A stretch of 7,973 nucleotides of DNA from a virus (taxonomy: Duplodnaviria > Heunggongvirae > Uroviricota > Caudoviricetes). Positions within the stretch are counted from its first letter, which is position 1. Each line of letters opens with the position of its first letter. Below the pieces are notes generated by a model. The model was given only the letters and a program-made list of their open reading frames with translations, made no database searches and was not told the origin of the DNA. The position numbers were made by a program, and so were the translations under genes. The DNA lies in the IMG/VR virus record IMGVR_UViG_2703719355_000008, one strand, 5' to 3'. This document shows, piece by piece, positions 1-7,973 of the stretch.

Positions 1-72
1 ACAGATAAAGATACAGATAAAGATACAGATAAAGATACAGATAAAGATACAGATAAAGATACAGATAAAGAA
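1..72 (+). repeat. 12-bp tandem repeat (ACAGATAAAGAT) x6, last unit variant; runs off the window start
   Basis: Direct reading: five perfect copies at 1-60 and a sixth ending GAA at 61-72. In frame 1 this encodes (Thr-Asp-Lys-Asp)n continuous with the downstream ORF. Confidence 0.9.
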
Positions 73-672
73 GATCAAAACACTATGGTCCATGGCGTAA
101 AAAACGCCACGAACCAGGCAGGGGATGTTCAGACCGTCAATCCTGGTCAGCCAGCAGGCACGACACCGGAAGCCGATTCAGCGTATGCGCTGAAAGCCGA
201 TTCGGGCGCTGTGCAGCAGGTGATGACCGCAAGGCCGGAGCAATCACTCCAACTGCAGCAGCCTGAAGCCGATTCCGCCATTCAGTGGGAAGCCGATCGG
301 GTAGTCCCGGAAAACACCGGGCAGTCTGTGGGACGAGTGGATTATCCGGATGTGTTCGAACAGGTCTGGCGGGAGTACCCGTTGCGTGCCGGGGCAAACC
401 CGAAGAAATCCGCTTTCAGTGCCTGGAAGGCCAGATTACGCGAGGGGGTGCCACCAGAGGCCATGCTGGATGGCGTGAGGCGTTACGCAAGATATCTGGC
501 GGTTACCGGGAAAACTGGAACGGAATTTGTTCAGCGAGCGACGACGTTTTTTGGACCGGACCGGAATTTTGAAAACCCCTGGTTGCTCCCGGTAAGCGGC
601 ACGAACAACCAGCGTTGTGTTAATCATATTTCTGAACCGGACACCGAAATTCCGCCGGGATTCAGAGGGTAA
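1..672 (+). CDS. Phage replication-associated protein, 5'-partial (C-terminal conserved phage domain; putative replisome organiser/initiator)
   Basis: Frame 1 is open from nt 1 to TAA at 670-672. The C-terminal part (DYPDVFEQVWREYPLRAG...FGPDRNFENPW) resembles, from memory, the conserved C-terminal domain of lambdoid replication-initiator-type proteins. Function is inferred; the true start lies upstream of the window. Confidence 0.6.
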   Translation, partial: TDKDTDKDTDKDTDKDTDKDTDKEDQNTMVHGVKNATNQAGDVQTVNPGQPAGTTPEADSAYALKADSGAVQQVMTARPEQSLQLQQPEADSAIQWEADRVVPENTGQSVGRVDYPDVFEQVWREYPLRAGANPKKSAFSAWKARLREGVPPEAMLDGVRRYARYLAVTGKTGTEFVQRATTFFGPDRNFENPWLLPVSGTNNQRCVNHISEPDTEIPPGFRG

Positions 673-709
673 CAGATTTCAGGTCATGGGGTAATTTTCA
701 GGAGGACTT

Positions 710-1129
710 GTGGCAAAAGTTTTTACACAAGAAGAGCGAGAAAAAATTAAAGGGCAGGTTATTGAACTTGTACGTCTGAGCGGTCGCGAGACGTTACGGG
801 CTCTGGAGGCTAAAACCGGTGCATCAAGGTATTACATAAGCACTCTCGCCAGAGAACTGGTCGCCAGTGGTGATGTTTACAATTCAGGCTACGGATTATT
901 CCCCTCTGAACAGGCTCGTAAGGACTGGCAAAACGCCCGCAAAAAATTATCGAGGGCAAAGCTGAAGAAACCGGTTGTGGTTGATCCTGACCTTATATGG
1001 TCATTACCAGACGGAGAAATACGTCGCTACGACAGGCGCCTGAATATAATCTGTCGCGAGTGCCGGAAGAGCGAAGTTATGCAGCGAGTGCTGGCGTTTT
1101 ATCAGGGAAATTATCAGGGGGGGCTGTGA
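710..1129 (+). CDS. Hypothetical phage protein (139 aa)
   Basis: GTG start at 710 with AGGAGGA SD at 699-705 (4-nt spacing); long ORF co-oriented with neighbours. No motif recognised with confidence. Confidence 0.7.
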   Translation: MAKVFTQEEREKIKGQVIELVRLSGRETLRALEAKTGASRYYISTLARELVASGDVYNSGYGLFPSEQARKDWQNARKKLSRAKLKKPVVVDPDLIWSLPDGEIRRYDRRLNIICRECRKSEVMQRVLAFYQGNYQGGL

Positions 1130-1186
1130 GTAAAATTAGCTATCAGGCTTCAATTATCGCTGGCATTCGCATCAAAGGAGAGGAGC

Positions 1187-1546
1187 ATGGAAATAAAACC
1201 AGAAGATGAGTTAAGCAATATCGTTTTATTTCCGGTAAAAGAGGATGACCCACGTAATCAGGTTAATTTTCTTTATGAGCCATCGGAAAGACCATACTGC
1301 CATCACGCTTCTGTCCGGGTTGACGAAAAAGAGCGTCAGGTCCGCTGCAAAATCTGTGGTGCAGTTGTGGAGCCGTTTGACTGGATGCTCTCTGTGGCTA
1401 AAAGAGAAACCAGACTGGCAGATGATGTAAGGCTATTGCGCCAGGAGGAACAGGAAAGGCGAAAAAATATAGAAAAGCTAATTCAGATTGAGCGTAACGC
1501 GAAAGCGCGGATACGCAGGGCAACAAAAGCCAGAACTGAATATTAA
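1187..1546 (+). CDS. Hypothetical phage protein with putative zinc-ribbon (CHH...CxxC) and basic coiled C-terminus (119 aa)
   Basis: ATG at 1187 preceded by AAAGGAGAGGAG SD. Cys/His pattern YCHH...CKIC is visible in the translation; C-terminus is rich in R/K/E. Confidence 0.75.
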   Translation: MEIKPEDELSNIVLFPVKEDDPRNQVNFLYEPSERPYCHHASVRVDEKERQVRCKICGAVVEPFDWMLSVAKRETRLADDVRLLRQEEQERRKNIEKLIQIERNAKARIRRATKARTEY

Positions 1547-1591
1547 ATCAGCACTGTAAATAAAATTTAATCCTTAACCGGAGGTATATCT

Positions 1592-1804
1592 ATGTTAAAT
1601 ACACAGAAAACCATTAACGCGGAAAAATATAACGAGTGGGTAAAAAAATTCTCTGAGCAGATTTTTAAAATTACTGGTGACGAGAATGTAGCAAAAAATG
1701 AATTAGAGCCGTGGACACCTGAAGGTGTCGACCCAAATTATTGCTGGTGGGATGTTGATCCAGTTGATGCTGCAAATGAAGCTATGAGTTATCACAACGA
1801 TTAA
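1592..1804 (+). CDS. Hypothetical small acidic phage protein (70 aa)
   Basis: ATG at 1592 with GGAGG SD at 1580-1584 (7-nt spacing); stop TAA at 1802-1804. Confidence 0.65.
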   Translation: MLNTQKTINAEKYNEWVKKFSEQIFKITGDENVAKNELEPWTPEGVDPNYCWWDVDPVDAANEAMSYHND

Positions 1805-1814
1805 TGTCAGGAGG

Positions 1815-1830
1815 CCGCCCGAAAGGGCGG
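1815..1830 (+). promoter_or_regulatory. GC stem-loop with GAAA tetraloop (CCGCCC-GAAA-GGGCGG) between an SD-like AGGAGG (1809-1814) and the GTG start at 1840
   Basis: Perfect 6-bp inverted repeat read directly. No U-tract follows, so not an intrinsic terminator. Placement suggests a translation-initiation or RNA-processing structure. Confidence 0.4.
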
Positions 1831-1839
1831 TAATGAAAA

Positions 1840-2673
1840 GTGACTGAATTAACCAAAGAGAAATTAATCGAAGAAGCCAAATTAAAAATAGCGATTGCGA
1901 AATGCTACTCCAATTCAGGGATGGCACGGGTAGAGGGCGAGTTATTCAAAATTGCACTGGCATCGCTGGAAGCAGAACCAATAGGTGCTTTCCACATTGT
2001 AGAACAGCAAGTTGACGGAACAAGTTACTATATCAAGGATGGGGAATGGCCTATTGATACTGGGATTATTGAAGTCTACGCCGCCTCACCGATGACGGTA
2101 GTGCTGAACGATGTATCTGGACCTCTTGCTCTTGCTTACAAAGAGCTTACACCTGCGATTATGCGCAACCATATCGCTGTATTCGAACGATACGGAATAA
2201 CCCCAAACGATCGCATTACTACAATTCATGCGCTTCGAATTGCGCTGGATGGCATAGAGCGGAGCGACGCCATGCTTCATGGACGTCAGCCATGCCATCA
2301 AATTACCGCCTCAATGGCAAAAGCTATTGCGCTTAAACTTGGTGCCGAACTGAATAACGAAGAAGCAGAGATTTTCGCGGATGGGTATAACACCGCCATG
2401 CTTCATGCCGAAAACTTTCGGGAAAATAAGAATTCGTCAACCAATAATTTTCGGATAACCTCGGAAACGTCAACCAACTCTCCGGCAATCCCTGATGAGG
2501 TGTTGTCCGCAATCCTGAAGGTCGCCAGGGTTCGTGCAGATTTCGATGCTTCTGAAGGTGACAGGCGAGGTATCGGTGGTTGTCTGGATGAGGCCGAGCA
2601 AGAACTTATCGTTACCATTAACAAATACGCCAGTCAGATCGCAGTAGAAGCGATACAGGGGGCGCACCAATGA
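1840..2673 (+). CDS. Hypothetical phage protein (277 aa)
   Basis: Long ORF in the operon orientation. Start uncertain: GTG at 1840 lies 25 nt from the SD with the hairpin in between; next in-frame ATG is at 1918. No Walker A or other catalytic motif recognised. Confidence 0.7.
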   Translation: MTELTKEKLIEEAKLKIAIAKCYSNSGMARVEGELFKIALASLEAEPIGAFHIVEQQVDGTSYYIKDGEWPIDTGIIEVYAASPMTVVLNDVSGPLALAYKELTPAIMRNHIAVFERYGITPNDRITTIHALRIALDGIERSDAMLHGRQPCHQITASMAKAIALKLGAELNNEEAEIFADGYNTAMLHAENFRENKNSSTNNFRITSETSTNSPAIPDEVLSAILKVARVRADFDASEGDRRGIGGCLDEAEQELIVTINKYASQIAVEAIQGAHQ

Positions 2674-2747
2674 GCCGGCCCGATGCATTTGCAGGCGTTG
2701 CTATAGTTATTGCTTTTCTAGTATATGTTATTTGTCGGTGGGGGTAA
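2670..2747 (+). CDS. Candidate 25-aa hydrophobic micro-ORF (MSRPDAFAGVAIVIAFLVYVICRWG)
   Basis: ATG at 2670 overlaps the TGA stop of the 277-aa ORF (ATGA coupling). Encodes one predicted transmembrane-like segment. Below the ORF-track length cutoff; no separate SD. Confidence 0.25.
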   Translation: MSRPDAFAGVAIVIAFLVYVICRWG

Positions 2748-2782
2748 AAACGTTCGCCGGAATTCACACCAAGGGAGGGAAT

Positions 2783-2887
2783 ATGTCGGATGATATTTCA
2801 CTGGTAATGGAAGGCGCTCTGGCTGTTATTGCTGTTGTGGGTGTTTACTGCCTGGTTGTGTTTTTGATGGATCGCCTGGGGAACTGA
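2783..2887 (+). CDS. Candidate 34-aa small membrane peptide (MSDDISLVMEGALAVIAVVGVYCLVVFLMDRLGN)
   Basis: ATG at 2783 preceded by strong SD AAGGGAGGG (2772-2780); single hydrophobic helix; stop TGA at 2885-2887. Not on the ORF track because it is under 60 aa. Confidence 0.45.
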   Translation: MSDDISLVMEGALAVIAVVGVYCLVVFLMDRLGN

Positions 2888-2897
2888 ATTCATTCCG

Positions 2898-2913
2898 TAT
2901 GGGAATTCCCATA
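2898..2913. promoter_or_regulatory. Perfect 16-bp palindrome TATGGGAATTCCCATA
   Basis: Read directly; equals its own reverse complement. Sits between the small-peptide ORF and the putative hok promoter. No U-tract after it, so a protein-binding site is more likely than a terminator. Confidence 0.35.
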
Positions 2914-2927
2914 TCGGGCAAAAACGG

Positions 2928-2956
2928 TTTGCTGTAAAGCGAGAGTTAAGTAGAAT
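2928..2956 (+). promoter_or_regulatory. Putative hok/mok promoter (-35 TTGCTG 2929-2934; -10 TAGAAT 2951-2956; 16-nt spacer)
   Basis: Hexamers read by eye. Predicted start near 2962 coincides with the 5' element (2961-2974) that is complementary to the mRNA 3' end (3337-3351). Confidence 0.4.
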
Positions 2957-3024
2957 TGCTGCGGGTGCTTGAGGCTGTCTGCCTCGGGCATGCCGCCGTA
3001 AGGCAGACAGAGAAAAGCCCCAGT

Positions 3025-3083
3025 TAACATTACGCGTCCGGCAAGACGCTTAACATTAATCTGAGGCCATATCTATGACTTGC
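3025..3083 (-). ncRNA. sok: Putative Sok-like antisense RNA (approximate bounds)
   Basis: Minus-strand promoter-like hexamers: -35 TTGCCT (complement of 3113-3118), 17-nt spacer, -10 TAACCT (complement of 3090-3095), giving a start a few nt inside mok and transcription into the hok leader. This matches the known hok/sok layout. The 3' end is not defined; a GCGTC/GACGC stem lies at 3043-3058. Confidence 0.35.
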
Positions 3084-3287
3084 ACATGTAGGTTAGCCTC
3101 TTACGTGCCGAAAGGCAAGGAGAAGCAGGCTATGAAGCAGCAAAAGGCGATGTTAATCGCCCTGATCGTCATCTGTTTAACCGTCATAGTGACGGCACTG
3201 GTAACGAGGAAAGACCTCTGCGAGGTACGAATCCGAACCGGCCAGACGGAGGTCGCTGTCTTCACAGCTTACGAACCTGAGGAGTAA
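3075..3287 (+). CDS. mok: Mok-like overlapping reading frame (70 aa), in frame with hok
   Basis: ATG at 3075 with SD-like TGAGG 8 nt upstream; N-terminal extension MTCTCRLASYVPKGKEKQA precedes the hok Met, as in chromosomal mok/hok pairs (from memory). Confidence 0.5.
   Translation: MTCTCRLASYVPKGKEKQAMKQQKAMLIALIVICLTVIVTALVTRKDLCEVRIRTGQTEVAVFTAYEPEE
3132..3287 (+). CDS. hok: Hok/Gef-family type I toxin (51 aa small membrane toxin)
   Basis: Translation MKQQKAMLIALIVICLTVIVTALVTRKDLCEVRIRTGQTEVAVFTAYEPEE carries the Hok/Gef signature (TM helix, TRKDLCEV, conserved C-terminus) and is near-identical, from memory, to E. coli HokD/RelF. AAGGAG SD at 3117-3122. Confidence 0.9.
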   Translation: MKQQKAMLIALIVICLTVIVTALVTRKDLCEVRIRTGQTEVAVFTAYEPEE

Positions 3288-3355
3288 GAGACCTGGCGGG
3301 GGAGAAATCCCTCGCCACCTCTGATGTGTCAGGCATCCTCAACGCACCCGCACTT

Positions 3356-3385
3356 AACCCGCTTCGGCGGGTTTTGTTCTTTTTG
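3356..3385 (+). terminator. Rho-independent terminator of the hok transcript (copy 1 of a 23-bp repeat)
   Basis: Stem CCCGC-TTCG-GCGGG (3358-3371) followed by a T-rich tract TTTTGTTCTTTTT. Confidence 0.75.
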
Positions 3386-3427
3386 TGAAAAAAATTCCCT
3401 TAAAGGAGATTTTTTTAACTAAAAAGG

Positions 3428-3455
3428 TTTACTTTGCTTTCGTATATGGTAAATT
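3428..3455 (+). promoter_or_regulatory. Putative promoter of the HTH/peptidase cassette (-35 TTTACT 3428-3433; extended -10 TGgTAAATT 3447-3455)
   Basis: Hexamers read by eye in an AT-rich intergenic region. An imperfect inverted repeat (3485-3501, CTTGC-gttag-GCAAG) lies between the predicted start site and the SD and could be an operator. Confidence 0.3.
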
Positions 3456-3531
3456 TTAGGAATTAGAATTTAAGCGCCCATCAGGCTTGCGTTAGGCAAG
3501 TCTGCTAAATCAACAAATTGAGGATAAAATC

Positions 3532-3891
3532 ATGGCACTCACTGAATTCGGTAAGGCCGTTAGAAAAGCGAGGATCGATACTGACAGTACTCTTCTGACT
3601 ATGTCTCAAGAACTGGGCACTACGCCAGCGTTTCTTAGCGGTTTAGAAACTGGTAGCAAAAAAATACCTCTGAAGTGGGTTAAGAAGATTGATTCTTACT
3701 TCAAGGCCAAAGGTGTAGAAATTGAAGGGTTACAGGAGTTAGCGGCAGTTGCGAATGACTCAGTTCCAGTAAACGGTTTGTCTCAGCAACAGAAAATGCT
3801 TGTAGCGGGATTCGCTAAGTCGCAGTTTACGCCGGAACAGCTAAAGAGTTTTGCAGATTTATTGCAAAAGATTAATAACAATGAGGGGTAA
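3532..3891 (+). CDS. XRE/Cro-type helix-turn-helix transcriptional regulator (119 aa) with C-terminal extension
   Basis: ATG at 3532 with SD GAGGAT at 3521-3526. N-terminus (LTEFGKAVRKARIDTDSTLLTMSQELGTTPAFLSGLETGSKKIP) fits the HTH_XRE pattern. Stop at 3889-3891 is 2 nt before the next gene. Confidence 0.85.
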   Translation: MALTEFGKAVRKARIDTDSTLLTMSQELGTTPAFLSGLETGSKKIPLKWVKKIDSYFKAKGVEIEGLQELAAVANDSVPVNGLSQQQKMLVAGFAKSQFTPEQLKSFADLLQKINNNEG

Positions 3892-3893
3892 TT

Positions 3894-4370
3894 ATGTATC
3901 AAATGAGAGGTAACAGGGTGTCACCGATGCAAGAAGAAGAAATAGCCTACAGAGCTATAAACTTCTGTAATGCTATTGGTCTTACAGCCTCAAAGCGCAA
4001 AAGAAAGCGTTATGATATGTTCTTTGAAAGCCTGTCAATTTATGGGGTTACTCTTGACGTCAGGACCGACAAAGAGTGGGAGGCTCTGACGTATGATCTA
4101 ACTATCGGACATTGTGACCCCGCTTCTCTAACAATTACGGTTCCCAATAAAATATATGTGAATGCTTGCCTTGGGGAAGAGCATGCACTTGCTGTTATCT
4201 TCCACGAGCTAGGTCATTTGCTTCTTGGACACAAAGCAGTTTTACACTTTTCAGTTAAAGAACCTACTCGTATTGAGGATGCAGAATGGCAGGCAGATAC
4301 ATTTGCGGATATCGTACTGGAAACAATTGGCGTGAGAACACAACAGATGTCGTTCGATTTTTATATGTAA
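3894..4370 (+). CDS. ImmA/IrrE-family (COG2856-like) zinc metallopeptidase (158 aa)
   Basis: SD GAGGGG at 3884-3889. HExxH zinc-binding motif FHELGHLLLGH at residues 103-113 (nt 4203-4217), with size and partner arrangement typical of ImmA-like peptidases paired with XRE regulators. Confidence 0.8.
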   Translation: MYQMRGNRVSPMQEEEIAYRAINFCNAIGLTASKRKRKRYDMFFESLSIYGVTLDVRTDKEWEALTYDLTIGHCDPASLTITVPNKIYVNACLGEEHALAVIFHELGHLLLGHKAVLHFSVKEPTRIEDAEWQADTFADIVLETIGVRTQQMSFDFYM

Positions 4371-4371
4371 A

Positions 4372-4396
4372 AGCCCTGCGCTAACAGGGCTTTTAG
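4372..4396 (+). terminator. Rho-independent terminator after the peptidase gene
   Basis: Stem AGCCCTG-CGCTAA-CAGGGCT followed by TTTTA. Confidence 0.65.
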
Positions 4397-4498
4397 GGAC
4401 GGAAAGTGCGCTAACACATTCCGTAGTGTATGGAGATAATCCAATCACAACACTTTTTGTAGACAAGCGAAGTGTAGTGGTTCTCCCAACAAAGTGCA

Positions 4499-4518
4499 AC
4501 CTGTGTGGATTCACAGGT
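4499..4518. promoter_or_regulatory. Perfect inverted repeat ACCTGTG-tggatt-CACAGGT 20 bp upstream of the Cys-rich ORF
   Basis: Read directly: 7-bp arms, 6-nt spacer. Candidate operator or leader hairpin. Confidence 0.35.
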
Positions 4519-4537
4519 GAGCAGGGAAAACGAAATC

Positions 4538-4687
4538 ATGGCAATGGGTACCTGTCGCAAATGTGGCTGTCCATGTGAGATCATTTTTCGCTACTCTGTG
4601 TGTGTAGATGGTGTAATGCGCCACGCGAAAAAAGGGAAGCCTTTCCCGATCCCACTTTGCAGTTGTAGTGGCAAGCACGCAGCTTGA
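4538..4687 (+). CDS. Candidate Cys-rich small protein (49 aa; CxxCxCxC ... C ... CxC)
   Basis: ATG at 4538 with stop TGA at 4685-4687; 7 Cys in 49 aa (MAMGTCRKCGCPCEIIFRYSVCVDGVMRHAKKGKPFPIPLCSCSGKHAA). Weak SD. Followed by its own terminator. The track's longer version (GTG 4505) would start inside the palindrome. Confidence 0.4.
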   Translation: MAMGTCRKCGCPCEIIFRYSVCVDGVMRHAKKGKPFPIPLCSCSGKHAA

Positions 4688-4703
4688 TGTTCAGTACTGA
4701 CAA

Positions 4704-4731
4704 AACCCGCTTCGGCGGGTTTTGTTTTTTC
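4704..4731 (+). terminator. Rho-independent terminator (copy 2 of the 23-bp repeat)
   Basis: AACCCGCTTCGGCGGGTTTTGTT at 4704-4726 is identical to 3356-3378 and is followed by a T-run. Confidence 0.75.
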
Positions 4732-4802
4732 CTGGCATTCTGGTTTACAATTCGCACGTCAGCCTGAACAACTGGCACCTGCTGCGCCAGCAGAGAAAGA
4801 CG

Positions 4803-5081
4803 ATGGCGCACAATACCAAATCACACAATTCTGATAATTCAGCTGTCTTTGCCAGCAGGCACGGGCGGCGTTCCCGCACATTCAAATCTGATTGGTACCA
4901 GCATCCCCCATGTACTGAAGAACAAGCTGAATGGCTAATTCAGTGCTACCGCAGACACGGATACGGGATTAAGAAAGCCCTCAGCCTCGATTATCGTCAC
5001 TGGATAATCTCCGTCAGGCTTCCTTACTCTGAACGCCCACCGCGTCCGTCCCGCACATTCCAGCAACGCATCTGGAGGTAA
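4803..5081 (+). CDS. Hypothetical phage protein (92 aa)
   Basis: In-frame ATG at 4803 chosen because the track start at 4722 overlaps the terminator. Stop TAA at 5079-5081 is 1 nt before the next gene's GTG, implying translational coupling. Confidence 0.55.
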   Translation: MAHNTKSHNSDNSAVFASRHGRRSRTFKSDWYQHPPCTEEQAEWLIQCYRRHGYGIKKALSLDYRHWIISVRLPYSERPPRPSRTFQQRIWR

Positions 5082-5082
5082 C

Positions 5083-6138
5083 GTGCGGGTATTACTTCGA
5101 CCTGTTCTGGTACCGGAACTCGGGCTGGTGATCGTTAAGCCGGGCCGTGAATCCATGCCGGTATTCCACAATACCCGGGTACTGGTGGAGCCGGAACCGA
5201 AAAGCATGCGTAATCTGTCGTCCGGGGTCGTTCCTGCCGTTCGCCAGCCGCTGGCGGAGGATAAATCATTACTGCCATTTTTCAGCGACGAACGAGTGAT
5301 TCGTGCTGCTGGTGGCGCTGGCGCATTGTCTGACTGGTTACTGCGCCATGTTAAATCCTGCCAGTGGCCACACGGCGATTATCACCACAGTGAAACCGTC
5401 ATTCACCGTTATGGTACCGGCGCAATGGTGTTGTGCTGGCACTGCGACAACCAGCTGCGCGACCAGACCTCCGAATCACTCGGGCAACTTGCTCAACAAA
5501 ACCTGACATCCTGGATGATTGACGTCATCCGCCACGCAATAAACGGTACACAGGAGCGGGAGTTATCGCTGGCTGAATTATCCTGGTGGGCGGTCTGCAA
5601 TCAGGTAGCGGACGTATTGCCGGAGGCAGTATTACGTCGTTCTCTGGGATTGCGTGCGGAAAAAATCCGCTCGGTGTACCGCGAAAGCGACATCGTACCG
5701 GGAGAGCAGACCGCCACCAGCATACTGAAGCAGCGCACAAAAAATCTTGCGCTGCTGCCTCACGCCCACCAGCAAAACCCGCCACAGGAAAAGACGGTGG
5801 TCAGCATTGCCGTTGATCCGGAGTCACCGGCTCAGTATCTCCAGCGCCAGAAACCACAACGGGAAGAGATGCCTGTATACACGCGCTGGGTAAAAACGCA
5901 GAAATGCATGACGTGCGGTAATCAGGCAGATGATCCGCATCACATCATTGGTCATGGACTGGGAGGGATGGGAACAAAGGCTGATGATTTGTTTGTTATT
6001 CCGCTGTGCCGTAAATGTCATAACGAACTGCACGCCGGGGTAAAAGATTTTGAAGAAAAACACGGCAGCCAGCTGTTGTTGCTGATTCGTTTTTTAATGC
6101 ACGCGAGAAATTCGGGTGTCCTGAAGTGGAAAGCATGA
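5083..6138 (+). CDS. DUF968/YdfU-like phage protein with C-terminal HNH-like Cys/His motif (351 aa)
   Basis: GTG at 5083 with GGAGG SD 4 nt upstream. C-terminus CMTCGNQADDPHHIIGHG...PLCRKCHNELH resembles an HNH-type zinc-finger nuclease motif. Size and position next to Q match ydfU-type genes (from memory). Confidence 0.75.
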   Translation: MRVLLRPVLVPELGLVIVKPGRESMPVFHNTRVLVEPEPKSMRNLSSGVVPAVRQPLAEDKSLLPFFSDERVIRAAGGAGALSDWLLRHVKSCQWPHGDYHHSETVIHRYGTGAMVLCWHCDNQLRDQTSESLGQLAQQNLTSWMIDVIRHAINGTQERELSLAELSWWAVCNQVADVLPEAVLRRSLGLRAEKIRSVYRESDIVPGEQTATSILKQRTKNLALLPHAHQQNPPQEKTVVSIAVDPESPAQYLQRQKPQREEMPVYTRWVKTQKCMTCGNQADDPHHIIGHGLGGMGTKADDLFVIPLCRKCHNELHAGVKDFEEKHGSQLLLLIRFLMHARNSGVLKWKA

Positions 6139-6504
6139 ATGACTGAACGCATAGAATTTGTTTTGCCTTACCCGCCGACGGTGAACACCTACTGGCGACG
6201 TCGTGGCAGCACATATTTTGTGTCAAAAGCCGGTGAGCGTTATCGCCGGGATGTGGCACTTATTGTTCGCCAGCAGCGGCTGAAATTAAACCTGTCCGGA
6301 AGGCTGGCGATAAAGATTATTGCAGAGCCACCGGATAAGCGCCGCCGCGACCTGGACAATATCCTGAAGGCACCACTGGATGCGCTTACGCATGCCGGAC
6401 TACTTATAGACGACGAGCAGTTTGATGAAATCAATATTGTGCGCGGTCAGCTCGTTTCTGGTGGGCGGCTGGGCGTGAAGATTTACAAAATTGAAAGTGA
6501 GTGA
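6139..6504 (+). CDS. rusA: RusA-family Holliday junction resolvase (121 aa)
   Basis: Translation (PYPPTVNTYWRRRG ... PDKRRRDLDNILKAPLDALTHAGLLIDDEQ ... GGRLGVKIY) matches the RusA pattern including the DxD acidic motif. ATG sits directly after the upstream TGA. Confidence 0.9.
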   Translation: MTERIEFVLPYPPTVNTYWRRRGSTYFVSKAGERYRRDVALIVRQQRLKLNLSGRLAIKIIAEPPDKRRRDLDNILKAPLDALTHAGLLIDDEQFDEINIVRGQLVSGGRLGVKIYKIESE

Positions 6505-7067
6505 GCATAAATATGATATACCCGGAAATTACAGGCAAAAGCGGTGAGCATTTACGCCTGAAAACGCTGGAAAGTGTCTGGATCCAGGGGAAACTGCGTA
6601 TGTGGGGGCGTTGGTCGTATATTGGCGACGGTAAGACGGGAAATATGTTCAACCAATTACTGACCTCTAAAAAGCTGACAAAAACGGCAATTAACGAGGC
6701 GCTCCGGAGGATGAAAAAAGCGGGTCTGGACAAACCTGAACTTGAGGCTTTTTTGCGGGATATGATCAACGGCAATCAAAAAAGCTGGCTGGCACATTGT
6801 ACCGATTCAGAGGCGTTAATAATCGACAGGGTTATTGGTGAAGTACTGGCAGGTTATCCCGGGCTGCTCAATGTTCTGAGTCAGCGTTATGTGGGGCGGG
6901 GGATGACTAAGCGCAAAATGGCTGAACTGCTGAATGATGCACATCCGGAATGGAGTTTAAGAACCTGTGAAAGACGCATTGAGCATTGGCTAAAGGTGGC
7001 AGAATTTATTTTGTACAAACCAATGGTTATGGCTTTTGGTATAGAGAAAAAAATTATTGCTTTTTGA
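6501..7067 (+). CDS. Q-type late-gene antiterminator (phage 82/933W-like Q family)
   Basis: Position immediately after rusA and before a strong terminator. The segment RMWGRWSYIGDG...NQLLTSKKLTK resembles the ERWGAWAA...GLITSK block of this Q family (from memory). Start is either GTG 6501 (GTGA overlap with rusA stop) or ATG 6513. Confidence 0.7.
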   Translation: MSINMIYPEITGKSGEHLRLKTLESVWIQGKLRMWGRWSYIGDGKTGNMFNQLLTSKKLTKTAINEALRRMKKAGLDKPELEAFLRDMINGNQKSWLAHCTDSEALIIDRVIGEVLAGYPGLLNVLSQRYVGRGMTKRKMAELLNDAHPEWSLRTCERRIEHWLKVAEFILYKPMVMAFGIEKKIIAF

Positions 7068-7144
7068 CGTAAAAACTGCTTCAATTCCGGTAAGCTTCGC
7101 AAAGCTGTACCGCGAGGCGAATAGCAGACATGGACATTTGAAAG

Positions 7145-7168
7145 AGCCCGCTTTTTGCGGGTTTTTTT
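7145..7168 (+). terminator. Rho-independent terminator downstream of Q (candidate tR')
   Basis: Stem CCCGC-TTTTT-GCGGG followed by TTTTTTT; about 80 nt after the Q stop. A convincing pR' promoter was not found (TTGACG at 7064-7069 has no good -10). Confidence 0.7.
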
Positions 7169-7489
7169 ATGACTGAAAAACGGCACGGGGCGTTAAACGC
7201 GCTGGTGGTTGCGAATACCGGTCTTTCAACTTGCTGGCTTTTTCGACAAGAGTTATTGGTATGTCACGTTAACCGGAAAATGGAAAAAGGCATGCTAAAA
7301 CAGCAGGATATGACCGAAACCGCCAGAGTGGTGTTTAATGAATTAAGCGTCACCGAACCGGCGACCGCCGGGGAAATTGCGCAGAACACTTATCTTTCAC
7401 GCGAATGCTGCCAGTTAATACTGACCCAGCTTGTTATGGCGGGTCTGGCAGATTATCAGTTCGGTTGTTACAGACGCCTTCCTCAGTGA
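7169..7489 (+). CDS. Hypothetical small protein (up to 106 aa; start uncertain, alternative ATGs at 7280/7292/7310)
   Basis: ORF begins directly after the terminator T-run with no convincing SD at any candidate start; weak coding call. Confidence 0.3.
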   Translation: MTEKRHGALNALVVANTGLSTCWLFRQELLVCHVNRKMEKGMLKQQDMTETARVVFNELSVTEPATAGEIAQNTYLSRECCQLILTQLVMAGLADYQFGCYRRLPQ

Positions 7490-7500
7490 AGGCTTTTTTA
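7476..7500 (+). terminator. Putative weak rho-independent terminator
   Basis: Stem GCCTT-CCTCAGTG-AAGGC overlapping the stop codon, followed by TTTTTTATTT. Confidence 0.4.
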
Positions 7501-7614
7501 TTTGTGGTAATGGGCGGCTGGTGGGTGTTAGCGGCACCTGCCAGCCATCTGCTCATGCGTTGGGGTCACAAGCAAACCTCAGGCCCATCTGCTTTGCGCA
7601 AAAGCGGTATGAGC

Positions 7615-7862
7615 CTATCAGAGAAGTGCTTATTGATCTATGGCTAATACTGTAAAAATATCCAGTTGTGAGTTAATCAACGCTGATTGCCTGGAATTTA
7701 TCCAGACCTTACCGGAAAACTCTGTCGATCTGATAGAAAACTATCAGAGAAGTGCTTATTGATCTATGATTAATACTGTAAAAATATCCAGTTGTGAGTT
7801 AATCAACGCTGATTGCCTGGAATTTATCCAGACCTTACCGGAAAACTCTGTCGATCTGATAG
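7615..7862 (+). repeat. Tandem duplication (~126-bp period; copies 7615-7736 and 7741-7862) of the methyltransferase upstream region plus first 32 codons
   Basis: The two copies differ at only 2 positions (ATGGCT vs ATGATT at the start codon context). Each copy begins CTATCAG and ends CTGATAG, so the junction forms the palindrome CTGATAG-aaaa-CTATCAG. Confidence 0.9.
7640..7762 (+). pseudogene. Truncated duplicate of the methyltransferase 5' end (40-codon ORF, MANTVKISSCELINADCLEFIQTLPENSVDLIENYQRSAY)
   Basis: First repeat copy has its own ATG; it diverges from the intact gene at codon 33 and terminates at TGA 7760-7762, inside copy 2 upstream of the real start. Confidence 0.35.
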
Positions 7863-7973
7863 TCACAGACCCGCCATACTTTAAAGTGAAGCCCGAGGGC
7901 TGGGATAACCAGTGGAAGGGCGACGATGATTACCTGAAGTGGCTGGACCAGTGTCTGGCGCAGTTCTGGCGGG
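7766..7973 (+). CDS. N6-adenine DNA methyltransferase, 3'-partial
   Basis: ATG at 7766. Motif SVDLIVTDPPYF (DPPY catalytic motif of the N6A/N4C beta-class methyltransferases) at nt 7868-7879. ORF runs off the window end. Confidence 0.85.
   Translation, partial: MINTVKISSCELINADCLEFIQTLPENSVDLIVTDPPYFKVKPEGWDNQWKGDDDYLKWLDQCLAQFWR

Follow-up and report, generated by a model that had tools for sequence, protein, structure and literature searches.

The stretch of DNA analysed here (the window; 7,973 nucleotides, viral record IMGVR_UViG_2703719355_000008) comes from a Rac-like lambdoid prophage of E. coli. Its first 672 nucleotides belong to a phage replication gene that enters the window from the upstream side, and this part of the gene begins with a tandem array of 12-bp units. 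The following features are found in this segment, given as window coordinates and strand:

1 to 672, + strand: 3' part, 672 nt or 223 codons and the stop, of the gene for a 368-aa phage replication initiator ('replisome organizer'), read in frame 1 as an open frame
1 to 71, + strand: 12-bp tandem array, 5.9 perfect copies of ACAGATAAAGAT, encoding (TDKD)5-TDKE
72 to 108, + strand: conserved junction after the array, with GATC (73-76), the coding motif NTMVHG (79-96) and the inverted repeat GGCGT-AAAAA-ACGCC (94-108)
72 to 336, + strand: the rest of a low-confidence, probably disordered interdomain linker (AF2 model P0001)
337 to 597, + strand: predicted folded helical C-terminal domain of the initiator (AF2 residues 246-305 and C-terminal PHROG matches)
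598 to 669, + strand: C-terminal tail of 24 residues resembling the DnaT C-terminus (...SEPDxEIPPGFRG; NCBIfam and PDB matches)

Frame 1 is open from base 1 of the window up to the stop codon at 670-672. Judged by full-length relatives, the first 435 nt of the initiator gene lie outside the window; the full 368-aa gene is found at positions 2857-3963 of the contigs L003 and L004, and in the closest complete genomes the homologous ORF is 356 aa long and carries the PGAP name 'phage replisome organizer'. A gene start at ATG 85 was considered and rejected, as the frame is open to the window edge and the gene continues upstream in identical relatives; this ATG is internal, and the original prediction was right to place the repeats inside a replication-type gene. 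Residues 1-356 of the protein align with positions 1-356 of PHROG 3729 ('replication initiation protein'), a full-length match (E 1.1e-256), and residues 4-163 weakly match PHROGs 4880 and 5968, both 'replisome organizer' (E 4e-6 and 1e-4). Families of DnaD-like helicase loaders and of replication proteins were matched as well, in their C-terminal parts. Remote kinship of the initiator with the replisome-organizer N-terminal family is possible. In Pfam, the full-length initiator matched no family at E <= 0.01, and thus neither lambda O (Phage_rep_O) nor Phage_rep_org_N; a Pfam search with 23 homologues likewise recovered no initiator family, the DnaT DNA-binding domain alone being detected, in 6 of the 23.

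The similarity to DnaT extends to the protein encoded in the window, in which it is confined to the tail. Positions 156-179 of the DnaT NCBIfam model align with this tail (E 0.0015; 18.2 bits, against a cutoff of 201), the only NCBIfam match of the full protein, and the DnaT chains 6aep, 2ru8 and 9zbt in the PDB match the same residues. Apart from the DnaT tail, the PDB sequence search with the initiator returned one designed repeat protein and nothing else. Several phage records use the name 'primosomal protein I' for members of this family because of such DnaT-like tails or domains.

The surroundings of the gene are those of an early replication module. Among L001-L011, the gene order repressor, cro, ydaT and initiator is kept, and a DUF977 gene directly follows the initiator gene in the window's prophage and in the closest complete genomes; ten contigs were retrieved by means of this neighbouring DUF977 protein. 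In relatives, the initiator gene is followed by a DnaC-like, lambda-P-like, helicase or dnaB gene. The window's prophage has no such partner gene; the DnaC-like loader gene that comes after a 98%-identical initiator in O145:H28 is missing from it, and it may be replication-defective.

To place the array within the protein we used an AF2 model of the three-unit protein P0001, built with 23 homologues, in which the methionine at window nt 85 is residue 162. The model predicts with confidence an N-terminal domain at residues 1-90, followed by a basic helix at 110-126. Residues 128-245 are modelled with very low confidence (block pLDDT 25-32), and the chain then resumes as C-terminal helices at 250-258, 268-280 and 285-302 with pLDDT of about 65-77. 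The N-terminal domain presumably binds the origin, and the C-terminal domain presumably recruits the helicase by contacting it or its loader. A Foldseek comparison of the model with the PDB gave nothing significant (best E 0.6), the weak hits being mostly winged-helix-type regulators. The low-confidence segment starts with the sequence CHGxSRNVTHMSRRVT, encoded by the iterons described below, and the TDKD units; the pLDDT of less than 35 throughout residues 128-245 supports the proposal that the repeats lie in an interdomain linker. They had further been described as immediately upstream of the conserved C-terminal domain, which applies to the adjoining NTMVHG motif but not to the folded domain, predicted to begin ~88 residues later, near nt 337. 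In most homologues the tract is succeeded by this motif, in the form NT[ML]VHG, even in one whose N-terminal module is unrelated, and most relatives have GATC sites where the tract ends on its 3' side.

Tandem Repeats Finder assigns window positions 1-71 a period of 12, with 5.9 copies, 100% matches, no indels and a score of 142. The array is real and far beyond chance, and both the program and the frame-1 translation confirm the earlier description of in-frame 12-bp (TDKD)n repeats. The sixth unit ends in GAA in place of GAT, and positions 72-84 (AGATCAAAACACT) are unique sequence outside the repeat. As to its extent, the original prediction spoke of six or more units in an array truncated by the window edge. 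Both statements call for correction. L003, L004 and L020 carry exactly six units, and in each the first base corresponds to window position 1, right after ...GAGTCACG. L004 has 0 mismatches to the window across the 5057 bases compared downstream of the array, and L020 has 0 across the 600 bases compared. As the arrays of L004 and L020 start exactly where the window does, the parts lost at its edge are the beginning of the gene and the iterons, and the array itself is most likely complete.

The number of units differs among closely related contigs as follows:

six units: L003, L004 and L020
five units: L011
four units: L005, L009 and L026
three units: L006, L007 and L010
three units, the last being ACAGATCAAGAA: L001 and L002

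Alleles with 3, 4, 5 and 6 units all occur in contigs that have 0-2 mismatches across the 5 kb after the array. Copy number among related prophages is therefore variable, not invariant, in agreement with the suggestion of a slippage-prone linker of changeable length. L004 (6 units) and L005 (4 units) both match the window at every one of the 5057 bases that follow the array, and this difference in units despite identical downstream DNA points to replication slippage.

Beyond these contigs, a 312-nt probe spanning the array detected this region in 1644 of the 5426 complete E. coli genomes, prophages of O145, O111 and O157 strains among them. Sampling at even spacing gave 47 full-length places, of which about 44 measured 276 bp, corresponding to three units, with two places of 288 bp (4 units), one of 312 bp (6 units) and one irregular; three units is the usual copy number in the sampled E. 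coli genomes. The six-unit span of 312 bp was seen in eight genomes among the best E. coli matches listed. Scans of viral and metagenome contigs for at least four units yielded nine loci, and neither these contigs nor the E. coli matches listed contained an array of more than 6 units. Expansions are found in three backgrounds: genes whose terminal unit ends ...AAAGAA, as in the window; genes in which it ends ...CAAGAA, represented by O145:H28 strains with 5+1 units; and an O157-type gene (L025), which has a different C-terminal module. Protein clusters add variants with one to three units and with mixtures of TD and TDKD.

The part of the gene upstream of the window contains a second kind of repeat. 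In the full-length genes, five GTCACG hexamers at gene nt 389, 399, 409, 420 and 430 lie directly 5' of the array, with spacings of 10, 10, 11 and 10 bp and with the last site abutting the array (cluster II). Four more are located at gene nt 129, 139, 149 and 160, with one inverted copy at 193 (cluster I), so that the two clusters (nt 129-165 and nt 389-435) are ~250 bp apart. Where 3.1 would be expected, the 8.4-kb locus has 11 copies of the hexamer, a count reached in 0 of 200 shuffles, and 9 of the 11 sites fall in a 300-bp stretch of the gene. For the window's prophage these iterons are deduced from contigs identical to it downstream of the array. Cluster I encodes a loop of the N-terminal domain at which model confidence dips and which is longer in L015, where there are more repeats. 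Relatives carry the following cores:

GTCACG: Salmonella L018, the 52%-identical metagenomic homologue L013, Serratia L014, Aeromonas phage pAEv1818 and Pseudomonas phage phi1
GTAACG: L015 and L016
GCAACG: Ralstonia phage Firinga, at gene nt 130-182 and 401-431, the same gene positions
AAGGGGCTTCGAAG, a 14-mer: L017, which has an unrelated N-terminal module; 11-bp spacing, 2+3 copies 245 bp apart

The core switches together in the two clusters, each of the four cores being present in both clusters of its own gene. Because the cores change jointly, the GTCACG-type sites show the pattern that would be expected for binding by the product of the gene in which they lie.

These hexamers bear directly on an earlier proposal, that the 12-mers are themselves the iterons and serve as binding sites for the initiator. 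As tandem direct repeats inside an initiator gene they recall the arrangement in lambda, and their period of 12 is close to one helical turn. However, near-identical N-terminal domains are accompanied by other units and periods (GATAAA x4, ACAGAT x5) or by only one or two units, and a range of 1 to 6 copies among near-identical phages is unexpected for initiator sites. The 12-bp unit is also absent from the second cluster, whereas the GTCACG-type hexamers recur in both clusters, change in step with the N-terminal domain and are the better candidates. The 12-mers are thus probably not iterons, and their service as initiator sites seems to us highly improbable.

What follows the iterons is conserved in composition. 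Every checked homologue of this N-terminal family has an A-rich, purine-rich tract of low complexity after cluster II, and in those examined at the junction the tract starts 0-4 nt after the last iteron; examples include (GATAAA)3-4, (ACAGAT)5, AGATAAGAAAAGAAG x2 and GAGAAGAGAAGAG... In the window the array takes this place, starting at the base right after the last iteron, with 75% A+T, 75% purine on the coding strand and a GC content of 25% compared with 53% for the gene. The AT-rich region that was to be sought next to the repeats is the 12-mer array itself, with the lowest stability anywhere in the gene. In the relatives, GC content reaches its minimum for the gene in this tract (0.17-0.33, in genes of 0.53-0.58 GC), and in L013, L014, pAEv1818, phi1 (locus GC 0.59) and Firinga no 36-mer of the fetched locus has a lower GC content. 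Nearest-neighbour energies rank the tract as the least stable of all 40-mers in its gene at 8 of 9 loci (z 3.3-4.2; 3.3 for the array). Among all 70-mers of the 8.4-kb locus L003, those of promoter regions included, the one with the lowest stability is the six-unit allele. Folding predictions gave 0 kcal/mol and no structure for either single strand of the array, and a structure-forming role of the array as a hairpin or cruciform was rejected on these values.

The encoded peptide is less constant, appearing among relatives as TDKD, DKDK, TDTD, PDKDTDTETD, IRKEE, IRKEEIRKEDKE and REEKSREEDKEKD. Linkers rich in D, K, E and T are A-rich and purine-rich for coding reasons alone.

Such a sequence could be a neutral, low-complexity stretch made by slippage in a disordered linker, its DNA having no role in replication and its proximity to the iterons being a by-product of the domain boundary. 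We consider this unlikely, although several observations are in its favor. The array region is predicted to be disordered, natural length changes of 24-72 nt are tolerated, and charged D/K/E linkers are necessarily rich in A and in purines. In L017 the tract, (GAACAG)n, is rich in purines without being AT-rich, and its gene has its least stable stretch elsewhere. Moreover, if the window's prophage is replication-defective, expansion of its array could be neutral. Codon choice, however, speaks against a neutral linker. Across six lineages, A or T is the last base in 84 of 86 tract codons, compared with 826 of 1879 elsewhere in the same genes, counts that are not independent because the units within an array copy each other. 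Endings in A/T and G/C stand at 28:0 for Asp (67:50 elsewhere), 21:0 for Lys (46:31), 13:0 for Thr (36:88) and 5:0 for Leu (31:71), and the rare codons CTA, AGA, ATA and ACA are used in the tract. L015 keeps the conserved DNA motif ACAGATAAG but translates it in another frame, as CGA CAG ATA AGA, with a changed peptide. The tract's standing as the GC or stability minimum of its gene or locus, even in the 59%-GC DNA of a Pseudomonas phage, and its start so close to the last iteron likewise count against a neutral linker. Together, composition, stability, the changing peptide and frame, codon bias and lack of structure indicate selection on the DNA composition of the tract, besides any selection on the protein.

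The locus resembles the class of initiator-gene-embedded origins known from lambda, P22 and SPP1. The traits of this class that we found comprise an initiator position in the early operon, rows of five and four phased direct repeats, an adjoining AT-rich tract and co-variation of the iterons with the DNA-binding domain, the iterons being those of contigs identical to the window downstream and lying outside it. [quoted passage not shown] As in lambda, the initiator gene comes after cro in the early-right operon with its origin, putative here, in mid-gene; an AT-rich tract comes straight after a row of direct repeats; and the repeats are translated between an origin-specific N-terminal domain and an exchangeable C-terminal domain. 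The lambda analogy drawn in the original prediction fits this architecture. The iterons of lambda are 19-bp palindromic units, whereas those described here are ~10-bp units with a 6-bp core and form two clusters. Unlike lambda O, the initiator has no detectable sequence homology to that protein by Pfam, no P gene follows it in the window, and its own C-terminal tail is DnaT-like. A further difference from lambda is that the AT-rich tract consists of perfect 12-bp tandem units and varies in length from one near-identical prophage to another. Two co-varying iteron clusters ~250 bp apart, and what appears to be an unwinding tract in the form of a polymorphic perfect tandem repeat, are the less usual traits of this locus.

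[quoted passage not shown] G38P/oriL and the present gene share this placement inside their own organizer gene, and even the name 'replisome organizer'; the SPP1 repeats are bound by the organizer. Unlike G38P, the initiator has no Pfam organizer N-terminal match, only the weak PHROG matches, and it comes from a Gram-negative host. With E. coli DnaT it shares the last 24 residues, and some sister proteins carry a DnaT domain, but the rest of the initiator is unrelated to DnaT and occupies the position of a phage initiator. Finally, the array has the properties of coding variable-number tandem repeats, such as the in-frame minisatellites of bacteria and prophages: near-perfect units of a length divisible by three, and a copy number that shifts in otherwise identical sequences. 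It differs from the usual coding repeats in coinciding with a probable cis-acting replication element and not with a surface or contingency gene. No match to MLVA/VNTR typing loci (O157, Salmonella STTR6) was found.

Because it is A+T-rich, purine-skewed, free of structure and directly 3' of five phased GTCACG iterons, the array is likely to be a DNA-unwinding element. The interpretation that we favor, and hold to be probable though by no means certain, is that the array is a slippage-prone repeat with two simultaneous roles, as a disordered protein linker and as the AT-rich unwinding tract of a lambda-style origin within the gene. We infer origin function solely from comparison, and the same applies to binding of the iterons by the initiator, to melting at the tract and to any effect of copy number. 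On the protein side, the TDKD units would extend a disordered linker of ~118 residues between the N-terminal and C-terminal domains. On the DNA side, the N-terminal domain of the initiator would bind both iteron clusters, and the resulting wrapped or looped complex would strain the adjoining tract, the weakest duplex of the region, until it melts. The C-terminal domain and the DnaT-like tail could then bring in DnaB, either directly or through a DnaC-like or P-like loader. Compared with the usual three units, the six-unit allele of the window would provide 36 bp more of meltable tract and 12 more linker residues.

Variation of this kind raises the question of whether copy number is itself selected. 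The array could be a tuning or contingency locus in which the number of units sets origin firing or the reach of the linker, or it could be a repeated site for a host factor. The recurrence of expansions in three allele backgrounds would suit such a locus, as would the rank of six units as the least stable 70-mer of the 8.4-kb locus and the GATC sites that flank the tract. The predominance of three units and the absence of more than six among the sampled genomes look instead like mutation and drift around a mode. There is also no DnaA box near the array, the nearest perfect box in L003 being at 4012, in the next gene, and a by-eye check for resemblances to IHF and Fis sites and to the oriC 13-mers found none that was convincing. 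We find selected tuning, or a host-factor site, improbable. A broader proposal, which we offer as a speculation with rather poor odds, builds on the reading of the array as an unwinding element. As an expandable repeat, such an element would make copy number (about 2 to 6) a heritable and fast-mutating dial on both origin melting and linker length, and prophage replication and induction would then differ between otherwise identical lysogens. The locus would, on the same proposal, stand for an uncharacterised origin class with two co-varying iteron clusters, having members in ~30% of the complete E. coli genomes and among the phages of Pseudomonas, Aeromonas and Ralstonia.

In the literature on replisome organizers and iterons, Eru-type Stx replication regions, Rac oriJ and DnaT-like phage initiators, we found no description of this family's origin and no report of origin activity for it. 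The initiator family is widespread, being found in E. coli prophages and in phages of Pseudomonas, Aeromonas and Ralstonia, and the features predicted for its origin would aid the annotation of replication modules in lambdoid and Stx-type prophages that are without lambda O and P. The lambda paradigm is extended by this comparison, not overturned. Since the comparison predicts the iterons, a second cluster and an unwinding tract, the putative origin is directly testable; and because TDKD can be recoded with GC-rich codons, selection at the DNA level and at the protein level can be separated on one and the same sequence. The array can also be used as a typing marker, as near-identical prophages differ in it.

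The low-complexity tract of the initiator gene, a phage replisome organizer (PHROG 3729), appears from sequence comparison to be a junction at which N-terminal and C-terminal modules swap. The initiator of one compared locus, L017, annotated as a 'DNA-binding protein', has an N-terminal module unrelated to that of the window's gene, and the two genes have the C-terminal module in common. The L017 gene carries iterons of its own (candidate binding sites, AAGGGGCTTCGAAG), in two clusters of 2 and 3 copies with 11-bp spacing that lie 245 bp apart, and these are followed by a repeat encoding (EQ)n:

L017 1685-1976: AAGGGGCTTCGAAG iterons
L017 1979-2014: GAACAG repeat encoding (EQ)n

The length of the (EQ)n-coding repeat also differs between the initiator protein clusters P0033, P0040, P0048, and P0114.

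Two further features lie beside the array of 12-bp repeats in the window, or beside the A-rich tract that is its counterpart in homologues:

73-76: GATC site, with GATC at the homologous positions in L001, L013, L015, L016, L018, and L029
94-108: inverted repeat GGCGT-AAAAA-ACGCC, shortly past the array, overlapping the conserved coding motif VHG(V/E)K.A

In most homologues, the A-rich tract has one or two GATC (Dam) sites at its 3' border (for example, AGATCTAAAAGATCAAAAC), an arrangement that loosely resembles the GATC-initiated 13-mers of oriC. Distant homologues retain the GGCG...CGCC arms of the inverted repeat; the fifth pair of the L013 copy is altered on both sides (GGCGA...TCGCC). In lambda, a palindrome adjoins the AT-rich region; the inverted repeat of the window may be the counterpart of that palindrome, or it may be a coincidence of coding.

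The C-terminal 24 residues of the initiator (...NHISEPDTEIPPGFRG; window 598-669) closely resemble the C-terminus of the host primosomal protein DnaT, with matches to PDB entries 6aep, 2ru8, and 9zbt and to positions 156-179 of the NCBIfam DnaT model. This resemblance suggests that the phage initiator mimics the DnaT tail as a route to the host helicase-loading machinery. The DnaT-like tail also explains why some phage records name the protein 'primosomal protein I'. Downstream of the initiator gene (compared at window 673-710 and L031 3277-4838), the next gene in the window and its closest relatives is a DUF977 gene. In the O145:H28 strain RM12761, whose initiator is 98% identical, a DnaC-like ATP-binding gene and then a DUF1627 gene lie between the initiator gene and DUF977. 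Loss of the helicase loader from the prophage of the window is one possibility; reliance on the host DnaC is another.

Elsewhere in the window, the ninR-like region of the prophage contains, in order, a hok/gef-family type I toxin ORF (named hokD in relatives), an HTH gene, and a gene for an ImmA/IrrE-like metallopeptidase (3075-3287 and 3532-4370); these are ordinary prophage cargo. Towards the 3' end there is a tandem duplication (2.0 copies of a 126-bp unit, 98% identity):

7615-7862: duplication spanning the leader and initial codons of the gene for a phage DNA methyltransferase (N6_N4_Mtase)
7640-7762: 40-aa ORF arising from the first copy and ending within the duplicated leader
7766: ATG of the real methyltransferase gene, in the second copy

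In 23 of 25 sampled E. coli complete genomes, the methyltransferase-leader region aligns in full and the record spans about 126 bp less than the query. The duplication therefore seems to be rare, or confined to the source of the window.

Follow-up and report, generated by a model that had tools for sequence, protein, structure and literature searches.

The window, by which we mean the whole 7,973-nt stretch of viral DNA analysed here, carries on its plus strand an ORF for a predicted Hok toxin of 51 residues (MKQQKAMLIALIVICLTVIVTALVTRKDLCEVRIRTGQTEVAVFTAYEPEE; 3132-3287), assigned through Pfam HOK_GEF, PHROG 251 and identity to hokD of E. coli K-12. The product scored 82.9 bits against Pfam HOK_GEF (PF01848; cut-off 22) and 114.7 bits against PHROG 251, 'MokW-like host killing'; the NCBIfam Hok models were also matched, yet under their curated cut-offs (48.5 against 73). 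It thereby falls into the Hok/Gef family, whose toxins have about 50 residues and an N-terminal transmembrane helix, and its RefSeq matches are annotated hokD or HokD. An AAGGAG Shine-Dalgarno sequence, conserved in the alignment, lies 9 nt upstream of the hok ATG (3117-3122). The hok frame opens 57 nt upstream of the hok ATG, at the same offset as in the R1-type IncFII locus L136, to give an overlapping mok ORF of 70 residues (3075-3287) that shares the hok stop codon and is 91% identical to the Mok/HokW ORF of phage Sp5. This second frame has its own Shine-Dalgarno sequence (SDmok; GAGG, 3063-3066), 8 nt upstream of the mok ATG and invariant in 66 loci, and its translational coupling to hok is predicted by analogy. 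Both the Hok toxin ORF and the in-frame Mok extension described in an earlier note on this DNA are therefore present. The window Hok is predicted to be a toxin from the identity of its coding sequence to K-12 hokD and from the 47 of 51 residues that it shares with HokW of Sp5; HokD serves as a known-toxic control (bioRxiv 10.1101/2025.08.07.668861), and HokW is toxic and is neutralised by sokW (PMC8621323). The possibility of a second toxin was considered for a small hydrophobic ORF (2783-2887), but no family match was obtained in PHROG or NCBIfam; on the minus strand, the ORFs 2890-3030 and 3101-3265, which overlap the locus, were set aside as mechanical ORFs without support.

The putative promoter of the hok/mok mRNA (2929-2956, plus strand; -35 TTGCTG at 2929-2934, 16-nt spacer, -10 TAGAAT at 2951-2956) was assigned from its position only, 7 nt upstream of G2963. 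Neither this promoter nor that of Sok reached the threshold of a consensus promoter scan (9 of 12), and the assignments rest instead on position and on identity to the sokW promoter. At the other end of the transcript, the MFE fold contains a 3' UTR stem-loop (3294-3317, plus strand) of 10 bp with a GAAA loop. Its helices are 81-97% paired, with one pair G-C in 31 loci and A-U in 30, and it is likely the protective 3' hairpin of the processed mRNA, a role assigned by analogy with R1 mutagenesis (PMC9841398). The mRNA would end at an intrinsic terminator (3356-3383, plus strand; hairpin 3356-3373 followed by a T run) that is common to the window and K-12 hokD and is missing in the Sp5 copy.

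The two ends of this transcript are complementary. The translational activator element (tac) at the mRNA 5' end (GCGGGTGCTTGAGG, 2961-2974, with a conserved core at 2963-2974) pairs with the fold-back inhibitory element (fbi; CCTCAACGCACCCGC, 3337-3351), both on the plus strand, over 14 bp with a single bulged C at 3343. The near-perfect 5'-3' complementarity reported in the earlier note is thus confirmed, and its coordinates agree with ours. The pattern CCTCAA-N(0,1)-GCACCCGC occurs at only these two sites in the window, against an expectation of 0.00 from 200 dinucleotide shuffles. Pairing the whole 100-nt 5' region with the whole 3' flank in RNAduplex was too greedy, chaining weak pairs and giving uninformative z-scores, and short alignment-derived tac/fbi windows were used; the duplex energy was -26.2 kcal/mol, compared with -13.4 ± 3.1 for a shuffled 3' segment. 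Folding of 2961-3376 likewise gave stable 5'-3' pairing, with an MFE of -189.4 kcal/mol against -136.3 ± 5.3 for shuffles (z = -10.1) and with exactly the tac/fbi helix used.

This helix of 12-14 bp covaries across genera, where compensatory changes keep it at only 60-70% identity: a U-A pair becomes C-G in 12 Photorhabdus/Pantoea loci, a G-C pair becomes A-U in six loci of the Kluyvera group (Kluyvera spp. and an unclassified Enterobacteriaceae genome), and another G-C becomes A-U in Citrobacter youngae. Among 35 close relatives the diversity of tac is zero whereas adjoining segments vary, which argues for selection. The outer half of the helix seemed broken in 13-15 Photorhabdus rows of the MAFFT alignment; the bulged C is absent there, which shifts the register by one column, and duplexes computed per sequence pair perfectly. 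The conserved core begins at G2963, 7 nt past the -10 TAGAAT and at position 1 of the Rfam model. Outside it, only 36-43 of 66 homologous loci keep the two terminal pairs (2961-3351 and 2962-3350), which would exist only if transcription begins 2 nt further upstream. Their lack of conservation is what a reading of the complementarity as incidental (a chance match, or a side effect of sequences that serve termination or recombination, with no regulatory helix) can draw on. We give that reading practically no chance: it is effectively refuted by the shuffles and by the compensatory substitutions that keep the helix in four other genera, tac/fbi is the very feature missing from decayed copies, and the tac/fbi stem of R1 hok mRNA has been established by experiment (PMC9841398).

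Downstream of tac, a 5' leader hairpin occupies 2975-3010 (plus strand), with a variable loop and a 10-bp stem formed by CTGTCTGCCT (2975-2984) and AGGCAGACAG (3001-3010), in agreement with the leader stem previously noted at about 2974-3010. It is 94.7% paired across the alignment, and three of its pairs have undergone compensatory change, for example G2977-C3008 in the window and A-T in Sp5. The leader as a whole (2963-3137, plus strand) is covered by the Rfam hok mRNA leader model RF01794 with 114.2 bits (cut-off 59), the consensus structure of which consists of the tac/ucb stem, the complement of the Sok terminator hairpin and the SDmok/dcb hairpin.

Two alternative sets of pairings are predicted within the leader. 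In the closed fold, the anti-Shine-Dalgarno element ucb (3015-3023, plus strand) would pair through GCCCCAG (3017-3023) with SDmok, as seen in the full MFE fold of 2961-3376, which combines tac/fbi with ucb/SDmok. In the open fold of the truncated mRNA, ucb would pair through AAGCCCC (3015-3021) with tac (2963-2970), as in the Rfam consensus and in the MFE fold of the first 62 nt, a tac/ucb stem, and SDmok (GAGGC, 3063-3067) would pair with dcb (GCCUC, 3096-3100, plus strand) in a helix of the Rfam consensus. The SDmok/dcb helix arose spontaneously when tac/ucb was imposed in constrained folding, and dcb is invariant in the alignment. The columns of the alternative pairings being invariant, covariation is uninformative about them either way. 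For the closed fold, 88.7% of cells were paired across 66 non-redundant loci, against 36-44% with partners slid by 1-3 columns, and 44 pairs had changed on both sides, which was equalled by 0 of 500 shuffles. With fbi present, the closed fold was computed at -191.2 kcal/mol and the open fold at -170.9; the two are nearly isoenergetic only once fbi is removed (2961-3336; -155.7 and -154.4 kcal/mol). ViennaRNA slightly favours a closed-like fold of the truncated RNA, by 1.3 kcal/mol, so the energetics would merely allow the predicted switch. The first 36 nt are predicted to form a 15-bp hairpin of -25.3 kcal/mol that sequesters tac, corresponding to the metastable 5' hairpin that hides tac in the nascent transcript of this family.

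On the minus strand, the leader is predicted to encode a cis-encoded antisense RNA, Sok, of about 72 nt (3010-3083), with its own promoter and terminator. It would have a single-stranded 5' tail (about 3083-3069), a terminator hairpin (3068-3016) and a U tract (3015-3012), and would span SDmok and the mok ATG. Its exact ends, about 3083 and 3010 on the minus strand, are inferred; the earlier note had given no position for Sok. The minus-strand fold of the region has -30.4 kcal/mol (z = -4.7), and in the hairpin the sequence does not differ from that of sokW of Sp5, reported as a 71-nt RNA complementary to the hokW 5' UTR (PMC8621323). The candidate Sok promoter (3090-3118, minus strand; -35 TTGCCT at 3118-3113, 17-nt spacer, -10 TAACCT at 3095-3090) has the same hexamers as sokW of Sp5. 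Primer YO-421, used for a promoter-less sokW mutant, changes AGGTTAG to CCGGCTC, and this mutant has no antitoxin activity (PMC8621323); the altered stretch appears to be the Sok -10.

All sequence-defined elements of the plasmid R1 hok/sok model are thus found at this locus. The stretch 2929-3383 is very probably an intact hok/mok/sok type I toxin-antitoxin cassette of the hokD/hokW lineage, with an R1-type fold-back mechanism, carried as an accessory module by a lambdoid E. coli prophage. The earlier interpretation as a complete hok/mok/sok locus is supported, since each feature that defines one at the sequence level (Hok ORF, mok, Sok gene, tac/fbi, ucb, dcb, terminator) is present and intact. 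The further claim that it is no decayed copy also holds: there is no IS element, frameshift or deletion in the cassette, and its alignment to other hok loci revealed no disrupted regulatory elements. Truly decayed copies from the same search look different, with L015 and L047 lacking fbi or the reading frame and K-12 hokD lacking the entire leader. Four E. coli chromosomes contain loci annotated hokD that match the cassette at 99.8% identity, and 4728 of the 5426 complete E. coli genomes have relatives of it. Encoded nearby are a replication-initiation protein, a Ren-like protein, DUF968, RusA and a Q antiterminator, and the cassette is an accessory module of the lambdoid prophage early-right region. 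We read the window as a lambdoid prophage with a predicted type I toxin-antitoxin module that is probably active. The cassette, its fold-back regulation and the enrichment of such genes in prophages are already documented, and near-identical copies are already annotated in RefSeq, so the locus has little weight as a discovery.

A mechanism can be proposed in which each step is drawn from the R1 model together with the sequence and structure evidence given here. A weak constitutive promoter would produce an mRNA of about 420 nt, the 5' end of which (tac) would be held in a local metastable hairpin during transcription. Once the 3' end is transcribed, tac would pair with fbi (3337-3351) and give a closed fold with ucb over the mok Shine-Dalgarno sequence, so that neither Mok nor translationally coupled Hok would be made and Sok would be unable to bind. 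Slow 3' trimming would remove fbi, whereupon tac would pair with ucb, and SDmok with dcb in the target hairpin. The open mRNA would be bound by the short-lived antisense Sok and the duplex destroyed by RNase III; if the Sok supply stopped, it would be translated to the 51-residue membrane toxin. Likely triggers, all of which would end Sok transcription, are prophage induction, loss of the element and shut-off of host transcription by an infecting phage. For R1 (PMC9841398), and in part for hokW-sokW (PMC8621323), it has been shown that the toxin mRNA is stable and slowly trimmed at its 3' end, that Sok is unstable, that RNase III cleaves the duplex and that Hok kills.

Sequence completeness is no guarantee of activity, since chromosomal hokA, hokB and hokC, which are apparently complete, gave no post-segregational killing and no rifampicin response according to the summary in a recent preprint (bioRxiv 10.1101/2025.08.07.668861). 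The window cassette could by analogy be a silent relic, complete in appearance but unexpressed or unactivatable, its structure conserved through recent common ancestry only; both promoters are weak relative to consensus, and many copies in the data set are >90% identical. We regard this as very unlikely. Recent ancestry does not fit helices, tac/fbi among them, that are kept by compensatory changes across genera at 60-70% identity, nor a tac of zero diversity beside variable segments, and the decayed copies (L015, L047 and K-12 hokD) do not resemble the window cassette. Moreover, expression of hokW-sokW, which is 92% identical, has been seen from its prophage, where it influences lysis and phage yield (PMC8621323).

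For a cassette working by the fold-back mechanism, two roles were weighed. One is that it aids the lytic cycle of its own prophage, as for hokW-sokW: induction would halt the Sok supply, and Hok would damage the inner membrane before holin and endolysin act, leading to more phage release. In Sp5, sokW RNA vanishes after mitomycin C, HokW appears in a RecA-dependent manner about 1 h ahead of endolysin, and without the locus phage release drops by half (PMC8621323); the lambdoid early-right region that houses the window copy is of the same kind. The gain in Sp5 is, however, no more than two-fold (PMC8621323), and the window allele has four different C-terminal Hok residues, another Sok 5' tail and, unlike hokW, a terminator of its own, and we entertain this role only tentatively, as somewhat doubtful. 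The other role is prophage addiction through post-segregational killing, or abortive-infection defence, in which a lytic phage would shut off host transcription, Sok would decay and Hok would kill the cell. R1 hok/sok stabilises plasmids and, from a high-copy plasmid, lowered the plating efficiency of T4 by 42% and its plaque size by ~85%, according to the summary in PMC8621323. The exclusion of T4 invoked in the earlier note is accordingly a reported property of R1 hok/sok on such a plasmid and not of this allele. Although hok genes are four-fold enriched in prophages, they are not enriched beside defence systems, and the tested chromosomal hok loci gave no post-segregational killing (bioRxiv 10.1101/2025.08.07.668861). 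We consider addiction or defence a rather doubtful role for the window cassette.

The angle of some research value here, and the only one, is a hypervariable block of 22 nt (3068-3089, plus strand) that forms the interior and loop of the SDmok/dcb target hairpin, encodes mok codons 1-5 and is complementary to the Sok 5' tail. Its pairwise diversity is 0.317, about 12 times the 0.026 at hok third-codon positions, and this is seen among prophage hok/sok cassettes that are otherwise >80-95% identical. We listed 37 variants, and the block differs among all three full-length copies from each of two genomes examined. In the antisense RNAs CopA and RNA I, loop differences define incompatibility groups. 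It is possible, although we would put it somewhat short of an even chance, that the block is a specificity barcode under diversifying selection, insulating the Sok of each prophage from co-resident hok mRNAs. If so, each cassette would be an element-specific addiction or induction module, and antitoxin specificity set by the block would explain how up to ten hok/sok copies per E. coli genome exist without cross-neutralisation.

Among known systems, one comparison is with plasmid R1. The IncFII locus L136, the Hok of which we take to be identical to that of R1, has elements in the same order and at similar spacing, with 112 nt from tac to the mok ATG in the window and 110 nt in L136, and 50 and 54 nt, respectively, from the hok stop to fbi. 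L136 matches the same Rfam family (87.2 bits) and has the same tac core, GCUUGAGGC. The two Hok proteins are only 42% identical, the DNA can be aligned only near dcb and the hok Shine-Dalgarno sequence, and the window tac/fbi helix is the longer, at 12-14 bp with one bulge. The replicon of R1, on which the hok/sok mechanism was defined experimentally (PMC9841398), is a plasmid with a proven role for the locus in post-segregational killing, whereas the window copy belongs to a prophage. Closer are Escherichia loci with ~80-82% Hok identity. These we take to be chromosomal hokC (gef)-like; at 63-69% nucleotide identity, they have tac, ucb, dcb and fbi arranged as in the window and keep tac/fbi with a G-U wobble (CTTC replacing CCTC), but their Sok terminator hairpin is shorter, and one copy (L015) has unrelated sequence where fbi should be.

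A close relative is hokW-sokW of the Stx2 phage Sp5 (VT2-Sakai) of E. coli O157:H7 Sakai, which has been studied experimentally (Takada et al. 2021, PMC8621323). It lies in the same type of lambdoid prophage position and has ~92% nucleotide identity to the window from promoter to fbi, with tac, ucb, the Sok terminator hairpin, the Sok promoter, dcb, the hok Shine-Dalgarno sequence and fbi identical. The differences are four C-terminal Hok residues (TA..P.E in the window, VD..S.K in HokW), the target-hairpin interior and Sok 5' tail (CATATCTATGACTTG in the window, TCAATCCATGCTGAA in Sp5), a compensated G-C/A-T change and a different loop in the leader hairpin, and the intrinsic terminator hairpin (3356-3373), which Sp5 lacks. 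K-12 hokD (relF, b1562, in the cryptic prophage Qin) is nucleotide-identical to the window from the hok Shine-Dalgarno sequence through the coding sequence, so that the window encodes the K-12 HokD protein, and differs by two substitutions across the 3' UTR, fbi and terminator. In K-12, however, everything upstream of the hok Shine-Dalgarno sequence (promoter, tac, ucb, sok, mok start and dcb) has been replaced by relBE; hokD there is the third gene of a relBEF operon with no leader or Sok of its own and consequently keeps an orphan fbi without Sok control, whereas the window has a full leader in place of relBE. Judged by sequence, the window cassette is the intact form of K-12 hokD in its complete ancestral arrangement, and offers a clean, fully annotated example of the form that K-12 has lost.

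Three independent family models (Rfam, Pfam and PHROG) agreed on the identity of the locus. Searching the whole window with Rfam returned a single family, RF01794 ('sok'), at 2963-3137 on the plus strand with 114.2 bits (gathering score 59); by its printed alignment this 157-nt model represents the hok mRNA leader, beginning with GGGUGCUUGAGG (tac, the 5' end of the hok mRNA) and ending at the hok AUG. The 51-aa ORF matched Pfam HOK_GEF with 82.9 bits against a cut-off of 22, and PHROG 251 ('MokW-like host killing') gave 114.7 bits. The locus belongs to the hokD/hokW lineage and is an intact hok/mok/sok cassette, which supports the reading of the earlier note; its expression, processing, toxicity and role we only infer. 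Such a cassette is already known both as a kind and as a sequence, and positions 2900-3420 (521 bases) share 99.8% identity with four E. coli chromosomes, and in these the ORF bears the annotation hokD. Of 5426 complete E. coli genomes, 4728 contain related DNA (median 2 places per genome, maximum 10), which also occurs in 102 phage records, including many Stx-converting phages. The contigs carrying three further loci with Hok 96-100% identical to the query (L017, L022 and L055) are very short and bear the labels Acinetobacter idrijaensis, Xanthomonas pisi and a 'Candidatus Scatousia' MAG; these hits most likely represent E. coli or phage contamination of these assemblies rather than a real host range.

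The upstream neighbours encode a replication-initiation protein, represented by its C-terminal part, and a Ren-like/DUF977 protein, and those downstream an HTH and ImmA/IrrE pair, DUF968, RusA and a Q-type antiterminator. With these neighbours, the cassette falls within the early-right region of a lambdoid prophage. The pair immediately 3' of hok (3532-4370, plus strand) consists of a helix-turn-helix protein (119 aa) and an ImmA/IrrE-type metallopeptidase (Peptidase_M78, HExxH), forming a second accessory module between the replication genes and the antiterminator. Directly 5' of hok, a 34-aa ORF (MSDDISLVMEGALAVIAVVGVYCLVVFLMDRLGN; 2783-2887, plus strand) has a GGAGG-type ribosome-binding site and is hydrophobic in its C-terminal half; RefSeq annotates it as a hypothetical protein and no match was found in Pfam, PHROG or NCBIfam. 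A perfect 16-bp palindrome, TATGGGAATTCCCATA (2898-2913), with a central EcoRI site, lies immediately beyond the cassette's left edge, and an A/T-rich inverted repeat (3385-3419) sits just past the terminator.

Every element of the R1 model, the hok/sok mechanism of plasmid R1, is matched by a counterpart in the window. On the plus strand, the putative hok promoter (-35 TTGCTG, 2929-2934; -10 TAGAAT, 2951-2956) is followed by tac (2961/2963-2974) and by a leader hairpin (2975-3010), whose 10-bp stem, already noticed in the earlier note, pairs CTGTCTGCCT with AGGCAGACAG (2975-2984 and 3001-3010). Then come the leader pairing element ucb (3015-3023), the mok Shine-Dalgarno GAGG (SDmok, 3063-3066), the mok ATG (3075), which opens a 70-aa in-frame extension of the Hok ORF, the second pairing element dcb (GCCUC, 3096-3100), the hok Shine-Dalgarno AAGGAG (3117-3122) and the 51-aa Hok ORF (3132-3287). 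The 3' UTR holds a stem-loop (3294-3317), the fold-back inhibitory element fbi (3337-3351) and, directly after it, a terminator (3356-3373) made of a GC-rich hairpin and a T run. On the minus strand, a predicted Sok promoter (-35 TTGCCT, 3118-3113; 17-nt spacer; -10 TAACCT, 3095-3090) would give an antisense RNA of ~72 nt spanning SDmok and the mok ATG and ending in a hairpin (3068-3016; -30.4 kcal/mol, z = -4.7) followed by a U tract.

The fold-back complementarity proposed between GCGGGTGCTTGAGG (2961-2974) and CCTCAACGCACCCGC (3337-3351) matches the raw sequence at exactly these positions, the two boxes pairing over 14 bp with a single bulge, C3343. This pairing is not due to chance by several tests. 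Across the 7973 nt of the window, the pattern CCTCAA-N(0,1)-GCACCCGC is confined to these two sites, with an expected count of 0.00 in 200 dinucleotide-preserving shuffles, and the tac/fbi duplex energy is -26.2 kcal/mol compared with -13.4 ± 3.1 for shuffled 3' segments. Folding of 2961-3376 gave a minimum free energy (MFE) of -189.4 kcal/mol in a structure that uses the tac/fbi helix, against -136.3 ± 5.3 kcal/mol for shuffles of the same segment (z = -10.1).

Conservation of the fold was examined in 133 hok loci taken from GTDB species-representative genomes and from IMG/VR. After trimming to the transcript, 66 sequences below 97% identity were kept and aligned (alignment A2). With the MFE structure of the window mapped to this alignment, 88.7% of cells were paired versus 36-44% after sliding the 3' partners by 1-3 columns, a control that somewhat favours the structure because the structure comes from a member of the alignment. 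Compensatory counts are unaffected by this origin: 44 pairs changed on both sides, compared with a shuffled mean of 33.3, and none of 500 shuffles reached 44. Within tac/fbi, C-G replaces U2966-A3346 in 12 loci of Photorhabdus/Pantoea, and A-U replaces G2974-C3337 in 6 loci of the Kluyvera group (Kluyvera spp. plus an unclassified Enterobacteriaceae genome) and G2973-C3338 in Citrobacter youngae. A G-U wobble occurs in Escherichia loci with ~80-82% Hok identity, which we take to be hokC-like. The helix is missing from two decayed copies, one with unrelated sequence where fbi would be (L015) and one that also carries a hok frameshift (L047). Since the two outermost pairs (2961-2962/3350-3351) are kept in only 36-43 of the 66 loci, the conserved helix is 2963-2974 with 3337-3349, slightly shorter than first described.

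In R1, the full-length mRNA is locked closed by the tac/fbi stem, with ucb over SDmok; once the 3' end is trimmed, a tac/ucb stem and an SDmok/dcb hairpin can form, and this open fold is translatable and bound by Sok, the resulting duplex being cleaved by RNase III (PMC9841398). The nascent R1 transcript sequesters tac in a metastable hairpin (PMC9841398). For the window, predicted energies of the closed and open (tac/ucb plus SDmok/dcb) folds are -191.2 and -170.9 kcal/mol at full length with fbi present, and -155.7 and -154.4 kcal/mol for an RNA ending at 3336; in these models a lock of 20 kcal/mol is erased by fbi removal. The first 36 nt of the nascent RNA are predicted to form a 15-bp hairpin (-25.3 kcal/mol) sequestering tac, and the first 62 nt the tac/ucb stem. 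Both the energetics and the nascent folds are consistent with the R1 folding pathway, short of proof.

In the 35 loci that share 80% or more identity with the window, diversity is very uneven across the cassette. Pairwise diversity is 0.000 in tac, 0.026 at hok third-codon positions and 0.095 in the 3' UTR, and reaches 0.317 in a block at 3068-3089 (A2 columns about 108-131) and 0.405 at its centre (3078-3084), the loop in the Rfam-style hairpin. This block, present in 37 variants, forms the interior of the SDmok/dcb target hairpin, the complement of the Sok 5' tail and mok codons 1-5. E. coli ECMA0423 yielded three full-length copies (L004, L005, L012), each with a different block, and the same holds for three from S. 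flexneri SFBU1023 (L007, L009, L013). Part of this diversity could be due to relaxed constraint; however, because the block contrasts with synonymous-type sites in the same 460-bp cassette, the pattern suggests selection for distinct Sok/target pairs, and the block may be a Sok specificity determinant. A non-exhaustive search of the hok/sok literature found no discussion of it.

Within the Hok ORF, UUACGAA (within 3268-3276) is invariant in all 66 aligned loci, and we take it to resemble the tRNA-Arg2 anticodon loop recognised by TadA. The hokC, hokD and hokE mRNAs are reported in a preprint to undergo A-to-I editing that places a cysteine near the C-terminus, at position 46 (bioRxiv 10.1101/2025.08.07.668861). 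We infer that the Tyr47 codon (TAC, 3270-3272) is that site, where editing of A3271 would give Tyr47 to Cys.

The three candidate roles are assisting lysis when the prophage is induced, as for hokW, prophage addiction, and abortive infection; a recent survey found hok four-fold enriched in prophages and left its function unsettled (bioRxiv 10.1101/2025.08.07.668861). The best-studied relative is hokW-sokW of Stx2 phage Sp5 / VT2-Sakai, ~92% identical to the window, with identical Sok promoter hexamers and hairpin. HokW is toxic and resides in the inner membrane, sokW transcribed from a promoter of its own neutralises the toxin in a partly RNase III- and Hfq-dependent manner, sokW RNA is lost upon prophage induction, and deletion of hokW-sokW halves phage release (Takada et al. 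2021, PMC8621323). Antitoxin activity was lost in a promoter-less sokW mutant, for which the listed primer YO-421 changes AGGTTAG to CCGGCTC (PMC8621323); we read the changed stretch as the Sok -10. Unlike the window (3356-3373) and most relatives, Sp5 hokW has no intrinsic terminator after fbi, and the 3' end of its full-length mRNA must therefore be formed differently. Homology to Sp5 is limited to about 2920-3355, so the ~460-bp hok module behaves as a movable unit with variable flanks.

An IncFII locus (L136), whose Hok we take to be identical to that of R1, shares the layout and spacings of the window, including the 57-nt in-frame mok offset. K-12 Qin hokD (relF; 3119-3383 compared with L137) equals the window from the hok Shine-Dalgarno through the CDS and differs by only 2 substitutions in the 3' UTR through fbi and terminator. 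Its breakpoint lies just 5' of the hok Shine-Dalgarno, and fbi is kept with the terminator but orphaned. As the whole K-12 leader (tac, ucb, sok, mok and dcb) has been replaced by relBE, the window holds the intact form of hokD.

Follow-up and report, generated by a model that had tools for sequence, protein, structure and literature searches.

A sokW-type antisense RNA and its promoter predicted in the hok/mok/sok locus of a lambdoid Escherichia coli prophage

[quoted passage not shown] Its toxin gene encodes a small protein that matches the Pfam family HOK_GEF (PF01848) with 82.9 bits, at a cut-off of 22. Around this gene, the following elements are observed or predicted on the plus strand:

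2928..2956, plus strand: putative hok promoter, TTGCTG/17 nt/TAGAAT, 6 nt upstream of G2963, as read off the sequence
2963..3385, plus strand: full-length hok mRNA, as placed by the start of the match to Rfam family RF01794, the MFE fold and a terminator scan
3063-3066, plus strand: SD of mok, GAGG
3075..3287, plus strand: mok reading frame of 70 aa, in frame with hok; an open reading frame in the arrangement of the curated mokC/hokC and mokW/hokW, with a common stop codon
3117-3122, plus strand: SD of hok, AAGGAG
3132..3287, plus strand: hok toxin gene of 51 aa, HokD in RefSeq, identified by Pfam and RefSeq
3356-3373, plus strand: terminator of the hok mRNA with its T-run, from the terminator scan

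"Mok" is, in this locus, Hok with an N-terminal extension, 70 aa in total. The start codons of mok and hok are 57 nt apart, and thereby in frame, in the window, in hokC, in hokW, in Photorhabdus and in most of the other loci, while other relatives have a spacing of 56 nt or, like the R1/F type, an out-of-frame spacing of 58 nt. This comparison included the loci L010, L011, L014, L016, L023, L025, L028, L029, L031 and L177. The relative frame of mok and hok is not conserved, which fits the published view that it is the translation of mok that matters and not its product. In the MFE fold of the hok mRNA, the 5' tac segment (2963-2974) pairs with the fbi segment (3337-3349), with a z score of -8.6. 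A shortened mRNA, 2963-3340, with a presumed 3' end, did not show the textbook tac/ucb rearrangement in its MFE fold, so that the refolding step of the hok mRNA is proposed here by analogy. As to the putative hok promoter, the family alignment shows that a -10-like TAGAAT, TATAAT or TATATT is kept at this position.

The chromosomes of E. coli 90-3040 and 2013C-3492 contain the region from 2940 to 3400 of the window at 100% identity. Of the 5426 complete E. coli genomes, 4728 carry related copies, at a median of 2 places per genome, and the strains that carry this region have 5-6 matching places each. In RefSeq the neighbourhood is that of a lambdoid prophage, with a replisome organizer, DUF977 and DUF551 upstream, and a HTH protein, an ImmA/IrrE peptidase, DUF968, RusA and an antiterminator downstream of hokD. 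The sequence supports an intact hok/mok/sok locus situated among the early genes of a lambdoid E. coli prophage. The HTH protein (3532-3891, plus strand) has no Pfam match at E ≤ 0.01; together with the peptidase, an ImmA/IrrE-type M78 metallopeptidase (3927-4370, plus strand), it forms a repressor/protease-like pair directly downstream of hok. On the other side, a 277-aa open reading frame with a GTG start (1840-2673, plus strand) has no Pfam match, and its 3' part (2386-2673) is a truncated DUF551 pseudogene in RefSeq. A hydrophobic open reading frame of 34 aa (MSDDISLVMEGALAVIAVVGVYCLVVFLMDRLGN; 2783-2887, plus strand) with its own GGAGG SD ends approximately 40 nt before the hok promoter. 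It is listed as hypothetical in RefSeq, it has no Pfam match, and a repeated GAATTC-containing sequence is present on its flanks.

The opposite strand of the hok leader carries the elements with which this study is concerned:

3113..3118, minus strand: -35 hexamer of the sok promoter, TTGCCT, read off the sequence (AGGCAA on the plus strand)
3096..3112, minus strand: spacer of the sok promoter, 17 nt, holding the near-invariant GTAAGAGGC, from the sequence and the family alignment
3090..3095, minus strand: -10 hexamer of the sok promoter, TAACCT, read off the sequence (AGGTTA on the plus strand)
3007..3083, minus strand: predicted Sok antisense RNA, its geometry carried over by alignment from the curated sokW and sokC
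3068..3083, minus strand: 5' tail of Sok, 16 nt, the presumed target-recognition segment, from the fold and the variability within the family
3016..3068, minus strand: terminator hairpin of Sok, 23 bp with two small internal mismatches, from the fold and covariation
3015-3009, minus strand: U-tract of Sok, UUUCUCU, directly 3' of the terminator hairpin

The initial annotation had proposed the arrangement -35 TTGCCT, 17-nt spacer and -10 TAACCT on the minus strand at 3090-3118, and it agrees letter by letter with the sequence. The overlap of the -35 with the hok SD, which it also claimed, exists but is marginal: the two nucleotides AA are common to 3113-3118 and the AAGGAG at 3117-3122, and the -35 merely abuts the GGAG core. 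Of the 12 positions of the sigma-70 consensus, the hexamer pair matches 7, and pairs of at least this quality occur 84 times in the window, both strands included, compared to 87±10 times in shuffled sequences, a rate of roughly one per 190 nt of strand. At this chance level the match by itself is no better than chance; I dropped it as stand-alone evidence, and it carries weight only via positional homology. A generic sigma-70 scan of both strands between 2850 and 3500 reported no promoter at its threshold of 9/12, which is uninformative, as the sok and the hok promoter both fall below this threshold.

Conservation was assessed in 39 homologous loci from Escherichia, Shigella, Kluyvera, Pseudocitrobacter, Citrobacter, Pantoea and Photorhabdus. 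All of these loci have TTG as the first half of the -35 (TTGCCT or TTGACC), and most of them keep TA..CT in the -10 (TAACCT, TAATCT, TAGTCT, TACTCT or TAGCCT; the plasmid type has TATCCT). The promoter region overlaps mok codons, the hok SD and a small hairpin of the hok leader, and these constraints confound its conservation; in my assessment, the identity with the validated sokW promoter described below therefore counts for more.

The ends of the predicted RNA follow from the curated relatives. The curated 5' ends of both sokW (phage 933W) and sokC (E. coli K-12) lie at the ninth nucleotide of mok, and in this geometry Sok of the window would start at G3083, 7 nt after TAACCT; all 39 loci have a G at this +1 position. 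The 3' end would lie at 3013 according to the 933W annotation of sokW, resulting in an RNA of 71 nt, or at 3007 according to the K-12 annotation of sokC, resulting in 77 nt. Several expectations formed from the letters alone are borne out by this alignment: a start of antisense transcription a few nucleotides inside mok (here its nucleotide 9), a course across the mok initiation region (the predicted Sok spans the mok ATG at 3075-3077 and the SD at 3063-3066), and a geometry of sok relative to mok as in the known systems, which is that of the curated sokW and sokC. The originally proposed span, 3025-3120, does include the promoter but leaves out the 3' arm of the terminator hairpin and the U-tract, and the 3' boundary has to be placed at approximately 3007-3013. 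The anticipation that annotation based on open reading frames would call no ncRNA here was accurate as well, as RefSeq has the hokD CDS alone, without mok or sok.

As an RNA, the minus strand from 3084 to 3008 takes the form of a mostly unpaired 5' tail followed by the hairpin (dG -30.4 kcal/mol, z -4.7). The tail is unpaired in this fold except for 3-4 weak pairs with the 3' U-tract, and it is complementary to the mok start codon, to the first codons of mok and to the spacer between SD and ATG. Conserved in the 39 loci are the complements of the mok start codon (CAT) and of the mok SD (GGCCUC).

In the family alignment, the 13 alignable pairs of the Sok hairpin, read on the minus strand, are paired in 97.0% of the cells. 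Five of these pairs show compensatory changes, for example AU (26) with GC (12), or GC (22) with AU (13). None of 500 shuffles reached the observed pairing, and registers that were slid along the alignment are only 39-55% paired. When the same columns are read on the plus strand, 76.3% of the cells are paired, a deficit that is caused by 105 G·U cells of the minus strand turning into C·A mismatches. In all 39 loci, and in all 26 unique hairpins, the hairpin gains 4-11 kcal/mol in stability when it is folded on the minus strand. The neighbouring hairpin of the hok leader serves as an internal control, and favours the plus strand in 24 out of 29 unique sequences. These comparative sequence data are evidence of selection for a structured RNA on the minus strand.

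The search with covariance models that had been suggested as a check on the antisense RNA results in a strong match to RF01794 ("sok antitoxin (CssrC)"), with 114 bits compared to a gathering score of 59 (E 3.8e-26). This match covers 2963-3137, overlaps the Sok region, follows the model end to end from position 1 and is the sole Rfam match in the window. However, it is located on the plus strand, and as such does not test for an antisense transcript. The model comprises 157 positions, from the 5' end of the hok mRNA (GGGUGCUUGAGG) to the hok AUG, and RF01794 is about 2.3 times the length of the curated sokC and sokW. In K-12, RF01794 matches the strand of hokC (L002 602-754, minus), whereas the curated sokC is found opposite (653-711, plus). 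Likewise, the match in 933W is on the plus strand (L056 323-497) and the curated sokW on the minus strand (373-443), and the R1/F-like plasmid locus (L177 252-423) shows the same strand behaviour. As RF01794 is antisense to the curated sokC and sokW, it models the leader of the hok mRNA and marks the locus rather than the Sok transcript; I rejected the match as a decisive test of the antisense RNA for the reason that the model sits on the hok strand. In the literature I found listings of RF01794, but no discussion of this strand problem.

The hokW-sokW locus of Shiga-toxin phages is represented by phage 933W (AF125520), in which mokW, hokW and a "SokW antisense RNA" are annotated, and by the Stx2 phage Sp5 (VT2-Sakai; AP000422). 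On the minus strand, the 58 nt from 3140 to 3083 of the window, comprising the hok ATG, the -35, the spacer, the -10, ACATGT and the +1 G, are 100% identical to the sokW region of 933W/Sp5, and the terminator hairpin and the GGGGCUUUUCUCU tail/U-tract of 933W are identical to those of the window. Both loci have a lambdoid prophage as their setting, and in both mok is in frame with hok. Overall, the 933W locus and the window are 92.9% identical, with 0 differences in the 144 positions of 3083-3226, 9 in the 15 positions of the Sok tail at 3068-3082 (60%), 8.6% differences in the rest of the leader and 5.2% in the hok CDS. The C-terminus of Hok also differs between the two loci (AYEPEE vs. DYESEK), as do the first leader hairpin, in its loop, and the region of the 3' terminator. 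In Sp5, Takada et al. observed that a mutation of the -10 abolished the protection from HokW and unmasked its toxicity (PMC8621323). SokW provided in trans partly restored protection and growth, and sokW RNA was detected on northern blots and fell after mitomycin C (PMC8621323). The 30-nt probe YO-597 of that study equals the minus strand of the window from 3119 to 3090, and its 'pro-less' primer YO-421 changes TAACCT to GAGCCG, as deduced from the primer sequence (PMC8621323).

Two further known systems share the overall plan. In K-12, sokC (b4413; hokC/mokC, gef) has its 5' end at nucleotide 9 of mok and starts with a G, as in the window; the GGCCUC...GGGGCUUUUCUCU frame is common to both, as is the mok frame that is in register with hok. 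However, the hairpin of sokC is 18 nt shorter than that of the window and its tail is different; its -35 is TTGACC, its -10 is poorer (CACTCT or ACTCTA), and the spacer in the sokC group measures 18 nt compared to 17 in the window. In addition, IS186A is located about 20 bp from the stop codon of hokC. In the hok/sok (parB) locus of the R1/F-type plasmids, the promoter is placed relative to the hok SD and the mok ATG as it is in the window, and the R1/F-like plasmid locus reads TTGCCT/17 nt/TATCCT, with a -35 identical to that of the window and a -10 one base off. By analogy, the tac/fbi pairing, the coupling of translation to mok and the RNase III logic of R1 (PMC9841398) would hold for the window locus as well. 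In the R1/F type, mok is out of frame and starts 58 nt upstream of hok, compared to 57 nt in the window, and HokW and Hok of R1 are approximately 44% identical (PMC8621323). The setting differs also: R1 is a plasmid, where hok/sok acts in post-segregational killing, whereas the window is a prophage, and for Sp5 it was proposed that HokW assists lysis upon prophage induction (PMC8621323).

Among the loci collected, L006, L027 and L045 are Hok homologues without any sok, mok or leader region, and L005 has a damaged -35, in which TTGCCT is changed to CTGTGCCT; these four are decayed or re-wired copies. Near-identical hok loci of the E. coli type were also found on very short contigs assigned to Acinetobacter idrijaensis (L017) and Xanthomonas pisi (L022), and at 96% identity in the record of Actinobacillus phage vB_Apl-pPE4 (H26). 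These three records are probably due to contamination or mislabelling rather than to a real host range.

The existence of such altered copies raises the possibility that the window holds a decayed remnant comparable to hokD/relF of K-12, in which the upstream mok/sok has been lost, and that the hexamers are the fossil of a promoter without a functional antitoxin. Four of the fetched loci have indeed a replaced or altered upstream region, and the annotation of the hokD CDS alone by RefSeq would agree with such a remnant. However, the hok promoter-like site, tac, fbi, the mok ATG and SD, the hok open reading frame, the sok promoter, the hairpin and the U-tract are all intact in the window, the promoter equals the functional sokW promoter base for base, and an intact hok without a working Sok is expected to be lethal, as was shown for hok of R1 (PMC9841398). 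I consider a remnant quite unlikely on these grounds. It is less likely still that the only ncRNA of the locus is the plus-strand Rfam 'sok' element of approximately 175 nt (2963-3137), with no separate transcript from the minus strand. The single Rfam match of the window, at 114 bits, does lie on the plus strand, but its extent from the 5' end of the hok mRNA to the hok AUG identifies it as the hok leader, the curated sokC and sokW are found opposite to the corresponding matches in K-12 and 933W, and the G·U pattern of the hairpin favours the minus strand. Moreover, a minus-strand RNA of about 70 nt has already been detected in Sp5, of which the promoter is identical (PMC8621323).

The least probable alternative is that the hexamer pair is a chance match, and that antisense transcription, if any, starts elsewhere. 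Equally good matches turn up about once per 190 nt of strand, as in shuffled sequence, and the generic promoter scan came out empty, both of which would be expected for a fortuitous pair. Against this stands its position: the pair is found exactly where the promoters of sokW, sokC and the R1/F-type sok are found, its 17-nt spacer is that of these promoters, apart from the 18 nt of the sokC group, and the curated and invariant +1 G follows at a distance of 7 nt, whereas in any given interval of 20 nt on one strand only about 0.1 such sites are expected by chance. The reading that I prefer, and to which I assign a probability of roughly 0.9, is that the sigma-70 promoter on the minus strand (TTGCCT/17 nt/TAACCT) would drive the transcription of a Sok RNA of 71-77 nt from G3083 in a hok/mok/sok locus. 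By its sequence, this predicted Sok is an unannotated allele of sokW of the Shiga-toxin phages, which has been studied experimentally, and is as such already known.

The data above show the anatomy of the sequence, the identity to a validated promoter, the conservation and a structure that is specific to one strand. Transcription in this strain, the kinetics of pairing, the dependence on RNase III and Hfq and the biological role are what I infer for the window allele, and the proposed course of events is modelled on hok/sok of R1 (PMC9841398) and hokW/sokW of Sp5 (PMC8621323). As it is cis-encoded, Sok is perfectly complementary to the hok leader over the mok SD and start codon. If the locus behaves like those of R1 and Sp5, Sok would be made constitutively, and its tail would nucleate the pairing with the 3'-processed and refolded hok mRNA over the mok initiation region. 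This pairing would block the translation of mok, and consequently that of hok, which would be coupled to it, and the duplex of Sok and hok mRNA would then be cleaved by RNase III with the help of Hfq. Once the unstable Sok is lost, either with the loss of the element or upon prophage induction by DNA damage, the stable hok mRNA could be translated, and Hok could then damage the inner membrane. In Sp5, sokW declines upon DNA damage, and HokW is proposed to contribute to lysis and to the release of phage (PMC8621323); a similar lysis-assisting role is plausible for the window allele by analogy.

The 5' tail of Sok shows a pattern of its own. The two tail segments that flank the mok start have column entropies of 1.4-1.5 bits and form the most variable part of the family; the values for the promoter hexamers, the U-tract and the SD complement are 0.2-0.55 bits. 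In a set of 120 viral contigs (IMG/VR) with identical flanks, an identity imposed by the search pattern, 11 tail variants in about 4 classes are observed, and the class of the window is rare (4 out of 120). On the two sides of the 15-nt tail at 3068-3082, the promoter and the terminator agree base for base among prophage alleles, and one could tentatively propose that this tail is a swappable specificity cassette, although I find this rather doubtful. As an alternative, the variation of the tail may be simple neutral drift, as the complementarity to the hok mRNA is kept automatically.

The import of these observations for biology at large is small, as the prophage version of the system, hokW-sokW, has already been characterised. 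They do show that automated annotation misses the Sok RNA at this locus, where RefSeq lists hokD alone, and that pipelines using RF01794, the single public covariance model of the name "sok", would place the antitoxin on the strand of the toxin. If the tail were indeed a specificity cassette, its pattern would fit diversifying selection, or localized recombination, against cross-protection among the hok/sok loci of co-resident prophages, in which case each prophage would stay individually 'addictive', or individually triggerable. With several hok/sok copies per E. coli genome, an allele-specific tail bears on whether these copies can cross-protect.

Follow-up and report, generated by a model that had tools for sequence, protein, structure and literature searches.

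The closest described systems concern either the way in which small gene units enter phage genomes or the genes that such units carry. Morons bring their own promoter and terminator and deviate in GC content (PMC3594210). In T4-type phages, recombination between promoter/terminator stem-loop (PeSL) cassettes shuffles genes and yields mini-circles (Arbiol et al. 2010, PMC2839356). Phage recombinases drive mosaicism, and the minimal efficient pairing segment of Red-beta is 23 to 27 bp (De Paepe et al. 2014, PMC3945230). As for gene content, the CapH/CapP mechanism provides a precedent for a repressor-protease pair (10.1101/2022.04.27.489752).

We analysed a stretch of 7,973 nucleotides (the window) from IMG/VR virus record IMGVR_UViG_2703719355_000008. 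Two cassettes lie there in tandem, within the nin region of a lambdoid prophage. A hok/sok locus closed by a terminator, T, is followed by a second cassette, composed of an XRE-type helix-turn-helix (HTH) gene, an ImmA/IrrE-type peptidase gene, a structured leader and a Cys-rich ORF, which is closed by T again; the conserved series phrog_1212, DUF968, RusA and Q comes next. T is a 23-bp intrinsic terminator with a UUCG tetraloop. Coordinates are collected in Table 1.

Table 1. Features of the array and its right-hand neighbours (positions in the window)
Feature	Position	Strand	Details
hok/sok type I toxin-antitoxin transcript	2963-3378	+	sok/hok 5' region 2963-3137; mok 3075-3287; hok CDS 3132-3287
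hok 3'UTR fold-back (fbi) element	3337-3349	+	CCUCAACGCACCC
Terminator copy 1, intrinsic terminator of the hok mRNA and left junction of the insert	3356-3378	+	stem AACCCGC/GCGGGTT, loop TTCG, T-run
Insert (cassette plus one terminator copy)	3379-4726	+	1,348 bp; empty-site alignment, query span, BLAST overlap, GC
Predicted cassette promoter/operator	3415-3455	+	kept in five relatives that are only ~60% identical elsewhere in the region
Putative repressor, XRE-type HTH protein	3532-3891	+	119 aa; PADLOC HTH_VI 1e-6, weak capH 0.0097
ImmA/IrrE-family (Peptidase_M78) zinc metallopeptidase	3894-4370	+	158 aa; HELGH at residues 104-108, downstream EWQAD-FA motif
Conserved structured intergenic element	4368-4537	+	at least 12 sequence variants, each time upstream of a small ORF
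Cys-rich small ORF	4538-4687	+	49 aa; C6-x2-C9-x3-C13 ... C41-x-C43
Terminator copy 2, predicted cassette terminator and right junction	4699-4726	+	23-mer at 4704-4726; 12-bp stem GACAAAACCCGC/GCGGGTTTTGTT
Right-hand neighbours	4803-6138	+	phrog_1212 ORF 4803-5081; DUF968/HNH-like gene 5083-6138; then RusA and a Q-like antiterminator

A preliminary description of this DNA had reported identical 23-bp copies of the terminator after hok and after the Cys-rich ORF, bracketing a segment of about 1.35 kb with the HTH/peptidase pair and the Cys-rich ORF. Both copies of the 23-mer, AACCCGCTTCGGCGGGTTTTGTT, were verified exactly on the + strand, and the three ORFs do lie between them. There is no third exact copy, and allowing up to three mismatches revealed no further one elsewhere in the window. 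None of 200 dinucleotide shuffles matched the 23-mer, so chance does not account for the exact repeat. The two copies are spaced by 1348 nt from start to start, and the repeat extends to 27 nt if one mismatch is tolerated. Copy 1 starts 69 nt past the hok stop codon, and copy 2 starts 17 nt past that of the Cys-rich ORF. Folding gives for both a UUCG-tetraloop hairpin followed by a T-run (tail TTTTGTT(T/C)TTT), and a consensus terminator scan detected both. The hairpin of copy 1 has 7 bp (-16.2 kcal/mol in context), that of copy 2 an extended stem of 12 bp (-22.7 kcal/mol). By their sequence, both have the hallmarks of Rho-independent terminators, a GC-rich stem-loop and a T-run located 3' of a gene. 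Sub-threshold Rfam matches to isrK, rsmX and istR overlap both copies (whole window, E<=1) and are due to the terminator hairpin alone.

The locus that ends in copy 1 shows the sequence traits of hok/sok: a sok/leader region, a Hok peptide and a 5'-3' fold-back (tac/fbi helix). The match to sok (114 bits, E 4e-26) is the sole significant Rfam match in the whole window at E<=1, and the Hok peptide matches Pfam HOK_GEF at 1e-23. In the fold of the full-length hok mRNA, the 5' segment GGGUGCUUGAGG closes onto the 3' segment CCUCAACGCACCC (z = -8.2), with the terminator hairpin directly next to it. The mRNA is a canonical one of the hok/sok family (compare hokD/relF of Qin and hokW of 933W), complete with sok, mok, hok and tac/fbi pairing, and copy 1 is, by its sequence, its genuine terminator. 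Copy 2 belongs to no hok locus: the sequence that ends in it lacks these traits, and no resemblance to hok was seen upstream of it. The two sites are alike over the 23-27 nt of the terminator only, and what precedes copy 2 is the 3' end of the Cys-rich gene instead of a hok 3'UTR. On this pattern, the suggestion that the repeat might be a duplicated hok-type 3' end finds no support and was rejected.

Alignment with related E. coli prophages, E. coli O121 RM8352 among them, shows sites with one terminator, which is preceded by the left flank of copy 1 and followed by the right flank of copy 2. As such an empty site joins both outer flanks, the window corresponds to the empty site plus 1,348 bp. 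A query of 2,201 nt shrinks to 853 nt in the empty-site genomes, which is 2,201 minus 1,348, and its BLAST segments overlap on positions 557-583 of the empty-site reference. Copy 1 and its left flank are identical in two empty-site prophages (L002 and L010). The right flank of copy 2, TTTTCCTGGCATTCTGG, also follows the lone terminator of empty sites without a difference, and the same right-hand genes come after it there. The insert may equally be written as 3356-4703, because the crossover may fall anywhere in the 23 bp. These alignments show the second cassette (1,348 bp with one T counted in) to be a precise insertion when set against the common hok-T-phrog_1212 arrangement.

Single-terminator versions, which the preliminary description had proposed to seek in related prophages, were found in most E. 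coli genomes, and the GC profile that it had suggested drops over the insert, to 0.37-0.43 as compared to 0.50-0.58 in the surroundings. Its proposal that recombination at a shared terminator brought the module in is supported by the single-copy relatives that have the exact outer flanks; the mechanism itself is one that we infer, and it is weighed below.

The module was found in 48 of 5,426 complete E. coli genomes, at the hok-terminator site in every carrier that was read in detail, and equally many records (48) hold the whole hok-to-phrog_1212 stretch. E. coli 90-3040, RM12579 and 2013C-4830 are among the carriers, and the genome set has roughly 12,000 hok-T junctions. Among carriers, the identity of the module is 98.2-100%, and that of the flanks 82-99.8%. 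Of the hok-T loci examined in IMG/VR, 95 were empty and 5 contained the module; truncated and rearranged module copies were encountered as well (L014 and L015). The plasmid collection held no relative of the module. In the phage collection, no record contained the E. coli module, and the best match was Klebsiella phage ST13-OXA48phi12.4, at 74%. A diverged relative of the module, L166, with 54% (peptidase) and 73% (Cys-rich protein) amino acid identity, has no hok nearby; it natively ends in AACCCGCTTCGGCGGGTTTTT, the same UUCG-loop hairpin. In Klebsiella and Yersinia, close relatives of the module end in other terminators, so that the terminator which the E. coli version had ancestrally is deduced from one relative only. 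A search for a donor locus, in which the exact module would have T on both sides or lie away from hok, found none, and the left junction (T, then CTTTTT, then GTGAAAAAAA...) is consequently not directly accounted for.

The same site harbours at least three other cargos between repeats of the T core, which measure 13-20 bp and have differing tails: a lipoprotein cargo (665 bp, 13-bp repeat), a Phd/Doc-like cargo (841-847 bp, 20-bp repeat) and a 197-aa + 290-aa ImmA-like cargo (1,835 bp, 20-bp repeat). In these three bracketed cargos, the left copy has a donor-type tail and the right copy the canonical tail, which is the product expected of an exchange inside the hairpin. The left boundary falls in T, or at its end, for all eight cargo types examined. 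Replacements without a right-hand T copy also exist (rem, RelE/ParE and HicAB cargos), so T-T exchange is not the sole route. Cassettes can be stacked, as in hok-T-Doc-T-RelE; at the right end of the Doc+RelE stack in L057, a script scan detected no phrog_1212 match and no further terminator.

Short-homology recombination within the shared terminator, probably by phage recombinases, best explains the insertion, rather than transposition or duplication of the hok 3' end. Before its entry, the cassette would already have had this very common hairpin as its terminator, and it would have entered by homologous exchange within 13-27 bp of identity. Two routes can be envisaged. Either the cassette, in circular or concatemeric form, was taken up by a single, Campbell-type crossover, or it had such a terminator on either side in a donor and was transferred by a double crossover. 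A phage Rad52-type recombinase, with its minimal pairing segment of about 23-27 bp, would be the most plausible catalyst. A length of 23 bp lies at the lower limit for efficient homologous pairing, and this counts against the origin model. After a single insertion, the module may have spread among diverse lambdoid prophages by ordinary recombination between the homologous hok and DUF968 flanks. The point just 3' of the hok terminator would be the first at which an insertion spares the whole hok mRNA, both its 5'-3' fold-back and its terminal hairpin being kept. As there are two terminators, transcription of each cassette expressed in the lysogen would end before the downstream Q region, while N-modified polymerase could read through both of them in lytic growth; the direct repeat would also permit precise loss of the cassette. 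We give the whole of this explanation, that is, the precise terminator-bounded insertion together with its inferred origin, consequence and function, a probability of about 0.75. The preliminary description had named, as a result that would refute its reading, a terminator sequence that is a multi-copy element throughout the genome and unrelated to this junction. The exact 23-mer indeed recurs, behind about a dozen (~11) unrelated phage genes, but it is single-copy per locus except here, and its commonness accounts for the event rather than refuting it.

Other scenarios deserve consideration. If the polarity were reversed, the two-terminator form with the module would be ancestral, and single-terminator sites would be deletions between the copies. 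Direct repeats of 23 bp allow precise deletion, of which the empty site is the exact expected product, and the truncated or rearranged module copies mentioned above point the same way. However, empty sites make up about 95% of the hok-T loci and have highly diverged flanks. Carriers differ by 5-18% in their flanks but have a module that is 98-100% identical among them, and its GC content is foreign to the region. Moreover, three other, unrelated cargos occupy the same point. Repeated independent losses of a single ancestral cargo do not account for such a pattern. We therefore consider this polarity improbable. It is likewise unlikely that the two terminators are identical by convergence on an optimal UUCG hairpin, the cassette having been joined illegitimately between the hok terminator and the next gene. 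Such a hairpin is a common solution behind many unrelated genes, and some cargos at the site lack the right-hand T, but the identity takes in the TTTTGTT tail beyond the stem-loop and, with one mismatch, reaches 27 nt. Its ends are also the exact positions of the junctions, and the same bracket surrounds three other cargos.

Two scenarios remain. In one of them, a transposase, or another staggered-cut insertion, would have made the repeat as a target-site duplication, and the cassette would be a non-autonomous mobile element; a perfect direct repeat around an insert that is present or absent as a unit has this appearance. Yet the ends of the insert have no inverted repeats, no transposase or integrase lies in or adjoins the cassette, and the repeats of the other cargos (13 and 20 bp, with unlike left and right tails) are such as a duplicated target cannot yield; L166, in addition, natively bears the same hairpin without hok. 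In the 5,426 E. coli genomes searched, the same cassette was absent from other targets flanked by a target duplication of the same length, and 23 bp far exceeds the lengths of the target-site duplications known to us. Without inverted repeats or transposase, and with a repeat of variable length (13, 20 or 23 bp), the insert was not classified as a transposable element with target-site duplication, and we see hardly any chance for this scenario. Alternatively, the hairpin itself may be recognised by a dedicated enzyme for site-specific integration, in an integron-like or HUH-type manner, or through cleavage by the DUF968/HNH-like nuclease or RusA. It would then be fitting that the hairpin is the recurrent boundary of at least eight cargos, that cassettes stack as described above, and that an HNH-like gene and a Holliday-junction resolvase are found immediately downstream. 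But the crossover points vary within the hairpin (13, 20 or 23 bp shared), and DUF968 and RusA, ordinary genes of the nin region, are also present at empty sites. Integron attC sites are 57-141 bp long, have RYYYAAC / GTTRRRY core sites and depend on a linked IntI integrase and attI; our hairpin has neither this length nor such core sites, and no linked integrase. An assignment as an integron gene cassette was rejected on the same grounds: the hairpin consists of 18 bp plus a tail, its flanks (ACAAAAC ... GTTTTGT) are off the core consensus, and no integrase was detected in the 20 kb around the site. We thus have little confidence in a dedicated enzyme that recognises the hairpin.

The first two genes of the cassette are separated by 2 nt only, and the pair is kept in Klebsiella, Yersinia and other loci. 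The peptidase matches Pfam PF06114 with 24.6 bits (cut-off 22) and the phrog_87 metallo-protease at 7e-17, in agreement with its RefSeq annotation; this profile score above the curated threshold and the HEXXH zinc motif place its sequence in the ImmA/IrrE family (Peptidase_M78, COG2856). The HTH gene is annotated in RefSeq as 'helix-turn-helix domain-containing protein', and its orthologues as 'XRE family transcriptional regulator'. Both proteins match the CapH/CapP profiles weakly (E about 0.003-0.01). In a PDB sequence search, the peptidase had no match and the HTH protein none better than E>0.2; NCBIfam gave nothing above cut-off. Upstream, a palindrome-like sequence, TTAACTAAAAAGGTTTAC (3415-3432), overlaps a predicted -35 box, TTTACT (3428-3433), which is followed by an extended -10, TGgTAAATT (3447-3455); a generic sigma-70 promoter scan did not report this promoter. 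The Cys-rich protein is probably the output gene product of the cassette. It is 47-84% identical, with the cysteines kept, in the copies of Klebsiella, Yersinia, Kluyvera and Atlantibacter, and falls into only 2 database clusters. Its AF2 model is all-beta (pLDDT 79), with no family or fold match (Foldseek against PDB, best E=3.4). In Klebsiella phages that have a relative, the neighbours include umuDC, yedK and dinI, the only circumstantial hint that a DNA-damage signal may be involved, and in Yersinia the same trio adjoins integrase and excisionase genes.

The adjoining XRE-HTH and peptidase genes are arranged, as far as their sequences tell, as in repressor-protease switches, namely ImmR/ImmA (ICEBs1), DdrO/IrrE (Deinococcus) and CapH/CapP (CBASS-associated): an XRE-type HTH gene precedes an M78 (COG2856) HEXXH peptidase gene, and a palindromic site, predicted in our case, lies at the promoter. 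The integrase and excisionase neighbours seen for the trio in Yersinia also recall immR/immA. In contrast to these systems, the present proteins are short (119 and 158 aa) and have no sequence relative in the PDB, and the associated output would be a Cys-rich protein of 49 aa, encoded downstream of a structured leader. By analogy with the three pairs, the HTH protein would repress the cassette promoter via the conserved palindrome at the -35 box, the M78 peptidase would cleave this repressor in response to a signal of stress or DNA damage, and the output of the switch would be the Cys-rich protein.

The intergenic element between the peptidase gene and the Cys-rich ORF begins with a terminator-like hairpin (hairpin 1, 4368-4395) that closes the HTH-peptidase operon. 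Hairpin 2 (4399-4424) shows covariation, with both sides changed in 5 of 8 pairs; the blocks GTGTATGGAG ... TAGTGGTTCTCCCAACAA lie between it and hairpin 4 (about 4506-4525). The two hairpin loops of the element always share one variant-specific motif of 6-10 nt. These twin loops were considered as an operator of the HTH protein, and ruled out, as the recognition helix is identical across variants with different loops. No Rfam family was found for the element (whole window, E<=1). A genome-wide pattern scan was too loose, 60 of its 63 matches being due to chance, in unrelated phyla; the genuine ones were in Enterobacter, Atlantibacter and Kluyvera only. The element and the small ORF could constitute an undescribed regulatory RNA or DNA device, or a unit resembling a type I toxin.

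The locus offers a case of cassette acquisition resolved to the base pair, with empty and filled sites available, a crossover placed within the 23-bp terminator and a point reused by toxin-antitoxin and defence-like cargos. If terminator-to-terminator exchange is general, it would give a simple reason for the position of mosaic boundaries at gene ends in temperate phages, and small defence or toxin-antitoxin cassettes could move without a recombinase of their own. The hok-T/phrog_1212-DUF968 junction may serve as a landmark for harvesting accessory genes from E. coli prophages, and the XRE, M78-peptidase and Cys-rich trio is a candidate stress-switch cassette that can be tested. It is doubtful, in our opinion, that the UUCG terminator hairpin acts as a generic docking sequence that makes terminator-bounded morons of lambdoid prophages mobile cassettes, or, independently of this, that the intergenic element with its small ORF is an undescribed device. 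If the hairpin did so, circles excised between flanking copies could be re-inserted at any other copy of the same terminator, and stackable arrays of toxin-antitoxin and defence-like cassettes (hok/sok, Phd/Doc, RelE/ParE, HicAB and XRE-ImmA modules) would build up upstream of the Q region. Such an integron-like cassette economy could do without a dedicated integrase, phage recombinases being sufficient.

Compared with known systems, the insert is, on the features of its sequence, a low-GC moron: it has a predicted promoter/operator and a terminator, and it is absent from some otherwise collinear phages and lies between conserved genes. With the morons of lambdoid and other temperate phages (the Hendrix/Juhala concept, PMC3594210), it shares the deviant GC and the presence polymorphism and, by prediction, the nature of an independent transcription unit. 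It differs from them in that both junctions can be traced to 23 bp shared with the terminator that closes the preceding cassette, and in that several cargos have reused the site; an XRE gene, an M78 peptidase and a small Cys protein are not a described moron content.

The PeSL (promoter-early stem-loop) cassettes likewise involve short repeated stem-loop terminators that bracket non-essential genes and serve as recombination substrates, by which genes are inserted, deleted or replaced, and the sequences at our site suggest a boundary of this kind, as four cargos are bracketed by the T core and eight cargo types have their left boundary in T. A circular intermediate is a plausible vector here too, although no circles were observed. 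PeSL cassettes are, however, promoter plus terminator units of roughly 50-100 bp in virulent myoviruses, whereas our repeat is a terminator of 23 bp only, in a temperate lambdoid prophage. The use of short identity patches is reminiscent of the relaxed recombination by Rad52-like enzymes (PMC3945230), the repeat equals the Red-beta segment, and spread through flanks that are 90-95% identical fits as well; the assays of that study used hundreds of bp of diverged homology, so that a single patch of 23 bp is an extrapolation. The kind of event is thus already known, from morons and from PeSL-type shuffling, and the present locus is a clean but fairly ordinary example of it.

The preliminary description had reported a 23-bp repeat, one copy after hok and the other after the Cys-rich ORF, with an HTH/peptidase pair in between. 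This is indeed the arrangement of the window, where AACCCGCTTCGGCGGGTTTTGTT occurs twice on the + strand, with no further copy at up to 3 mismatches. None of 200 dinucleotide-preserving shuffles contained a match to the 23-mer, and a repeat finder gave a 27-nt pair containing one mismatch, at a period of 1,348. In both copies, the stem AACCCGC/GCGGGTT with its UUCG loop is followed by a T-run, and both were reported by a terminator scan. Folded in context, copy 1 reaches -16.2 kcal/mol, and copy 2, which has ACAAAA upstream and a 12-bp stem, -22.7 kcal/mol.

Positions of the terminator copies and of associated features in the window
Feature	Position	Strand	Location or basis
sok/hok leader	2963-3137		Rfam, 114 bits
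Terminator copy 1	3356-3378	+	69 nt past the hok stop codon
Predicted operator-like TTAACTAAAAAGGTTTAC	3415-3432		Overlaps -35 TTTACT; conservation
Predicted extended -10 TGgTAAATT	3447-3455		Conservation
Shine-Dalgarno TGAGGA			Upstream region of the cassette; conservation
Structured element, 170 nt	4368-4537		Between peptidase and Cys-rich ORF
Terminator copy 2	4704-4726	+	17 nt past the stop of the 49-aa Cys-rich ORF

The window represents the early-right, nin-type part of a lambdoid prophage of E. coli. Copy 2 is followed, in order, by a phrog_1212 ORF, a DUF968/HNH-like gene, RusA and a Q-like antiterminator, and this gene order is shared by a near-identical locus in a complete genome. 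On the left side, Hok was found by Pfam, and the fold of 2963-3382 has the classical hok mRNA architecture (z = -8.2), in which GGGUGCUUGAGG at the 5' end is paired to CCUCAACGCACCC close to the 3' end, 5-6 nt before the terminator hairpin. Since the fold puts the terminator directly after this 5'-3' pairing, copy 1 is predicted to be the true terminal hairpin of this transcript. Other features of the window were also recorded. Just 3' of the Q-like gene, a sub-threshold isrK-like Rfam match (7094-7167, E 0.75) ends in terminator AGCCCGCTTTTTGCGGGTTTTTTT; its position fits a short transcript of the pR'-leader/tR' type, the target of Q antitermination. A stretch of 126 bp is duplicated in tandem at 7615-7862 (98% identity) and spans the ribosome-binding region and first ~33 codons of a DNA methyltransferase gene. 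The duplication leaves a truncated 40-aa ORF (7640-7762) before the complete gene, whose start is at 7766. At the window start (1-83), the 12-nt unit ACAGATAAAGAT is repeated perfectly in tandem about 6 times; the repeat shares its frame with the upstream part of a replication-region ORF and encodes a TDKD-type peptide repeat.

Related prophages with a single terminator copy were found. A megablast search with positions 2900-5100 (2,201 nt) against 5,426 complete E. coli genomes matched 4,776 of them; the whole query was present in only 48, and in most the footprint was about 853 nt, that is, 2,201 minus 1,348. In E. coli O121 RM8352, for instance, the locus reads ...CACTT-AACCCGCTTCGGCGGGTTTTGTT-TTTTCCTGGCATTCTGG..., a single terminator flanked on the left as copy 1 is and on the right as copy 2 is. 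The window therefore differs from an empty site by an insert of 1,348 bp, whose junction can lie, judging from the alignment, at any point within the 23 bp. The module alone matched 56 E. coli genomes, 48 of them at full length, the same count as for the whole hok-to-phrog_1212 stretch; it was never found in the plasmid collection, and it occupied the hok-terminator site in every carrier read in detail. Two genomes show secondary decay, by IS1 truncation (L015) or a HicAB-containing rearrangement (L014). An IMG/VR sample, selected by the 23-mer only, gave 95 empty hok-terminator loci and 5 with the module. Among the 124 occurrences of the 23-mer there, about 98 follow the hok 3'UTR. For the concern that this terminator might simply be common elsewhere, the outcome is mixed: it is a terminator in wide use, recurring behind about 11 unrelated genes in unrelated contexts, but two exact copies were seen only in module carriers, spaced by 1,348 (1,349 in one locus, L120).

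The junction between the hok terminator and phrog_1212-DUF968 is a hotspot for cargo (loci L006/L008/L011, L109/L057/L047, L113, L100, L004, L005/L007 and L014). Three further cargos, all unrelated, are bracketed by part of the terminator: a lipoprotein-like 130-aa gene (665 bp) by 13 bp of common core (ACCCGCTTCGGCG), and a Phd/Doc-like pair (841-847 bp) and an ImmA-like pair of 197 aa plus 290 aa (1,835 bp) each by 20 bp of core. The canonical TTTTGTT tail and right flank accompany the right copy in each of the three. The left copy of the Doc and 1,835-bp cargos has a differing T-tail (TTTTTCGT, TTTTTTCA or TTTTTTAT); that of the lipoprotein cargo breaks off in the stem, within its 3' arm. 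Replacement cargos lacking a copy on the right (rem, an unannotated 460-nt segment, RelE/ParE+HTH and HicAB) likewise have the terminator as left boundary; for every cargo type examined, this boundary lies in the terminator or at its end. Some phages stack a Doc cassette and terminator before a RelE/ParE cassette, and others have cargo, terminator and canonical right flank without hok. The site also holds a C5-methyltransferase with a 459-aa protein. In the four cargos measured (Doc, 1,835-bp, methyltransferase), GC is 0.40-0.43.

How could such brackets be generated? The sequence 5' of copy 2 has no similarity to hok, and a duplicated hok-type 3' end, as once proposed, can be set aside. The alternative proposal, a module swapped in by recombination at a common terminator, agrees with the single-terminator empty sites and their outer flanks, and we infer that homologous exchange within the short identity between two copies would be the simplest mechanism. 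It could involve a circular or concatemeric cassette and one crossover, or a donor with the cassette between two such terminators and two crossovers. The unlike left and right copies of the three further cargos would be the product of reciprocal exchange inside the hairpin; they are incompatible with target-site duplication. The insert also lacks the features expected of a transposon or an integron cassette. An ancestral segment lost many times does not fit the carriers, in which the module is 98.2-100% identical, the hok side 90.6-99.8% and the DUF968 side 82-99%, nor the GC profile (0.37-0.43 across the module vs 0.50-0.58 outside). Distribution and identity rather fit a single acquisition, probably followed by spread among diverse lambdoid prophages via homologous flanks.

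The minimal efficient pairing segment is 23-27 bp for Red-beta vs 31-34 bp for RecA, and lambdoid mosaicism is driven by phage Rad52-like recombinases (PMC3945230). At 23 exact bp, or 27 when one mismatch is allowed, the identity of the repeat has the length reported for Red-beta. The exact position of the insert would be set by selection, because insertion further left would disrupt the hok fold-back and terminal hairpin. A terminator kept after each cassette would stop lysogenic transcription toward Q; during lytic growth, N-modified polymerase is expected, from what is established for lambda, to read through terminators. On the left, only CTTTTT separates copy 1 from GTGAAAAAAA, where similarity to L166, a diverged relative of the module, starts (amino acid identities: HTH 69%, peptidase 54%, Cys protein 73%). 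L166 has no hok nearby and its native end is AACCCGCTTCGGCGGGTTTTT; other relatives end in different hairpins, and the copy in Klebsiella phage ST13-OXA48phi12.4 comes with a different terminator of its own, GACCCGCATTATGCGGGTTTTTT (5299-5325). About 130 bp beyond the latter, a second hairpin, AAAACCCGCTTCGGCGGGTTTTTT, shares its stem-loop with the E. coli repeat, which shows the frequent recurrence of this hairpin near such cassettes. No donor with a terminator upstream of the module was found, and exchange leaves the original left junction unexplained.

The cassette, with a predicted promoter, matches the description of a moron (PMC3594210). Its upstream motif is kept in five relatives otherwise about 60% identical there. 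It encodes an XRE-type HTH protein (PADLOC HTH_VI, 1e-6; capH match weak), an M78 ImmA/IrrE peptidase (HELGH; above the Pfam threshold; phrog_87) and a 49-aa protein with conserved CxxCxxxC...CxC, 47-84% identical across genera and predicted to be all-beta (pLDDT 79). Family and fold searches gave no match for the latter, nor did a PDB sequence search reveal relatives of the first two. By analogy with ImmR/ImmA, DdrO/IrrE and CapH/CapP, we propose a putative repressor-protease switch that would de-repress the cassette on a stress signal. Two hints, both circumstantial, point this way: copies in Klebsiella phages adjoin dinI, or umuDC and a yedK-like gene, and in Yersinia (L231-L236, about 3978-5150) the trio lies beside phage integrase genes, in one case with an excisionase. 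The Yersinia position, in L231 near a reverse-transcriptase-trypsin gene, resembles that of immR/immA in ICEBs1, which hints that in those elements the trio may act as a genuine immunity switch.

The structured element before the Cys-rich ORF has no Rfam family. It recurs in the Klebsiella phage (4837-5005), in Stx1 phage SH2026Stx1 (2500-2676), and in loci L017 (1516-1696), L159, L160, L166, L174, L182, L224 and L231-L236, in at least 12 variants, each with a small ORF after it. It stands behind ImmA, a HicAB-associated gene or, in the cI-N interval of Stx1 phages, an unrelated protein. In the last case (SH2026Stx1 1969-2810 and about 14 IMG/VR loci, L138-L167), element and a different 44-aa ORF (MAHDVNRDDF...) follow an uncharacterised 177-aa protein at the cI-to-N ('rex') moron position; because of this, element and small ORF form a separable sub-cassette with varying upstream genes. 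Covariation is clear in hairpin 2 (both partners altered in 5/8 pairs). Unexpectedly, hairpins 1 and 2 have an identical 6-10 nt motif in their loops within nearly every variant, and the motif varies between variants: TGCGCTAACA twice in E. coli and Yersinia, elsewhere CTAGGA, TGTTGACGCA, CTGAGAA, GTGAGA or CTGGAA, each twice. Both Atlantibacter loops are TGCGTCAACA, the exact reverse complement of those in Klebsiella/Enterobacter; the exception to the identity of the two loops is the Stx1-phage copy, whose hairpin 2 is the flipped form of that in L154. A conserved TTCTCCCAACAA is boxA-like, and UCUCC could pair with an upstream GGAG or the small-ORF Shine-Dalgarno.

We consider two more novel readings improbable: that terminators serve a recombinase-free cassette economy as generic docking sites, and one built on the twin-loop element. 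The notion of accessory and defence genes collecting in hotspots, with conserved genes of the prophage on either side, is already established (for example, PMC9122126); our literature search found no paper on the hok-terminator junction as such a site. A direct precedent is offered by the PeSLs of T4-type phages, small promoter/stem-loop terminator cassettes through which non-essential genes are inserted, deleted and replaced and mini-circles arise (PMC2839356). The terminator duplication is a well-resolved new instance of processes already known: moron acquisition, short-homology recombination by phage recombinases and PeSL-like shuffling.

Follow-up and report, generated by a model that had tools for sequence, protein, structure and literature searches.

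Few two-gene modules of mobile elements are as common as the pairing of an XRE-type regulator with an M78-family protease. Cleavage of a repressor by its companion protease has precedent (PMC13228613; PMC2701414), and in CapP and IrrE the peptidase is joined to HTH and GAF domains, with single-stranded DNA bound in the groove between domains (PMC13228613). Three-component Xre-COG2856 systems were predicted by Makarova, Wolf and Koonin in 2009 (PMC2701414), and overexpression of COG2856 proteins in S. pneumoniae and E. coli was not toxic (PMC4257102).

The window analysed here, a stretch of 7,973 nucleotides, contains such a pair: as the preliminary description had it, an XRE-type HTH protein of 119 aa is followed, after a gap of 2 nt, by an ImmA/IrrE-like protein of 158 aa with an HExxH motif. 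By itself the pair is ordinary, since NCBI's PGAP already annotates it. The pair makes up two of the three genes of a prophage cassette that is widespread (Table 1), and comparative evidence here defines the output of an XRE + M78 pair. That output is a family of unannotated basic proteins of 31–51 aa, encoded behind a covarying leader RNA without a counterpart in Rfam. The literature search returned no paper mentioning the E. coli accessions or the trio of HTH, M78 and small protein.

Table 1. Features of the cassette and its borders, in window coordinates
Feature	Position	Strand	Description
Resident hok terminator	3356–3382	+	left copy of a 27-nt direct repeat; brackets the insert
Cassette insert	~3383–4730		one copy of the hok-type terminator at each border
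Operator candidate	3415–3431	+	dyad-symmetric, 17 bp, TTAACTAAAAAGGTTTA; overlaps the -35 of the cassette promoter
Putative sigma-70 promoter	3428–3455	+	-35 TTTACT 3428–3433; 16-nt spacer; TG-extended -10 TAAATT 3450–3455
5'-UTR hairpin	3482–3504	+	upstream of the Shine-Dalgarno (SD) sequence of the HTH gene
XRE-type HTH protein	3532–3891	+	119 aa; presumed autorepressor and protease substrate
M78 (ImmA/IrrE-family) peptidase	3894–4370	+	single-domain zinc metallopeptidase, 158 aa; begins 2 nt after the HTH gene
Structured leader RNA	4368–4537	+	167 nt; from covariation and folding
Leader hairpin 1	4370–4393	+	loop CGCUAA 4379–4384
Leader hairpin 2	4399–4424	+	loop CGCUAA again, 4409–4414
Decoy UAUGGAG	4428–4435	+	in hairpin 3, 4431–4443
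Leader hairpin 4	4444–4481	+	
Anti-SD UCUCCC	4482–4487	+	
Leader hairpin 5	4496–4522	+	
Small-ORF SD AGGGAA	4523–4528	+	
Small ORF, unannotated	4538–4687	+	49 aa, MAMGTCRKCGCPCEIIFRYSVCVDGVMRHAKKGKPFPIPLCSCSGKHAA; basic, pI 9.2, Cys-rich
Intrinsic terminator of the cassette	4699–4730	+	12-bp stem and T-run; right copy of the 27-nt repeat

The insert and its promoter

In this prophage the cassette occupies a site in the nin region, with hok on one side and the DUF968/rusA/Q genes on the other. Similarity to cassette-free prophages stops at ~3384 on the left and restarts at 4704 on the right, and the GC content of 0.424, against 0.496 and 0.532 in the two flanks, bears out the remark that the pair is more AT-rich than its surroundings. 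When the cassette is absent, as in the related prophages H71–H75, hok joins the 92-aa ORF directly, in one contiguous piece and at up to 99.2% identity. In the set of 5,426 complete E. coli genomes only 48 have the cassette, as against 2,669 in which 80% or more of the empty-site junction query is matched, some of these matches containing another insert of ~665 nt. The suggestion that the pair had been acquired is upheld by these comparisons, and the block is not a fixed core component of all related prophages.

We state with high confidence that ~3383–4730 is a self-contained, horizontally mobile prophage "moron", in its anatomy as in its mobility. The limits first proposed, 3390–4400, were too narrow, as the unit reaches ~4730 and takes in both the leader and the Cys-rich small ORF. 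A terminator had been claimed for the pair, and the cassette does have one, at 4699–4730, but the hairpin 3' of the peptidase gene (4368–4395), whose U-run is short and unconserved, is the first helix of a conserved leader and not the real terminator.

Many Gram-positive phages, and likewise ICEBs1, use ImmR/ImmA-type pairs for their lysis–lysogeny decisions (PMC2701414), and the cassette might in the same way be ImmR/ImmA proper, the prophage's own switch, governing induction of the lambdoid prophage. Its site within the nin region, far from the prophage's own regulator genes (~12.9–14.1 kb in locus L001), makes this extremely improbable, as do its absence from most otherwise similar prophages and its location in other contexts, amid tail genes or at the end of a prophage.

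Upstream of the HTH gene, nearly all lineages have a dyad of the form TT(A/C)A(A/C)C-N5-G(G/T)TT(G/T)AA, the Neisseria-type lineages having a different dyad in the same place. Judging from this conservation, the 17-bp dyad in the window is probably functional as an operator candidate. The AT-rich promoter region had been said to contain an inverted repeat; such a repeat exists (22 nt, 3380–3424), but the conserved block does not include its left arm, and the repeat is probably not the operator, the dyad being the probable functional element. The putative promoter scores under the threshold of the consensus scanner, and its position is kept across divergent cassettes. Variants of the 5'-UTR hairpin show apparent compensatory changes (CAGGCUUGC/GCAAGUCUG, CAGGUU/AACCUG and CAGGCC/GGCCUG) in an alignment judged by eye.

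The HTH–M78 pair

The first protein combines an N-terminal HTH with a highly conserved C-terminal region (LSxQQxMLVAGFAKSxF..EQL..FA.LL), and its gene stands directly upstream of that for M78 in 44 of 45 lineages. Pfam sees it weakly (HTH_31, E 0.017; HTH_3, E 0.079), the assignment being backed by a match to PADLOC HTH_VI at 1e-6 and by a family of 341 clusters that sources name XRE/HTH; PADLOC capH matches at only E 0.0097. Variable columns by codon position are of the coding type for both genes (24/10/95 for HTH, 38/18/136 for the peptidase). From the comparative evidence, the HTH protein very likely represses its own operon.

The true start of the peptidase is the ATG at 3894, PGAP placing it at 3927. 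PGAP gives it the family name of the Pfam model that it passes by a small margin, Peptidase_M78 (PF06114; 24.6 bits against a gathering cutoff of 22, E 2.4e-5), and it matches phrog_87 "metallo-protease" at 7e-17. Its HELGH motif occupies residues 104–108 (nt 4203–4217), and H104, E105, H108, E128 and E131 never vary across 40 homologues whose identity falls as low as 37%, and neither do H113 and H118, so that no loss of the HExxH ligands is seen among these homologues. E131, which aligns with the glutamate of the E-x-QAD motif of CapP just as the HExxH aligns to CapP, is the probable third zinc ligand. The AF2 model forms one domain (pLDDT 86.9). A Foldseek search with it returns PprI (8sln) at probability 0.99 and IrrE (3dti) at 0.97, with TM of only 0.46–0.48 and E ~0.02, and the minigluzincin selecase scores similarly. 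Among solved structures the closest match by sequence is CapP (7t5t, E 0.06); in PADLOC, capP is matched at E 0.0035 only, and the RmrA matches, at E 1e-3 or weaker over ~40 residues, are at the level of the motif.

Lit cleaves EF-Tu, and one might imagine the M78 protein as a comparable exclusion protease with a host or phage protein as its substrate, the HTH protein being only its transcriptional regulator. Several homologues do have precomputed Peptidase_U49 (Lit) matches, and the NCBIfam Lit model covers the HExxH region of the window protein. That match, however, is weak, at 11.4 bits against a cutoff of 274, and M78, CapP and IrrE match better; the obligate small ORF and leader would also be left unexplained, and we hold this reading to be very unlikely. 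By analogy with the characterized pairs, we lean instead toward the M78 protease cleaving the HTH protein.

Leader RNA, small protein and proposed switch

In searches of genome contigs for homologues, an alignment query was productive and a single-protein query gave no match. The order HTH, M78, leader of 131–275 nt and small basic protein is kept in 43 of 45 independent lineages, at peptidase identities of 32–86%, in Enterobacterales, Pasteurellaceae, Vibrio, Neisseria and Cupriavidus; carriers include pathogenic E. coli, Klebsiella, Yersinia, Neisseria meningitidis and Haemophilus. The contexts are lambdoid, Mu-like and P2-like-region, as well as tail genes and prophage ends. This bears on the two targets originally suggested for the pair. 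The Cys-rich ORF is favoured by the 43 lineages, as an integral third gene and not as a neighbour, but control of the Q operon gains no support, the cassette having its own terminator and recurring in prophages (Mu-like, P2-like-region and others) that have no Q. No defence operon adjoins the cassette in any context examined, and a link to DNA-damage genes (SRAP, DinI, UmuDC), which lie within 3 kb in only ~9–10 of the 45 lineages, is too weak to retain.

The leader folds with a z of -4.0 on the plus strand, its structure also emerges from de novo alifold, and its covariance model finds matches in ~26 lineages. Across the alignment 89.4% of cells are paired and 38 of 46 pairs show double changes, the covariation score being 0.269 against 0.105 for shuffled and at most 0.056 for slid alignments. 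A search with all 4,227 Rfam families gave nothing for the leader, 4366–4545 being without a match at E ≤ 1; sok, at 2963–3137, is the sole Rfam match passing its gathering score. A conserved UCUCC anti-SD has two alternative partners, the SD of the small ORF or an upstream GGAG decoy, and since it would be able to switch between them, translation of the small ORF may be gated a second time, beyond transcription. That the leader gates this translation is, in our judgment, likely.

The loops of hairpins 1 and 2 are matched within a lineage and differ between lineages. P4/P1-c4-style pairing of these loops with a third site was considered and set aside, as no lineage has a conserved reverse-complement site. 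A cassette protein as reader of the loops is likewise rejected: no column of the HTH, M78 or small protein tracks loop class, and near-identical cassette proteins accompany different loops. Judged by eye, loop–loop kissing, mimicry of tRNA anticodons and a role as -35 hexamers each leave one or more of the major loop classes unaccounted for. Folding is better still on the minus strand (z -5.9); an antisense RNA over the leader was nevertheless discarded, with no minus-strand promoter found and with G-U wobble pairs favouring the plus strand. The same two observations, and a product that is not hydrophobic, speak against a hok/sok-like type I system for the small ORF.

Almost never called by gene finders, the small proteins (16 representative clusters) are encoded by an ORF that, from its variable columns by codon position (14/9/41), is under purifying selection. 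Ten that were analysed are always basic, with pI 9.2–11.9 and GRAVY from -0.88 to +0.14. C6, C9, C13, C22, C41 and C43 are invariant among close relatives, and Cys-less homologues exist. The AF2 model has five beta strands (pLDDT 78.8). Pfam, PHROG, NCBIfam and PADLOC yield nothing beyond weak matches to treble-clef zinc fingers, in 5 of 15 members, and no structural or family analogue was found. One source labels a homologue "toxin". The product probably acts as an effector that binds nucleic acid and does harm when mistimed; that it is growth-inhibitory or defensive we suggest only tentatively. If its role as an effector should be in defence, in exclusion or in manipulating the host, the cassette would be a compact and directly testable system.

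The pair had also been proposed as a stand-alone two-gene TA or abortive-infection module, which misfits the conserved trio and the non-toxicity of overexpressed COG2856 proteins (PMC4257102). A three-component version after Makarova et al. would make the small protein a toxin and the HTH protein both its antitoxin, by direct binding, and the repressor, with M78 destroying the antitoxin on infection. Xre-COG2856-toxin systems of this kind have been predicted (PMC2701414), the positions resemble those of morons and defence hotspots, the distribution is patchy, double gating suggests a dangerous product, and there is the "toxin" label just mentioned. Yet the third gene is neither RelE nor PIN and has no toxin match in Pfam, NCBIfam or PADLOC, the PADLOC matches of the cassette are at motif level only, toxicity of the small protein is inferential, and in a Mu-like phage the small ORF stands alone, with no HTH partner. 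We regard this version as distinctly unlikely.

That Mu-like phage (L044) has leader and small ORF without the HTH–M78 pair, apparently under their own promoter; in L047 they stand behind an unrelated gene pair, and comparison of the window with L160 shows them recombining independently of HTH–M78, so that they may not depend on the pair. Near-identical small proteins sit behind peptidases only ~54% identical, hairpin 1 with its UUUU looks terminator-like in the window and in the enteric clade, and loop class follows none of the three proteins. All this would suit two independent, co-travelling modules, the one a regulatory or TA-like HTH–M78 pair ending at hairpin 1, the other a leader and small ORF with its own promoter and a trans-acting controller that reads the loops. 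Against it, order, strand and spacer stay fixed in 43 of 45 lineages belonging to several proteobacterial orders, the spacer shows no evident promoter conserved across cassettes, distant lineages lack the U-run behind hairpin 1, and a single shared terminator ends the block. We therefore think two modules unlikely; HTH, M78, leader and small ORF seem rather to form a single operon, a view we hold with some confidence.

Our preferred model is an autorepressed, ImmR/ImmA-like switch with an RNA-gated small protein as output. The HTH protein, presumably as a dimer, would bind the dyad overlapping the -35 and keep the operon repressed until a signal, which by analogy with ImmA, IrrE and CapP may be DNA damage or phage infection, leads M78 to cleave it. 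Transcription would then rise and pass hairpin 1 into the leader, where the SD of the small ORF is held by the anti-SD unless the latter pairs with the decoy, and the 49-aa basic protein would be the output. As a whole the model has, we estimate, about an even chance of being right. Several findings count against it: the protease is without the HTH and GAF domains that IrrE and CapP use in sensing single-stranded DNA, leader and small ORF turn up without the pair and recombine separately from it, hairpin 1 is terminator-like in the enteric clade, the small protein is without an analogue in structure or family, and the switch does not account for the matched loops. A further conjecture, which we rate as rather unlikely, would add an RNA-addressed effector module, made of leader and small protein, to an XRE/M78 sensor of damage or infection, the whole being an undescribed system of defence or inter-prophage competition with exchangeable specificities. 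The paired loops, identical within a cassette and switched in concert, would then encode a specificity that is recognized by some trans-acting partner outside the three cassette proteins.

Comparison with known systems

The nearest counterpart is ImmR/ImmA of Bacillus subtilis ICEBs1. Here, too, repressor precedes protease in what appears to be one operon on a mobile element, the protease is a single-domain COG2856/M78 protein of ~160 aa with HExxH, and the promoter would, from the comparative evidence, be autoregulated. Unlike ImmR/ImmA, the cassette is an accessory to the proteobacterial prophage into which it is inserted and not the master switch of its element, and an obligate third gene, preceded by a structured leader, encodes a small basic protein; sequence similarity between the two is restricted to the metal-binding motifs. 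The combination of XRE repressor and M78 protease is shared with CapH/CapP (CBASS- or defence-associated) and with DdrO/IrrE of Deinococcus. In contrast to CapP and IrrE, the cassette protease is a peptidase domain only, without the cysteine of the cysteine switch, and neither a defence operon (CBASS, BREX or others) nor a DNA-repair regulon is attached, the output being a 49-aa protein.

With the Xre-COG2856-toxin systems and RosmerTA the cassette has in common a protease-controlled Xre repressor and a third, effector gene on mobile elements, but that gene is not RelE, PIN or RmrT, and separate proteins of 119 and 158 aa stand in place of the fused HTH-peptidase RmrA (~380 aa) and its RmrT toxin. 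As in the fold-back of the hok/sok mRNA, a long structured leader would, by comparative inference, occlude the ribosome-binding site of a small ORF; the cassette product differs in being basic and hydrophilic, not a membrane peptide, and no antisense promoter was found. P4 CI and P1/P7 c4 immunity RNAs are set apart by a complementary third site, for which the cassettes gave no counterpart, and resemble the leader in having short repeated elements whose identity varies between related elements. The concerted switching of the loops points to a specificity mechanism undescribed for ImmA-type switches.

Limits of the insert and its empty site

Homology with cassette-free genomes stops at ~3384 on the left and restarts exactly at 4704 on the right, and both edges of the insert coincide with a 27-nt direct repeat, one copy of which is the hok terminator and the other a terminator nearly identical to it. 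Since the cassette is followed by the right copy in all its other genomic settings, this copy is part of the cassette. The preliminary description had credited the peptidase cassette with a terminator of its own; this it has, in the right-hand repeat, although the hairpin directly after the peptidase gene (hairpin 1 of the leader RNA) is probably not a dedicated terminator. The U-run after that hairpin is short and is not kept in distant lineages.

A synthetic empty-site junction was searched in 5,426 complete E. coli genomes. The junction is covered to at least 80% in 2,669 of these, some with a different insert of ~665 nt, and the cassette is carried by 48. In the related cassette-free prophages H71-H75 the junction is contiguous, with identity up to 99.2%, so that hok is joined to the 92-aa ORF without the cassette. 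The base composition of the block (GC 0.424; flanks 0.496 and 0.532) agrees with its first description as AT-richer.

The host is a lambdoid prophage integrated beside potC, with the nin-region order hokD, cassette, 92-aa ORF, DUF968, rusA, Q. The hok terminator/92-aa ORF junction (~3383/4704; loci L203 and L204) is an insertion hotspot in E. coli, other strains having at this point IS421 or the ~665-nt insert, which encodes a 130-aa hypothetical protein (WP_000737636.1). A complete hok/sok locus (2963-3287) lies directly upstream of the cassette; a weak Rfam match to isrK, spanning the hok 3' UTR and terminator, is probably driven by the terminator hairpin. Downstream, the 92-aa ORF has phrog_1212 (unknown function) as its sole match and contains an imperfect 19-nt direct repeat (4865-4883 and 5042-5060, 177 nt apart).

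Features of the cassette, its flanks and the compared loci
Feature	Sequence	Coordinates	Strand	Remarks
sok antitoxin RNA	window	2963-3137		Rfam, 114 bits
hok/mok ORF	window	3075-3287		Pfam HOK_GEF 2.9e-23
isrK match	window	3296-3377		27 bits; gathering score 50
Left repeat, hok terminator	window	3356-3382
Promoter dyad	window	3415-3431		-35 TTTACT, TG-extended -10 TAAATT
5' UTR hairpin	window	3482-3504
HTH ORF	window	3532-3891	+	119 aa
Peptidase ORF	window	3894-4370	+	158 aa; 2 nt after HTH ORF
UCUCC of leader	window	4482-4487		invariant
Small ORF	window	from 4538		49 aa
Right repeat, terminator	window	4704-4730
92-aa ORF	window	4803-5081
Annotated 62-aa ORF	L002	8836-9024		Klebsiella phage ST13-OXA48phi12.4
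Conserved small ORF	L002	9005-9154		missed by deposited annotation
Leader and small ORF, no pair	L044	2156-2852		Mu-like phage
Leader and small ORF, other pair	L047	1352-3138		also L048, L049
Other basic ORFs behind related HTH-M78 pairs		L195 3149-3319; L078 3156-3305; L081 2745-2894; L089 3008-3157; L062 3065-3286; L073 3115-3324; L075 3097-3204; L076 3244-3339

The HTH-M78 pair and a third gene

The two adjoining ORFs originally described are present, the second with HELGH at residues 104-108. Profile searches place this protein in Peptidase_M78, the ImmA/IrrE family (24.6 bits; gathering score 22), as had been proposed, and match it to the phrog_87 "metallo-protease" (7e-17). Its partner matches Pfam HTH models marginally (E 0.017-0.079) and a PADLOC HTH model at 1e-6; it falls in a 341-cluster family for which XRE/HTH is the name used by the sources. 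Among divergent copies, third codon positions hold most substitutions in both genes. By itself the pair belongs to a known kind and is already annotated, NCBI PGAP labeling its products "helix-turn-helix domain-containing protein" and "ImmA/IrrE family metallo-endopeptidase". The PGAP peptidase (WP_014640513.1) begins at an internal Met (3927), 11 codons too late: since the N-terminus MYQMRGxRV (3894-3926) is kept family-wide, the true start is the ATG at 3894. Invariant across the homologue alignment are HExxH, the loss of which had been considered as a possible objection, E128 and E131 (within E-W-Q-A-D), H113 and H118.

Upstream of the HTH gene, nearly every lineage has the dyad TT(A/C)A(A/C)C-N5-G(G/T)TT(G/T)AA, the right half of which is the -35 element; in cassettes of the Neisseria type another dyad, TTCAAGTA-AAA-TACTTGAA, takes the same position. 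To judge from sequence, this would be the arrangement typical of an XRE promoter under autorepression. The 5' UTR of the HTH gene also contains a hairpin, the pairing of which is apparently kept by compensatory changes among divergent cassettes.

The Cys-rich ORF, initially placed outside the cassette, lies within the boundaries of the insert. It has a conserved ATG, and its variable columns are distributed 14/9/41 over the three codon positions (50 codons), a periodicity that the 33 nt upstream of the ATG do not have. The ORF is unannotated in E. coli and in phage ST13-OXA48phi12.4, in which a 62-aa "hypothetical protein" called over the peptidase end and leader is probably spurious. An exhaustive profile search gave 16 representative clusters (44-51 aa) that share the consensus CxKCGxxCE(V/I)IFR...FPIPxCxC; all members analysed are basic and hydrophilic (pI 9.2-11.9). 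Neisseria, Cupriavidus and a MAG have Cys-less homologues behind the peptidase, and the predicted zinc binding would therefore be an add-on of the enteric clade. A treble-clef zinc-finger family is matched weakly by 5 of 15 members. The AF2 model has five short beta strands (pLDDT 78.8), and the search for a structural analogue gave none.

A structured leader RNA

The 167-nt spacer between the peptidase gene and the small ORF is conserved about as well as the coding regions, folds far better than its shuffles (z -4.0) and matches no Rfam family. A covariance model trained on close relatives matches the plus strand over its full length in ~26 lineages, including L047, with its unrelated upstream genes. 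Pairing holds for 89.4% of the cells of the resulting alignment, and double changes occur at 38 of its 46 pairs, counts biased by the fitting of the alignment to the model; the covariation score on this model-fitted alignment reaches 0.269, whereas shuffles give 0.105 (none of 500 attains 0.269) and slid partners 0.056 at most. Hairpins 1, 4 and 5, with compensatory changes, also emerge from de novo RNAalifold folding of a MAFFT alignment not fitted to the model, and the G-U pairs fall on the plus strand. The invariant UCUCC is predicted to pair with either the small-ORF SD or an invariant upstream GGAG, the layout of a putative translational switch.

Hairpins 1 and 2 have an identical loop within a lineage and different loops between lineages: CGCUAA (8 lineages), UUGACG (6), UUGGCA (2), and CUAGGA, CUUCGA, CUGCAA and CGUCAA (1 each). 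Overall, hairpins bearing a UUGRCG hexaloop are more widespread than any other form. A putative reader would act on both loops. Loop class tracks none of the three cassette proteins, and no site complementary to the loops was found within the cassette.

Conservation of the trio and relation to known systems

Our survey covered 196 loci with our own HMMs, lineages being peptidases clustered at 80% identity. In the core set of 45 lineages (peptidases 32-86% identical to that of the window) the HTH gene is upstream in 44, the exception being a contig edge, and a type-1 small protein follows in 43, on the same strand and 131-275 nt after the peptidase gene. For 33 more distant lineages these counts are 32 and 8, the latter weak. 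Most loci without the type-1 protein have another short, very basic ORF in its place, with two further sequence types recognized (APKGFRWIFCRYRKVRG...YGYExWxFLVRC and V(R/H)V(R/I)xYxR(F/Y)RxGxxExVxxHxRSxP); in L038 a 298-aa DUF8370 gene replaces it.

This linkage has to be weighed against the main rival reading, that the pair and the leader with its small ORF are separate modules merely co-travelling. In L044 no HTH-M78 pair accompanies the small ORF and its leader, which has a UUGACG-loop hairpin; they lie ahead of an RHH gene and mor, behind a good sigma-70-like promoter (TTGATC-N17-TAGAAT). In L047 the genes before them encode an HTH_3 protein of 210 aa and a second protein, of 273 aa, without family match or HExxH; this pair may be an alternative sensor module. 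The best-supported reading is nonetheless that the cassette is an autorepressed XRE/M78 derepression switch with a leader-gated small basic protein as output: the HTH protein would repress its own promoter, the peptidase would relieve that repression, and the leader would gate translation output of the small protein.

Besides the lambdoid nin region, the settings of the cassette include the tail genes of a Neisseria Mu-like prophage, positions beside integrases, and prophage ends adjoining dinI, SRAP and umuDC. SRAP (YedK-like), dinI and umuDC lie 1-3 genes away in several unrelated contexts (L026-L029, L037/L061, L039/L040, L002/L019), with SRAP in 4, DinI in 5 and UmuD/C in 2-3 of the 45 lineages; this may reflect common moron hotspots or a DNA-damage theme.

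Three-component Xre-COG2856 systems were predicted by Makarova and colleagues in 2009 (PMC2701414), and in the one direct test COG2856 proteins were themselves non-toxic (PMC4257102). Our literature search found the trio nowhere described; beyond the annotated pair, the cassette contributes a third gene, conserved but unannotated, and a new structured RNA in which the loops switch in concert. Known defence systems are matched at the motif level only, and the match to the Lit family is negligible. By sequence the closest solved structure is CapP (7t5t, E 0.06, the alignment spanning the motifs), and the best relevant fold matches of the predicted peptidase are IrrE/PprI and M. tuberculosis XRE-COG2856 regulators (probability 0.97-0.99, TM ~0.48). 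The pair is not the master switch of its prophage. CapP and IrrE sense ssDNA through HTH and GAF domains (PMC13228613), whereas the window peptidase is a single domain without either, an architecture similar to that of ImmA.

Follow-up and report, generated by a model that had tools for sequence, protein, structure and literature searches.

The final part of the window (the whole 7,973-nt stretch of viral DNA analysed here) carries, in order along the + strand, a Q gene (6501-7067), an intrinsic terminator (7139-7169), a gene for a small protein with a predicted winged-helix fold (7292-7489) and a DNA adenine methyltransferase gene that runs to the window end. Profile matches and folding confirmed what the original prediction had named in this order: Q, a tR'-like terminator, a small ORF and a DPPY-type methyltransferase. 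The nearest relative, in E. coli SLK172, is 99.7% identical over 6500-7973. The best database match to the whole window reaches 83% coverage at 97.6% identity, and phage 1720a-02 matches the window at 90.9%. A tRNA scan of the window found none, and the tRNAs of its relatives map beyond the window end.

The segment 7068-7973 is very probably cargo that a lambdoid prophage carries next to the promoter of its late operon, with an orphan methyltransferase cassette of the M.EcoGII family. The cassette itself, a small protein with a DNA-binding fold and an M.EcoGII-like methylase, is a common prophage element that is already known. Two things are out of the ordinary here: the gene start is duplicated over 126 bp, which is private to this genome, and there is a folded RNA leader that is apparently undescribed.

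The Q gene, a candidate late promoter and the terminator

The features at the entry to the late operon are as follows.

6501-7067, + strand: Q-type late antiterminator gene of the DUF1133 family (Pfam and PHROG matches; RefSeq relatives start at 6513)
7047-7096, + strand: candidate late promoter pR', overlapping the Q stop codon (comparative alignment)
7097-7122, + strand: conserved block TCGCAAAGCTGTACCGCGAGGCGAAT, probably transcribed early (alignment and predicted hairpin)
7139-7169, + strand: intrinsic terminator tR', core GAGCCCGC-UUUUU-GCGGGUUU plus a U run (folding)

The product of 6501-7067 matched Pfam DUF1133 (3.7e-105), Phage_antitermQ (5.9e-8) and the PHROG family 'anti-termination protein Q-like' (8.8e-81). 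Its homologues are labelled antitermination protein Q in phage records, and HHpred assigns a homologue as Q (PMC8136144).

The pR'/qut promoter had been described as not identifiable. A consensus promoter scan of 6400-7973 indeed returned zero matches, but comparative alignment placed a conserved candidate at 7057-7096. An A run (7047-7053) precedes a -35 hexamer TTGCTT (7057-7062), a 17-nt spacer with TG at 7077-7078 and a -10 hexamer TTCAAT (7080-7085) that lacks the usual A at position 2. These are followed by a second -10-like hexamer, TAAGCT (7091-7096), which is a candidate sigma-dependent pause element. In the alignments the shared arrangement is TTG, 17 nt, TTCAAT, 5 nt and TAnG(C/A)T. 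The promoter-like element is kept next to the DUF1133 genes of 12 E. coli loci; Rac-SA53 and phages of Klebsiella and Providencia have it as well, with TATCTT or TATAGT as the first hexamer. The T, A, G and last T of the second hexamer were invariant in 10/10 sequences of the cross-genus alignment. TTGACG at 7064-7069 was rejected as a -35 element; it is not kept in O26 or E2348/69 and has no -10 at a workable spacing.

The block at 7097-7122, in which a hairpin GCUUCGC/GCGAGGC is predicted, is nearly invariant in the E. coli DUF1133 loci and diverges along with Q in Klebsiella and Rac-SA53. From these alignments it is a candidate for both the Q-loading region and the 5' hairpin of a short terminated RNA.

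A simple terminator pattern scan did not pick up the hairpin at 7139-7169. Its folding energy is -18.2 kcal/mol (z = -6.1), and none of 200 shuffled sequences was as stable. A hairpin with a T run occupies the tR' position in all related loci irrespective of Q type, and homology to phage phiP27, which has a different Q, starts at tR'. In a lysogen, transcription from the candidate pR' would stop here and yield an RNA of about 76 nt.

This arrangement resembles the pR'-qut-6S RNA-tR' unit of phage lambda in its Q gene, in a candidate promoter lying over the 3' end of Q and in a second -10-like hexamer after the -10. As in lambda, the late genes stand behind an intrinsic terminator, at which a short transcript is predicted to end. 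There are three differences. The Q protein is of the DUF1133 family, weakly related to Pfam Phage_antitermQ; the short RNA is predicted at about 76 nt, compared with 194 nt in lambda; and the first late genes are the methyltransferase cassette whereas those of lambda are lysis genes.

IsrK of Salmonella Gifsy-1 also lies directly after a Q gene, is of similar size (74-77 nt) and combines a 5' hairpin with a terminator. Membership of the isrK family (RF01394) was ruled out on score, as the covariance match at 7094-7167 reached 19.8 bits against a gathering cut-off of 50. Across 7068-7240 Rfam gave sub-threshold, terminator-driven matches only. StxS of Stx phages arises at the same post-Q termination position and demonstrates that such by-products can act as sRNAs. 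Homology to StxS was rejected, however, since StxS is cut from a 258-nt transcript of another Q type and its sequence is unrelated to the short RNA here.

A winged-helix gene precedes the methyltransferase

The first gene beyond tR' is flanked by the following features.

7170-7291, + strand: leader region preceding the winged-helix gene; Chi octamer at 7201-7208, conserved block at 7230-7266
7292-7489, + strand: gene for a 65-aa protein, predicted winged helix (homologues, phrog_331, AlphaFold2, Foldseek)
7476-7499, + strand: second, weaker terminator-like hairpin and T run spanning the stop codon of this gene (pattern scan)

The small ORF had been considered weakly supported, but it proved to be well supported. 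The 65-aa protein has 345 homologues at E <= 0.001, matches phrog_331 at 8e-36 and was modelled by AlphaFold2 from an alignment with a pLDDT of 92.5; the single-sequence model (pLDDT 54.8) was uninformative and was not used. In the alignment-based model helices 9-16, 26-33 and 37-49 form a three-helix bundle, followed by strands 53-56 and 59-62 as a beta-hairpin wing. Foldseek aligned the model with the winged helices of MarR, IclR and O-methyltransferase N-termini (TM 0.7-0.78), and sequence profiles stayed below their cut-offs (TrmB, 15.3 bits vs 25.6). As modelled, the product has a winged-helix fold that is TrmB, MarR or IclR-like. A longer ORF of 106 aa from 7169 was rejected as the gene: its start was judged not conserved because its ATG is missing in phiP27.

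The leader of this gene has no significant predicted fold (z = -0.2). The block at 7230-7266 (CTTGCTG, 17 nt, TATTGG, TATGTCAC) is kept across genera amid variable flanks and could be a weak promoter. At the other end of the gene, the hairpin at 7476-7499 is predicted at -8.9 kcal/mol (z = -1.6), and its stem is altered on both arms between genera (GCCTTC/GAAGGC vs GCCTCC/GGAGGC).

The winged-helix gene and the methyltransferase co-occur across Enterobacterales and are adjacent in 25/27 loci, with a start-to-start distance of 342-348 nt (320-340 nt in three loci). In placing a small helix-turn-helix-type protein right ahead of a DNA-modifying enzyme that may be toxic, the cassette recalls the controller (C) proteins of restriction-modification (R-M) systems. 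Those proteins have an Xre-type HTH fold, whereas the fold predicted here is a winged helix; moreover, a nuclease is absent, and no C-box can be recognised 5' of the small gene.

A probable M.EcoGII-like orphan methyltransferase

The window includes the start of one enzyme gene.

7766-7973, + strand: intact 5' part of a beta-class DNA adenine methyltransferase gene of the M.EcoGI/M.EcoGII family, 69 codons, stopping at the window end

The protein reads MINTVKISS...IVTDPPY. Residues 32-38 are IVTDPPY, and DPPY, the catalytic motif IV near the N-terminus, is encoded at 7868-7879; this motif and the M.EcoGII-like N-terminus bear out the DPPY-type assignment. [quoted passage not shown] The full 352-aa protein of the nearest relative is 94% identical to M.EcoGII. 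Against Pfam N6_N4_Mtase (PF01555) the 69-aa fragment scored 22.1 bits (cut-off 26.7) and the full-length SLK172 relative 151 bits (6.2e-44). The C-terminal SAM-binding motif FxGxG is FFMGSGST in the SLK172 relative and lies beyond the window end here. Relatives in the PDB are beta-class methyltransferases.

The gene has in common with M.EcoGII and M.EcoGI its beta class, N-terminal DPPY, prophage location and orphan state, and it falls with them in one large family of E. coli prophages; it differs from M.EcoGII in its duplicated 5' end. According to Murray et al. 2018 (PMC5778455), M.EcoGII and M.EcoGI of E. coli O104:H4 C227-11 methylate adenine non-specifically, in any context. Because this closest characterised enzyme has no target motif, the methylome would probably consist of context-free m6A and not of a recognition site.

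One possibility is that the methyltransferase is half of an ordinary R-M system with its nuclease just past the window, which ends 69 codons into the gene and so leaves the downstream side of this genome outside. No endonuclease gene occurs among the ORFs of the window, as originally noted, and the orphan claim held in every related locus inspected: tRNAs or lysis genes follow the methyltransferase, never a nuclease. In SLK172 the 352-aa methyltransferase gene is followed by tRNA-Ile, two tRNA-Arg, an esterase, a holin, a lysozyme and a lysis protein. In phiP27 it is followed by tRNAs and then stx2e, and in Salmonella holins lie directly 3' of it. In addition, a cognate nuclease makes no sense for a non-specific methylase, and PMC5778455 describes M.EcoGII as an orphan within a prophage family of very large size, phage 1720a-02 among its members. 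An R-M system is therefore extremely improbable.

The preferred reading, an orphan gene carried as late cargo, is in line with the neighborhood of its relatives. The cassette stands directly behind the promoter-terminator unit in every aligned locus, with several Q types upstream, a position that, judged from sequence, fits Q-dependent late expression. DUF1133 loci without the cassette carry holins, tRNAs or pertussis-like toxin genes in the same slot. Genes L23 and L24 of phiP27, and the 'hypothetical protein + DNA methylase' pair between Q and stx in Stx2a-converting phages, are the same two genes in the same order with the same 150-nt spacer, at 90-95% nucleotide identity from the terminator on. 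The phiP27 and Stx2a phages differ in having other Q types and stx after the tRNAs, whereas Q here is of the DUF1133 family.

As it stands, this assignment alters little, in that orphan M.EcoGII-type genes have been annotated thousands of times in E. coli prophages and the M.EcoGII enzyme is a commercial reagent. We found nothing specific in the literature on the in vivo role or late-operon position of M.EcoGII-like genes, and text searches of PMC5778455 found no description of a Q-proximal position, a winged-helix partner or a leader RNA.

A structured RNA leader upstream of the methyltransferase

The spacer from the winged-helix gene to the first methyltransferase ATG is 150 nt long (7490-7639), conserved and structured.

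7510-7639, + strand: structured RNA leader of the methyltransferase (38-sequence alignment, consensus fold)

The consensus fold comprises stem A (7510-7514/7552-7556), hairpin B (7516-7529/7533-7546), helix C (7564-7568 with 7634-7638, plus 7570-7572 with 7629-7631), helix D (7581-7584/7613-7616) and hairpin P4 (7591-7595/7601-7605). Across the 38 sequences 95.4% of cells were paired, compared with 28-47% when the partners were slid. Cells changed on both sides numbered 63, against 18.3 +/- 3.9 in shuffles and reached by 0/500 of them, a count that is in part phylogenetically inflated since the leader sequences fall in few clades. A covariance model scored 135.3 bits (E = 1.4e-27) at 7489-7651. 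Helix C, which is also present in the single-sequence MFE structure, has compensatory triplets of three types (AAG/CUU, GGA/UCC and GAG/CUC), and hairpin B is rebuilt from different sequence in Proteus-type phages. A first model of the leader (P1/P3/P5) paired 88.8% of cells vs 95.4% in the second and was kept only as a possible alternative conformer; both folds show covariation.

The methyltransferase ATG lies 129-131 nt past an invariant 21-mer of the leader in 113/121 IMG/VR occurrences. A covariance search of 7490-7639 against Rfam 15 gave no match, even at E <= 10, and neither the leader RNA nor the winged-helix partner was found in Rfam or in the literature searched.

The leader RNA is found in phages of Escherichia, Salmonella, Klebsiella, Enterobacter, Buttiauxella, Proteus and their relatives.

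It could be argued that the 150-nt spacer is instead a DNA-level element (Chi, operators for the winged-helix protein, or a promoter). The spacer has a Chi octamer that is invariant in Enterobacteriaceae and, in several genera, a near-perfect DNA palindrome GCTTTAGCGCTAAAGC, and the cassette encodes a protein with a DNA-binding fold. However, Proteus-type phages lose Chi yet restore the hairpin by changes on both arms; many of the conserved pairs are G-U, which pair in RNA only; and three kinds of covariation are seen in the long-range helix that reaches the start-codon region. We consider a DNA-level element unlikely.

Returning to a structured RNA, helix C joins an upstream GGUCA, similar to the 3' end of 16S rRNA, to the UGAUC that lies just ahead of the start codon. 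Helix C would thus hide UGAUC, and the mutually exclusive helix P3 (7550-7557/7567-7574) could release it. On this basis it is conceivable, at slightly under even chances, that the spacer is an undescribed cis-regulatory RNA, a translational switch that sets the anti-Shine-Dalgarno-like GGUCAC/GAUCAC against UGAUC. Such a switch might respond to the winged-helix protein encoded beside it, to the supply of SAM or to co-transcriptional timing. If the switch is real, a toxic and promiscuous methylase would be made only in a narrow time span late in infection, and the leader with its constant winged-helix partner may show how phages meter a dangerous enzyme.

Expression and role of the cassette

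An alternative to late expression is a moron that has a promoter to itself and is on in the lysogen, where the methyltransferase acts epigenetically on the host and not in late anti-restriction; epigenetic effects had also been raised in the original prediction. In all genera the winged-helix gene is preceded by a block of CTTGCTG, 17 nt and TATCTG, and the winged-helix protein could regulate a cassette of this kind. The block is, however, a poor sigma-70 fit (3/6 per hexamer, with the final -10 T missing) and was not called by the scan, and both the second terminator-like hairpin and the putatively start-sequestering leader stand between it and the methyltransferase. According to PMC5778455, methylation by M.EcoGI and M.EcoGII is undetectable in the native lysogen and their expression is harmful. 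We therefore regard a moron active in the lysogen as quite improbable.

If the cassette is late cargo, harm to the host would be the reason why the methyltransferase is held off in lysogeny. Silencing is likely to involve several layers, namely the two terminators, the absence of a normal ribosome-binding site and the conserved folded leader. Upon induction, Q-modified polymerase would pass both tR' and the weaker terminator at 7476-7499, so that the two-gene cassette is transcribed. The most likely role of the enzyme is then to methylate replicating phage DNA heavily before packaging, which would allow progeny to escape many restriction systems simultaneously; a protective role for M.EcoGII was put forward earlier in PMC5778455. 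A place as first cargo behind tR', a second terminator and a leader that may hide the start would offer a concrete reason for the silence of M.EcoGII in lysogens.

A private duplication of the gene start

Four features mark a tandem duplication of the leader end and gene start.

7615-7736, + strand: repeat copy 1, the last 25 nt of the leader and methyltransferase codons 1-32, ATGGCT allele
7737-7740, + strand: AAAA filler at the junction, between inverted repeats CTGATAG and CTATCAG (8-bp hairpin)
7741-7862, + strand: repeat copy 2, ATGATT allele, as in O26 11368 and E2348/69
7640-7762, + strand: truncated first methyltransferase start, a 40-codon ORF with its TGA at 7760-7762, 3 nt before the second ATG

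The copies of the 122-nt direct repeat are 98% identical, with two adjacent differences at 7643-7644. Sequence 7560-7736, which includes copy 1, is 100% identical to SLK172. Copy 2 has the O26/E2348/69 allele across the repeat, and 7863-7973 returns to the SLK172 allele. As a result the first ATG (7640) opens just 40 codons, of which residues 1-32 only match PHROG methyltransferase families, and the intact ORF begins at 7766. The native leader would thus drive the 40-codon stump. For the intact gene, which is without the 5' half of the leader, translation would probably depend on reinitiation or on the gene's own UGAUC-AUG copy.

One explanation for this structure is an assembly or chimeric-read artefact, perhaps two prophage alleles collapsed into one. 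The junction had no contiguous match in 5,426 E. coli genomes; in GTDB species genomes, JGI metagenomes and IMG/VR it was not matched exactly, and none of the plasmid matches of the region carries the duplication. It also lacks flanking microhomology, its 4-nt AAAA filler sits between inverted 7-mers, the copy 2 allele belongs to another prophage lineage, and up to 8 copies of the region occur per genome. On the other hand, the repeat is clean, its flanks are colinear with relatives, and there is no other chimeric sign at this point. An artefact is thus a serious concern, though not the expected explanation.

The methyltransferase could also be non-functional here, either uncoupled by the duplication from its leader and start signals or broken further on, as in a decaying prophage remnant. 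The first copy is cut at codon 40, and the 5' half of the leader is missing from the intact copy; decay is seen elsewhere too, as the methyltransferase of strain 2017C-4109 is frameshifted and the leaders at L042 and L127 have no methyltransferase behind them. Yet copy 2 retains 25 nt of native upstream sequence including UGAUC-AUG, its open frame is identical to functional alleles as far as the window end, and the stump stop 3 nt from the ATG favors reinitiation. Loss of function is consequently rather unlikely. With a true switch in the leader, the private duplication would be a natural variant that partly bypasses it.

Q and the terminator behind it

The window comes from a lambdoid prophage, of which it covers the right-hand early and late-control region. 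Pfam searches and folding placed the following features at and around the Q gene:

5083-6138, ORF with a DUF968/HNH match (Pfam search)
6139-6504, ORF with a RusA match (Pfam search)
6501-7067, ORF with a DUF1133 match (Pfam search)
7139-7169, terminator hairpin downstream of Q, core GAGCCCGC-UUUUU-GCGGGUUU followed by a U run
7476-7493, second, weaker terminator-like site with a T run (simple terminator scan; -8.9 kcal/mol)

The DUF1133 protein also matches Pfam Phage_antitermQ (5.9e-8) and the PHROG "anti-termination protein Q-like" family (8.8e-81). Its homologues are named Q in several phage records, and an HHpred-based survey of Stx phages made the same assignment (PMC8136144). The hairpin at 7139-7169 was overlooked by a simple terminator scan, and it folds at -18.2 kcal/mol (z = -6.1 compared to shuffles). 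The profile matches and this hairpin uphold the original prediction that Q is followed by a tR'-like terminator.

A known orphan methyltransferase in a variable slot

The methyltransferase (MINTVKISS...IVTDPPYFKV) leaves the window after 69 codons. These 69 residues are 96% identical to M.EcoGII, whose sequence was taken from Table S1 of PMC11551740 in a copy with a few OCR errors. This identity and the IVTDPPY motif bear out the earlier call of a DPPY-type adenine methyltransferase. The closest complete relative, E. coli SLK172, is 99.7% identical over 6500-7973 and encodes a 352-aa protein with 94% identity to M.EcoGII. The published description of M.EcoGII (PMC5778455) reports that it methylates adenine in any context, that it is unexpressed in the native lysogen and harmful on expression, and that it belongs to a very large E. 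coli prophage family including phage 1720a-02. This phage was among the matches to the window, and 6500-7973 has matches in 2,750 of 5,426 complete E. coli genomes, with at least 80% covered in 639. The family is characterised and very common, and the methyltransferase element, as a near-identical member, is therefore already known. What goes beyond existing annotation is a duplication private to the window, a constant winged-helix partner, the two-terminator arrangement and a leader RNA.

Downstream of the methyltransferase, SLK172 has tRNA-Ile, two tRNA-Arg, a SASA-family esterase, a holin, a lysozyme and a lysis protein, and phiP27 has two tRNAs and stx2e. The downstream order is similar in O26 11368 and E2348/69, while Salmonella has holins directly 3' of the gene. 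No nuclease gene was found 3' of the methyltransferase in any of these loci, as expected for the orphan enzyme without a restriction partner that had been proposed.

In every locus aligned, a hairpin with a T run stands ahead of the cassette (winged-helix gene plus methyltransferase), and 5' of that hairpin lies the promoter region of each phage's own Q type. In DUF1133 loci without the cassette, the same slot holds holins, tRNAs, TolA-like genes, or toxin genes of pertussis-like type. Judged from these alignments, the varied contents behind a constant hairpin indicate that the late operon can begin with any of several alternative cargos, of which the cassette is one, in agreement with the original reading of a non-lysis cargo at the late-operon entry.

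Some comparison loci hold other contents. ADP-ribosyltransferase toxin genes (pertussis-like or scabin-related, with an AB5 binding subunit) occupy the slot in E. coli STEC1575 (L015, 2202-3420) and phage Rac-SA53 (L019, 3498-4729), which share the window's promoter-terminator element and have a DUF1133 Q. Locus L012 has a decayed cassette with a frameshifted methyltransferase (2392-3449), L042 a leader without a methyltransferase behind it (3657-3812), and L127 a winged-helix gene that carries a frameshift and precedes an unrelated 237-aa ORF (6362-6694).

A conserved winged-helix partner

7292-7489, conserved small gene, 65 aa

The small ORF had been described as weakly supported, and this description does not hold. 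The 65-aa protein belongs to phrog_331 and has 345 database relatives (Escherichia, Shigella, Salmonella, Klebsiella, Citrobacter, Buttiauxella and others). Its model, predicted with an alignment, is confident (pLDDT 92.5) and consists of three helices and a beta-hairpin wing. Foldseek placed it among the winged helices of MarR, IclR and O-methyltransferase N-terminal domains (TM 0.7-0.78); TrmB and Rrf2 profile matches were below cut-offs. A 106-aa ORF from 7169 was rejected as the gene because its extra length starts from an ATG that is absent in phiP27.

The two genes are adjacent in 25 of 27 Enterobacterales loci; the two exceptions are a locus cut by a contig end and a decayed remnant. 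The two gene starts lie 342-348 nt apart in most loci and 320-340 nt apart in three. We found no description of this partner in Rfam or the literature searched.

Upstream of the gene, a block at 7230-7266 (CTTGCTG, 17 nt, TAT(C/T)(T/G)G, TATGTCAC) is kept in genera from Escherichia to Proteus; between its halves the sequence varies freely. It looks promoter-like, with a poor match to the sigma-70 consensus.

A structured leader RNA

The 150-nt spacer between the two genes (7490-7639) is more conserved than the surrounding coding sequence and almost constant in length. We aligned 38 distinct sequences from the E. coli-type clade and from Proteus-type phages, the latter recovered via the Proteus methyltransferase. 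The consensus fold contains:

7510-7514 / 7552-7556, stem A
7516-7529 / 7533-7546, hairpin B, enclosing a Chi octamer in Enterobacteriaceae
7564-7568 (GGUCA) with 7634-7638 (UGAUC), and 7570-7572 with 7629-7631, helix C, long-range to the start-codon region
7581-7584 / 7613-7616, helix D
7591-7595 / 7601-7605, hairpin P4

Standard pairs fill 95.4% of alignment cells, compared to 28-47% when the partners are slid. Changes on both sides of a pair occur in 63 cells, drawn from few clades, against 18.3 +/- 3.9 in shuffles, and 0 of 500 shuffles reached this number. Helix C varies as AAG/CUU, GGA/UCC and GAG/CUC, and it is also predicted by single-sequence folding of the window and of SLK172. The many G-U pairs argue for RNA over DNA. 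In Proteus-type phages hairpin B forms from arms of entirely different sequence and Chi is lost; the hairpin, not Chi, is thus the conserved feature. The covariance model scores 135 bits at 7489-7651 and has no match in DUF1133 loci without the cassette. The leader had no Rfam match, and no description of such an RNA was found in Rfam or the literature searched.

No ordinary Shine-Dalgarno sequence is present in the leader before the methyltransferase start, and the UGAUC strand of helix C sits where a Shine-Dalgarno 3' extension would be. UGAUC can pair with GAUCA close to the 3' end of 16S rRNA, a segment that the upstream strand (GGUCAC or GAUCAC) resembles. An alternative helix (7550-7557/7567-7574) shares this upstream strand with helix C, and one of its pairs covaries (C-G, U-A, A-U). 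From this arrangement we infer that the leader could be a translational on/off switch for a toxic enzyme.

A shorter leader variant (30-33 bits, covariance model) occurs in IMG/VR contigs L196-L211, 5' of methyltransferases 71-73% identical to the Proteus enzyme. It keeps the hairpin AAAUGG...GGCUGGUG...CACCAGCC and lacks the rest of the element.

A candidate late promoter and short RNA

No pR'/qut promoter had been identified in the original prediction. Aligning the Q-distal flank of twelve E. coli DUF1133 loci, then of Rac-SA53, Klebsiella and Providencia phages, placed a candidate, whose assignment is tentative:

7047-7053, A run, conserved in the alignment of DUF1133 loci
7057-7062, candidate -35 TTGCTT, TTG conserved
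7077-7078, TG in the 17-nt spacer after the -35
7080-7085, candidate -10 TTCAAT (TATCTT in Rac-SA53, TATAGT in Providencia)
7091-7096, second -10-like hexamer TAnG(C/A)T, five bases after the -10; T, A, G and final T invariant
7097-7122, conserved block, nearly invariant in E. coli, diverging with Q in other genera

At its second position TTCAAT does not have the A that is usual in a -10. At lambda pR', a -10-like element just past the start site induces a sigma-dependent pause where Q loads. The candidate pR' at 7047-7096 would share this layout, with 7091-7096 as the second hexamer. A transcript from about 7092 to the terminator would be an RNA of about 76 nt directly behind Q, like IsrK, which lies directly 3' of a Q-like gene in Gifsy-1 (PMC4825925). 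The Rfam isrK match at 7094-7167 is weak (19.8 bits, cut-off 50), and we do not claim family membership. Another sub-threshold isrK match, just 3' of hok at 3296-3377, outscores it (27.2 bits, E = 0.009, cut-off 50) and may be a terminator only.

In phiP27, which has a different Q, homology with the window starts at the terminator. This fits an exchange in which Q and its promoter would move as one module and the cargo as another. In E. coli OkiPb01684 (L007, 1801-1921) about 830 nt separate the DUF1133 gene from the conserved promoter-terminator element 3' of it; a truncated ORF6N-domain pseudogene lies between them and tRNA-Met after the element, which suggests an insertion between Q and promoter.

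A tandem duplication of the gene start

7615-7736, copy 1 of the direct repeat
7741-7862, copy 2, 98% identical, with AAAA between the copies

Copy 1, with the ATGGCT allele, still sits behind the native leader; its reading frame continues into upstream sequence and closes after 40 codons at TGA 7760-7762. Copy 2 starts ATGATT, the allele of O26 and E2348/69, and the sequence past the repeat matches the SLK172 allele. Because the left edge (7615) falls inside helix D, the intact ORF is without the 5' half of the leader. The edges have no microhomology; CTGATAG and CTATCAG, the ends of the repeat, are inverted copies of each other, and around AAAA they fold into an 8-bp hairpin.

The duplication is private to the window. 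All close relatives are single-copy, with the top hits all aligning the 1,474-nt query to 1,348 nt, and plasmid matches have the single-copy length. Searches for the junction found it in none of the collections covered: complete E. coli genomes, GTDB species genomes, JGI metagenomes and IMG/VR. In 113 of 121 IMG/VR leader occurrences the methyltransferase starts 129-131 nt from an invariant 21-mer, and none of these starts 126 nt further. The repeat may be a real rearrangement or an assembly artefact.

Other features of the window

A perfect tandem array at 1-71 (12-nt unit ACAGATAAAGAT, 5.9 copies, 100% matches) lies just 5' of ORF 85-672 and may be an iteron-like origin repeat; RefSeq names over the whole-window match in related genomes include "phage replisome organizer". 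A hok/sok type I toxin-antitoxin locus spans 2963-3287, with sok RNA at 2963-3137 (Rfam, 114 bits) and a Hok-like peptide (MKQQKAMLIALIVICLTVIV...) encoded inside ORF 3075-3287. In the nin-like region, on the late genes' strand, ORF 3532-3891 has no Pfam match and looks like a helix-turn-helix protein gene. Its stop codon overlaps the next gene (3894-4370), which encodes an ImmA/IrrE-type metallopeptidase with HELGH (Peptidase_M78, 2.4e-5).

The window's 7,973 bases contain six Chi octamers (GCTGGTGG), against about 0.24 expected by chance:

1743, 5308, 7201 and 7517, plus strand
5714 and 5766, minus strand

Invariant in Enterobacteriaceae, the octamer at 7517 makes up the 5' arm of the conserved leader hairpin.

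Follow-up and report, generated by a model that had tools for sequence, protein, structure and literature searches.

An apparent tandem duplication at the start of a lambdoid prophage methyltransferase gene is probably an assembly artefact at a scaffold gap

Described false duplications and the prophage locus

Duplicated overlapping contigs (DOCs) are adjoining contigs that align to each other only at their variant-bearing ends and that should be merged; where allelic differences keep such ends unmerged, they appear as false segmental duplications (Kelley & Salzberg 2010, PMC2864568). Heterotype false duplications, in which the copies are separated by assembly gaps, are a cause of false gene and exon gains (Ko et al. 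2022, PMC9516828). In a widely used bacterial pipeline, contigs linked by read pairs receive an N gap of unknown length, which is then filled greedily from reads that did not map as proper pairs, with false joins as a possible outcome. After this greedy filling a few Ns of a gap may still stand open, and any piece shorter than the fragment size is preserved only as part of a scaffold (PMC5320598).

The stretch of DNA analysed here, referred to as the window, is 7,973 nt long and corresponds to the whole of record CYGN01000107.1 (7973 bp, range 1-7973; locus L011) of the draft Escherichia coli NCBI assembly GCA_001286505.1, which was retrieved by look-up of a 277-aa protein of the window. An identical 7973-bp contig is reported in two samples of the index, and a literature search returned no mention of the accession (GCA_001286505.1/CYGN01000107.1). 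The window covers the early-to-late region of a lambdoid E. coli prophage and holds, in order, the 3' part of a replisome-organizer gene, DUF977, hok/sok, DUF968, RusA, a Q-type antiterminator, a small ORF, and the start of a PF01555 methyltransferase gene (Table 1). The Q-type antiterminator upstream places the methyltransferase in the late-operon leader region. Both the family profile and the DPPY motif were found for this gene: the 352-aa orthologue in strain SLK172 matches PF01555 with E = 6e-44 (151 bits against a cut-off of 26.7), and the window translation includes ...VDLIVTDPPYF.... SLK172 has the same gene order, with tRNA-Ile/Arg/Arg downstream of the methyltransferase. The order of Q antiterminator, small ORF, methyltransferase and tRNA genes is also that of the lambdoid late-region methyltransferases of PF01555 in phage phiP27, Stx-converting phages and SfV (orf48), to which this locus shows a DNA identity of 82-97%, with the DPPY motif after codon 32. 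When the repeat described below is collapsed to one copy, the locus shows no difference from this family and is an ordinary member of it.

Other features of the window were observed alongside. The terminator-like hairpin at the end of the small ORF could be a late-operon terminator acted on by Q or the small ORF's own terminator, and a simple scan of 6900-7973 gave no sigma-70-like promoter. A hok/sok-type toxin-antitoxin module, which is typical prophage cargo, lies at 2963-3287, where a HOK_GEF toxin gene (3132-3287) begins within an Rfam match to the sok antitoxin RNA (114 bits). At positions 1-71, a perfect 12-nt array of ACAGATAAAGAT (5.9 copies) runs in frame, as (Thr-Asp-Lys-Asp)n, within the replisome-organizer (O-like) gene. 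The same array occurs in L007 at 8219, L008 at 8174, L009 at 4409 and L010 at 3877, and the copy numbers among otherwise identical or near-identical prophages are 2, 3, 4, 5 and at least 5.9, with proteins of 348, 360, 364 and 368 aa. The array is a variable-number repeat in the linker of the replication protein, and the left end of the record falls inside it. An independent k=31 Logan contig from a related sample starts at window position 42, i.e. with exactly k-1 = 30 nt of the array. The left and the right end of the record both look like assembly breaks.

The repeat and the scaffold gap at its junction

As read in the window, positions 7615-7862 form a tandem repeat with a period of 126, 2.0 copies, 98% matches and a score of 482 (TRF). 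Position-by-position comparison of the two 122-nt copies found 120 of 122 positions identical, far beyond what chance would give. The sole difference is GC at 7643-7644 versus AT at 7769-7770, so the near-identical copies with two mismatches, both in codon 2, are present as the earlier note had described them. Each block holds a 25-nt leader and the first 32 methyltransferase codons, and the AAAA between the blocks (7737-7740) matches neither flank. The ATG at 7640 opens a 40-codon ORF, whose TGA stop (7760-7762) lies 3 nt upstream of, and in the same frame as, a second ATG at 7766; the frame of the latter, MINTVKISSCELINADCLEFIQTLPENSVDLIVTDPPYF..., stays open through the end of the window. 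The block ends form a perfect inverted repeat, CTATCAGA on the left and TCTGATAG on the right, which had been noted before as a pair of 7-mers but is 8 nt long. With AAAA as the loop, these ends fold into an 8-bp hairpin of -6.4 kcal/mol.

The public record differs from the window at only four positions, 7737-7740, where it reads NNNN instead of AAAA, and the remaining AAAA runs of the window are identical in CYGN01000107.1. Because these other runs are unchanged, the Ns represent a native gap and not masking by a tool, and what joins the two copies is a scaffold gap in place of sequence. It follows that placeholder bases, and not sequenced DNA, underlie the hairpin loop, the in-frame period of 126 (42 codons) and codons 33-34 of the ORF. 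The head-to-tail duplication of about 126 bp proposed in the earlier note thus stands as two 122-nt copies with a period of 126, but across a junction that is NNNN in the public record. Similarly, the truncated 40-codon ORF can be read in the window, but its stop and frame depend on the gap having been written as four bases, and the proposed hairpin-capable junction is not supported, its loop being those same four placeholders. The repeat is present in the window, yet no DNA molecule is demonstrated to carry it.

Table 1. Positions of the main features in the window
Feature	Coordinates	Strand	Remarks
Scaffold piece A	1..7736	+	Lambdoid prophage early-to-late region, from replisome organizer 3' part to methyltransferase codon 32; ends directly before NNNN
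Q-type antiterminator (DUF1133 / Phage_antitermQ)	6501..7067	+	PF06576 E = 4e-105, PF06530 E = 6e-8
Terminator-like hairpin GCCTTC-CTCAGT-GAAGGC with T-run	7476..7503	+	Consensus match only; at stop codon of small ORF (7169/7292-7489)
Overlap block, end of piece A	7615..7736	+	GC allele, ATG GCT = Met-Ala; matches single copy of SLK172, L004, L005, L007-L010
Left arm CTATCAGA of native perfect 8-bp inverted repeat	7615..7622	+	Right arm TCTGATAG at 7729-7736 and 7855-7862
Spurious 40-codon 'decoy' ORF	7640..7762	+	True methyltransferase codons 1-32 read over gap placeholder into leader of piece B
Scaffold gap	7737..7740	.	NNNN in CYGN01000107.1, AAAA in window
Scaffold piece B, 233 nt	7741..7973	+	Methyltransferase leader and first 69 codons, to record end
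Overlap block, start of piece B	7741..7862	+	AT allele, ATG ATT = Met-Ile; allele known from single-copy loci of O26, ETEC and EPEC strains
Prophage DNA methyltransferase, 5' part (N6_N4_Mtase, VDLIVTDPPY motif)	7766..7973	+	Translation; cut by record end

The facing ends of the two scaffold pieces overlap, the last 122 nt of piece A being the first 122 nt of piece B (120/122). While a genuine duplication would be marked by a contiguous sequenced junction between its copies, NNNN was found in that place, together with three marks of false duplication: a gap between the copies, an overlap of the facing ends, and a merge that restores the sequence of relatives. As in DOCs, the pieces of this record align only at their facing ends, with small differences, and their merge restores a sequence seen elsewhere. 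Unlike DOCs, which were described from diploid vertebrate haplotypes with kb-scale overlaps (PMC2864568), the present case concerns a haploid bacterium and a 122-nt overlap, and the place of the 'second haplotype' would be taken by a mixed site or by a prophage copy that is paralogous. The gap between copies, the distinguishing variant k-mers, and the false gene fragment (here the 40-codon ORF) are shared with heterotype duplications (PMC9516828), although these were called with read-depth and read-pair criteria, whereas our call is made from sequence alone. A 233-nt piece behind a 4-N gap fits scaffolding of the SSPACE/GapFiller type (PMC5320598), while piece ends that fall on an inverted repeat are not among the documented behaviours of such tools. 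The stored gene list of the record has no gene downstream of 7489, and neither the 40-codon ORF nor the methyltransferase fragment is called in it.

Copy number and codon-2 alleles among relatives

A 574-nt query over the repeat found matches in 2,136 of 5,426 complete E. coli genomes and, among the matches listed, spans 448 nt of each genome, which is 126 less. The collapsed sequence aligns in one piece to SLK172 at 99.8% and is covered to at least 80% at a single place in 1,873 complete E. coli genomes. Three independent draft assemblies (L008, L009 and L010) have no mismatch to piece A over the 7,664 nt compared, and in each of them the block is single and leads into an intact 352-aa gene. 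Two short contigs from other samples (L004 and L005) likewise hold one block copy each, and the same count was obtained throughout loci L001-L005 and L007-L010. Comparison with homologous methyltransferase loci, a check that the earlier note had put forward, therefore went against a duplication, with one copy at each related locus examined. No independent occurrence of the duplication was seen among the listed best matches of the 2,136 E. coli genomes or in L001-L005/L007-L010, and the duplicated arrangement is absent from about 2,100 E. coli genomes that carry the gene and from 80 phage records. An upstream ORF, as would be found with a leader peptide, is lacking in the homologous loci.

Searches for the junction itself were also negative. 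An 80-nt query centred on it was never contiguous in the 5,426 complete E. coli genomes, splitting to both ends of one 122-nt block, and the exact junction string was not found in one genome per GTDB species, in IMG/VR, or in JGI metagenome contigs. The 40-aa product has no record among 153 billion gene positions and no Pfam match. Among the complete genomes searched, no E. coli genome has AAAA adjoining either end of the block. The idea that AAAA is filler from another natural allele was rejected, as no allele has AAAA at the block ends and the Ns account for it.

The two bases by which the copies differ are known variants. Close relatives have GC at codon 2 (Met-Ala), the AT allele (Met-Ile) is found in single-copy loci of O26, ETEC and EPEC strains, and both are natural single-copy alleles; in diverged homologs codon 2 reads GCT, ATT, TTT or AAA. 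Methyltransferase codon 2 is unusually variable among homologs, while the adjoining codons are invariant. The AT allele turns TGATTAA into a perfect 7-nt inverted repeat of TTAATCA, which lies about 30 nt downstream, and this arrangement suggests that the GC-to-AT change could be a recurrent quasipalindrome-templated mutation.

Piece B differs from the prophages of L008-L010 only by the GC-to-AT change and has no exact match among complete E. coli genomes, the best having 2 mismatches. It is a mosaic, combining Ile2 of the AT class with Lys51 (K51) of the GC class (P1-type). The two allele classes differ at block coordinates 29, 30, 176, 199, 235, 241 and further, and the record stops at block coordinate 233, just short of the discriminating site at 235. 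Because E. coli genomes hold up to seven places that match this region, we infer from the mosaic and from the stop before site 235 that a paralogous methyltransferase allele in the isolate's read set has interfered with the assembly.

Origin of the apparent duplication

We consider the apparent 126-bp duplication very likely to be an artefact of assembly that belongs with the DOCs. An artefact was one of three options offered in the earlier note, and it is the one favoured by the scaffold gap and by the single copy at every related locus examined. In this process, pieces of 7,736 nt and 233 nt from a short-read draft would have been linked by read pairs, with four unknown bases left as a residual gap. 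Both pieces would cover one and the same genome stretch over 122 nt, and their ends would never have been merged, most likely because of the GC/AT dinucleotide mismatch, at which a merge that relies on exact overlap would fail. The mismatch itself probably stems from reads of two paralogous prophage methyltransferase alleles or from a mixed site, and both this second allele among the isolate's reads and the software step behind the failed merge are parts that we infer. Replacement of NNNN by AAAA during preparation of the window then produced the fake filler, the hairpin loop, the in-frame 126-nt period and the 40-codon ORF. The relatives and the gap indicate that the isolate's true genome most probably has one copy, with an ordinary methyltransferase start.

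One property of the pieces lies outside the account that this model gives. The last bases of piece A are the right arm, TCTGATAG, and piece B opens with the left arm, CTATCAGA, the exact reverse complement of the former. Even when it is taken into account that the region has two perfect inverted repeats of 8 nt or more, the chance that arbitrary contig ends would fall on such arms is about 1.5e-5 to 2.5e-5 (~4^-8). This coincidence is unexplained by the artefact model and keeps our confidence in it high rather than near complete. The simple de Bruijn and greedy-extension models that we worked through all fail to yield repeat-aligned ends together with the GC/AT difference. A single assembler k was rejected as the source of the piece ends, since the array end (71 nt) gives a k of about 71-73, piece B, which starts 28 nt ahead of the variant, gives k=29, and the 122-nt overlap gives k=123. 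An allele mosaic boundary at the block ends was also rejected, as homology between prophage or phage alleles breaks at query positions 110, 210, 229, 263, 282, ~380, 428 and 477 and not at 316/437.

The 8-bp repeat forms the perfect centre of a longer, imperfect inverted repeat of 17 nt (14/17; 7606-7622 / 7855-7871, with a native spacing of 106 nt). This longer repeat flanks the stretch with the ribosome-binding site, start codon and first 32 codons, and no function is evident for it. In SfV, mEp460 and phiNP the 8-bp repeat decays to 5-6 of 8 pairs, without compensatory changes. A perfect 13-nt inverted repeat, TATGGCGGGTCTG / CAGACCCGCCATA (7435-7447 / 7866-7878), has one arm in the 3' part of the small ORF that follows Q and the other in the DPPY codons. 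Chance alone would give about 0.003 repeats of this kind in 574 nt; close alleles keep this one, but in diverged homologs it drops to 6-11 of 13 positions without compensation. A conserved DNA or RNA structure was rejected, given that neither the 8-bp nor the 13-nt repeat is maintained by compensatory changes.

Tandem duplication, partial inversion and fold-back would each place branch points at the outer repeat edges, and an artefact would be the simpler account of the unsequenced junction and the GC/AT mosaic. It is unlikely that part of the isolate's population carries a real rearrangement of the 122-bp block, through hairpin-mediated tandem duplication or inversion, which the assembler then rendered as a gap-flanked duplication; if it did, the rearrangement would be an unstable on/off or dosage variant of the phage methyltransferase. 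We regard it as quite improbable that the 122-nt block is truly duplicated in tandem in this isolate, either fixed or in a fraction of the culture, through replication slippage in which the nascent strand folded back at the 8-bp repeat, and that the assembler left a small gap there. Such an event, bounded by the repeat, would match piece ends that are the exact outer edges of the inverted repeat, and would turn precisely block positions 1 and 122, where the successor base is ambiguous, into branch points of the graph; the direct junction, reading ...GATCTGATAG into CTATCAGAGAAG..., would form a perfect 16-nt palindrome. However, true junction k-mers would be unique and well covered and are normally included by assemblers, whereas this junction is unsequenced (NNNN), and the duplication is missing from all relatives, the three isolates that share this very prophage among them, as well as from all collections searched. 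An extra gene-conversion step would also be required, as GC/AT is a pre-existing natural allele difference, and the mosaic of piece B and its end at a paralogue-discriminating site already imply a second allele in the reads. Given the explicit scaffold gap and the single-copy state of the related loci examined, the earlier proposal of a real duplication that creates a truncated decoy ORF is not supported.

It is very improbable that the 106-bp segment between the 8-bp repeats, on which the ribosome-binding site and the start codon lie, inverts in some of the population as an intragenic or promoter-proximal 'inverton', or that fold-back chimeric library molecules formed at this repeat. The inverted junction would join ...GGTATGAGCCTATCAGA to TCGACAGAGTTTTCC..., and in reads GGTATGAGCCTATCAGA to TCGACAGAG, yet the inverted form is absent from the 5,426 complete E. 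coli genomes, where the best matches are forced alignments of about 79%, and from the GTDB representatives, and an inverton was rejected on this ground. In diverged homologs the repeat decays with no compensatory change, and Pfam finds no recombinase among the called genes of the window. Block k-mers common to both orientations, with flanks that differ exactly at block 0 and 123, would reproduce the observed piece ends, with the block used in both neighbours, and gap filling with only non-proper-pair reads enriches aberrant reads (PMC5320598), but an inversion also predicts breaks at the inner repeat edges, which piece A crosses, and GC versus AT is left without account. An evolved regulatory device, in which the decoy ORF is translationally coupled to the methyltransferase or the copy number acts as a switch, we hold to be extremely implausible. 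Termination-reinitiation would be possible if the DNA were real, with the ORF stopping 3 nt before the second ATG and in frame with it. That frame, however, hangs on a gap written as four bases, and the in-frame TGA is native leader sequence found upstream of every single-copy gene. The arrangement recurs in no other of the roughly 2,100 gene-carrying E. coli genomes or in the 80 phage records, and with neither a duplicated state nor an upstream ORF conserved in those genomes, the copy-number regulatory switch suggested in the earlier note finds no footing.

With an assembly artefact as the preferred reading, the locus bears mainly on how draft records are handled. Replacement of N by A in such records fabricates filler DNA, hairpins and reading frames, so that short internal N runs need to be masked or flagged, and other windows taken from draft records with internal Ns may hold similar fake poly-A filler. 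Where near-perfect tandem repeats lie near contig ends and a few odd bases part the copies, the source record should be consulted before interpretation. Such false duplications yield false small ORFs and may truncate or hide real genes, and in assembly GCA_001286505.1 the false duplication in effect hides the methyltransferase gene. For the biology of the prophage its weight is very small, the collapsed locus being an ordinary lambdoid-prophage methyltransferase start.
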